A stretch of 64,000 nt of DNA, from assembly GCA_951406725.2 (NCBI GenBank), contig OX597837.1:40300001-40364000 (forward strand). The letters are read 5' to 3'. Shown here piece by piece: positions 1 through 64,000 of this stretch. The notes beneath the pieces are model-generated. The model was given only the letters and a program-made list of their open reading frames with translations, was not told the origin of the DNA and ran no database searches. How positions within the stretch are numbered: position 1 is the stretch's first letter; each line of letters starts with the position of its first letter. Both the position numbers and the translations under genes were made by a program. This DNA is from Octopus vulgaris. Taxonomy: Eukaryota.

Positions 1-76
1 CACACAGAGTTGCGCTCGGTAGTGAAGTGAACGCGCGTTAAAAAAATAAAACTACTGAATAATAATAGTAATAATG

Positions 77-125
<49 letters not shown>
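1..125 (+). mobile_element. 3' end of an (AAT)n-tailed retroelement (family X)
   Basis: cacacagagttgcgctcggtagtgaagtgaa...aaaactactg followed by (AAT)n; the same sequence is on the minus strand at 24361-24426 and partly at 25292-25324. Confidence 0.65.
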
Positions 126-128
<3 letters not shown>

Positions 129-464
129 CATCAACATCGAAAAATACCTTAGGAATGAGAACCCAGTTTCGAAATTTTCCCAAGACACTTGATGAGGACA
201 AATATCCGTCAAATGTAAATAATGTACATAATTCTGCATCTTTTAAATATAGAACTATTTTTATCTTCTCAACTGTGTAATACAAAACTTAGTTTCACTT
301 CAATCTGCAGCTATTTTGAAAACATGCAAATTTGAATCCTAAAGTAAATAATCAATCAACTAGCTTCCACTCATTAAAATTATTGGCTTTGCGCCAAAAT
401 CAGATGCCATTATTATTATTATTAACGTCACTATACATGTTATTTTGGTATTATTATCAGGACT

Positions 465-610
465 GTAGTTCAAATTCCACCGAGGTCGACTCAGCCCTTA
501 TCTTTTCGAAGCCGATAAACTAAATACCAGTTGAGCACTGGGATAATGTAATCGAGTCACCCATACCAGTTTGACTTAGCCTTTCGTCCTTTCCAAGTCG
601 ATAAAGTACC
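465..610 (+). mobile_element. Degenerate Meta-type SINE fragments
   Basis: gttcaaattccaccgaggtcgac B-box region and gcctttcgtcctttccaagtcgataaagtacc core resemble the full copy at 35429. Confidence 0.65.
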
Positions 611-611
611 C

Positions 612-884
612 TTTGATGTTCACCTCTTCCCAGCCATGAAGTTGTTTTTGAAAGGAAAGCGTTTCCCAGATGATGCAGCCTTGATTTTTGAATTCACGTC
701 GTGGTTGAAGGACCAAGCTGGGGTCTTCTACAAAAACGGTCTCCAGAGCTGCATCAAACGATGGGAGAAATGCGTAACTCTGGGTGGTTCCTATGTAGAA
801 AAAGTCTAATAACTGTGCCAAGTTTCGTTGCTCTACTGCTATGGGAAGTGGGTCAGGGGCATTACTTATTGAACGCCCCTCGTA
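612..884 (+). pseudogene. Mariner transposase C-terminal relic with right TIR
   Basis: 612-809 translates FDVHLFPAMKLFLKGKRFPDDAALIFEFTSWLKDQAGVFYKNGLQSCIKRWEKCVTLGGSYVEKV*; the TIR reads TACGAGGGGCGTTCAATAAGTAATGC on minus and ends in TA at 883-884. Confidence 0.9.
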
Positions 885-1005
885 AGAACCTATCAGATAT
901 CGATCGCTGTAAACGACTAGCCCCCTCCCCATAACATTTCAAGCTTATGAGTTCTGTGAGAATGTTACAGATAGTAACACGCCGAGCGGTATTTAATTTC
1001 ATGTG

Positions 1006-1695
1006 AACGAAGGCAATATCAGGTTAAGAACATCTACTAACATATATTTAAGTATTTGGACTCACGCGGACCGGTTTCTGCATTGATAAAATAAAACCTT
1101 AGCTTCTTCAGCACTGCCTTCATTTGATTTCTGTAGTTTTCATCAGTGTATTTTTGGACGATTTAATAAGAGCTTTGACTGTTAGTTCTAGCAGGTAGAC
1201 ATACATAGTATGTCCTTTGATTAATTTTAATCCCTCGGCTATTTAATGATATTTTTTGGCCTGCTATCGCCTGTGTCATTGATTCTGTTATTATCATTTT
1301 TTTTAAATAGTTACATTGGATAATAATAGAATTAATAACACCTTCGTAAATTAAATTTTGGTGAATTATTTTTTTCGTAAATTGTATCGAGATTATTTGA
1401 CACTGGTGGCTTCTGGGATTTCGGCGCGAAACAAATCAATTGCAGCACACACTTCGAAGTGATGGGTTGGGAGTCTCTATTCGTGGTAACGCGTGCTGAA
1501 GACGCTAAGGCTTAATTTTACCAATGCAGAAACCAAATACTTAAGTCCAAATACTTAAGTGTATGTTAGTAGATGTTCTTAAACTTATTTTGCCTTCGTT
1601 TGATTTCTGTAGTTGTCATCAGTGTATTTTTTAGCGATTTAATGAGTTTTGAGTGTTATTTCTAGCAGGTAAACATTTGATTAATTTTAATCCCT

Positions 1696-1700
<5 letters not shown>
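1006..1700 (+). mobile_element. Penelope-like pLTR-type partial tandem repeat (~475-bp period) with inverted 5' segment
   Basis: 1115-1240 is repeated at ~1591-1698; 1006-1114 is the reverse complement of ~1493-1600; the unit contains a hammerhead and ends at (TA)n; related fragment at ~35733-35870. Confidence 0.7.
1063..1114 (-). ncRNA. Type I hammerhead ribozyme motif
   Basis: Minus: GTG CTGAAGA AGC...GCA GAAA CCGG TC CGCGTG; in the intact unit stem I is CGCGTG/CGCGTG (5' arm seen at 1490-1495); palindromic stem III ACCGGT. Confidence 0.7.
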
Positions 1701-1733
<33 letters not shown>

Positions 1734-1805
1734 TTTCTGGGGAGCAAGTAAAGGACCAGTGTAAAAGAATTGCCCGAAAACCATTAAGTACTTACTGCGG
1801 AGAGA

Positions 1806-1945
1806 CTTCACGTTGCTCCAGTCCACTCAGCTGGCAAAAATGAGTAACGCTGCGATGGACTGGCGTCTCGTCCAGCTGGGGAACACATACGCCATTGAAA
1901 CCGGGAAACCGGGCCCATGAGCCTGGCTAGGCTTTAAAAGGGCAC
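1806..1945 (+). mobile_element. 5'-truncated CORE/V-type SINE
   Basis: Matches the 3' half of the 5438-5687 copy. Confidence 0.85.
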
Positions 1946-2689
1946 AATTATTTATATTATATTATATTGTATTATTTAAAATAAGTATCATTTAAGCACT
2001 GGGGTCGATGTAATCGACTTACCTGCACCTCCGAACATGCTGGCCGTGTGTCACTATTTGAAATATATAGGATTATGAAAGTCATCGCTTGAGACGTGAA
2101 AGCATATGCAAGATGTTTGCACAGGAGTTAAACGGAGAGCAACAGCATAATGTTCCGAAGCGTAGGAAGCTTCTCTATGAAGTTTAACAAAAGATACGGT
2201 CAATTATGGATGATTATTAGTGGAACAGACGATGAAAATCGTATTTCTTTTGCCTTTGAAGTATGCAGTAATATGGCCGAAACATGTAATGTTTTATATG
2301 GTTTCGTGAACATGAAATAAAATCGAAGCGAGATAGAAGACCATGAGTAGATTCATATTATGACAATTTCAACCGGGGCAGTTAAATATGTACATATGGG
2401 TTTATGTATCGAATGAAATTATAGTAAAGCTATAAATTTGCTTCGTGTGTTTCGATCTATGGAAGACGTATTACACATAATACCATAACGAATAGATAAA
2501 ATTATGTGTGCATATATAAATACGTATGTATCTGTCTGTATATGGGAGTATACATATATGATCTTTATATACATATGTGCGTGTGTATGTTAATGTGTAT
2601 GTGTGTTGTGTGTGTGTTTCCGTGCGTTTGAGTATGTGAGTGAGTGTATATACATATCTATACATATCTATGTGTGCGTGTATAAATGT

Positions 2690-2893
2690 ATATATATGCG
2701 TGTGTTTATATATATGAATGTGTGTGTATAGATATAGGCATATATATGTATATAGATCTCTGTGTGTGTGTGTGTGTATGTATATATGTATGTATGTAGG
2801 TATATATATATATATATATACAGTATATATATATATATATGTGTGTGTGTGTATGTATATATGTATATATGTATGCATGTATATATATATATA

Positions 2894-2980
<87 letters not shown>

Positions 2981-3122
2981 GTTTATCAATCAGTCAATTT
3001 ACCAATATATCTATCTCTGTATACGTGTGTATATATGTGTGTTTAATGATGCTGGTATGTATATATATATATCTCTCTTTTCTCTCTCCCACTATCTCTC
3101 TTTTCTCTCTCCCACTATCTCT

Positions 3123-3181
<59 letters not shown>

Positions 3182-3186
3182 CATAC
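2690..3186. repeat. (TA)n/(TG)n/(CT)n microsatellite complex
   Basis: Direct inspection; dozens of similar tracts occur throughout the window. Confidence 0.95.
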
Positions 3187-3618
3187 ATAGCGCTTATGGA
3201 TCTCCATCGTTCGACGACGAGAATTCAGTGTGGTTTCACGAGCTGAATTACCTGCTCCTCAATTAACCTGTACGTAGCTTGCCATTTTACAGGTGCCTTC
3301 AGAATTTACTCACCTCTCAGCGAGAATGAAGCGCACATCGCAAGTTAAAAGGTTGTAACTTAATGAATTACATATGGAATCCACTCACCGGGCTTCTGTA
3401 CAATTTCCTTCCACCAAATTTCTTTCACATGGTAGGAGTCAGCACAGAGGCTATAGAATAACTATGGTCCGAAGTTCTCGATCGATCCGCCATACTACAT
3501 GTATATGTTTATATACATATATAAAACACATATATATTTATAAAAAAGTATCTATCTGTCTGTTTTTCTGTCTGTCTGTCTATCAATCGATCCTTCTGTA
3601 ATAATATTTAAAATGATG

Positions 3619-3673
<55 letters not shown>

Positions 3674-3699
3674 TAATAAATATAATAATATATATATAT

Positions 3700-3760
3700 C
3701 GGTGCCCCAGCATGGCCACAGCTCATGAGCTGAAACTAGAATCAATCAATCAATCAATCA
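3700..3760 (+). mobile_element. ~45-bp mini-retroposon (LINE 3'-tail-like) with (ATCA)n tail
   Basis: cggtgccccagcatggccacagctcatgagctgaaactag; also at 30545-30605 (-) and 46312-46353 (-). Confidence 0.75.
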
Positions 3761-3795
3761 TCTATATACAGAGAGAGAGGGGGAGAGAGGAGGGA

Positions 3796-4050
<255 letters not shown>

Positions 4051-4323
4051 CAATATAAATATGTACACGTACCCAAATATACATCGATATACGTTATATA
4101 CTGCCAGTACTTGAGCGTTGCCCATTTCGCCTTCAACCCTTCCTCTCATGGATATTTCTTCTAGAATTATCCACACCACCAGGTACACCCACATGCACAT
4201 ATACACAAAGTTACCAGTGTATTTGTGTGTGTGTGTGTGTGTGTCTGTGTGTGTGTGTGCGTACTTATATATGTCTGTGCGAACGTGAGCACTTTTGTAT
4301 GTGATCGAGTGTGGTTGTATACA

Positions 4324-4716
4324 GTGGAGACGCAATGGCCCAGTGGTTAGGGCAGCGGACTCGCGGTCGTAGGATCGCAGTTTCGATTCCCAGACCGGGC
4401 GTTGTGAGTGTTTATTGAGCGAAAACACCTAAAGCTCCACGAGGCTCCGGCAGGGGATGGTGGTGATCCCTGCTGTACTCTTTCACCACAACTTTCTCTC
4501 ACTCTTACTTCCTGTTTCTGTTGTACCTGTATTTCAAGGGCTGGCCTTGTCACTCTCTGTGTCACGCTGAATATCCCCGAGAACTACGGTAAGGGTACAC
4601 GTGTCTGTGGAGTACTCAGCCACTTACACGCTAATTTCACGAGCAGGCTGTTCCGTTGATTCGGATCAACCGGAACCCTCGTCGTCGTAACCAACGGAGT
4701 GCTTCCTTCCTGCCCA
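4324..4716 (+). mobile_element. Full-length tRNA-derived SINE with 11-bp TSD
   Basis: A-box tggcccagtggttag and B-box gtttcgattccc; TSD ggttgtataca at 4313-4323 and 4717-4727. Confidence 0.92.
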
Positions 4717-5437
4717 GGTTGTATACAAACGACAGTACATACAATTTCATTGATTTATGATCAAAAGTATGAGTAACTTGAAATTAAATTCGATCAATTC
4801 CAGTTTTTCACTATTTCATACCTCCCCCTCTCACTCTCACTCTCACTCACCACCACCACCACTACCACCACTCCGTTTCATTTGCCATTTCTCAATCTCT
4901 CCTTTTATCACCTCCTCTCCCTCACACCACCAATGTCTCAACCAGAGCTAAAGACCTCTACACTTTCTCTCTACAGTTATTTCTAACTCTCTGCCTCTCT
5001 CGATTTCTTACTCTCCTTTCTATCACCTTCTTTTGTATATCATTCAATGAAACCTATTTGCCTCATAAATTCTCGTTGGACACTAAAAAAGAGCCGCAAT
5101 TTTTGAAAATGCGATAAAACGGACATATTTTATCGTTTTTCCACTTAAAATATTTATGACACGGTCCAACTCGAGAAACATCGTCGTCATAATTTAACGG
5201 TAGAAAATATGTCTTTCGTTTATTCATTCAGATTAATATATTCCATCAGATAATGACATTTTTTCTTTTACAATTATCATTTATTATGGTTTAATAGTGA
5301 AGATAAATTTTTAGAAAGCACAATTGAAAAGTTAAAGAGTTTTTTCGTAAATATAGCAGATAAATAGTGGCTCTCCACATTGTCTGAGTTTTGACAAATA
5401 TGAGCATATACATATTCATATATGTATGTATGAATGT

Positions 5438-5687
5438 GTGGAGGCGCGTGGCTTAGTGGTTAGGGTGTCAGCACCATGATCGTAAGATTGTGGTTTCGAT
5501 TCCTGGACCGGACGACGCGTTGCGTTCTTGAACAAAACACTTCATTTCACGTTGCTCCAGTCCACTCAGCTGGCAAAAATGAGTAACGCTGCGATGGACT
5601 GGCGTCCCGTCCAGCTGGGGTCACATACTACATAGAAACCGGGAAGCCGGGCCCATGAGCTTGGCTAGGCTTTAAAAAAAAAGGGCG
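5438..5687 (+). mobile_element. tRNA-derived SINE with CORE-like and V-like domains
   Basis: A/B boxes; cagtccactcagctggcaaaaatgagta; gcgatggactggcgtcccgtccag; domain names are by resemblance only. Confidence 0.88.
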
Positions 5688-5735
5688 AAAAAATGTATGT
5701 TTGTACCTTTCTATCGATACACACACACACTCACT

Positions 5736-5800
<65 letters not shown>

Positions 5801-5835
5801 GTGCAAATATAAGCATGTATATATATATATATACA

Positions 5836-5872
<37 letters not shown>

Positions 5873-5936
5873 ATATAAAGATATATAAGCATAACTATAT
5901 ATATATATATATATAAAGATATAAAGATATATAAAC

Positions 5937-5974
<38 letters not shown>

Positions 5975-6026
5975 TTGTACACACCACACAGAGAGACACA
6001 TTTGCAAGTACAAAACGATATATATA

Positions 6027-6140
<114 letters not shown>

Positions 6141-6592
6141 AATAAATGGAGTTGAACGCAGATGTTATTCAAAGTCTTTTACTTTCGACATGTTTCGAAG
6201 ACAGCATTAGAGCGATTTTACAAATGTAAGCACTGGCAAAAACATACTTTTAACTCATATAAGTGATTTATATCAGTTGGTACAGTTTGGATATTTAGTT
6301 CACATTGCACTTTACTTTAATAGAGAAATCTACTTCCAAGCCTGTGAACATATTTTCAACCATCATATCCCTCTATACTTCTCCTTTATTTGTTCTCTAC
6401 TTATCTCTTTACCCCTTGTTTTTCTATGGTCTACCTTTGACGTCAGATCTACTAACGGTTAATTTTTAAAATATTTAATAGCGTTCTGTTTATCATTTAT
6501 ACAGTCACCAAAATTGTTATAAGGTCTTGTTGTTGAGATGGGTTCTCTTTCTTTCCTGATAGGAATATTACATTATTTGGCACATTGGCACA

Positions 6593-6717
<125 letters not shown>

Positions 6718-6720
6718 CAT

Positions 6721-6915
6721 AAAGTTAATCCAAACAAGAAAACGAAAACAAAAGAACAACAACGCAAGGACGTGGAACAAATAAAGTATTATTGGACACT
6801 CAGGAAAGAAGGGAAGAAGGAGGGTTTGACGTTTCGAGCGGAGCTCTTCGTCGAAAAACATAGGAGAAGGAAAGATCCCGAGAAGAGAAGACAGGGGAAA
6901 AAAATCGCTAGTGAT
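6721..6915 (-). mobile_element. ~200-bp hammerhead-bearing microsatellite-embedded element (family H1)
   Basis: Highly similar to 54166-54357; hammerhead motif at 6824-6859: GTTTT TCGACGA AGAGC TCC GCTC GAAA CG TC AAAC. Confidence 0.8.
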
Positions 6916-6926
6916 ACAGACGAGGT

Positions 6927-6966
<40 letters not shown>

Positions 6967-6974
6967 CTGCGAGT

Positions 6975-7108
6975 TGCTTCCAGTTTTCCGTCTACCAAAT
7001 CCACTCACAAAGATTATTTGGTCGGCCCGAGGTGCCACACAGTGGGACTGAACCCGGAACCATGTGGTTGGGAAACAAGCTTCTTACCACACAGCCACTC
7101 CTGCGCCT
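6975..7108 (-). mobile_element. Head of abundant tRNA-derived SINE (family S3)
   Basis: Minus: aggcgcaggagtggctgtgtggtaag...ggttccgggttcagtcccactg. Confidence 0.85.
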
Positions 7109-7663
7109 ATATTTTAATAAATCTTAAAATTCAATTCCCAATTATATTTAATGATATAAATACAGCACGATTCTTTAGATCTTTTAAAATATCGAACGGC
7201 TAGGAGGGTCCATGAAAAAATAAGATACAAATCAAATGGACCCATAGACAAAAAATGCTTGAAAAAACATTGCTACGAAAAACTCCGTTCCTGATCATTG
7301 TGGTAGATTAGTGGCCCTTTAAATTAGGCCGAACATTGTCCTTCACAGCTAACTTATATCATACACTTCTCATACCTAATAACATTTATATTACGATAGA
7401 AGAAGTCGTAAAACAGCTAATAGTGAATTATGGCAAAGCCGGGAATTACTTTAAAAGAGATTTAACGAACTATCGTTTTCCTGTATTATGTCTGCAATAA
7501 TATGTTTCCACTCATAAAGTTTTCTTTTTTTACGGCTGTTTCTGCCTCCATAAATTGTTTTACTACAAAGACGTAATTACCAACATCTCTTTCCCTCTCT
7601 TTCTCCCCCTATCTCTCTCTTTTTATACTTGTATATATGTGTCTCTCTGTGTGGTGCGTACAA

Positions 7664-7714
<51 letters not shown>

Positions 7715-7818
7715 ATATATTTATAGATATATATATCTTTATATATATATTTATAGATATATATATATCTTTATATATATATATATACATGATGTAAGGT
7801 TATACTTGCACGTATATT

Positions 7819-7883
<65 letters not shown>

Positions 7884-8044
7884 TCGTGTGCATATACATA
7901 TATAGAGAAACAGACGCACATATTGTCAAAAAGGGACTACGTGTGTCGAAACCGCTATAACCATTACTAAGACAATTGACGAGAGGTTGTTTTCTGTTTC
8001 TCTTCTCCGTGCGTAGTATTTTTTATCATTTGTCTCTATACACA

Positions 8045-8084
<40 letters not shown>

Positions 8085-8499
8085 TACACACACACACAAC
8101 ACACTCACACACATACACACGCACGCACGCACACATTTACTATTTAACCTCGGCCAGTTTAATCTAATTTAACCATAAAGGAATTCTGTTCTTCTTTGCA
8201 TATATGTCTTCGTATCTCGTGTGCTGGAGGTAATATAGGTCAACTGCTGTGCCAATGACGCCTGATGAGGTAGAAACATGTATCAAGAGCTCTCTTTTTG
8301 TATCACGAAATAAGGATGTCATTTTCTTAGTGGTTTCTCAAGGTTAGTTAAATTGAAATTTTGGAAATTATCTCCGCTTCTTATTTCGATTCGGACCAAA
8401 TTATCCCAAGGGAATTTATTTTACCACCTCCGGAAGTAGAAATAATTTCTATAAGACAAGAATTTATCTTCTACGTTATTTAATATACCTTTATTCGTA

Positions 8500-8744
8500 T
8501 TGCGCCCTTTTAAAGCCTAGCCAGGCTCATGGGTCCGGTTTCCCGATTTGTATGGCGTATGTGTTCCCCAGTCCATCTGCCAGTCCATCGCAGCGTTACT
8601 CATTTTTGCCTGCTGAGTGCACTGAAGCAACATGAAATGAAGTGTTTTGCTCAAAAACACAACGCGTTGCCCGGTCTAGGAATCGAAACCACAATCTTAC
8701 GATCATGATGCTGACACCCTAACCACTAAGCCACGCTCCTCCAC
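8500..8744 (-). mobile_element. CORE/V-type SINE, near full length
   Basis: Reverse complement of the 5438-5687 family. Confidence 0.88.
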
Positions 8745-8929
8745 TGTTCAAAGGCTACTCATAGATATGTGTGTGTGTGTGTGAGTCTGTATGTGCATGC
8801 GTGCGTACTTGTATGTTTGGAGAGAGAACGGGAGAGCTTGATAATTACAAATGTGCGAAACTCCATGCCCTTGAGTCACTCTATAAATTTTTCCGGTTAA
8901 TTGTACAATACAATATGGAACAGTCAACC

Positions 8930-9130
8930 GGAAGAAACGTTAGCACGGAGGAACAAAAATGCTCTGCGGTATTGCGTCCCTCTTAACCTTCTGAATTCAA
9001 ATTCCACGGAGGTCGATTTGTGTATCATCATGTTGGATCGATAAAAATAAGCACCATTTGAGTACTGAGATCGATCTAATCGACGTAGCCTCTTCACCAA
9101 ATTATATGGCCTTGTGCCAAAACTCGAAAC
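8930..9130 (+). mobile_element. Degenerate Meta-type SINE
   Basis: agaaacgttagcacgg...ttcaaattccacggaggtcga...ggccttgtgccaaaa. Confidence 0.65.
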
Positions 9131-9220
9131 CAATAATACAATGCAATATATACCTTCATACAAGCATATACACAATTGCATACACATCTATGTCTGTCTG
9201 TCTATCTATGTATCTATCTG

Positions 9221-9353
<133 letters not shown>

Positions 9354-9398
9354 TCTAAATTGTTTTGCTACCCTAAGATTTATTAACACACACACACA

Positions 9399-9493
<95 letters not shown>

Positions 9494-9650
9494 TACATTT
9501 AAACACATAAGAGATGGCCATAACATGTGTTTAAATGTACACTGTATTCTTCTTTGAATAATTTATAGTCTATTGACTAATTTTTTCTTCTCGCTAGACC
9601 ACTAGTAGCAAAGAATTTTTCTAAATTGTTTTGCTACCCTAAGATTTATT

Positions 9651-9747
<97 letters not shown>

Positions 9748-9901
9748 CGAGTAATTCATTTTAGTACCTCTAAATTGAATTTCTCTCCCATGTGGACTCG
9801 GAAATAATTTCCCTAAAATTAATAATTATATATATATATATATATATATATGCATATACATATAAATGAATATGTTTATGTACGTATATGTGCTTGTGTT
9901 A

Positions 9902-9932
<31 letters not shown>

Positions 9933-10412
9933 TGTATATATGTATATACGCACACAGAAATGTTAACAACACTATTTATCAATTTCTTTACTGTATATAC
10001 ACCCACCAGTACGATTTCCCCTTTACTTTTTCTACTAACCTGAACATTATAGAAACCGTACGACGAGAATTACTATCAATTAACACGCCACACATTTCAA
10101 TACCTCTAGCTTTCTCAAAGGCAATATTTCAAATACTGTAGAGAAATCATTGACCCGACGACGAATAATTTGGTCTCTTTTGAGGTATTTATGGCGCATT
10201 AGAGAAAGTCAGTTGGTGACTTTATAGTTTAACGATTATACAGTTTGAAAAAAAAAAAAGAAAAGTGTTGTACGAAGAAAAAAGCCAGCAAGTTCTTTCA
10301 AACAGCTAATTATGAAAAAAAATTCTGATTTAAAGTTGCAAAAGGTAGTTTTTTTTTCACACTGGGAATCCGAAGTAGTTATATGATCGTGTACTATCTT
10401 GGAGGCTCATTG

Positions 10413-10815
10413 CTCTTTACTCTTTTACTCTTTTAGTTGTTTCAGTCATTTGATTGCGGCCATGCTGGAGCACCGCCTTTAGTCGAGCAAATCGACCCCG
10501 GGACTTATTCTTTGTAAGCCCAGTACTTATTCCATCGATCTCTTTTGCCGAACTGTTAAGTGACGGGGACGTAAACACACCAGCATCGGTTGTCAAGCAA
10601 TGCTAGGGGGTCAAACACAGACACAGAAACACATACACACACCCATATATATATATACATATATACGACAGGCTTCTTTCAGTTTCCGCCTGCCAAATCC
10701 ACTCACAAGGCATTGGTCGGCCCAAGGCTATAGCAGAAGACACTTGCCCAAGGTGCCACGCAATGGGACTGAACCCGGAACCATGTGGTTGGTTAGCAAG
10801 CTACACAGCCACTAT
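10413..10815 (-). mobile_element. SINE family S3 with internal (TA)/(TG) tract and (GTAAAAGA)n tail
   Basis: Aligns to 54891-55311. Confidence 0.9.
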
Positions 10816-10837
10816 TGCACCAATAATAAATACATTT

Positions 10838-11051
10838 GTACTGAAAAGTCCTGGATTTAGGGTATAGGTAAAGGCCTGGTTGGGGGCTCAACCTTCCGAG
10901 TTCTTTTACAGGGCTAAAAGAAACAAACTAAAGGACCATTGAAATAAGTGTGTGAATCTGAGAGGAGAATATGTTGAATAAAATCATAATTAACTGATTC
11001 TCCTGTATTTCCTTTTACCCAAATCCCGGATGTTTTCAGCACCCCCTCTTA
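10838..11051 (+). mobile_element. Mariner-derived MITE / deletion derivative
   Basis: Imperfect inverted termini gtactgaaaagtcctggatttagggta / tacccaaatcccggatgttttcagcac; retains the transposase end NKCVNLRGEYVE*. Confidence 0.75.
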
Positions 11052-11070
11052 CATGTAACTACTGCAACAT

Positions 11071-11525
11071 TCACTGGAGGTGAATTGAGTCGGCTCCGAC
11101 CAACGAGTCATGTTCGGAGTTTCGGTTCCTGGTCACATGATATACACTTTTGGATAGTGTTGTCCGTAGCAGCTCATCTTGCCGTCGATTATCAACCGTC
11201 GCACAGGATTCATTGATCAAATCACTGCCGGTCATCGGAGCAGACATAGCCCGAGTTTGAATCGGGGTTTTGGACACATGCTTTGACAAAACCTTACGGG
11301 TGCCTCACTCCCGATGGTCTACCAGCACACTGGACACCAACCCGGAATTTCTGAGGCCTCGTGGTATTGCTAGACAGTCGTTGGACCTACACTAGGGTCA
11401 ACTGTCCTTTTGACAGGTCTTGTTTTTAGTAGTCCTGCCGGGTTTCTAGCAACCCTCCTTACCAGGAAAAGCTAGGAGGGCGCCGGTTCAGTCGCCGACT
11501 ACACGACCAAGTAGCAGATTATACA
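11071..11525 (-). mobile_element. GC-rich structured segment resembling the 5' region of an RTE-clade LINE
   Basis: Non-microsatellite and CpG-rich, with hairpins and a pseudoknot at its 5' end; the RTE assignment is by recollected resemblance only. Confidence 0.45.
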
Positions 11526-12130
11526 AGATTTCATGGAAACAGCAGCGCTCATAATCTCATATGTAACCTGACTCTAATAAACACACGCACTGGTTCCATT
11601 CCATTTCTTTATTATTAGTCAATTGGTTAATTATTTAACCAACCATCTAATCGATCGTTTCCTTTATCAGTCACTCAAACAATTAGTTAGTTGCATGTCA
11701 ATGTCCTTGCGTCTCTAGATTTGAAGCAGAGCTGGAGGTGAGACGGAATATCATTGATAAGGTCGCGGATGACGACGGAAGGACAACCGATTCACATAGC
11801 AAGAGATTGATTATTCACTTGGTTAAATAACTAACCAACTGATAGTAATAACGAAGTAAAATAGAACCAGTGCGTGTGGCCATTAATGCTGTACTGATCA
11901 TCGTAGTTTACAACAAAATTTGTTTCAGCGCACGAATTTCTATTAAGAATCTGGCAAATCAACAAGAAAAAGCTTACTCTAGATTAAACAGAATCTTTAA
12001 AACTCAATTTAGCCTGTGAGATAGCAATCCTTGAATGGTAGGCTAAATATTAGAAAAGCTGTCTACTTGTTGCAAATAAGAAAATACACGTAGACACATA
12101 ACGTTACGGTTAGCATTGAACAATTAATTA

Positions 12131-12701
12131 TATTGGGTTGTCCCGAAAGTTCGTGCCGATCTATAGTAGCTTACCTTTCGACTTATTTTAGAACATGGTT
12201 GAGTTCATAAAATAGGATTTGACTACACCTCCATTTAGAGCACAGTTTAAGCTATCTTTTCGTGGAAGAAGGTTTATATTCCTATAACCTGTGTTAATTC
12301 TGTGACCCTTTAAGTATGGAAAATAAGAAAGTTCATTTTCGGTACTTGATGCTTTGGGAACCAGACAAAAATTGCTGCAGCTCGGCTGGGATGTGTTACC
12401 CGAGCCTCCATATTCACCAGATATTGATCCTTCGGATTTCCACTTATTCAGGTATCTGCAGAATAATCTTAATGGTAAAAATTTCAATTCCTTGGATGAC
12501 GTAAAAAGAGACCTTGATGAATTCTTTGCCATGAATCCACCTCAATTCTGGGAAGAGGATATTTTCAAGTTAAAGGAAAGATGGAGACGCATTGTGCAAC
12601 AAGATGGTTCATACTTGGTTGATTAAAAATGTAATGGCAAGTATTTATTGACCTTTTTCTTTCCTTTAAAAATCGGCACGAACTTTCCGGACAGCCCAGT
12701 A
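12131..12701 (+). mobile_element. Internally deleted mariner with both TIRs and TA TSD
   Basis: 28-bp TIRs TTGGGTTGTCCCGAAAGTTCGTGCCGAT (12133-12160) and 12672-12699; flanking TA; the N-terminus MENKKVHFRYLML is fused out of frame to the C-terminus. Confidence 0.95.
12316..12626 (+). pseudogene. Mariner transposase remnant (Hsmar1/cecropia-like)
   Basis: LGWDVLPEPPYSPDIDPSDFHLFRYLQNNL...WRRIVQQDGSY: YSPDL-like motif and third catalytic Asp; the HTH and first two Asp are deleted. Confidence 0.9.
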
Positions 12702-12986
12702 TATAATGAAGTGAATCTGAACCAGTGCGTGTGAAATAGCAAGTCCTTGATGGTAGACTAAATATCATAAAAGCTCTCCACTTGTTGCGGATAATAAAAT
12801 ACTTGTAGAAACACAATGTTATGGTTAGGACTGAACTATGGAAATGTCTAATATACCGATACGCTTCTGACTCAATCGTCACGATTGGTAATCGATAGAC
12901 GATAGTTTAATATGCGGTATTAGCGTGTTATTGTTTTTTTCACCTATGTAACATATTCAAATATCGATTTTTAAGCATGCCTACAA

Positions 12987-13001
12987 AACTACTACTACTA
13001 G

Positions 13002-13042
<41 letters not shown>

Positions 13043-13050
13043 GTACTAAG

Positions 13051-13097
<47 letters not shown>

Positions 13098-13098
13098 A

Positions 13099-13142
<44 letters not shown>

Positions 13143-13143
13143 A

Positions 13144-13238
<95 letters not shown>

Positions 13239-13272
13239 CATCACCGCCACTACTACTACCACTATCACCACC

Positions 13273-13309
<37 letters not shown>

Positions 13310-13317
13310 GTACTAAG

Positions 13318-13382
<65 letters not shown>

Positions 13383-13440
13383 AACTACTACTACTACTAA
13401 TATCACCATCACCGCCACTACTACTACCGCTATCACCACC

Positions 13441-13479
<39 letters not shown>

Positions 13480-13492
13480 GCTGCTGCTACTA

Positions 13493-13591
<99 letters not shown>

Positions 13592-13613
13592 ATAATAATA
13601 ATAATAATAATAA
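12987..13613. repeat. (CTA)n/(CCA)n/(CTG)n/(AAT)n compound trinucleotide tract with internal duplications
   Basis: ccatcaccgccactactactacc-ctatcaccacc occurs twice and tagtactaaga twice. Confidence 0.95.
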
Positions 13614-13844
13614 CACGGTAGTAGGTGTACGTGTTGAATTCAAGTACCTAGAAATTTCAAGTGTGATACCTTTCGATCTTGTCACGATCCGGTGCAAGGA
13701 AATATCGATTGATTAAAAGCAATGACTCAAGTCATCGATTGGAAGATGATACTTCGATCAAGGCACACACGCTCGTTCAATCAATATTCCCATACACACT
13801 CACACACACACACACACACACACACTCACATATATATATACTAT

Positions 13845-14305
<461 letters not shown>

Positions 14306-14382
14306 TGTATGTGTGTGTGTGTGTATGTGTGTGTGTGTATGTGTATGTATATGTATGTATATATATATATATATATATATAT

Positions 14383-14600
14383 CGGGAAGCTTTATGAAAA
14401 TAGACAAAAGACGAAGGCAGGTGGAATACAAACAAACAATTGTATTAGTATGGCGCTCAGGAAATATAAATAAAACAAGTCTTTAACGTTTCGAGCCTAC
14501 GCTCTTCAACAGAAAAATACACAGAGAAAAAACACAGAAAGAAGGAGAGAAAAAAAATGTTTGCGTGCAGAAGCTAGCGAATCAACATGGCGATCTGATT
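14383..14600 (-). mobile_element. Family H1 element (CUGU core variant)
   Basis: 14481-14516 minus: TTTT CTGTTGA AGAGC GTAG GCTC GAAA CG TT AAAG; similar to 36630-36830. Confidence 0.75.
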
Positions 14601-15371
14601 TCGGCCAGAAGTCAAAGATCAAACATGAGACGCAATGTTTCCGTCTACCAAATCCACTAGCAAGGCTTTGCAGATGACACTTGCCGAAGGTGTCACGGAG
14701 TGGGATTGAACCTGAATCCATAACGCTGGAGAGCGAGCTTCTTTGTCACACAATGACCTTCAACAGCTCACTTTCTTTTCTTCAATATGGTTGAATAGTT
14801 CTGGAAGCAGTTTCTTCCAGGAACTTTTCTCTTTACCGATATTTTTTCTCTTAAGCAACATCACAGATGTTCTCTCATTATTGGGCGATGCTGCCGGCAT
14901 ACACAGACACACACACACACACACACACAAAATGCATACTTCAGAGAGCGGCAGAAAGATCAAAAGGAATTTATACAAGACCAAAACAAATATAACATAA
15001 ACAAAAACAAAAAAAAACAGGATGAAGAGAAAAATTCTGACAAACCTAATAAAAAATAGGTAAAAAAAAAATTATAAAAGAACACGACAACAATTTAAAA
15101 TAACAAATGTTTTTGTCTTTGATGTTCGTGTCTTATAATGGCTCATAATTTTGGCTGACGGCCAGCAATTTTAACAGGAGGGAGCAGTCGATACCATTGA
15201 TTGTTATACTTGAATGGTACTTTATTGTATCGGCCCTGAGGTGGGGTGAAAGTTAAAGTTGGCTTCGGTGGGATTTGAACTCAATATGCAAACAACTGTT
15301 GCTGGTTTTTAATTAAGGCACGAATACTGAAAATTTGGAAGGAAGAAAGTAGTCAATACTCCTTTTGACTG

Positions 15372-15568
15372 TAGGAACAAGGGCTGAAATTTTACTTCGA
15401 CCCCAGTACACAGCTGGTACTTAATTTATCGACTCCGAAAGGATGAAAGGCAAAGTCGACCTCGGAGGAATTTGAACTCAGAACGTAGCAGCAGATGAAA
15501 TATCTATTTCTTTACTACCCACCAGAGGCTCAACACAGAGGAGACAAACAAGGACAGACAGACGGACA
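15372..15568 (-). mobile_element. Permuted Meta-type SINE carrying the concatemer junction
   Basis: Plus gcagatgaaatatc|tatttctttactacccac at 15504/15505 is the same junction as in the 26251 array. Confidence 0.85.
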
Positions 15569-16302
15569 TCAACTGGTTAAATTAACATATTCACCTCTCA
15601 TATCAACTGAATTTCTCTGGTCTACACCTTCCTCGTGAATTTTGAAAATTCTAGTCAGTCTCTTAAACCTTTTCTGAGAACTGGTGGAATCGATATTCTT
15701 TAAATAAATCGATTATTAAAGATGGCAACTATATTTAATTCATTCTAATAACGTTTCAACTCACGCACGACTGTAGGAACATCGTCATAGGTCACCCAAC
15801 ATGCATAAAATAACAGACAAATAGAGAAATTATTTATTTTTTTCAGATCACGATCTACCGTATAAAAATAGTAAGAAAACTCGATATTTTTCCAAATATA
15901 TTACGGCCGAAACAAAAAGAGTGGTGGGCGTTGCTGGAACGCCCTTAATCGCAGGTTTGTTCAATCAGGGTCCATCAACGGCTAAACAACATCAATTGTT
16001 ACTGTAAGCTAATGAAAGATGGAGCGTCTATTGTTAGAGATACTTGCAGAATCCCTCTCAAAACGCATCCTTCCGTTTAATGAAAAATAGGGAAGAAAAT
16101 GGAATAACATTTATAATGTAGTAGACAAGACAGTCACGGTTGGAATGCCGTAACTGTATTGATCATACGGTTTGTTCAATAGGAGTTGAACTGAAGTTGA
16201 ACAATAACAGTAACAACATGATTTTCTATATGTAATTCGAATTTTGTGGAGGCTCGTGGCTTCATGGTTAGGGCGTTGAACTCATTATCGTGAAGTTGTG
16301 AT

Positions 16303-16493
16303 TGCTCAAAGAGAATTACCACCAGAATAAGAATAGCCTGGGCAAAGTTTAGAAAGCTTCTACCCCGACTAGTGAAAAAAGCTTCTATCCCTACTAATGG
16401 AAAAGTGCCTCTCAGAGTGAAAGGTAGATTGTACGATGCATGTGTGCGAACTGCCATGTTTCATGGCTGTGAAACATGGGCCGTGATTGCAGA

Positions 16494-16497
<4 letters not shown>
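16303..16497 (+). pseudogene. RTE-clade LINE RT C-terminal fragment
   Basis: ITTRIRIAWAKFRKLLPRL...PLRVKGRLYDACVRTAMFHGCETWAV. Confidence 0.85.
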
Positions 16498-16547
<50 letters not shown>

Positions 16548-16970
16548 CATTTTATGCACAGTAAGTAAAGTAATTATATTGAATTAGGTGCATATTTTGT
16601 CATAAAAGGAAAATGTTGCTATCGATCTATTTTATTCATGGTAGGCCCTGCCTACCTTGCCTAGCAAGGCGACACGTCCCTGGTATATATATACATTCAC
16701 ATTCACATGTAGTCGAGTGAAAGTTGTAAAACATATCAAGAATATATTCCTAGTAGTGCAAAACGTTATCTGATGCAGAAGTTAAATAAGTAAAGTCGAT
16801 AGATTTGATATGACATGAAAAGTTGAGTCTGCTCATGGTTTCGCCCAGAGCTAGGCTGCTTACGACAGCAATGAACAGAGCAGCCAGTGGCTGATCTCAG
16901 ACTAAACTGTCAACGGCTCTTATGCTAAACACATACACATATACACACATATACACACATATATACATAC

Positions 16971-17062
<92 letters not shown>

Positions 17063-17099
17063 ATATACTTACATACATATATATATATACATACATATA

Positions 17100-17148
<49 letters not shown>

Positions 17149-17287
17149 CATACATATGTAAGCACACCGTTTGTGTGAATATGTATGCAGATGTATGTAT
17201 ATGTATAGTTACGTATATATGCATATATATACACATATAAATAAATACATATACATGCATACACATATATATATGTATATATATATT

Positions 17288-17366
<79 letters not shown>

Positions 17367-18641
17367 TAGTATGTTCGCTGTTAAAACTGAAGTTGAGAGT
17401 TTATCTCGTTGCTTGAGTTTCAAGCCAGTTCAATCTTCAGGCAAAACATACAATGTTTACACGTGCATATATTTGTATCATGCATAGCTTTACTTATCGA
17501 TTTTGTCCTTCTCTTTCCGCAAAGCTTTCATGCTTTTCTTTTTAAATGTACCAGAGTGTTTTTTGTAGTTTTTCTTCTCTTTCACTGTAACCCCTAACAC
17601 ATTTTACTTCATTCACTTTTTTTTTCCTTCTTCTTACCACTTCCACTCCACATTCGCTCATCTCTTCAGAGTCAGTTTGTATAACATTTTCTTCTCTCTT
17701 TGACGAAAACTTTTGCCTCGAAACTTTAAACTTCTCTTCTTTCTCACATGAAATATATACGCCCGCCCTTTTGCCCTACCACTGTTTACAACTATCATTT
17801 ATCTTCTACTTGTTGCAGTCATTAGACTGCAGCCATGCTGGAGTACCGTATAAAAGGGTTTTGTCAAACAGATCGACCTCAGCACTTTGTCTTTTAAATC
17901 TATTTCCCAATTTATAGGTTTCCTTTGCTGATTCGCTAAGATATTAGGGCGTAAACAAACCAGCACCGGTTGTCAATTGGTGGAAGGAAGACAAACGCAA
18001 GTACAAAGACACACACACACACACATAGCTATATATACATACACGCACACACATACAAATACATACAAATACCTTTGTTTTTATATGCACAGGTTCCAAC
18101 AGACTCTACAAGACATGGTGAACAATTTGTTCTTTCCAACAGACGCCCTATGTAAATTCTTCAACGTCTAATACTTACCTGATGATATTTTGTTCATAAC
18201 TTATAAATGCAAATTTATTGCAAAAATTTATAATTTATTGAGTATAAATTGAAACAATTGTAGGACAGATTATCAATATGTTAATAAATTAGCCTTTAAC
18301 ACTCCATTTTCTTCTCTTAGTTGAATATAGATTATATCCTTAATACTTGCCTATTTATTTTATGGAAATCGCCCCCTTCTCAATAATATAAGGTATAAAA
18401 CTGTGATCTTGGATTTAATCATCCCTTTAAGCGGTAAATATACCCTCGCATTAACTTAATATGTGTGTGTGTATTCGAGTGGCTTATTTAAGTTTCCTTG
18501 AACCGAATCCACTCAGAAGGCTTTGGTCCTCCTGGGGCTATAGTATGTTTTATATAAATTTAGGGTGAATACTTGATAAGTGTAAGCACCTGTATACGCC
18601 AGCTAGTAGTGTGATGTAACTCTTTGGAATAACAATGCATG

Positions 18642-18730
18642 CGGCTGAAGAGAGCTTTAAACCATCCTTAATGTCTATTATACACTGATGTAAGAATAGG
18701 ACGTTTATAAAGCTTGAAATACGTGTACCG
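18642..18730 (+). ncRNA. Type I hammerhead ribozyme with extended stem II
   Basis: CGG CTGAAGA GAGCTTTA...TAAAGCTT GAAA TACGTG TA CCG; stem I 3 bp, stem II 8+ bp, GUA triplet at 18725-18727; lies in a TA-flanked element (18551-18780) whose 5' part recurs at 46818-46873 (-). Confidence 0.8.
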
Positions 18731-19099
18731 GGATATCCTTCGTGTTCTGTTTTTGATTTCATTTGATACGTATGTTTTATATATATAGAACATATTCACT
18801 TTCCCAAGGTCGCACACAGAGGAACTGAAACACAAACCATGCGGTTGAGAAGCAAACACCTTACCACGCAGCCTCGCCTGCGCTAATCCTTTGTACTACA
18901 AAACTAACTCGGAATATCAACAGTATTAACGGCCATCTTGCAAAGAAAGTGTTTACTCAATCAATGGACGAGTCTACTCGTGGAGAAACTTGATATGTTG
19001 TTGTAGAGGTCGTTGTTTTAGAAGTCATTCTGCGACCACATATTGATCAGAAGAGACAGATGTGGTAGCTAATCTCCTTCGCATAGCAAAATGCATAAT

Positions 19100-19225
19100 A
19101 TTCTTTTCTACTCTAGACACAAGGCCTAATTTGGGGGGAGGGGGGCAGTTGATTAGATCGACTCCAGTACGCAACTGGTGCTTAATTTATCGAATCCGAA
19201 AGGATGAAAGGCAAAGTCGACCTCG
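19100..19225 (-). mobile_element. Meta-type SINE 3' part
   Basis: aatttatcgaatccgaaaggatgaaaggcaaagtcgacctcg. Confidence 0.8.
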
Positions 19226-19688
19226 TGTGTATATGTGTGTGTATATACGTATATGAATTTGTGCGTATGTGTATGTACATGTATATGTGTATGTACATGT
19301 ATATGTGTGTGCATATGTGTTCTGGCGTGCGTGTGTGTGCTTGTGTATGTATTTGTGTGTGTGTTTGTATGTGTGCGCGCAAATGGTGTGTGGCTGTGTG
19401 TGTCTGTAGAAATCAGGGTTGCTGTCAAAACTCTGCGCGATGCTTTCTGTTTGTCCGGAGGAAAAGGAGCAATTTAAAGGGTTCCAGGGAGTTAGATACC
19501 CCTATCCACCCGCAAGTACAGTTTCACACTTTTACAAATACATACATGTATATACACACATAGACAGTCATGCACACACAGTGGCACACTTACAAACGTG
19601 TACACACATATACACATGTACACACGCATATACCCTAATCACACAGCCTGTTACGTATAGACAGTGACACTTATACACACCTACATAA

Positions 19689-19989
19689 TTTTTTTACGAC
19701 CAGGCTATGAGATGTTGCTACACATCGCTGGTCACAATGCGCTTCGCATTGCTTTACCCTTTAAATGACGCCACCCCGCGTGCTAAGCGAGCAGGTCAAC
19801 AGAAGAAAGAGTGAGAGAAAGTTTTGCCGAAAGAGTACAGTGGGGATCGCCACCACCCCCTGTCGGAGCCTCGTGGAGCTTTAGTTATTTTCGCTCAATA
19901 AACACTCACAACGCCCGGTCTGGGAATCGAAACCGCGATCCTACGACCGCGAGTCCGCAACTCTAATCACTGGGCGATTGCGCCTCCAC
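19689..19989 (-). mobile_element. tRNA-derived SINE (same head as 4324, different tail) with 14-bp TSD
   Basis: TSD acacacctacataa at 19675-19688 and 19990-20003. Confidence 0.92.
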
Positions 19990-20138
19990 ACACACCTACA
20001 TAAGAACATACATAAACATGCATATACGTATGTTACACTGACATGATATTAAAGATATACCGGCAGGTAGATCGATCGATCGATCGATAGATAGAAAGAT
20101 AGATAGATAGATAGATTCTTAGTTCGATCGATAGATAA

Positions 20139-20222
<84 letters not shown>

Positions 20223-20309
20223 GTTGAAAAACAGAGAGGTGTGTGATAAAAGCAGAGAGATAGACAAATATGGGATATTTAGATAGATATACTGAGATAT
20301 AGAATGATG

Positions 20310-20459
20310 GATACTCTCTTCTGTCTCCTGTTACTGAAGAAAAGTTTTGTTCGAAACGTAAATTACCATTTCTTCCATCCCCTGAGCGTCTTAATATTTT
20401 GCATGTACCATGTGCTCTCGCGTTGTTGCATATTCTTGACTTTTTTCTCGTGTGTGCGA

Positions 20460-20465
<6 letters not shown>
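20310..20465 (+). mobile_element. Degenerate family H1 element
   Basis: CTGAAGA AAAGTTTTGTTC GAAA CG TA at 20334-20360, followed by the family motif cctgagcgtc. Confidence 0.6.
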
Positions 20466-20508
<43 letters not shown>

Positions 20509-20539
20509 CATGCACACACACACATATATATATACATAC

Positions 20540-20573
<34 letters not shown>

Positions 20574-20836
20574 TTGTGTGTGTGTGTATGTATTTATGTA
20601 TGTATGTATGAAAGTATATTTGTACATAAATAAATATATCTATGTATATATATGTGTATGCATGCATGCATGTATGTATGTATGTATGTATGTATGTATG
20701 TATGTATGTATGCATGTATGTATGTATGCATGCATGTATGTATGTATGTATGTATGTATGCATGCATGTATGTATGTATGTATGTATGTATGGATGAATA
20801 GACAGTTAGATACATAGATAGATAGATAGATATGGG

Positions 20837-20869
<33 letters not shown>

Positions 20870-21104
20870 AGGAAATGGTAGAATGGTCCCACTAGTTTCC
20901 ACCATGATTAATGACTACGCCAGCAATTTAAATAGTTAGACTTGTTATTCTATTGAGAAATTAAACCAGTTCGGAACTTATATAATGGCGCTCAAGAAGA
21001 AACAGATGAGACAGAGAGAACGCATTCGAAGAAGACGTGTGACGTATGATGATCACGTATTACTTAATGTGTTAGTAGAAATAATAATAATAATAATAAT
21101 AATG

Positions 21105-21137
<33 letters not shown>

Positions 21138-21176
21138 GTAATAATGATGATGATGATATTGATAATAATAATGATG

Positions 21177-21225
<49 letters not shown>

Positions 21226-21344
21226 TAATAATAATAATAATAATAATGATAATAATAATAATAATAATAAGAGTAATAGTAATAGTAATAATAATAATAA
21301 TAATAATAGTAATAGTAATAATAATAATAATAATAATAATAGTA

Positions 21345-21394
<50 letters not shown>

Positions 21395-21396
21395 TT

Positions 21397-21952
21397 TAGC
21401 CCTGATGCAGTACCAGGCAGTGGCTCTCATGGCTTCTGATCTTAACTGATTGGAAGTGTTATCATGTACATTGTTTTGTCTTGGTATAAAAGATGGGCTA
21501 CAGCAAATATTCTGCTCAATACCACAGATTTGCTTGTCAGTTGTTTGACCATAACCAGTTGAGCATGTCCCTTAGTGGCTGACGATATGTGCATCTCTGA
21601 TCACGAGCAGAAGTAGTGGGGGAGCATCATAGCCATGTGTTGAGAGGGATTCTTTGGGGTTTGAATAATTCACCTCTGGAAACATGGGTGGTTCTTTCAA
21701 CATCCTTAAACAACCCTTATTCAGGGACCGTTTGAGCGGGATGGGCTACTCAACCTGAAGAAAATTCTAACTGGGCCCCACCTGCAAGGTCATGTGCTGT
21801 TTATCTTGATATGAGATCACCATGTCGCGCACATATGGTTGTGATGCATGTGCCTGGTGTACCTTTATCAGACGGGTAGTCATGATGGGTATACTGGGCT
21901 TCGTATATTTTACCCCAGTGTCACTTTGATGGCATGAACTGCTCTCTCACTC
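21397..21952 (+). mobile_element. ~550-bp (AAT)n-embedded element (family Y), long copy
   Basis: Four highly similar copies, all flanked by (AAT)n; strand assigned from the shared end ctctctcactc(aat)n. Confidence 0.9.
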
Positions 21953-22085
21953 AATAATAATAATGATAATAATAATAATAATAATAATAAAGAGAAGAAG
22001 AAGGAGGAGGAAGTGGAAGGAAGGAGGAAGAGAAGAGGAGAAGAAGAAGAACAACAACAACAGCAGCAGCAACAACAAAAGTAGA

Positions 22086-22135
<50 letters not shown>

Positions 22136-22292
22136 GAGTAATAATAATAATGATGATGGTGATAATGAGAAGAAGAAGAAAAAGAAGAAGAAGAAGAAAA
22201 GAAGAAGAAGAAGAAGAAGAAGAAGAAGAAGAAGAAGAAGAAGAAGAAGAAGAAGAAGAAGAAGAAGAAGAAAAAGACGACGACGACGATGA
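21953..22292. repeat. (AAT)n/(AAG)n/(CAA)n compound tract
   Basis: Direct inspection. Confidence 0.95.
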
Positions 22293-22776
22293 CGAATCAG
22301 AAGGTGAAGAAGAATAAGAGTTTCAATATTGATTTCTAGGGAAAAGATGAAGAAGCCATCAAGTGACTCGAATTGCAATGTTGAAGGATAATAGAAATAT
22401 GGTTCCAGAGCTTTTGTGAAGAATTCAGAAATTTGGTAATGAATTACACTTCCGCCAATTAGCCAATTATTTTGTTTTGTATCTGTGTTAAATGGCATTA
22501 TTATGATTTCAGATAATGTCGATTGGTAAAAACCTCAGTGTATGTGTATATATATGTATATGTGTGTGCACATGTGCGTCTGTATATTGTGTGTGTGTGT
22601 CTGTGTGTGTGTGTGTGTATGTATTTATGTATGTTTGTATGAAAGTATGTGTGTGTACATAAATAAATATGATCTATGTATATATATTCATGCATGCATG
22701 CATGTATGTATGTATGTATGTATGTATGTATGTATGTATGTACATATATGGATATAAATATTCGTATGTGTGTATT

Positions 22777-22810
<34 letters not shown>

Positions 22811-22958
22811 CGTGTGTATGTATGTAAATATATATATATATATATATATACATACATACATACATACATACATATATGAGAACATAAACATACACTCAGA
22901 CATATATACATAATTAAAAATACGCAGCCACGCGCACGTCTACAGCACGCACACATAC

Positions 22959-23076
<118 letters not shown>

Positions 23077-23823
23077 TATATTGATACAAGAGGTAAGACA
23101 ACAAAATTATGAAAGAGACCTCGATGTTATGTAAATTGAGGAATTTATATATATGTATGTATAATATATGTTTGTATACAACACATTATATATATATATA
23201 TATGAGTATGTATCCACTGTATGCAGTATATACCATGTTAATGAATAAATATGTTTATATATTTGTATTCGTTTATATAAGTAATTATCTCTATTTGTGT
23301 ATGTATGATTGCGTGTATCACACACCCATCGTATGTTTCAGTAATAGAGTGTGTTTATACATTAGTGTTGTGTATGTTCCAAGTTAAAGAAATATCTTCA
23401 ATACATTCGTTAGTTTACAATATATTTAGTTTGTTTTAAAGTGTTGAATCAGCAAACTCGACAGCAGAATCGTCAGCACGTCGGATACAATGCCTAGCGT
23501 AATTTCTTTCGGATCTTCACGTTACGCTTTCAAACTCCCTCGGGGTTGACTTTGCTTTTCACCCTCGGCGAGACTGGTGGAGGGTGTCAATGAAATATTT
23601 ACCAGTTCAGCACTGAGATAGTTGTAATCGACTTGCCCCATCCCTCAAAATTTCAGGTACTTATGCCTATAGAATAAAGGATAAATGTTCAGTTGTATAT
23701 CGTCCATTGTTATTGCCCTCCATGTATGTCTTAGGCACTTGCGCCTATAACAGAAATTCTCTGCTCCTCCTCCTCATTGTTTTTGTTGTTGTTGTTGTTG
23801 TTATTATTATCATTATTATTATT

Positions 23824-24274
23824 GAGTGAGAGAGGAGTGCATGCCATCAAAGTGACACTGGGGTAAAATATACGAAGACCAGTATACCCATCATGACTAC
23901 CCGTCTGATAAGAGTACACCAGGCACATGCATCACAACCATATGAGCGCGACATGGGGATCTCATATCAAGATAAACAGCGCAAGACCTTGCAGGTGGGT
24001 CACAGTCAGAATTTTCTTCTGGTCGAGTAACCCATCACGCTCAAAGGTCCCTGAATAAGGGTTGTTTAAGGATGTTGAACGAAACACCCATGTTACCAGA
24101 GGTGAATTATTCAAACCCCAAAGAACCCCTCTCAACACATGGCTATGATGCTCCCCCACTACTTATGCTCGTTGTCAGCCAATAAGGGACATGGTCAACT
24201 GGTTAAGGTCAAACAACTGACAAGCAAATCTGTGGTATTGAGCAGAATATTTACTGTAGCCCATCTTTTATACC
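23824..24274 (-). mobile_element. Family Y short copy
   Basis: Reverse complement of ~21483-21952 with a small internal deletion. Confidence 0.9.
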
Positions 24275-24292
24275 TTATTATTATCAGTATCA

Positions 24293-24298
24293 TCATCA

Positions 24299-24363
<65 letters not shown>

Positions 24364-24992
24364 TAGTTTTATTTTTATTTTTATAGCGTGCTTTCACTTC
24401 ACTACCGAGCGCAGCTCTGTGTGCCTTATTACTATTATTATTATATATAATAATAATACTATTATTATTATTATTATTATTACTCACGGCATTGGTGGAG
24501 TGCCGTAGCCATATTTATTCATAAGTTACCATTTTAAATTACGAATTTTTTCACTAGATTTTTCTTGGAACAATTTGGTGATGATATCTTTACTTGGCGT
24601 TGTTTCAAAAACACAATTTCCTGTAGAGTTCGGAATTCCAACGAAAAATGCGAAACCTCAACAGTAATATGAGAATGAAAAGCTGCAATTTGATGGAACC
24701 AACTTGCCGAACTCTGAAAAAAACATACGAGCCAATGGGAGACTCCCTATGTGAACGTTGAAATTTCTAGAAATAAGTACCATTACCCTGCAATCAAATC
24801 ACACAATTCTGCCTTAAATAGGAAAATAAATAGCATTTATTGGATGGCCTAGTCCAAGATATTCTATGTCTATGTTAGAGTGTGTAGTTTAGTGGTTAGG
24901 ACGTTGCACTGACCATCACAATAACGTAGTTTCGATTCCTGACCAGGAGCTGTATTGTATTTTTGAGCAAAACACAGCTCAGCTGTGTATGA

Positions 24993-25061
<69 letters not shown>

Positions 25062-25226
25062 GGTGTGTGTTTGTGTGTGTGTCTTTATGTATGTAATTAT
25101 AAGATCCAAGAATTTAAGTGTAGAAATTTGTAACTTTCGACAGCCTGTGGTAGGTTTAAAATGATAATTTATTGGCGTTCAATGCTGTAGGCTTTTCCCA
25201 AATCGATCATCATTATTATTATAATG

Positions 25227-25295
<69 letters not shown>

Positions 25296-25768
25296 TAGTT
25301 TTATTTTTATTTTTATAGCGTGCTCAATTTGGTGATGATATCTTTACTTGGCGTTGTTTCAAAAACACAATTTCCTGTAGAGTTCGGAATTCCAACGAAA
25401 AATGCGAAACCTCAACAGTAATATGAGAATGAAAAGCTGCAATTTGATGGAACCAACTTGCCGAACTCTGAAAAAAACATACGAGCCAATGGGAGACACC
25501 CTATGTGAACGTTGAAATTTCTAGAAATAAGTACCATTACCCTGCAATCAAATCACACAATTCTGCCTTAAATAGGAAAATAAATAGCATTTATTGGATG
25601 GCCTAGTCCAAGATATTCTATGTCTATGTTAGAGTGTGTAGTTTAGTGGTTAGGACGTTGCACTGACCATCACAATAACGTAGTTTCGATTCCTGACCAG
25701 GAGCTGTATTGTATTTTTGAGCAAAACACTTCATTACACGTTATTCCAGGCAGCTCAGCTGTGTATGA

Positions 25769-25863
<95 letters not shown>

Positions 25864-26008
25864 GGTGTGTGTTTGTGTGTGTGTCTTTATGTATGTAATT
25901 ATAAGATCCAAGAATTTAAGTGTAGAAATTTGTAACTTTCGACAGCCTGTGGTAGGTTTAAAATGATAATTTATTGGCGTTCAATGCTGTAGGCTTTTCC
26001 CAAATCGA
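24293..26008. repeat. Near-identical tandem duplication (~0.8-0.9 kb)
   Basis: 24571-25206 matches 25325-26008, and 24293-24392 matches 25207-25324. Confidence 0.92.
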
Positions 26009-26250
26009 AGTTCGATAAGCTGAAATTTTTTCCCATGAATACCTTACAGCCAGGGAGGGAGAGGAAGAGAGAAAGAGAGAGAGAGAATCAGAGACAGACA
26101 CACAGACACACAGACAAACATACAGACAGATAGACAGATAGATAAATAGATAGATAGAGAGATAGATAGAGGTAAGTACATATATATATGTAGATACAAA
26201 CACATATATCACGTATATACAATACACATATGCATGTATATACATATACA

Positions 26251-28837
26251 TTTCTTTACTACCCACAAGGGGCTAAACACAGAGAGGACAAACAAGGACG
26301 GACAAACGGATTAAGTCGATTATATCGACCCCAGTGCGTAACTGGTACTTAATTTATCGACCCCGAAAGGATGAAAGGCAAAGTCGACCTCGGCGGAGTT
26401 TGAACTCAGAACGTTCGGCAGACGAAATACCTATTTCTTTACTACCCACAAGGGGCTAAACACAGAGAGGACAAACAAGGACGGACAAACGGATTAAGTC
26501 GATTATATCGACCCCAGTGCGTAACTGGTACTTAATTTATCGACCCCGAAAGGATGAAAGGCAAAGTCGACCTCGGCGGAGTTTGAACTCAGAACGTTCG
26601 GCAGACGAAATACCTATTTCTTTACTACCCACAAGGGGCTAAACACAGAGAGGACAAACAAGGACAGACAAACGGATTAAGTCGATTACATCGACCCCAG
26701 TGCGTAACTGGTACTTAATTTATCGACCCCGAAAGGATGAAAGGCAAAGTCGACCTCGGCGGAGTTTGAACTCAGAACGTTCGGCAGACGAAATACCTAT
26801 TTCTTTACTACCCACAAGGGGCTAAACACAGAGAAGACAAACAAGGACAGACAAACGGATTAAGTCGATTATATCGATCCCAGTGCATAACTGGTACTTA
26901 ATTTATCGACCCCGAAAGGATGAAAGGCAAAGTCGACCTCGGCGGAGTTTGAACTCAGAACGTTCGGCAGACGAAATACCTATTTCTTTACTACCCACAA
27001 GGGGCTAAACACAGAGAAGACAAACAAGGACAGACAAACGGATTAAGTCGATTATATCGATCCCAGTGCATAACTGGTACTTAATTTATCGACCCCGAAA
27101 GGATGAAAGGCAAAGTCGACCTCGGCGGAGTTTGAACTCAGAACGTTCGGCAGACGAAATACCTATTTCTTTACTACCCACAAGGGGCTAAACACAGAGA
27201 AGACAAACAAGGACAGACAAACGGATTAAGTCGATTATATCGATCCCAGTGCATAACTGGTACTTAATTTATCGACCCCGAAAGGATGAAAGGCAAAGTC
27301 GACCTCGGCGGAGTTTGAACTCAGAACGTTCGGCAGACGAAATACCTATTTCTTTACTACCCACAAGGGGCTAAACACAGAGAAGACAAACAAGGACAGA
27401 CAAACGGATTAAGTCGATTATATCGATCCCAGTGCATAACTGGTACTTAATTTATCGACCCCGAAAGGATGAAAGGCAAAGTCGACCTCGGCGGAGTTTG
27501 AACTCAGAACGTTCGGCAGACGAAATACCTATTTCTTTACTACCCACAAGGGGCTAAACACAGAGAGAACAAACAAGGACAGACAAACGGATTAAGTCGA
27601 TTATATCGACCCCAGTGCGTAACTGGTACTTCATTTATCGACCCCGAAAGGATGAAAGGCAAAGTCGACCTCGGCGGAGTTTGAACTCAGAACGTTCGGC
27701 AGACGGAAATACCTATTTCTTTACTACCCACAAGGGGCTAAACACAGAGAGAACAAACAAGGACAGACAAACGGATTAAGTCGATTATATCGACCCCAGT
27801 GCGTAACTGGTACTTCATTTATCGACCCCGAAAGGATGAAAGGCAAAGTCGACCTCGGCGGAGTTTGAACTCAGAACGTTCGGCAGACGAAATACCTATT
27901 TCTTTACTACCCACAAGGGGCTAAACACAGAGAGAACAAACAAGGACAGACAAACGGATTAAGTCGATTATATCGACCCCAGTGCATAACTGGTACTTAA
28001 TTTATCGACCCCGAAAGGATGAAAGGCAAAGTCGACCTCGGCGGAGTTTGAACTCAGAACGTTCGGCAGACGAAATACCTATTTCTTTACTACCCACAAG
28101 GGGCTAAACACAGAGAGAACAAACAAGGACAGACAAACGGATTAAGTCGATTATATCGACCCCAGTGCATAACTGGTACTTAATTTATCGACCCCGAAAG
28201 GATGAAAGGCAAAGTCGACCTCGGCGGAGTTTGAACTCAGAACGTTCGGCAGACGAAATACCTATTTCTTTACTACCCACAAGGGGCTAAACACAGAGAG
28301 GACAAACAAGGACGGACAAACGGATTAAGTCGATTATATCGACCCCAGTGCGTAACTGGTACTTAATTTATCGACCCCGAAAGGATGAAAGGCAAAGTCG
28401 ACCTCGGCGGAGTTTGAACTCAGAACGTTCGGCAGACGAAATACCTATTTCTTTACTACCCACAAGGGGCTAAACACAGAGAGAACAAACAAGGACAGAC
28501 AAACGGATTAAGTCGATTATATCGACCCCAGTGCATAACTGGTACTTAATTTATCGACCCCGAAAGGATGAAAGGCAAAGTCGACCTCGGCGGAGTTTGA
28601 ACTCAGAACGTTCGGCAGACGAAATACCTATTTCTTTACTACCCACAAGGGGCTAAACACAGAGAAGACAAACAAGGACAGACAAACGGATTAAGTCGAT
28701 TATATCGATTCCAGTGCATAACTGGTACTTAATTTATCGACCCCAAAAGGATGAAAGGCAAAGTCGACCTCGGCGGAGTTTGAACTCAGAACGTTCGGCA
28801 GACGAAATACGGCTTCGCATTTCGCCCGGCGTGCTAC
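26251..28837 (-). repeat. Tandem array of 14 x 183-bp SINE-derived units with a single partial head
   Basis: Unit starts 26251, 26434, 26617, 26800, 26983, 27166, 27349, 27532, 27716, 27899, 28082, 28265, 28448, 28631; the unit is the 35429 SINE minus its A-box head; head remnant at 28811-28837. Confidence 0.97.
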
Positions 28838-28857
28838 TGCATGTATATACATATACT

Positions 28858-28901
<44 letters not shown>

Positions 28902-29396
28902 CAAGCACACACGCGCGTGCATTGAAAGGTAGAAAGAGTGCGAAATACTTAAGTTATGTTATATTAGAATCAACACGATGAACGAAGATGGTAAATTCTA
29001 ATAACCTGGATGTTGAGGAAGCGTCAGGTACGATAATATCTACAAATGCCAATGTAGTAAAAACCAAGAATACGTTCAAAGAACCAGCATCTCAGACTGA
29101 CAGAAATAATTGATGAAAGCTAATATCACAGCAGACTCGTCAAAGACATGTCATGGTGTACATACGATATGATGATAATATTTGTCAATCAAATATTGAT
29201 GGAATTATTACACATCGATTAATAATCTTTACGTCGATAATAGAGGATAAATTATCAATCACGCAGCCATTTTTTTACAAGAAAATTGTGCTCATGGATG
29301 AGAAGATTCACCATTTCCGGTTAAGTTCAAACGAGATTTATACGTTTGTGTTAACTATCGAATAAAGCGGAAGCAGTGCAGTTCCTTACTAATAAT

Positions 29397-30224
<828 letters not shown>

Positions 30225-30438
30225 TGAATAAGTAAATAGATATATCCATGGTACCTTCTAGGAATAAGATATTAGGAGTTTGTGATTGAAGCAACCTTGT
30301 TCTGTGCCATTTCAAATGAAAGCGGCACGTGAAGCAGAAAGATCGTTCGTTTCTAAAGAACAGGGTTCTTGCATTTAATTTCAGCTTACTTTGTATTTGT
30401 GCCTAAATTTAAAACAAGCATATTGGTCACGAGATTAG

Positions 30439-30469
<31 letters not shown>

Positions 30470-30485
30470 TCTCTCTCTCTCTCTC

Positions 30486-30544
<59 letters not shown>

Positions 30545-30601
30545 GATTTTGATTTTTGATTTTTCCAGTTTCAGCTCATGAGCTGTGGCCATGCTGGGGC
30601 A

Positions 30602-30648
<47 letters not shown>

Positions 30649-30763
30649 GTACACACATACCTGTACATGCATAATTGCATGTATGCTCACATTCACTCAC
30701 GCATTGATAAACGTATATATACATACTTCCATATATATATATATACATACATGCATACATACA

Positions 30764-30799
<36 letters not shown>

Positions 30800-30926
30800 T
30801 ATATATATTTACATACACTCACACACATATATACACATATATTTATGTACAAACTAATTTTAACAGAAAATGTGAGTATGTTGAAACGGATATATGTATG
30901 TATATATATGTATATATGTACGTATG

Positions 30927-30966
<40 letters not shown>

Positions 30967-31017
30967 CATATGCACATACATATGTAGTATGTATACATAT
31001 ATATATATATATATATA

Positions 31018-31201
31018 AATTTATATATAGAGGGCATTATACATACATGCCAGAAGGCATTATACATACATGCCAAACGCTAAGAGGGACAATTAGTCAT
31101 TTCTACCATTTGGTAGAAATGACTAATTGTCCCTCTTAGCGTTTGGCATGTATGTATAATGCCTTCTGGCATGTATGTATAATGCCCTCTATATATAAAT
31201 T
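31018..31201. repeat. Perfect palindrome, 91-bp arms, 2-nt centre
   Basis: Arms 31018-31108 and 31111-31201 are exact reverse complements. Confidence 0.95.
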
Positions 31202-31316
31202 AATATGTTCAATAAGAAATAATTATTTTCGAAATTTATTCTCTTATGAGGTTTTTACGCTATCTACCTGACAATTTCTTGTTAAGTTTTCCTTATTAAG
31301 TAGTTGTCCTTAATTG

Positions 31317-31406
<90 letters not shown>

Positions 31407-32087
31407 TATATACATATATATATACATATATATATATTCATAGAAACGTTTTGATTCAAAGAGTTACTCCTCCGTTCTTCACGCTCTTTCGCTTCGGTTC
31501 ATTTTCTCGTTGCCTGGGCGAATTCAGAGAAGCGAAAACTTCTGTGCAAAGCCGAAAAAATACATTCACCCTGCTGTAGGCATCGAGTAATCTTCTTGTA
31601 CTTTATACACCCTGAGACGAAAATAAATACGTGTGTGGGCGTATGTGGTTATATATGTGAGTATGTGTGTGCGCGTGTGTGTATGTACCTGTGTGTGTGT
31701 GTGTGTGTGTGTGCTTATATCAAAGCAAGCACGTTTCTGCTTTCTTAATAGGTGCGGGGAATGGCCGTGTGGTTAAGAAGCTAGTTTTGCAGCCTCATGG
31801 TTTCGAGATCAAACCCAATGCGTACCAGCTTGGGTAAATGTCTTGTGTTGTAGCCAAGGAACAATGCCTTGTGACCGAATTTGATGGAGAGAAACTATGG
31901 GGAAGCCCATTACATTCATATATTTACGTGTCTATATATATATGTGTGTATGTATATATATATATATATATATTTAGTCAGATAGAAAGATAGATTGATA
32001 GATAGATAGATTTATATATACATATATACGTAAATATCGAACAATCAGAATGAGTCCTCAATACCGGATATGCGGATAACATTACTT

Positions 32088-32328
32088 TATTTCTGTATTA
32101 AGGATGCCGTTGGTTCCTTGTTCAGAAAATACTTTAATACCTTAACAATTTTTCAAAGTTATCACATGGAGTAATGGTGTTCATCTTCTTTTTGGATGAA
32201 AACAATTTTACAGCTTTTATCCAAAATGGAAACGAACACCATTCCTCCATGTGATCAGCTTGAAAAATTGCTGAGATATTAAGATATTTGCCTAACATGA
32301 AACCAATGGTAGCATTAATACACAAATA
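32088..32328. repeat. Imperfect foldback (~110-bp arms)
   Basis: caatttttcaaagttatcacatggagtaatggtgttc pairs with gaacaccattcctccatgtgatcagcttgaaaaattg. Confidence 0.85.
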
Positions 32329-32870
32329 TATATATATATAGACACTAGGCCATGTGCCTCCACTTCCTTTACTTTTGCTACTCTTAAACTCGTTCCTTTC
32401 TCTCTCTCTTTCTCTCTGTCTGTCTTTCTCTGTTACCCTTCTCCCACTGTCACGTGAGCCGCGACGACCTAAGGGTCACGTGACAGTGGGAGAATTGGGT
32501 TGCTTCCGACCGTGCTGAATACGATTTCCTGAGCTCCTCGCTCTACGTTGTATATGTATTATAATTATCAATCATTGTCTTCGTTGTCCCCGAGACTTTA
32601 TTCTATTTATTGTTTTGCCCCCCACCCACCCACCCCACCCCATCCGCCCATTAACGGTCTCGTCTCTTGTCCGTTTTCTTTTATTATGTTCAGGTCCAAT
32701 TCCCGGCAAATTTCTTGTCGGTGCTTCCTGAGTAGTAGCAATATTATCGATAATGGTCGAAATTGCGTTTGACCCCTCTGGTCGGTAACTGATTAAGAAT
32801 TGGTGACCTACGTTTTCTTTCCGCCTGTGTATTTAGTATATGTGTTCGTTTGCTTTTTTACTGTACATTA

Positions 32871-32945
<75 letters not shown>

Positions 32946-33895
32946 GGTAGGTCATATTTTCCATCTTTATATTTCATCTTGGATATATGTGTGTGGGTTT
33001 ATCTGTATGTATCTGTGTGTATTCATGAGTTTGTAATCGGTGCGGCTTTGTTTCACTCCACAACCTAGCGGTCCGCTACAGAAAGGAATAACAACAACAA
33101 CAACAACACAACAATAATAATAATAATGATAATAATCATCATCATCATCAGGAACAGCCTTGTTGCTGTTGGTGTTACTACTACTACTACTACTATTACT
33201 ACTACCAGCACCACCATTATTATTACCATTATTATTAATATTTGACGCCGTTTCTTTTTCTGGCCAGAAAATTCAATTTACAGCTTCACTTTGAAAATAT
33301 CGAACGAAAACTTCTTCAAAAAGAAAAAAACAAAAAAGAAAAACAAACAAAGAAAAAAGAAAGAAATCATATTTCCTTTATATATTTTTAATATACAGTT
33401 TAAACCTCATTATTCGCTTTCACTCTAACCTAATTCTAAGATGTCTACAAGATATTATATAAAATTACTCTTTGTACGAGGTTACTGCAGTTTTTTTATT
33501 GTCAGTTTGCTTTTCAAAAATGTCTGACTTACGAAGATTGTGTTATACGTATTTTATTTGCAGCTAAGTCACTGTAAGATTTTTTTTTCTACTCAGCTAA
33601 GATACGAAGATGCAAATTCTATTCCAAACCGTTGCTTTTTTACAAGACCTGTAGTTTGTTTTCGGAACAAAACAAAACAAAATGACCGTTTTACTGTAAC
33701 TAGAATTTATGCTAATTTTCATCGTAATGTATTAGGTTGAACGTGGATTAGGGATTTGTTATAATTCGATATACTTAACTAGACTGGCTCACCTTCAAAA
33801 GGAATATTTATTTGATCGATGTCGTTCATGACTTAACTCCAAATTTAATTGGGCAATATTCATGTGAAATACTCCATGAAATGGAGGTGCCACAT

Positions 33896-33943
<48 letters not shown>

Positions 33944-33969
33944 AAAAGGAAAGGTAAATCATATGCACG

Positions 33970-35040
33970 ATGATAATGATGGTGATGATGATGGTGGTGG
34001 TAGTGGTGGTAATGATGATGATGATGGTGGTGGTGGTGGTGGTAGTGATGGTGGTGGTGACGATGATGATGATGACAACAACGATGACGATAATAACGAA
34101 GACGACGACGACGACGACGTCGACGATGATGAGGATGAGGAGGAGGATGGTATGTTGTTAAGAAAATCAGCCAGAGAATGGCTGCAGCGCACGAGCTGAA
34201 GCTACTAAAGAAATAAACAAATTACAACCAACAGGATCAACACCAATACTAAAAACATTACTAGCGCCACCACCACCACCACCACCACCACCACCACCAC
34301 TACCACCATCAAAATATAATGATAGCAACAACAATCACAACAACAACAACAATAATCACAACAACAGTAACACTTCTATAACCTTTATCGTCATCAACCA
34401 AAACCTACATCATAAACTACAACCACCAGCACAACCACAACCACATCCGCCACAACCACCGCACACCACCAACATTATCACAACCACTACAACCTCCACA
34501 ACAACCATGAATGCATCCACCACACAGCATCACCATCGCACCTCTGCTATAACCACCACTACCACCACCACCACCACCGAAACCACCACACACCACCAAC
34601 AAACACCACCGCAACCACTACCATTTTCACAACACACACCACTTCCACAACAACCACCACCACCTCAACCACCACCACCACCTCCACCTCCACAACAACC
34701 ACCACCACTACCTCCACAACAGCCACCACCACCACCACCACCTCCATAAAAACCACCATAACCACCACCTCCACAACAGCCACCACCACCACCACCACCA
34801 CCACCTCCAGAACAACCACCTCTTTCACAACAACAACCACCTCTGCAACAGCCACCACCACCACTTCCATAAAAACCACCACCACCACTACCCTCTCCAC
34901 AACCGCTACAATCCACCACTACAATCGCAACAACCACAAGATCCAGTAGTACAAACACAGCAACATTACCCTTCACCACCAACAACACCATCACCTCGCC
35001 CCACTCCACCCAAGAACAACAACATCCAAACAACCCAACC
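33970..35040. repeat. (GAT/GGT)n then CCA/CAA-rich degenerate tract
   Basis: Direct inspection; repeated subunits ccacctccacaacagccacc and ccataaaaaccacc. Confidence 0.9.
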
Positions 35041-35428
35041 CATTCAAGAATACAAACATGTAATATCAACTATTGAACTTTCCACTTGATTTATTAATCT
35101 CACCATTCTTTACGTCTTCGATAAATTCCTTCTTTTATTGTTTTGAAGAAATTACCACAATATCAGCATCGGTGCGCAATCCTTCCTTTATTCTACCAAT
35201 CTTCAGAAGGGAGAGTCTCCTTACAAGATTCCCTATACGAAACAGTATATCAGAATTGCTTGTGTGTGTGTGTGTCTGTCTGTGTGTGTTTGTGTGTGTG
35301 TATATAGCAATCCTTCGTCAGACTATCGCGGGTGTTACGTTCCAAAACCGCTCTAAAACAATATAAATATCTATCGACCGTAGAAACCCGCGGTGTACTG
35401 AGGTGTCAGCGATATAAATTTACATATA

Positions 35429-35658
35429 GCGGCGAGCCGGCAGAAACGTTAGCGCGCCGGGCGAAATGCTTTGCGGTTTTTCGTCTGTCGTTACGTTCTG
35501 AGTTCAAATTCCGCTTAGGTCGACTTTACCTTTCATCCTTTCGGGGTCGATAAATAAAGTACCAGTTTCGCACTGGGGTCGATGTAATCGACTTACTCCC
35601 TTTGTCTGTCCTTGTTTGTCCCCTCTATGTTTAGCCCCTTGTGGGTAGTAAAGAAATA
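35429..35658 (+). mobile_element. Full-length Meta-type tRNA SINE monomer with 18-21-bp TSD
   Basis: TSD gatataaatttacatata(gcg) at 35411-35428 and 35659-35676; B-box gagttcaaattcc; core cctttcatcctttcggggtcgataaa resembles the MetaSINE domain. Confidence 0.95.
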
Positions 35659-35925
35659 GATATAAATTTACATATAGCGAGACAAATCCGAGTGCGTGAT
35701 GATAGATGAACCGCGAAATGGCGAGTATTTCGTTTGATTAATTTTAATACTTCAGCTATTTAATGCTTTCTTTGGGGCCTACAATCGCCAATATTACTGA
35801 TTCTCTTATTTTTAAATTGCTACAATCGATAGTAATTGAGTCAATATATTCGCAAATTATTTCTTCGTAATTTACTTGCTCTGTATATACACACACACAC
35901 ACACATATATATGTGTGTATAAATA

Positions 35926-35974
<49 letters not shown>

Positions 35975-36102
35975 TTAAACAAAACTTGACTTAAACAGGA
36001 TTCGAATAATCCTATCAGGTGGTGCTATTAAGTTAGACATGGCCTGGACCAATCTTTGGTCGAAACATATCTAAGTTTATCTAAGTTTATATACATACAT
36101 AC

Positions 36103-36175
<73 letters not shown>

Positions 36176-36218
36176 CATATGTATATATATATACATATAC
36201 GTATATATACATACATAC

Positions 36219-36249
<31 letters not shown>

Positions 36250-36590
36250 AAGCACATGCTTTGCATACATATTGTATATATGGCTCAGTGGTTAGAGCAT
36301 CGAGCTTACGATCACGAGGTTGTGAGTTTTCTTTTTATTATTCTTCCTCTCGGATTAATGTTAATGTATCAATCGAAACATATGTTGTTGATATGGTGAT
36401 GTAAATGATTTCACTAACATCTTGTGCGTTTGTCTCCATTTTTCATTACTCTTATGTTCTCCAAAACACGTCTCATTTCTCGGAATTATCAACCATACAG
36501 CTGTGGTTACTAATTGTATCTCTGGATCATTCCTTATAAATTAATATATATATACATACACGCGCACATACACACACACACACTCACACA

Positions 36591-36629
<39 letters not shown>

Positions 36630-36630
<1 letters not shown>

Positions 36631-36827
36631 GGAGAGTTTACGAAAAAAACAAAAGCCGAAGACAGGTGGTGTACAATGCAAACAGATGTATTAGTATAAC
36701 GCTTAGGAATAGAAAAAGTATTCTACGATTCGAACCTACGCTCTTCTACAGAAAGGGATGCAGAAAAAAACAAGGAGAGAAAAAATGGAGAGAAAATTGT
36801 GTGTAGTGACTAACGATCTATCATGGC

Positions 36828-36830
<3 letters not shown>
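36630..36830 (-). mobile_element. Family H1 element (CUGU variant) flanked by (TA)n on both sides
   Basis: 36721-36755 minus: CTTT CTGTAGA AGAGC GTAG GTTC GAAT CG TA GAA. Confidence 0.7.
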
Positions 36831-36870
<40 letters not shown>

Positions 36871-36875
<5 letters not shown>

Positions 36876-37180
36876 CGTCCAGGTCTCACTTCCATACAGT
36901 AGAGTGCTGAGCACACATGGCTGGTAGATTTTCATTTTCGGGGTCTTGGTCAGCTTATTGTTGTCCCAAGCCCGTTTGGAGAGTTTGGACGCTATACACA
37001 CGCCAAGAGCGTCGCCTAAATATCTTTCACCAGCGCTGCCTCCGAAAAATCCTCCGCATCAAATGGCAGAATCATATCCCCAACAAAAATGTCCTCAGAC
37101 AAGCAGGAATACCAAGCATGTTTGCACTCCTCACACAAAGACGTATGAGATGGCTTGGGCATGTTAGCCGTATGGATAGG
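36871..37180 (+). pseudogene. RTE/BovB-like LINE RT fragment with 5' inversion
   Basis: Minus 36871-36985 SKLSKRAWDNNKLTKTPKMKIYQPCVLSTLLYGSETWTLY continues on plus from 36986 as WTLYTRQERRLNIFHQRCLRKILRIKWQ...RWLGHVSRMD. Confidence 0.92.
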
Positions 37181-37984
37181 ACTACACAGCCACAGCAGGA
37201 AATGTATCAGGACATGAAATATAAAAGCCGGACTAGACTACTATATGCGCAACTCCATTGTCTCCCGAGACAGAAAGGATGCCAACAATAATATATATAT
37301 ATAGAGAGATTCGTGTTGGATAGGTGCTAACAAGCGAAACTCGATCCTTATTGCTAAGAATTAATATATGTATATATTTATAAATACTGTTGTTATGGTG
37401 GTGTTGAGGGTGGTGATGCTGCGTTTGTTGTTGTTGTTGGAGAAAGTTTTGTTCATGCTCTCTCACAAGGGGACGAATGGCGGGGATGTGCCCTTAAACC
37501 AGAGAACCTGCCCGATTACCTATAACACCATCGTCCCCGTACCCAGGCCTCCCGAGACTCCAGATGGTTGTATTGGAACAGAGGACGCATTAACTACCAC
37601 TTAGGTAGGCCACTTAGTGGAGGCGCAATGGCCCAGTACCTGTATTTCAAGGGACCGGCGTTGTCACTCTCGGTGGTATTTGAACTCAGAGTACAGAAAC
37701 TCAGAACAAACGCTGCGAAACGTTCTCTCCGACAATCCACGGTCTCCACCCAAATGTCTTCAACAAGTCTACCAGCCTTTCTGTACCAATCTCTCTGTTC
37801 TAGAATTCCAAACTTGAATTTCCTATACAAGACAATCGATATAATTACCAATTTTTTTTCTGAAATTACGTAATAAAATTTACAGATCAGGTTCTTTCGA
37901 GGTATCGATTACCTGGTAACACCTACGCACACACACACACCTACACAATATTTTACGTACGCGTTTGTACATGTTTGCATACCT

Positions 37985-38191
37985 GTATGTATATATGCAT
38001 GCATGAATGTATGTATGTATGTATGTATGTATGTATGTATGTATGTATGTATGTATGTATGTATATATGTATGTATGTATGTATGTATGTGTGTATGTAT
38101 ATATGTATGTATGTATGTATGTATGCATGTATGTATGTATATATGTATGTATGTATGTATGTATGTGTGTATGTATGTATGTGTGTATGTA

Positions 38192-38252
<61 letters not shown>

Positions 38253-38654
38253 ATATGTATGAATGTATGTATGTATGTTTGTATGTATGTATATATGTAT
38301 GTATGTATGTGTGTGTGTATGTATGTATGTATGTATGTATGTGTGTGTGTATGTATGTATGTATGTGTGTGTGTATGTATGTATGTATGTATGTATGTAT
38401 GTATGTATGTGTGTGTGTGTATGTATGTATGTATGTATGTATGTATGTGTGTATGTATGTATGTATGTATGTATGTATGTATGTATGTATGTATGTATGT
38501 ATGTATGTATGTATGTATGTGTATGTATGTATGTGTATGTATGTATGTATGTATGTATGTATGTATGTATGTATGTATGTATGTATGTATGTATGTACGT
38601 ATGCATATATCTATGTATGCGAGCAAGTATTTTATATGTGAATGCTTGAATACA

Positions 38655-38720
<66 letters not shown>
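37985..38720. repeat. ~600-bp (TATG)n tract plus (TG)n(AG)n
   Basis: Direct inspection. Confidence 0.97.
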
Positions 38721-38723
<3 letters not shown>

Positions 38724-39697
38724 GTCTGTACATTTATATCGGAATTAGATGCTCTCGAACAGGTAGGAAATTCTCTTCGTAATAACATTGTTCTACGTTT
38801 GATACCTTTGTGCATCACTTCAGGCGAGTATTTTTATTGTGGTTTCACACTGACAAAGCTCGTTTTACAATTAGTTAGAGGCAAACTGCATGAAACCCTT
38901 AATAGAGAATGTTCTTGAAATTCAAAAGACCGTTAATGAGACACAGCGACGTTTGTGCTAGAATACTACCTCAGGGCTGAATTGCTTTGTGAAACACTTA
39001 ATCCCTTAAGCCCTAAATCAACAACATTCTTCTTTGTCTCTTTATTCTTAGGAGGATAGTAGCGGCACATTTCTCAGGAAACTCCTAAATACTGTTTTAT
39101 TAAAAGCAAATGTCATTAAACTTTCTTTCTGGATCGACTATAATTGTGGATATTAGCCAACCATCTTGGTAGGTGATGACGACGAGTGTTACAGGTGGTC
39201 CGATCAACGGAACAACCTGCTCGTAAAATATACGACTACCATTAACGCTGTTGTCAGGGAGATTCAGTGTGACGCTAGTTGTAACAAGGCTGGCCCTTTG
39301 AAGTACAGGTACTACTTACATGTGACAGCTGAGTGGACTGGGGCTGGGTCAAATAGAGTTTCCTGGCTCAAGACAACGCACCGCTGGAAATCAAGCTCGT
39401 GACCATACAACCCTGAGCCGATTCCATGGAGTAAAGAATGAGTACAAGAGAGATCGAGTTGAGTAGGTATGAAGGCACTTATTTGGATAAATAATTTAAA
39501 TACATTAAATATAAAAGTTTTGTTATGAAATAAAAAATATATCATATATATATATGTCATCATATATGTCTTCATGCAAAACGAAGGAAAGTAAAATGTG
39601 GAGAAATTCTGACGATGAATATTTATATTGATAGATCCAATTTATCCTTTCTCTTGTTTTGCATGAATATATATATGTATGTATATAAAATATGAAC

Positions 39698-39970
39698 TAG
39701 AGATAAAACCACTATTAGGCAACTCAAACAGTGATAGACATAAACCAATACATAAATAACAAATAATATAAATATAATTAATATAATATATAATATATAT
39801 ATATAAATATATAATTATATAATTGTTTTTTTCCCAAAAGTATTTAAAAGAATGATAAATATAATATAATAAGTGTTTTTTATCTCTAATTCATATTTCA
39901 TATATTTATACTGTGAAATTTGATTTAATACTAAATCTAATTTTTCCCTGTAAGTTTGGAGCTATACTCC
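39698..39970. mobile_element. TA/AAT-flanked repeat with internal inversion; second copy at 49140-49315
   Basis: Shared tagagataaaaccactattaggcaactcaaacagtgatagac and ctgtgaaatttgatttaa...ccctgtaagtttggagc. Confidence 0.75.
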
Positions 39971-39992
39971 CTATTATTATTATTATTATATG

Positions 39993-40051
<59 letters not shown>

Positions 40052-40149
40052 ATGTGTGTGTGTATGCATATTTTGTATTTCATAGCCAAACTTTTATATT
40101 TAATATATCTAATTTGTTTTTTCCATATAATTGCGTGTATGTTTTTTAC

Positions 40150-40512
40150 TCCATGCTGAAACCACCCCTTTTGTCCAAAGAATCGACCCCAACATTTATT
40201 TTTCGTAAGCCTAGTGTTTCTTTTATTTTCCCCGAATTGCTAAGTTACAGGGACATACACACCAATATCGGTTGCCAAGTTGTAATGGTGGGACAAACAC
40301 AAACACAAGTACGTACATATATCTTTCAGTTTCCATCAACCAAATCGACTCACAAGGCTTTGGTCGGCCAGAGGCTATATTAGAAAATAGTAGCCCAAGG
40401 TGCCATGCAGTGGGACTGAACCCGGAACCATGTGGCTGGTAAGCAAGCTTTCTACCACACAGCCACTGTTGAGCCGATGGATATATGTGTGTGTGTGTTT
40501 ATATATATATTT

Positions 40513-40564
<52 letters not shown>

Positions 40565-40795
40565 GTGTGTGCGGCTGTGTGTCTGTGTTTGTCCTCCCCA
40601 CACTGCTTGCTAACTGGGGTTGCTGTGTTTCGGACCTTGTAACCTAGCGGTGCGGCAAAAGTGTCCGATAGAAAAGTATCAAGGTTAAACAAGCTTAAAA
40701 TATAAAAAACTAAGTACTGGAGGTCGATATATTTGACTAAAACATTCTTCAAAGCTGTGCTCCAGCATGGCCGCAGTGTCATGACTGAAACATGA
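40150..40795. mobile_element. Two degenerate S3 SINEs in opposite orientation (40150-40466 minus; 40570-40795 plus tail)
   Basis: S3 head and tail motifs. Confidence 0.75.
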
Positions 40796-41896
40796 AAAAA
40801 AAGCCAGACTGTAATATGAGTCCCAGTTGCTGTATAATGTCCTCATCACACAAAATCATTCTGCTTCGAGATGATAGCTATAATGTTTTGGCGGTAAAAC
40901 TACTTCTGGTTCGGCACGGATGTATTGTAAACGGGAAAGAACGGCAAGGATACCAACGGAATTCTACATCACCCTGTAATATATACACACATATATATAT
41001 GGTTTCTGAACAATTTCATTTCAATTCTCAGTAATAGAAAAACTCTATTGTAATAATAAACGCTGGATTTGTGACAAATTCTGCAACGCATCTAGTAAAG
41101 TGAGACATGTAATTTTGGCAACGAAACGAAACCTTTTATTGTTACCAGACGTTTTAAGCTGCCGTTTATACTGAAAATCTAAAAATTACTTTCCTCGTAG
41201 GAATGAAACAAATTACATATATTGGTAAGGTCTGCTTAAATAAATATTGTGAAAATTTCCCTGAAGAAATTTCTGAAGCATAAATCTGTTGAACATGCCA
41301 AATACAAGCTCTGGACTTCCAATTTGGAACCGCCATATTTGTTTTCGTATACACACGTGTGAGTATGTGTATGCCTATGTATGTATATAAATACGTATAT
41401 ACAAATACATACATACTTACATACACACGTGTGAGTGTGTGTGAATGAGTGTGTGTGTGTCCATATACGTATTATTTCTATGGATGTTTTCGTGAATCGA
41501 ACATTTTCTAATTAAGCAGACGACAGGACAAACTGACAGTGGTATTATATTGTGGTTTATGAAGTCTGGGTTCGTATCCTAAGTCAACTTTGCAAATCAT
41601 TAAAAGCGAAAGCGATAAAGTAAAGCAACAATAGAGGGCTGGGGACGATTTCATTGCATTTACACTCTCCTAATCGTGGTTGTCATGTATATCAATAACA
41701 ATTTAACAATTCTTTTTATATATATATAGTTTCGAAAGGAAAAAGGTTGCTGTTTCTCAGGGATGTGCTCTCATCAGAGCGTATATAAATATTAACGAGG
41801 TAAGAGAAACGGTGTGAGAGAGTGGATGTTTTCTTTCATTTCTTAACAGCGGAATCGTAACTCCTGTGGTTTACATAAGCAGCTACATCATCCGTC

Positions 41897-41927
<31 letters not shown>

Positions 41928-41945
41928 CGCTATAAAACTGTGTAT

Positions 41946-41990
<45 letters not shown>

Positions 41991-42835
41991 TATATATATA
42001 TATGTATACTTTTATTTATATATATGTGTGTGTGTATGTGTGCCTGTATATATATATATATATATATATATACATACATATATGTATTCGTATATATACT
42101 TTTACTTATATGTATATGTGTGTGTATGTGTGCGCGCGTGCGTGCGTGTGTGTACGTGTGTGATGATGTAGCTCTTATGTAACTCACACAATTTACGAAA
42201 CAGCTGTTAACTAATGGGATAAACATTTATTCTTTCACTTCGCTTCTCAGTTTTGGTGAAATCGTATACATATTCTCGTCCATTACGATTCTTTGATCTT
42301 TAGGTTACACCGTAGCCTCATCTACATTTATTTTTCTCGACAGCCATGCGCCAGGTAGAAGCTTACTGTGAGCTTTGTCTGATTCATTGAATCCTTATCC
42401 TTAAGCATATTTATATATATATGTTGTGTGTGTGTCTGTATAAGCGTATGTGTTTATGTCTGTATGCATGTAAAATGATTCTCTCTTGCTTCTTGTTTAC
42501 TCTTTCCCATACAGAGTTTACGTTTTAAACGATGCAGACAAGTGAATGGTGTCGAAAGAATAATGATATCCGTTAATCATTTGACGATAAACAAATGCGT
42601 TTAATACGTGCATTGTCTGTGAGTTTTCTGCATCTTGTGTTTTTGTGGCTCTTAGTTGTCCTTCAGTGAAATTATTTTTTCTCGCAGGCTTGAACTTAAG
42701 GAATTCTTCGTTTCTTGTGGTGTTTTCGCTTTTTATATTTTACCATATTTTAATTTTGTGGGTTTGTCTTTAATAGGGATTCTAAATCTAGAAGTTGTAA
42801 TACTTCTTTCAAGTTCCTCGTCTATGAGCTTTTTG

Positions 42836-42906
<71 letters not shown>

Positions 42907-43036
42907 TATATATGTAAAAGCCTGTGTGCATATGTGTGTGTTTGAGTGTGCGTATTTTCGTGCGTGCGTGCGAATGTAAGTGTGTAGAATATGTCAGTCT
43001 GTCCGTCTATCTACCAATCTATTTATATCTCACCCC

Positions 43037-43074
<38 letters not shown>

Positions 43075-43075
43075 G

Positions 43076-43145
<70 letters not shown>

Positions 43146-43309
43146 ATCGTTATACTGTATTTTCTTTTACTCGACCGATGCATTTTCAATAGTCAAATCT
43201 TGTTCAATTGGATAAGGTCTCCCTTTTTTATTCGATGTGGTCTTTTGTGTATTCGATCTGGTCTGAGCACTAATCCGGTTCGTATCTAATTATGATCTTT
43301 TGAATTATT

Positions 43310-43440
43310 TTCATTCATTGTTCTACTGGAGAAAAGCGTATGCTCGAAACATAAAAAAGAACTTCTGATTTTCTTGAGCGTGAACCTTATATACCATGCT
43401 TCGTTTTTACATCGTGTTCGTGATATTTAAAAATAATGTG
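43310..43440 (+). mobile_element. Degenerate family H1 element
   Basis: CTGGAGA AAAGC GTAT GCTC GAAA CA TA at 43326-43353, then ttcttgagcg. Confidence 0.6.
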
Positions 43441-43471
43441 ATATATATATATGCATATACATATATATATA

Positions 43472-43520
<49 letters not shown>

Positions 43521-44709
43521 TACACAGAGAGATAGTTAGATTGATAGATAAACAGATAGATATTTAGACATACATATTTACACACAGAATAAATATTATA
43601 TATATATATATATATATATAGGGAGAGAGAGAGAGAAAGAAAGAGAGAGAGAGATAGGCACACCAGCATACATTCATACACACATATTTCTAAATACCCT
43701 GAACGTATTCTTTGAAACTAGAATGCAGAAACATTTGCGCCCTACCAATAGAGCAATCGAAGCATCATTAGTTGATATTCATTCCTTTGCGTATCAACAC
43801 ATTTAACCCTCAACTGCATCTTCTAGCAGTAAACAAATATTGCATAAAGAACATGGAATTCACTTGACTAAAAGAAATAACCACTTGATTCATGATGAGC
43901 GAGTGAAGATTTTTTTTTTCCATCCTCGTTGAAATGAAAGTGAAAGTAGAAGACTTTTATTAGACGCTGGCTATAGAGATTGTGTTATGAAATCACGTAA
44001 AACCGAAGTCTATACAAATGTTATGACTAGTGGAAAGTACATTTTTCTACAACTATTACGTCATATTCGGTGCGGTACAGCACTTACATCTGTGTTAGGC
44101 TGTAAAACGGAGTGTAATTCGCCCCTTCTGTCCGTTGACCGTTGTGGCACCTAAGCCAAGTGCGAGCAACAGCTTATTATCCTGTATTAGAGATACGGTG
44201 TAGACGTCGGCAGTAAGGCGCTGAATAACCGACAAGGCAAAGGTGTCCTAGTTATTGCGGTCGAACGGTAGCTCCGTAGTGTCAACAACAGTTGGGCGTT
44301 AAAGAGCAAGTTATCTGCTACTGTGGAACAGCCTTCATCCTCGACCGTGCTCTTTGTACGCACGTCTTCCACTTGGTATCTGGCGTAGTGGCCCAATGGG
44401 GCAGTCTGATAGGTGGGGCCGACGCTAACTGCGTTATTTATAGCCCAAAGGGCGGCGTCGACAATTGCATTATTCACATACGCCAATTCTTTATTCATCG
44501 CCCAGAGAAGTATCTAAATAGAAGAGTCAACGTTGATATACGATGGACAGTCCACGACGACATCATATACAATTTGCATGGTTACTATTTAGCGTTGGAT
44601 ACAGATGCTACGTAAACTCTACGTTGTACAAAAGATTGTAGTTGACCACTGGTTATCGAAAACGTGGTATAAATTATGGTATAGGCGCGGGTGTAGGTGC
44701 ATGGCTCTG

Positions 44710-44975
44710 TGAAGGTGCATGGGTTAGTGGTTATAGTAGTATTCGGTTCACGGTCATAAGTTTAATTCCCGGCGACGTGTCGTCTCCTTGAGCAAGACAC
44801 TTTATTTCACTCTGCCCAGTCCAGTCATCGAGCAAAAATGAGTAGTACCTCTATTTCAAAGGACCAGTCTTGTCACACTGTGTCACGCTGAGTCTCCCTG
44901 AGAACTACGAGAAGGGTACACGAATTTGTGGAGTGCTCAACCACATGCAAATTAATTTCACAAGCAGGGTGTCCC
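44710..44975 (+). mobile_element. Hybrid SINE: CORE-like body plus 4324-type tail
   Basis: caaaaatgagtagtacctctatttcaaaggacc...tgtcacgctgagtctccctgagaactacg. Confidence 0.75.
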
Positions 44976-45009
44976 AGCCCTGGAATTGAACTCCCAATGT
45001 TATGATCAG

Positions 45010-45156
45010 AGTCCTACTGCATGGCACCTTGGACAAGTGCCTTCTACTATAGCCTCGGGCCGACCAAAGCCTTGTAAGTGGATTCGATAGACGGAAACTG
45101 AAAGAAGCCCGTCATATATATATATATGTGTGTGCATATATATATATATGTATGTG

Positions 45157-45189
<33 letters not shown>

Positions 45190-45372
45190 ATTTGTGTGTC
45201 TGTGTTTGTCCCCCCAACATCGCTTGACAACCGATGCTAGTGTCTTTACGTCCCCGACAGAATAAGTATTAGGCTTACAAAGAATAAGTCCTGGATCGAT
45301 TCGCTCGACTCAAGGCGGATGCTCCAGCATGGCCGCAGTCAAATGACTGAAACAAGTAGAAGAGTAAATGAG
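45010..45372 (+). mobile_element. SINE S3, 5'-truncated
   Basis: Aligns to 54891-55311. Confidence 0.88.
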
Positions 45373-45924
45373 TATGAACTCAACACACCAACCGATAGGC
45401 CATGCGCGTTCACTCCAACTTGCAAGCTAAAATTTTATTACATTCCTGTGGAAATTCTCCACCCATTATGAGGGCAGTAAAAATCAATATTACGTATTTA
45501 CTCATAACTTTGTATCTTGGCAGTTGATATGCTGTTGTCTGTTTATCCAACATTTTTGTTATGAGATAGTTAAGCTAACTAACGAGATTACCGATTTATA
45601 TAATCAGGTTTTAATTATAACAATCAGATCGTTTTTCGGTAATTGGAGAATCGCGATTTTATGTGTTTGTAGCAACGTTTGCTGTGTTGCCTCGTCTGTG
45701 ATTACGTGCTCTTTCACCCGGTTGTAACCAGTTAAAACTTTCTTAAAATAAACTCAGTGTGTAGTTATGGTGATAACAATGTTAGTTTAATGCAATATAT
45801 CATGGTTTATACCATATAATCTACGAATTAGTACGATAAATGCCAGAGTTTTGTTACGATGAGGAAACTGTCAGTAGCGGTGTTTAAAAATGGCATACCT
45901 ACAAACGTGTGCCTCCCCGGTTTT

Positions 45925-46725
45925 GTTGACTCATAACTTCCAGAATAATGGATGTTTTTTTTTTAATTAACTTTTCTACAATTACGCTTTAGATAGTGTG
46001 GATTCCAATTATATTAGAATTTGCGATGGAATTTTTTTTGCGACGTTTGGGGTGATTCAGAAAATTCACACAAGTCAACTTTGTTTCCTTGTAACTTTCA
46101 TAAAAATGGGTAATTTTTTTAATGAAATGTTCTATAAATATTTTTCTGTGTGTCTAGATTACGTTTAAATCAAAATTTGATTTGAAAAATAAATTGGTGG
46201 CCTCGTACAGATACACACTGCCACACATTACATCTACAAAATGAAACTTGGAATTTCAAAAAAATATGGTGACGTGTGCTAGTATGTATTTTTTATTTTT
46301 TTTAATTTTTATCTAGTTTCAGCTCACGAGCTGTGGCCATGCTGGGGCACCGCTATTTATGTGTATGATTTCACGAAATTCTCTTTTTCATAACGAGATC
46401 TCAGATAATGCTTGCAGACAGCTTTTCGAAATCAGTGACGGAAGTTACTAGAAAAACTCTTTTTCATAGTAAATTCAGAAATAATCGTAATCTGAACACC
46501 CCGAAAGGGTTCCATAGAAAATTCTTTAAAAAAAAAGAGCCGTTCTCCTGAAAGATATGAGGAATCAAAGCTAACTCGGGTAAAATTTCCGTAATATTCC
46601 ACACAAACCTCGCAAAAACTTTTTCATATTAAATTCCGATATAATTGTATGCTGAACCATCTAAAGTATATTTGTAGGAAATTTCATTTAAAATGTCCAT
46701 TTTAAGAAGTTATGAGGAAACAACA
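45925..46725. mobile_element. Old foldback-like DNA element with diverged ~155-bp subterminal repeats in inverted arrangement
   Basis: Two ctcataacttc-type units (45928, 46085) face two units ending gaagttatgagg-like (46455-46565, 46615-46720). Confidence 0.5.
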
Positions 46726-46874
46726 TACACACATATGTAAATTAAAAACAGAACACATTTATATTTGACATATTCTGTTTTTAATCTATATTTGATATAT
46801 TCTCTCTCACCTCTGCCACTATCTGGCATATACAGGTGCTTACACTTATCAAGTATTCACCCTAAATTTACATA

Positions 46875-46907
<33 letters not shown>

Positions 46908-47105
46908 GACTATATATATATATATATATATATACGACGAGCTTCTTTCAATTTCCGTGTACCAAATATACACACAAGGCTTTGATTGGCCTGGAGATAT
47001 TGTAGAAGATACTTGCCCAAGGTGACACGCAGTGTGCCTGAACCTGAAACCATGTGGTTGAGAAGCAAGCTTCTTGCCACACAGCCATGCCTAAGCTTAT
47101 GTATG

Positions 47106-47137
<32 letters not shown>

Positions 47138-47152
47138 CATATCTATATGTAT

Positions 47153-47212
<60 letters not shown>

Positions 47213-47746
47213 ACGTCTAGTTAACTGACTGAAGGGAAATTACTAAAAGCCATAGTTGTAACTTGCTTGATGACCCTGCAAGTGCACTGGTAAGACTACG
47301 GTAGAACAGAGCAAAGAAAATAATATGTGTGTGCGTATGTATATACATATACATACACACTCACACTTATACTAATTTTTATGCATAGTTTGTAATCTTC
47401 CCGCAGCAATAGTGTGAGGGAGATCGAAATTAAGTAATTAATGAAGTAAGAGAACCATCTGCACTGGAAAAAATTAGTCCAATCGATATGGTGGCTGATG
47501 TATGACAACAAGAAGTGATGTACTGGAAAGTTCGCTTCGAAATTGCTAGCGAAGAATTATCATTATTCATGAATCAATCTCAATGCTCTATACAGTCGCG
47601 AAACGTATTGACTTGTAGTATCCATATTTAGGAATATGCTTACAGATATGTATATATATATATGTTATATGCAAACATATGCCCTGATACATGCATGTAA
47701 CGTACAATCCCATGCATTTATACATCTATCTATCTATCCATACACA

Positions 47747-47781
<35 letters not shown>

Positions 47782-48003
47782 GGAGTTTAACGCAGGCGTT
47801 ATTCATATTGTTTTACTTCCGACACATGTTTCGAAGATATTATGCAAAAATAAAAAATTCACGTAAACCCAAAGTTCCTACCTTTAAAAACCAGGAGTTA
47901 TAACCTTTTTACTTGCGAGATTTTTTGCTACCCTGGTAACTATTAATCTATTTTTCCGTGTTAATTGTTAACAAGGGCAAAATACACACATCTGTCTATA
48001 TAC

Positions 48004-48050
<47 letters not shown>

Positions 48051-48342
48051 TATATATGTACACACATATATTAATATATATATGTTTCACAGGCATGGCC
48101 AGCTATAATGGGTCTTAACTTTAAATCTTCAAGCGCTAGGATATTTATGTATTTGCCTGGATATTGTTTTCCGGCTTCATTAACTATCTTGCTCTTGTGT
48201 ATTTTAAGCAGGCTATCAAAAAGTAGACCTACCTTTAAAGTTTGTGATATAATCTATATCTTTTCCTGTCTGGCCTTTTCCATATAGATGAATTAAGGAT
48301 GCAAGATTTTTCATTGCATATTGCTGCCTTTTTAGTCTCTGC

Positions 48343-48586
48343 TCTTTTACTCTTTTACTTGGTTCAGTCATTTGACTGTAGCCATGCTGGAGCACCGCCA
48401 TTAGTCAAGCAAATCGACCCCAGGACTACTTCTTTGTAAGCCTAGTACTTATTCTATCGGCCTCTTGTGTCGAACCGCTAGGTTACGGGGACGTAAACAC
48501 ATCAGCATCGGTTGTCAAGTGATGTTGGGGGCACAAACACAGACACACAAACATATACACACATACATACACATATATATATATAA

Positions 48587-48618
<32 letters not shown>

Positions 48619-48637
48619 GTATATACATATATATATA

Positions 48638-48699
<62 letters not shown>

Positions 48700-48866
48700 T
48701 TAAATACGACGGGCTTCTTACAGTTTCCGCCTACCAAATCCACTCACAAGACTTTGGTCGGCCCGAGACTATAGCAGAAGACACTCGCCGAAGATACCAC
48801 GCAGTGGGACTGAACCCAGAACCATGTGCTTCGTAAGCAAGCTACTTACCACACAGCCACTCCTGC
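48343..48866 (-). mobile_element. SINE S3, full length with expanded internal (TA)n
   Basis: Head and tail both present. Confidence 0.9.
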
Positions 48867-49108
48867 TGTTTATAGTTTGCAACTTTATCGTTGAAGGTAT
48901 CGTTTCCTAGCATAGATAATGCTAGGTTTTTTAAGGTTCGGAATTCCTGTTCAAACAAGGAGGAAAGTTCACAATTAAGGACAACTTCACTTGTACTTCC
49001 GAGAGTCTAATTCATGTTATAACTGGTTCAGATTATAGACATAACGATACAAGACAGACAAGTATGGCACTTCGATGGAGAACCATAGTACATAAGAAGC
49101 AGATACAT

Positions 49109-49139
<31 letters not shown>

Positions 49140-49314
49140 AATTAATTTAGAGATAAAACCACTATTAGGCAACTCAAACAGTGATAGACATAAACCGATA
49201 CATAAATAACAAAAATAGTGGTTTTATTTCTAATTTAATTTATATCTATACTGTGAAATTTGATTTAAGCCTAAATCTAATTTTTCCCTGTAAGTTTGGA
49301 GCCATACTGTCTAA

Positions 49315-49345
<31 letters not shown>

Positions 49346-50319
49346 ATATATATATATATATGTGGGGGTGTCTGTGTCTGTGTGCTTTTGAGAGAGTATG
49401 TGTATCTGTATTTTCATTGTTTCACGTGATGAAATTTGCCATAACATAAGATCGAAACGAAGAGTAACCTCTGTTAAAACACTTTTCTAAAATGTCTCTC
49501 ACTCAACGACAACCATAACCACCAACATCTCCATCATCACGACCACCACCACCACCACCACCACAACAAGAACAACAAGATAAATATATTTTTATTACAT
49601 TAATAAATTTACTCCCACCCTAAAAAGAAATGCTAAATTTAATAAATAGGTAAATAAAACGAATAAAGAAATGTAGGGCAACAAAATTAAAAAAAACAAC
49701 AATATAAAATAATATAAGAGTGAATGAAAGAGGACAGAAAACGAAAAACAAAAATGAAAAAAAAAAACAACAAAAGTAAAAACTCCGAAACGTAAATGTA
49801 ACGAAGAAAATAAAAATAAGCAAGGCAATAAACAATATGGCGGATGAAATAGTTCAAAATGAACAACTAAATTTAATGGAATCGTTTATAAATCTTATAA
49901 CCTTTATTAGATTTAAAATCGATTTTTCACTCTAAGTAATTGATCAACTGAGCACTTCGAGCTATGCATAAAGAACGTTTTCAAAATTATGCAGTAGTTT
50001 GTCATATACTTTCCGTGTTTTTTCGCAATTATTCTAAGTATCGTCGCAAAGTTTTTGTTTTTGGAAAATGTTCTCTAGAATTTTTTTTTTTTTTTTTTGC
50101 AACGTATTTTAATTTTAAATTTTCTCTCGGTAATATTGGTTGGATTATATTTTGTTAATTTATTTGAATTTTATTGCATTCGATTTATCTTTTTTTTTTT
50201 TTTGGTTTTCTTTTGGTTTGGCATCGTCCAGCATTAATAGGATTGAATTTTTCAATCGCTTTTGACTCATTTTACTCCTTTTGCATTAAATTAGCAAGAT
50301 TGATATATTATTGCAATTA

Positions 50320-50407
<88 letters not shown>

Positions 50408-50425
50408 ATAATAATAATAATAATG

Positions 50426-50533
<108 letters not shown>

Positions 50534-51080
50534 GATGCAGTACCAGGCAGTGGCTCTCATGGCTTCTGATCTTAACTGATTGGAAGTGTTATCATGTACA
50601 TTGTTTTGTCTTGGTATAAAAGATGGGCTACAGCAAATATTCTGCTCAATACCACAGATTTGCTTGTCAGTTGTTTGACCTTAACCAGTTAAGCATGTCC
50701 CTTAGTGGCTGACGATATGTGCATCTCTGATCACGAGCAGAAGTAGTGGGGGAGCATCATGGCCATGTGTTGAGAGGGATTCTTTGGAGTTTGAATGGTT
50801 CACCTCTGGAAACATAGGTGTTCTTTCAACATCCTAAACAACCCTTATTCAGGGACCGTTTGAGCAGGATGGGCTACTCAACCTGAAGAAAATTCTAACT
50901 GGGCCCCACCTGCAAGGTCATGTGCTGTTTATCTTGATATGAGATCACCATGTCGCGCACATATGGTTGTGATGCATGTGCCTGGTGTACCTTTATCAGA
51001 CGGGTAGTCATGATGGGTATATTGGGCTTCGTATATTTTACCCCAGTGTCACTTTGATGGCATGCACTGCTCTCTCACTC
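50534..51080 (+). mobile_element. Family Y long copy
   Basis: Highly similar to 21404-21952; preceded by (TAT)n(AAT)n. Confidence 0.92.
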
Positions 51081-51188
51081 AATAATAATAATAATAATAA
51101 TAATAATGATAATAATAATAATGATGATAATAGCATAATCTCCAACTCCACCATCATCACATGTATTATTATTATTATTATTATTATC

Positions 51189-51657
51189 GAGTGAGCGAGC
51201 AGAGCATGCCATCAAAGTGACACTGGGGTAAAATATACGAAGCCCAATATACACATCATGACTACCCGTCTGATAAGGGTACACTAGGCACATGCATCAC
51301 AACCATATGTGCGCGACATGGTGATTTCATATCAAGATAAACAGCACATGACCTTGCAGGTGGTGCCCAGTTAGAATTTTCTTCAGGTCGAGTAGCCCAT
51401 CCCGCTCAAAAGGTCCCTGAATAAGGGTTGTTTAAGGATGTTGAAAGAACCACCCATGTTTCCAGAGGTGAATTATTCAAACCCCAAAGAATCTCTCTCA
51501 ACACATGGCTATGATGCTTCCCCACTACTTCTGCTCGTGATCAGAGATGCACATATCGTCAGCCACTAAGGGACATGCTTAACTGGTTAAGGTCAAACAA
51601 CTGACAAGCAAATCTGTGGTATTGAGCAGAATATGTGCTGTAGCCCATCTTTTATAC
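51189..51657 (-). mobile_element. Family Y short copy, inverted, 108 bp from the long copy
   Basis: Reverse complement of ~50614-51080. Confidence 0.92.
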
Positions 51658-51714
51658 TTATTATTATTATTATTGTTATTATTATTATTATTTATTGATA
51701 AAGTGTAAAGACCT

Positions 51715-52250
51715 CACCATCAGTCGTGAATGACCATAGCATGCATTTAGAAAGTTACCCTACGAGGTACAAGCCCGGGTAAGGTTGTTTTTGAAGACCA
51801 GCGGTCACCCATGCATACCAGTCTCCCCGTTTCTGCACCACTGATGTTATCCAAGGAAAAGGCAAAGGGGCCGATACAGCTTGGCACCAGTAACGTCGCA
51901 ACTCATTTCTACAGATGAGTGAACTGGGGCAACGTGAAATAAAGTGTCTTGCTCAAGAACACAACACACAGCCCGGTCCGAGAATCGAACTAACTCCCCC
52001 ATGATTGTGAGACCGACGTTCTAACATTATTGTTATTAAGGCGCTGATCTGGCAGAATAACACGCCGGACAAGATGCTTTGCGGCATTTCGTCCGTCTTT
52101 ACGCACTCAGTCCAAATTCCACCGAGGTCGACATTGCCTTTCATCCTGTCAGTCCTGTCGATAAAATAATTATCAGTCAATCATTGGGATCCATATTATC
52201 AACTTTCTCTCTCCCCGCAAATCTTAGGCCTTATACCGTCAGCAGAAGGG
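51715..52250. mobile_element. CORE-type SINE (minus, ~51715-52025) and Meta-type SINE (plus, ~52040-52250), divergent
   Basis: gagtgaactggggcaacgtgaaataaagtgtcttgctcaag; caaattccaccgaggtcgacattgcctttcatcc. Confidence 0.75.
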
Positions 52251-52843
52251 AATGAAGGAAACCTCGATATTATGTAAAATAGGGGAATTTATCTATAATT
52301 ATAATATGTGACAATTATTTGGTTGTCATAATAAAACTAGGACTTTCGGAAACCGGAGATAAAGTCGCAAGAACAGGGGCTGCTTTCGTTTCCATCGTAA
52401 TTCCGCATTTATGACGATAGTAGTTGTCATTAAATAGGAAATAATATGCGTCTGTAGGTTGGAGAGCAGGAGAGAGAACCCCACTCTTTGGTGGTCAGAG
52501 GAAACCTGGATATGTGAGATTCCTTGTGTGACCATATTTAGAGTATCAATAGTGTTATATCAAGTTATAAGCCGTCAATATATTTCTTAAAGTAAGTTCA
52601 ATTTCTAAGTTGTGTTTATTTTAGAAATACTGGTTCCAAGCCAAAATCCAATACAGAATTACGCATACATCCATGACTGACAGGTTCAATATCGATCATA
52701 GAAGATTTCTGTTGAAGAGTATTCTTTTTGTCAGCTTAGTACTTATGCTATCCATCTCTTTTGCCGAGCCGCTAAGTTACGGGACGTAATCACAACAACA
52801 TCGGTTGTCAAGCGATAGTGCAGGGAACCAAACAAACACAAAT

Positions 52844-52885
<42 letters not shown>

Positions 52886-53003
52886 GGTAAAATTAATTAA
52901 TCATTAATCAATTTCACCAAGTGTTCAGTATGCAAAGGGACCATTTAAGACGAATTCAAAATCATTATATAAAAATAAAATAAAGTAATTTATTTTACTA
53001 AGC

Positions 53004-53052
<49 letters not shown>

Positions 53053-53222
53053 AAATCAAATTGCGATAAAATAAAAATGAAAATAATTATTTTCGCTGGT
53101 AATTCTAGCACATGCCATATATTTTTCATATATCAGTACATTAAGGCGAAATATGTGCTAGGAACACAGAAGCTAGATAAATTTAGTGAAATGAAGATAA
53201 AAACATTTACTAACTCGGTTCT

Positions 53223-53294
53223 TCTCAGACTGCAGTTTCTTTCTTTTCAGCAATAAAGATAATTTATTTGCTCAGGGAGAATTCATCAGTGAGA
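53223..53294 (-). ncRNA. Near-intact type I hammerhead ribozyme
   Basis: TCTCA CTGATGA ATTCT...AGCAAATAAA/TTTATTGCT...AGAAA GAAA CTGCAG TC TGAGA: 5-bp stem I, canonical core, palindromic stem III, GUC site; A.A mismatch at the base of stem II; element 53050-53410 lies between (TA)n and (GATA)n. Confidence 0.85.
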
Positions 53295-53411
53295 GCCCTG
53301 TTGTTCTGAGATCCTAACTCACTAAAAGCATGTGCTTCTAATGATTTACTATCTCTAACTAATCAGATCACTGCGCAGACTCCGAACGTCCCGACAAAAC
53401 TAGGGATTTCT

Positions 53412-53476
<65 letters not shown>

Positions 53477-53983
53477 GTAGTTATATGTTTTCATTCATGT
53501 GCTTAAGCTACAAAATTAGCGAGTTTTCGCTCGTATTCCTAGGAATGTTGGTGTTCCTGAACACCCTAGACACATTTAGCGGTAATTACAGTGCGCTTTT
53601 TTGGTGTAATATTGCGACATGCTGTTTATATTAATTTTATGTATACACATTAGCGAATCGCTAAATCATCCATGAATTTAGATGACGAAAACTTAAAGAC
53701 TAACAGAGGAAATCAGGACGTGTATAAGTCTTGAAAAAATTACAAAACTCGATTCCAGGTGAGAATGCGATCGATAAAGCCGTGAGAACGTGGATTTGTA
53801 CGCGTAAGTACATCAGTCGAAATCCGTCTTTTGCTGGTGTCTCAAATTTGGGTTGAATCAGTGTTTCTCAAAGGGGAAGCCTATGGGACGGTCGGACTAG
53901 TTGTTTTGAGAACATTTGGTTTAAATGTTTGACAACTCAGCACCGTCCATTGGACGGAGGGGGGAGTTTTGCTCGTATATATG

Positions 53984-54049
<66 letters not shown>

Positions 54050-54053
54050 CTAC

Positions 54054-54116
<63 letters not shown>

Positions 54117-54122
54117 GCTAGC

Positions 54123-54165
<43 letters not shown>

Positions 54166-54167
<2 letters not shown>

Positions 54168-54355
54168 TGAGCACCGCCAGCAATTTTTTTTCCTCTGTCT
54201 TCCCTTCTCGGGATCTTTCCTTCTCCTTTGTTTCCGACGAAGAGCTCCGCTCGAAACGTTAAACCCTCCTTCCCTTCTTTCCTGAGCGTCCAATAATACT
54301 TTATTTGTTCCACGTCCTCGCGTTGCTGTGTTTTTTTGTGTTTTCTTGTTTGGAT

Positions 54356-54357
<2 letters not shown>
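54166..54357 (+). mobile_element. Family H1 element with minimal hammerhead at 54230-54264
   Basis: GTTT CCGACGA AGAGC TCC GCTC GAAA CG TT AAAC; (TA)n on both sides. Confidence 0.82.
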
Positions 54358-54386
<29 letters not shown>

Positions 54387-54890
54387 GCATGTATGTAATT
54401 TTTGCTTCTTTTTATGGAAACAAAAATGGTGGTGTATAGGACTGCAAAAAAGAAGTTCTCATATGAAATTGAGACAGAGACAGAAAAACATTGATTAGAG
54501 AACAAGCATCAAATTCGAGTCAACGACTTCTTATAACACCGCGCTTCCATACATTTAATTATATATAAAAGTACAGAAGGTAAAAAGATATATATGCTCA
54601 TAAAAATACAAAATATAAAGAAAGTCCTGTGAAGAAAATGTATTTAAAAATCGATTAAAATAGGTAATCAAAATGAAATACTAAAACACGTCTATCGACT
54701 AAATACGTTTTTTTGTTTAAATCGACTAAGAAAAGTTTTATTTTTTACCCCTCGATTAAAAGTACATCAAAATAGTTTGCTTTTAAAAAGCAATCTCTGG
54801 TAGATTGAAGCATAAGAAACGAAAGAGAGTTCCCCCAAAATTAGGTCAAAAACAAATCTATGACCACTATAGATATATATAAAATATATA

Positions 54891-55057
54891 TAGGAGTGGG
54901 TGTGTGGTAAGTAGCTTGTTTACGAACCACATGGTTCCGGGTTCAGTCCCACTGCGTGGCATCTTGGGCAAGTGCCTTCTACTATAGCCTCGGGTCGACC
55001 AAAGCCTTGTGAGTGGATTTGGTAGACGGAAACTGAAAGAAGCCCGTCGTATATATG

Positions 55058-55090
<33 letters not shown>

Positions 55091-55311
55091 ATGTTTGTGT
55101 GTCTGCGTTTGTCCCCCTAGCATTGCTTGACAACCGATGCTGGTGGGTTTACGTCGTCGTCACTTAGCGGTTCGGCAAAAGAGACCGATAGAATAAGTAG
55201 TGGGCTTACAAAAGAATAAGTCCCGGGGTCGAGTTGCTCGATTAAATGCGGTGCTCCAGCATGGCTGCAGTCAAATGACTGAAAAAAGTAAAAGAGTAAA
55301 AGAGTAAAAGA
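54891..55311 (+). mobile_element. SINE S3, full length
   Basis: tRNA-like head, internal (TA)(TG) tract, tail gcggtgctccagcatggctgcagtcaaatgactgaaa...(gtaaaaga)n. Confidence 0.92.
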
Positions 55312-55321
55312 CTAATATATA

Positions 55322-55575
55322 GTGGAGGCACATAGCTCAGTGGTTAGAACAGCGGACTCGCGGTCGAGGGATCGCGGGTTCGCGGTCGAGGGATCGCGGG
55401 TTCGCGGAATCTCAGACTAGGCAGAAGTTCTGCTGACTCTTTCGCCATAACTTTCTCTCACTCTTTCGTCCTGCACTAGCAGCTCACCTGCGATTGACCG
55501 GCGTCCCATCCAGGTGGGGAACCTATACGCCAAGGAAACCGGCCAATTATGTGCCAGGCATGGCTTGAGAAGGAA
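55322..55575 (+). mobile_element. tRNA SINE (4324-type head, V-like tail) with 22-bp tandem duplication in the head
   Basis: tcgcggtcgagggatcgcgggt occurs twice; cctgcgattgaccggcgtcccatccagg. Confidence 0.8.
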
Positions 55576-55585
55576 CAAACATACA

Positions 55586-55640
<55 letters not shown>

Positions 55641-56149
55641 GACAGGCTTCTTCCAGTTTCCATCTGCCAAATCTACTCACAGGGTTTTGGTCGGCTCGAG
55701 GCTATACTAAAAAACACTTGCCCAAGATGCCACGCAGTAGGACTGAACCCAGAAACATGTGGTTGGAAAGCAAATTTCTTACCACACAGGCACGCCGGCG
55801 CCTATGCCGATGAAAATATTAAAAGTACTTCGTCTCTAAAGATTAATTTACTAGATTGAATACAAAAATCAATACGTACACTTTACATGATCCAATACAT
55901 ACAAATTACACGAATCAATACATACGTACACGCACACTACCCTAACCCTACGGATTAGGGTATTGAACTCATTGATCGCTACATCACGGGTTTGATTCCC
56001 AGAGGAAAGCATTTTATTTCATGTCCTGCCCGTCCCCCTCAGCTATAACACAATAACCTGTGATGGAATAGCGTTCCGATCGGCTGGGATGTTGGCCTGC
56101 TAGCCTAGCCGACGGGGTGGCCTCATTCGAAAGCTAAACAATATGATGT

Positions 56150-56151
56150 GC

Positions 56152-56197
<46 letters not shown>

Positions 56198-56200
56198 CTA

Positions 56201-56262
<62 letters not shown>

Positions 56263-56280
56263 CATCTATCTATCCATCTA

Positions 56281-56325
<45 letters not shown>

Positions 56326-56338
56326 ATATCTATATATC

Positions 56339-56427
<89 letters not shown>

Positions 56428-56430
56428 GTA
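56150..56430. repeat. (CT)n/(TCTG)n/(TCTA)n microsatellite
   Basis: Direct inspection. Confidence 0.95.
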
Positions 56431-57443
56431 TATTTATATGTCTGTCTATCCATCTATATATATGTCTACCTATCTGTCCATATCTATGTGCATCCGTGTA
56501 TGAGAGAGCACTGTCTGTGTCCAAAGATTTATAAATATATATCTATTTGTTATCCTATGGCTGCTCGCGTGTTATTCGACGACACGAAATATTATTATTT
56601 ATTTTTAAAGAAACAATTTTTGAAAATTGTTCCCAGTAAATCAATTTAAAACTTCTCCTTCCATCATCTCTCAAAATCAATACGTATTCCATAATAATAC
56701 TATTAATCATAGACAGGAAATATATAAAATGAAATAAAATAAAATAAAATAAAATAGAATATTTACAATGAAGAAATACGTGAAACTTTAAAAAAAGTAT
56801 TTGTAGGACAAGGCATTTGAACTCTGAGGCTGTTATTCTTCCTTGTTCTCAAAACATATTCATCAAGCGAGGAATCTTCTTGGGAAAAGGTTATTTCAAC
56901 AACAGTAGAACATGAAATGTCAGCTCGGGAGGTCAGAGGTTAAGAACATCGAAATAAGCATATTCACGTATAATTTAAATTTGCATATATTAACCTTTAC
57001 GCGTGATATCGTATGGATTGTTGCACCCACAATACATACACATAGACACACAAGCACAAACACACACACACACACACATACCAACACACACACACGCACA
57101 CGCACATACACGCGCACACACAGGCACACACACAGGCACACACACAGGCACACACACAGGCACACACACACATTCTGACTCGCATATACACACATGCACG
57201 CACATGCACACACATATATACGTATATATATATGTGTGTGTATGTGTATATATGTATGAGCATGCATATATATATATAGTCATACATACATATAGTCATA
57301 CATACATATATACATACGCACGCACGTACATACGTCTGTTTGTGTGTGCGTGTGCATATATATATACATATATATTTATTTATTTATATATATATGCATA
57401 TATATGTATGTAATTTATATGTATGTATATATATACGATTTTA

Positions 57444-57498
<55 letters not shown>

Positions 57499-57967
57499 GT
57501 ATTTATATATATTTATATATGTATATGTGTGTGTGTGTAACTCCAAAATAGAATATATATTTCCATATTTTTGCATTTAGTTACAGACAAGTTTGAATAT
57601 TTGTCTTCATTTTCCTTTCGTTCTTGTGGGTGAGCCATACACATACGTACACATATACCCACATACATACACATACCTCATTATACACACATATACGGTC
57701 AGTTCAAAATCAATATTATACCGTACGTTGGCAAGTGTTTATAAATTTATTTCTAACACAGGTCAAGGGCCGCGGTTTTTCCTGTCGGGGAACGTTGAAG
57801 CAAGCGGACAACATGAAAGATAAGACTTCTGATGAACTTAGTACAACGAACACCAGAAGATCGATACACGAATTTGTCCCTGGAGGGTATTCGAACTAAA
57901 GGGACGTACCTCAATGCCGAAAGCTATTTCCCCACCTCTCTAACGATTTTTCATTAGATATGGTTAT

Positions 57968-58377
57968 AGGCGTTGGAGTGGCTGTGTGGTAAGTAGGTTG
58001 CTTACAAAACACATGGTTCTGAGTTCAGTCCCACTGCGTAATACATTGGGCAGGTGTCTTCTACTGTAGCCTCGGGCCGACCAAAGCCTTGTGAGTGGAT
58101 TTGGTTGACGGAAACTGAAAGAAGCCTGTCGTATACATGTATATATATGTATATATGTATGCGTGTGTATGTGTTTGTGCGTCTGTGTTTGTCCTCCCCA
58201 ACATCGCTTGACAACCGATGTTGGTGTGTTTACGTCCCCGTAACTTAGTGATTCGGCAAAAGAGACCGATAGAATAAGTACTGGTCTTACAAAGAATAAG
58301 TCCTGGGGTCGATGTGCTCGACTAAAGGAGGTGCTCCAGCATAGCCACAGTCAAATGACTGTAACAAGTAAAAGAGT
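57968..58377 (+). mobile_element. SINE S3, full length
   Basis: Aligns to 54891-55311. Confidence 0.92.
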
Positions 58378-58914
58378 ATTCTGAGATACAGAAACGGAAC
58401 TCAGACAAAACCAATTTTAATCTTCGAGATTATTGCTATGACCAATCCAATCCAATCCAATTTCTGTGCCCATCAGCGACTATGGGCCTTCTCATTGGAC
58501 AGACAGACGGATACAAAATACAAACTGTCAGTATATGAATAGAACAAGCTTTCGTTTTCGAATGTATTACTGTTCTAAGATTGGACAAGCAAAACGAAAG
58601 ACAGATAAACAGACACTAGATGCAGTCTTCAATATGGTGGCGTATAAAACCCGAATTCAGAATGCATATCAATGCGTCACGTCAGCGTTCCAGACTCAAA
58701 TACGCTGTAAGCACAGTGTTCAAGCTGTTGTTGGTTTTATAAGGTTCCGTTGTTGTTGTTGTTGTTGCTGTTATTGTTCGAAACAAATGTTCTTGTGTTG
58801 TTCACTTGAGACGCGTTGTAGAAGTGCAGGAGGAAAATGGCGGAAGTTTGAATCATGCCGTTGTAGTTGGATTATTGTGATTGTTGTTATTGATGATAGT
58901 GATGATGTTGACGG

Positions 58915-58954
<40 letters not shown>

Positions 58955-58982
58955 AGTGGTGGTGGTGGTGATGGTAGTGGTT

Positions 58983-59014
<32 letters not shown>

Positions 59015-59189
59015 AATGATGATGATGACAACGACGACAATGTTGATGCTGATGGTAGTAATCATGATGATGATGATGATGATGATGATAATGATGATGG
59101 CAACAACGACGATGATGCTGATGGTAGTAATCATGATGATGATGATGACGACATCGACGATGATGTTGATGCTGATAGTAGTGATGACG

Positions 59190-59229
<40 letters not shown>

Positions 59230-59234
59230 CCCAA

Positions 59235-59594
<360 letters not shown>

Positions 59595-59632
59595 ATAATT
59601 ATAAATTGCAGAAACAAAATATACAAAAAGGT

Positions 59633-59672
<40 letters not shown>

Positions 59673-59707
59673 ACCTTTTATATATATATCTTTATCATTA
59701 TAGAGGA

Positions 59708-59777
<70 letters not shown>

Positions 59778-60619
59778 TCATTAGAAGACTTGTTGCCTAT
59801 CCTAACTCGTAGGGTTCCCTGTATTCATTAGCCGCGATGTTAGTGACACACATATGAATTCAAATTGAAAGGGAGTCTAAGCTTTTCCCTTGCAGTTAAG
59901 TTACATCACTAAAGCTAGATCCTACAAGATAAGCTGTAAAAGCAATAATAATATCCGACTTTTCCCTGCAGAAAACTTCCTTGCAAAATTTCTCCATTTT
60001 TCCATTAGATAATGTTTACCAGATTTGAATCTAACCAAAGCTGTTTGATCGTTCTGTAACTCAATAAGGATTTGCAGTAAATTGTAAAGTCAATATTAGC
60101 TGCATTTAGCTCAAATAGAACCATTTCCCATCCTGATATCCCTAGTTTGTTCATCGTTATCAAAACGCCTAATCCGAATTTCACTAAGGTTCGCCATTAT
60201 TATTTGTTCTCTCTTTAAACCGCCATAACACATTACCAGAGTATTTCAGCAATATCTAATTCCATTTCTTTTTAATTTACTGAACAGATATTCCGCAGTA
60301 CCTTTGATGTTTGGAGATTGCTTATTACGTTATCAATAAGACCTACCATTATGGAACGTGTCTTGCTTTTAACTTTTAACTGACAATAAACTAACCCACC
60401 AGCTAATAAACTAAATGATTTATATATCATAATGATATACACTCTTTAAAATAATTGCCCAAGTGAATAGATTTCTGGATTTATCGTTCTTAATTCTTTT
60501 TTGTAAGGATATATCTATATGTAGATGCTAGCTACTAGAATTTATACGCAACGGGCCTATTTTTACAATGATATATATATGTGTGTATGTATGTATGTAT
60601 GTAGGTATGTATGTATGTA

Positions 60620-60714
<95 letters not shown>

Positions 60715-60718
60715 TACA

Positions 60719-60754
<36 letters not shown>

Positions 60755-60891
60755 TATATATAGCACAAGAGTAAAAAAGAGACAGAGACAGGCAGAAACA
60801 AGGAAAATGCCACTTGCATTTGAACACTATGCAAATATTCTTTTAAAAAACTTTAAATTTTTTACCAAAATTTTATTGTTTTCCATACTTA

Positions 60892-60927
60892 CAGTTGATA
60901 AAGTCTCAATTACTGAAACCGGTACTG
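60892..60927 (+). ncRNA. Decayed minimal hammerhead in a (TA)n-flanked ~210-bp element
   Basis: CAG TTGATAA AGT CTCAATT ACT GAAA CCGG TA CTG; two transitions away from CTGATGA; all three stems retained. Confidence 0.65.
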
Positions 60928-60972
60928 AAATGTTCTTTATAAAATTATTTTAGCATTTTCTATCTTGACTTT

Positions 60973-61019
<47 letters not shown>

Positions 61020-61070
61020 AGTTTTTTGCGTAATGAGATGAAAAACCAAGGCTGTGTAGTTATTAGAAAT

Positions 61071-61431
61071 TGCCAAATAAATGTGGTGGTCCCAGAGAGA
61101 ACGATGCTACTGTTGTTTTTAGCCCCAGGAGGACATCTCCTCCACTTGGCTAACGACACATTGCCTGTGTCTGATTAGTATTTGCGAGGAGAAATCATCG
61201 TTTCCATCTCTAGCCATACATGTTACACACAGACCCGTCATCAGGACGGGTTACTATTCAGAAACCCGGGTCTGTGTGTATCATGTAAGGCTAGAGATGG
61301 AAACGATAATTTTCCCTCGCAAATACTAATGGGACACAAACAGTGTGTCAGACAGCTGGAGGAGATGTCCTCCTGGGATTAAAAACAACAGTAGCATCGT
61401 CCTCTATGGGACCGCCCAGAGTTAGTTGGCA
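61071..61431. repeat. Imperfect foldback / MITE-like element (~165-bp arms)
   Basis: acgatgctactgttgttttta / taaaaacaacagtagcatcgt; atcgtttccatctctagcc / ggctagagatggaaacgat. Confidence 0.88.
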
Positions 61432-61472
61432 CTTATATTTTACGATTCCGTATAGCTACTGTAATATTGCCT

Positions 61473-61543
<71 letters not shown>

Positions 61544-61919
61544 CTGTGTGCGTGTATGTGCGTGTTTGTATGTGTGAGTGTGTGTGGATGTGAGTGCGTT
61601 TGGATGTATGTATCTCTCAGCGAGTATTTGAATTTTTCTTTTCCACCCCTGTAGATTCTGCGTTCCCTTTGTAATTTTCAATCCAGTTATATATATACGT
61701 AAGGATTTCTATGCGATACAGCAATACACCACTGGCCCCTTTAAATGTGGTCGATGCATCCAAAACATGTTATGTCGCTCACAGTACACACACACGCCTG
61801 CGCACGCGCCCCCGAAAGCTTATTTACGTCAATACACACATATATATGCACATACGTGAATAACTGCACACATACGTATAGATATATACATATATGTGAA
61901 AATGCATGCATACATACAT

Positions 61920-61969
<50 letters not shown>

Positions 61970-62025
61970 TTGTGTATATATATACATATACATACATATA
62001 TATTACATATATATATGTATGTGTT

Positions 62026-62059
<34 letters not shown>

Positions 62060-62061
62060 CT

Positions 62062-62125
<64 letters not shown>

Positions 62126-62749
62126 TATGTATATATACTTATATATATATATATACATATATGTATATATACATATATATATTATATATATACACATGTG
62201 TGTATGTGCGTACACATATATATCAGTATCTGATTCTTTCCCCATCTCGCTCTCATTTTCTTTACTCAAAGAGCGTGTCACACACACACACACACACACA
62301 CATCTTGTTTTCTTCTGAAAATATTGGAATACTATTAAAAACCGTTTTTACGATTCCTGCAAGATTATATTCCTCGTGCAACATATATATATGTAATCAA
62401 CTTCAATATGCAACTTTTGCTCTGTATTCATAATCTTTAATCCTGAACAATCCATGAACAACCAAAAGAAAACAGAACCAAAAAAAGGAAGAAGCTGAAA
62501 AGGGAAACAGAAAATTAAGAACCTAGAAAAAAAACCGGTGGGGGTTGATATGAAAGTGAATTTATTTGGTTAATACATGGTTAATGTCGTATTTCTTTTG
62601 TGATATGATCAAGAAACGTAAGCAGAGAAATGGTATAAAATTATGACTTTATATCTACATACGTGGCATGTAGTATCTGCTTGGTTTAGCGAGATGAATT
62701 TTTAATGTTAGATTTTCGTGTATAGGAGGTGCAGGCGTAGCTATGTGGT

Positions 62750-63065
62750 AAGCAGCTTCGCTTCTCAACCACATGTGGTTCCGGGTTCAGTCCCACTCCG
62801 CGGCAACTTGGGTATGTGTCTTTCCACTGCAGCCTCGGACCGACCAAAGAAGTGTGAGTGGATTTCGTGGATGGAAACTGAAGGAAGCCTGTCGTCTACA
62901 TATATGTATATACAGACACAGATACACATATATGTGTATACACACGCACAGAGATACACACAGACACACATATACGTACGCGTTTGTGTCTGTGTTTGTC
63001 CGGAAATCGTGGCTGACAAGAGATGTTGGTTTGACTACGTCCCCGCTACTCATTGGTTCGGCAGA
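62750..63065 (+). mobile_element. Degenerate SINE S3
   Basis: ggttccgggttcagtcccactccgcggcaacttggg. Confidence 0.75.
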
Positions 63066-63239
63066 TTAAAAGGGCCCGTCATGTATACATTTATATATAT
63101 TGATGCTTGCGTGTCTGTGTGTCTGTGTAGTAAGCCCCACCAACCACCGCTTGACAACTGGTGCTGGTGTCTTTACGACACACATACACACACATACACA
63201 CACATAAACACACACACACACGCATATATATATAGTTTA

Positions 63240-63305
<66 letters not shown>

Positions 63306-64000
63306 GCATACATGCATATATTAACACATACATATATGCACATATATACCTGCGTAAATGAATGAAAATATACATTTCTCCCTTTATTATGTGTGAATGT
63401 ACAGATGTATGTATGCACGTACGTATGTACCTATGCATACATACATACCCCTTTGCATGCGTGTACGTATGTAAGTGTATATGTTTGTAAAAGTTTACAA
63501 CCGACAGATTACCAAACCGTTTTCGTTCAGTTTTATTATCTGGACTTTGGTGAACAAGAAACACTTTTGCACCAAGTGCTGCGGAATTGCACCGAAGGTG
63601 GAACTATACGACTGCAAAGTCAAATAGTTCTTTAACACCACGATCACACGTTCCTCTGACACACATCTCAACCACACTGCTATCACATTTGAAACGGAAT
63701 CTACCAAAGATTCGTCACCATTATTCATATGCAAATTAATTTTAATACAGAGCTGTAAAATATTGAATGGTTCTGAGAATAATTAATCTGAAAACGATGA
63801 AATATAGAAAGAAACGTTGTTTACACATTGCCAAATTGTCTTTCTTCAAAGTGTCTTGTTTTGGTTCACAGGTGTAATTAATTCTTTGACTGATTGTTCT
63901 TCCAAAAGGTTTGACAGTTACGCAAACTTCCTCGGGGATATACAGAAATAATTCCAAGGAATCAATATCGGTTGTAATTTTTGGTTAAATAATCATAAGT

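Follow-up and report, generated by a model that had tools for sequence, protein, structure and literature searches.

Architecture of the SINE-derived array

The window analysed here is a stretch of 64,000 nucleotides of Octopus vulgaris DNA (assembly GCA_951406725.2, contig OX597837.1, positions 40,300,001 to 40,364,000 of the forward strand), and all coordinates refer to it. It is extremely rich in microsatellites (192 Tandem Repeats Finder rows, with ACT, ATG and TGTA runs of at least 600 bases), and we take its combination of microsatellites and SINEs to resemble octopus DNA and octopus SINEs. tRNA-derived SINEs of octopus were reportedly described by Ohshima and Okada in 1994. Between 26250 and 28811 on the minus strand, 14 SINE units follow each other head to tail and are connected by 13 tail-to-hairpin junctions. 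The array, its flanking target-site duplications (TSDs) and two further loci of the window are listed below.

28838..28856, minus strand: 5' copy of a 19-bp TSD, an exact match to 26231-26249
28812..28836, minus strand: 5'-truncated SINE head (monomer positions 22-46), comprising the 5' arm and loop of the head hairpin
28629..28811, minus strand: leading unit 1 with the 3' hairpin arm, a B-box-like motif, core and tail 1
26432..28628, minus strand: units 2-13, head-less, 183 bp each (unit 7: 184 bp)
26250..26431, minus strand: trailing unit 14, 182 bp, lacking the terminal A and directly adjoining the TSD
26231..26249, minus strand: 3' copy of the 19-bp TSD, an exact match to 28838-28856
about 15350-15566 (start also placed at 15330), minus strand: older junction locus with tail 1, junction, head-less core and tail 2
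35429..35658, plus strand: full-length monomer of the same family, 230 bp, which defines head and tail 1

Tandem Repeats Finder placed the array at 26250-28810, with a period of 183, 14.0 copies and 98% matches. This agrees in period and copy number with the 14 units of 183 bp described in the initial annotation, with two exceptions in length, unit 14 (182 bp) and unit 7 (184 bp). The 12 middle units (units 2-13) start with GGTATTT, end with GTAAAGAAATA and correspond to positions 47-230 of the monomer at 35429-35658, i.e. to 183 of its 230 bases. Tails are complete, and the earlier statement that the units run to the natural SINE 3' end needs correction only for unit 14, which lacks the final A. 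A 19-mer spanning the junction matches 13 times within the array, 12 times exactly and once with a 1-base insertion at 27703-27721, against zero matches expected by chance (100 shuffles).

As the initial annotation had noticed, one partial head caps the whole array; it covers monomer positions 22-46 at 28812-28836. The 21 monomer bases that it lacks contain an A-box-like stretch, which was recognised by eye (a regular expression found none), and the array locus itself is therefore probably not a Pol III source. Pol III usually terminates at a run of four T residues (T4). Seven T3 runs but no T4 run occur in the units, the exception being a T4 run at 28745-28748 (minus strand) in unit 1, the sole one of the array, which stems from a private change and is a possible Pol III terminator. 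This exception aside, the absence of T4 runs would make Pol III read-through of many units possible. In the loop of the array's head (28812-28817, minus strand), about three of six bases, at the junction register, differ from the family majority, whose letters were taken from loose ends of public contigs; the stem is intact.

Target-site duplications and the reference monomer

The 19-bp TSD around the whole array is an addition to the initial description. Its 3' copy immediately follows the last tail and a single base separates its 5' copy from the clipped head; the window contains no further copies of this 19-mer. When up to 200000 random pairs of purine/pyrimidine-alternating sequences were compared, 213 (about 0.1%) shared an exact 19-mer. 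No TSDs were found between the array units. The single enclosing TSD together with the 5'-clipped head is the footprint of one retrotransposition event. The initial annotation had proposed a polarised array that grows by repeated retrotransposition, and the presence of one enclosing TSD and no internal ones does not support this proposal.

The monomer at 35429-35658 is flanked by a 21-bp TSD (35411-35431 and 35659-35679), which fixes the natural 3' end of the SINE at the tail end previously assigned from the same copy. Its identity to the array units is about 91%, and 13 fixed alignment columns differ. About a dozen fragments in the window are dispersed relatives of the monomer. Older relatives that share head and core (73-87%) are located at 467-605, 1977, 8928, 15215-15283, 19139, 23600, 52051 and 59282, and in the copy at 467-605 part of the core is repeated internally. 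Some of tail 1 may have been captured from another dispersed repeat: the first 23 bases of tail 1 (35601-35623) resemble 45191-45213, 48529-48551 and 55094-55116 (83-87%, E 0.009-0.076), which are stretches of that repeat and adjoin TG microsatellites. A 126-codon open frame at 36911-37291 (plus strand) is cut off before any 3' tail; it resembles the C-terminal portion of RTE-type LINE proteins but gave no Pfam match, and thus yielded no partner LINE.

Complementarity at the breakpoint and predicted RNA folding

Together with the start of the adjoining unit, head positions 22-46 are predicted to form a hairpin of 13 bp (z -2.8). The unit starts with the base that immediately follows the predicted loop on its 3' side, which bears out the earlier placement of the unit start at the loop edge. 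Two short matches connect the tail end with this hairpin. One is a direct match of 5 nt (GAAAT) to the 5' arm, the other an inverted match of 6 nt between the tail sequence GAAATA and TATTTC at +3 of the unit (unit bases 3-8), and the latter is the only site in head and unit that is the reverse complement of the tail hexamer. The initial annotation had seen no extended homology between tail end and junction; this holds for extended direct homology, but the 5-nt direct and the 6-nt inverted match had escaped notice. Once the junction is present, the whole 183-bp unit provides homology, so that the missing junction homology has to be explained only once.

The direct match invites a purely local explanation, in which a monomer inserted and was duplicated by microhomology slippage, with other junction loci arising likewise and independently. 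Local homogenisation of the units, described below, would fit such an origin as well. However, slippage at GAAAT would retain the loop and yield a unit about six bases longer, so that direct homology predicts a junction different from the observed one, which drops the loop. Furthermore, independent events are unlikely to have produced a register that agrees to the base with that of a diverged locus and of other organisms (see below), and we consider local slippage very improbable as the source of the array.

The inverted match leads to a different prediction. In the 12 internal units, which are head-less, the tail hexamer is predicted to pair with unit bases 3-8 with a probability of 0.40-0.74, and the value of 0.58 for unit 13 was reached by 9 of 300 shuffles. 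Predicted tail pairing is 0.16 in unit 14, where the final A is missing, and 0.0 when the head is present, as the 3' arm is then fully occupied by the 5' arm. The leading unit could begin at 148 positions; nine of them gave a predicted end pairing above 0.3, and these starts span loop and junction. The pairing of tail and 3' arm is a post hoc prediction of modest significance (about 3-6%). It suggests that the joint may have originated at the RNA level, where template jumping or ligation would have acted on an RNA that had been cut in the loop and had its ends held together. The template-jump and circular-RNA routes offered in the initial annotation thereby gain a structural rationale.

A more far-reaching version of this idea is recurrent RNA-level joining. 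Transcripts cut in the loop would carry the tail paired beside the new 5' end, and joining would proceed by a jump of the reverse transcriptase (RT) or through a 183-nt circle and rolling copying. The restriction of the predicted pairing to head-less units and the position of the junction among the nine favourable starts are in line with it. Letters that are private to the array and shared by its units (see below) would be explicable by a single template, and R2 and L1 undergo template jumps in vivo, as stated in the accessible part of PMC3414825. On the other hand, the array opens with a head fragment, which a circle would not contain, and the differences between units come in blocks instead of being uniform. 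The monomer, which is mutated in the 3' arm, reaches a predicted pairing of only 0.15 at the junction start. The fold of the unit is no more stable than that of shuffled sequences (z 0.28), which also applies to the other whole-unit and whole-monomer folds (z -0.98 and -0.63), and the junction hairpin is likewise no better than shuffles (z -0.51 and 0.02). No ribozyme was found: no Rfam ribozyme family matched at E values up to 10, with only chance-level Rfam matches (E 2.8-4.7), and hammerhead and HDV-like descriptors gave zero matches, the hammerhead core being searched on both strands. The pairing was found post hoc and fits a one-time origin equally well, and we regard recurrent RNA-level joining as rather unlikely.

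The ordinary 3' flanks of the monomer (35659-35668, plus strand) and of the array (26240-26249, minus strand) both have G as first base and match the reverse complement of the tail from +3. The matches are 3 and 2 bases long (n=2) and lie in the same register as at the junction, where the match comprises 6 bases, which hints at a repeatable rule.

A second junction locus in the window

A 14th match to the junction 19-mer lies outside the array at 15494-15512. Here, a 62-nt, 5'-clipped tail 1 is followed by the junction in the register of the array, and 154 of 174 aligned bases (88.5%) match a dimer of array units, but the private letters of the array are absent. Thus, the junction, annotated initially as fixed, recurs at an unlinked locus. 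Tail 2 of this locus is also found in copies near 19139, 23600, 52051 and 59282; among the older relatives, those near 1977, 8928, 19139, 23600, 52051 and 59282 bear tail 2. A head upstream of locus 15350-15566 was not found, and a TSD search was negative for this locus and for three copies with tail 2, while a fourth gave a weak 8-mer. The composition of locus 15350-15566 suggests a putative dimeric SINE subfamily with two different tails.

The initial annotation had held that descent of all junction-bearing loci from one segmental duplication with shared flanks would speak against its idea. In the window, no such shared flanks were found: the flanks of the array and of locus 15350-15566 have seven BLAST matches in common, all of which are dinucleotide microsatellites.

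The junction in public sequencing contigs

Among the 24 rows listed for public sequencing runs, 14 contained 0.92-1.00 of the sampled words, and these came from three organisms; rows with low shares from insect, termite, invertebrate and marine metagenomes were left out of the evidence. Contigs were aligned to the head and unit 1 for four runs, X1 and X3 (organism A), X6 (organism B) and X7 (organism C), of which X3 is, as a guess, probably RNA. Per run, at least 52,726 to at least 274,784 distinct contigs matched one unit at 85% identity or more, a number that includes sister families and does not represent copy number. Most contigs of the family are 90-95% identical to unit 1. The depth of contigs over the head versus the body was set aside, as it gives no copy number and is biased by the odd loop and the private indel of the array.

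Among the best 15 of 216 joints, the joint of the tail end (28629) to 28794 was represented by most contigs in each run, with at least 25, 21, 26 and 11 contigs in X1, X6, X7 and X3, respectively. This joint is read as the canonical junction, the first 17 letters of which would be unaligned because of the private indel of the array. Of the best 12 of 504 rows that display the letters between the joined parts, eight end at the tail, and five of these open with the canonical junction letters, several in diverged form. The canonical rows among those listed derive from X1, X3 and X7, with none for X6. The other three tail-ending rows listed consist of a single ambiguous letter, an unrelated sequence and a joint to head position 15. 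In X3, at least 38 contigs have a loose end at 28810 that shows the canonical junction. Other joints exist too: among those listed, the tail is joined to head position 22 or earlier in at least 6, at least 6, at least 13 and 0 contigs of X1, X6, X7 and X3, respectively, and further joints are listed at 28765, 28787 and 28795, for which the letters between are not displayed. The canonical joint leads the listed joints in four of four runs and three organisms, as expected for the fixed junction that had been annotated. The junction is therefore likely fixed, old and family-wide, although non-canonical tail joints also occur.

No contig or long read was seen that spans the array, and the contigs were aligned to unit 1 with the head only, so that an assembly artefact might affect the number of units or a portion of the array. 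Such an artefact is extremely improbable, given that the ten variable sites form block-like haplotypes, that both ends are flanked by an exact TSD and that the junction occurs in independent runs.

Variation among the units

The ten variable sites result in a mean pairwise difference of 1.75% among the array units, compared with about 9% to the monomer. Units 8-11, 13-14 and 4-5 form blocks of identical sequence, and units 6-7 are alike. The haplotypes of units 1-14 follow the interleaved order A' B C B B D D A A A A E C C. Neighbouring units are closer to each other than in permuted orders (p=0.004) and identical adjacent units are enriched (5 of 13, p=0.011), while the overall Mantel test was not significant (r 0.13, p=0.12). 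No polarity was detected along the array, as the distance from the majority unit did not change with position (Spearman 0.07, p=0.81). One informative column pair displays all four gametes; column 95 of this pair is a CpG site, and being CpG it could reflect recurrent mutation.

Two positions set the units apart from most of the family. At 28778, 97% of the depth in run X1 has another letter, and all 14 units carry the rare state. At 28795, most copies of the family have a mismatch and an insertion, and again the rare state is common to all 14 units. These family-rare letters in every unit indicate descent from one founder. Combined with the similarity of neighbours, the lack of polarity and the head that lacks 21 bases, they argue against serial polarised addition. 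The growth by polarised steps that was initially proposed is thus supported neither by the letters common to all units nor by the unit order, in which identical neighbours cluster and no gradient is present. The pattern favours the insertion of one multimer followed by local unequal exchange; interleaved haplotypes would be equally expected if a varied source array had been copied as a whole. It is not the variation that serial capture of transcripts from many loci leaves behind.

These data bear directly on a self-targeting mode of growth, in which the endonuclease of the partner LINE would nick existing copies at the loop edge and new copies would be joined seamlessly through homology, so that the array gains single units behind the head. 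Such a mode would account for a fixed junction located at the natural 3' end, for the two ordinary 3' flanks that start with G and match the tail complement from +3, and for locus 15350-15566, in which tail 1 is linked to a copy that carries a different tail. However, the flank match is weak and lies in AT-rich microsatellite DNA, the second locus lacks the upstream head that insertion into an intact copy would leave, and the array has no polarity, no internal TSDs and units that do not sample the diversity of the family. Self-targeting is therefore quite improbable. A target-specific, self-inserting retroelement would be expected to leave independently inserted units, with their own TSDs or distinct source haplotypes and a gradient of age, which the shared private letters, the missing gradient and the absence of internal TSDs do not bear out.

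Proposed history of the array

The tandem array is SINE-derived and shares its tail-to-hairpin junction with other loci. This joint is likely old and inherited, and the array was likely inserted once as a multimer and likely lengthened afterwards by unequal exchange. The first step would have been a fusion of the tail end to the head hairpin at the 3' side of its loop, which took place on one or a few occasions in the history of the family, and folding predictions suggest that the joining place was probably chosen through pairing of the last six bases of the tail with the freed 3' arm. A single template jump that founds a subfamily has been proposed for R2 with U12 in the accessible part of PMC3414825. 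In a second step, junction copies with a full head would be read through by Pol III and the multimer RNA would be copied from its tail end; a full-head multimer as source locus was not seen in the window. Insertion of the multimer would then occur by target-primed reverse transcription through the enzyme of a partner LINE, leaving a TSD and a clipped 5' end, and the single TSD and the 5'-clipped head at the array locus are the observed footprint of this third step. Finally, the variant pattern suggests that the units increased in number and recombined with one another as DNA within the locus, with 183 bp serving as homology. Exchange in the shared core would also yield the chimera of tail 1, junction, core and tail 2 at 15350-15566. 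In the accessible part of PMC10702118 (Vassetzky et al. 2023), unequal recombination has been proposed for squamate SINE-derived satellites (sSat), which have an extended unit at their end.

The conversion of SINEs to satellites has been described in reptiles and clams, and the array bears on its first step and on the reason for fixed breakpoints. The breakpoint described here is base-exact, old and present in three organisms, and it coincides with the only site that is complementary to the tail end. If the joint was merely inherited, the array adds one more mobile SINE multimer to those known. If the joint re-forms, it would define a ribozyme-free RNA route from a retroposon to a satellite. 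Based on the folding predictions, the SINE might in that case encode a multimerisation switch that works without a ribozyme, in which a cut in the loop frees the 3' arm and the tail pairs beside the new 5' end, a proposal that we consider tentative and rather unlikely. It is similarly doubtful that a partner RT, or an RNA ligase acting through a 183-nt circle, would use this switch repeatedly and yield T4-free retrotransposable concatemers that seed satellites genome-wide.

Comparison with known SINE-derived systems

The TSD-bounded monomer of 230 bp and its dispersed fragments are short (<1 kb) and interspersed, as in the definition of SINEs in the accessible part of PMC3531059, whereas the array, being tandem, is a SINE derivative and not a SINE proper. 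The same part of PMC3531059 names an identity of at least 60% to tRNA, 5S or 7SL RNA over 60 nt as a criterion for SINEs. ARAGORN detected zero tRNA genes in the window, no Rfam tRNA match was obtained and the A-box regular expression had no match, but a B-box-like motif is present at monomer position 72, and judging from this motif, a tRNA origin of the head is likely. Core motifs were not found in one supplement file of PMC4824008, save one 6-letter match, and an assignment to the MetaSINEs was not supported by this comparison.

SINEs constitute 11.6% of the O. vulgaris assembly according to the accessible part of PMC13282606. The array is not mentioned in the accessible parts of this paper and its supplement, of PMC8967140 and of PMC4758252, and four 17-letter motifs of the array occurred in no paper searched. 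Array and junction are undescribed in the literature searched; repeat libraries, subscription papers, figure alignments and bioRxiv supplements were beyond reach and may contain them. Scans of metagenome and viral collections gave zero matches, and so did one scan of a prokaryote genome collection. A second scan of this collection returned six single 19-mer matches in unrelated bacteria, which were treated as chance, since about four are expected from the size of the collection.

Short tandem units in animal genomes are also a property of the non-LTR retrozymes (bioRxiv 10.64898/2026.07.22.740005), which, according to the accessible part of that preprint, carry a type I hammerhead in each unit and are proposed to move through circular RNA. 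This assignment was rejected, because no hammerhead core was found on either strand.

Complex SINEs, such as Alu, B1-dID and the Dip/B1 multimers (PMC3531059, PMC10702118, accessible parts), resemble the array in that fused units are propagated as one element, and the locus with tail 1, core and tail 2 is similar to the dimeric SINEs of PMC3531059. Different from the complex SINEs described in the accessible part of the latter, the later units of the array lack the first 46 bases and their number is open-ended; propagation as a dimeric family is, moreover, inferred in our case.

A closer parallel in several respects is provided by the squamate sSat, as described in the accessible part of PMC10702118. 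There too, the tandem unit is shorter than the SINE, a longer terminal unit extends towards the SINE terminus (here the leading unit, with positions 22-46), and the units are far more alike than dispersed copies (here 1.75% versus about 9% to the monomer). The sSat3Ati2 unit of 179 nt begins where the head ends and extends across the LINE-derived region; unit limits are fixed across loci in some taxa, and the satellites have a subtelomeric tendency. In contrast to the array, neither an array TSD nor a structural reason for the breakpoint is described in that part of the paper for the satellites reported for reptile Squam1-3, and the unit analysed here extends exactly from the natural tail end to the edge of a complementary hairpin loop.

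Like the TSD1-(SINE)n-TSD1 arrays of the blood clam Scapharca broughtonii (Martelossi et al. 2024, PMC11481361, accessible part), the octopus array is enclosed by a single TSD, and no TSDs separate its units. These mollusc multimers contain 4-15 units, of which the first has more of the head and the later ones share one head truncation. Their internal units are truncated at the tail too, as in an internal duplication, whereas the tails of the octopus units are complete. Thus, the array belongs to a class that is already known from SINE-derived satellites and TSD-(SINE)n-TSD arrays, and the complementary fixed junction is its new twist.
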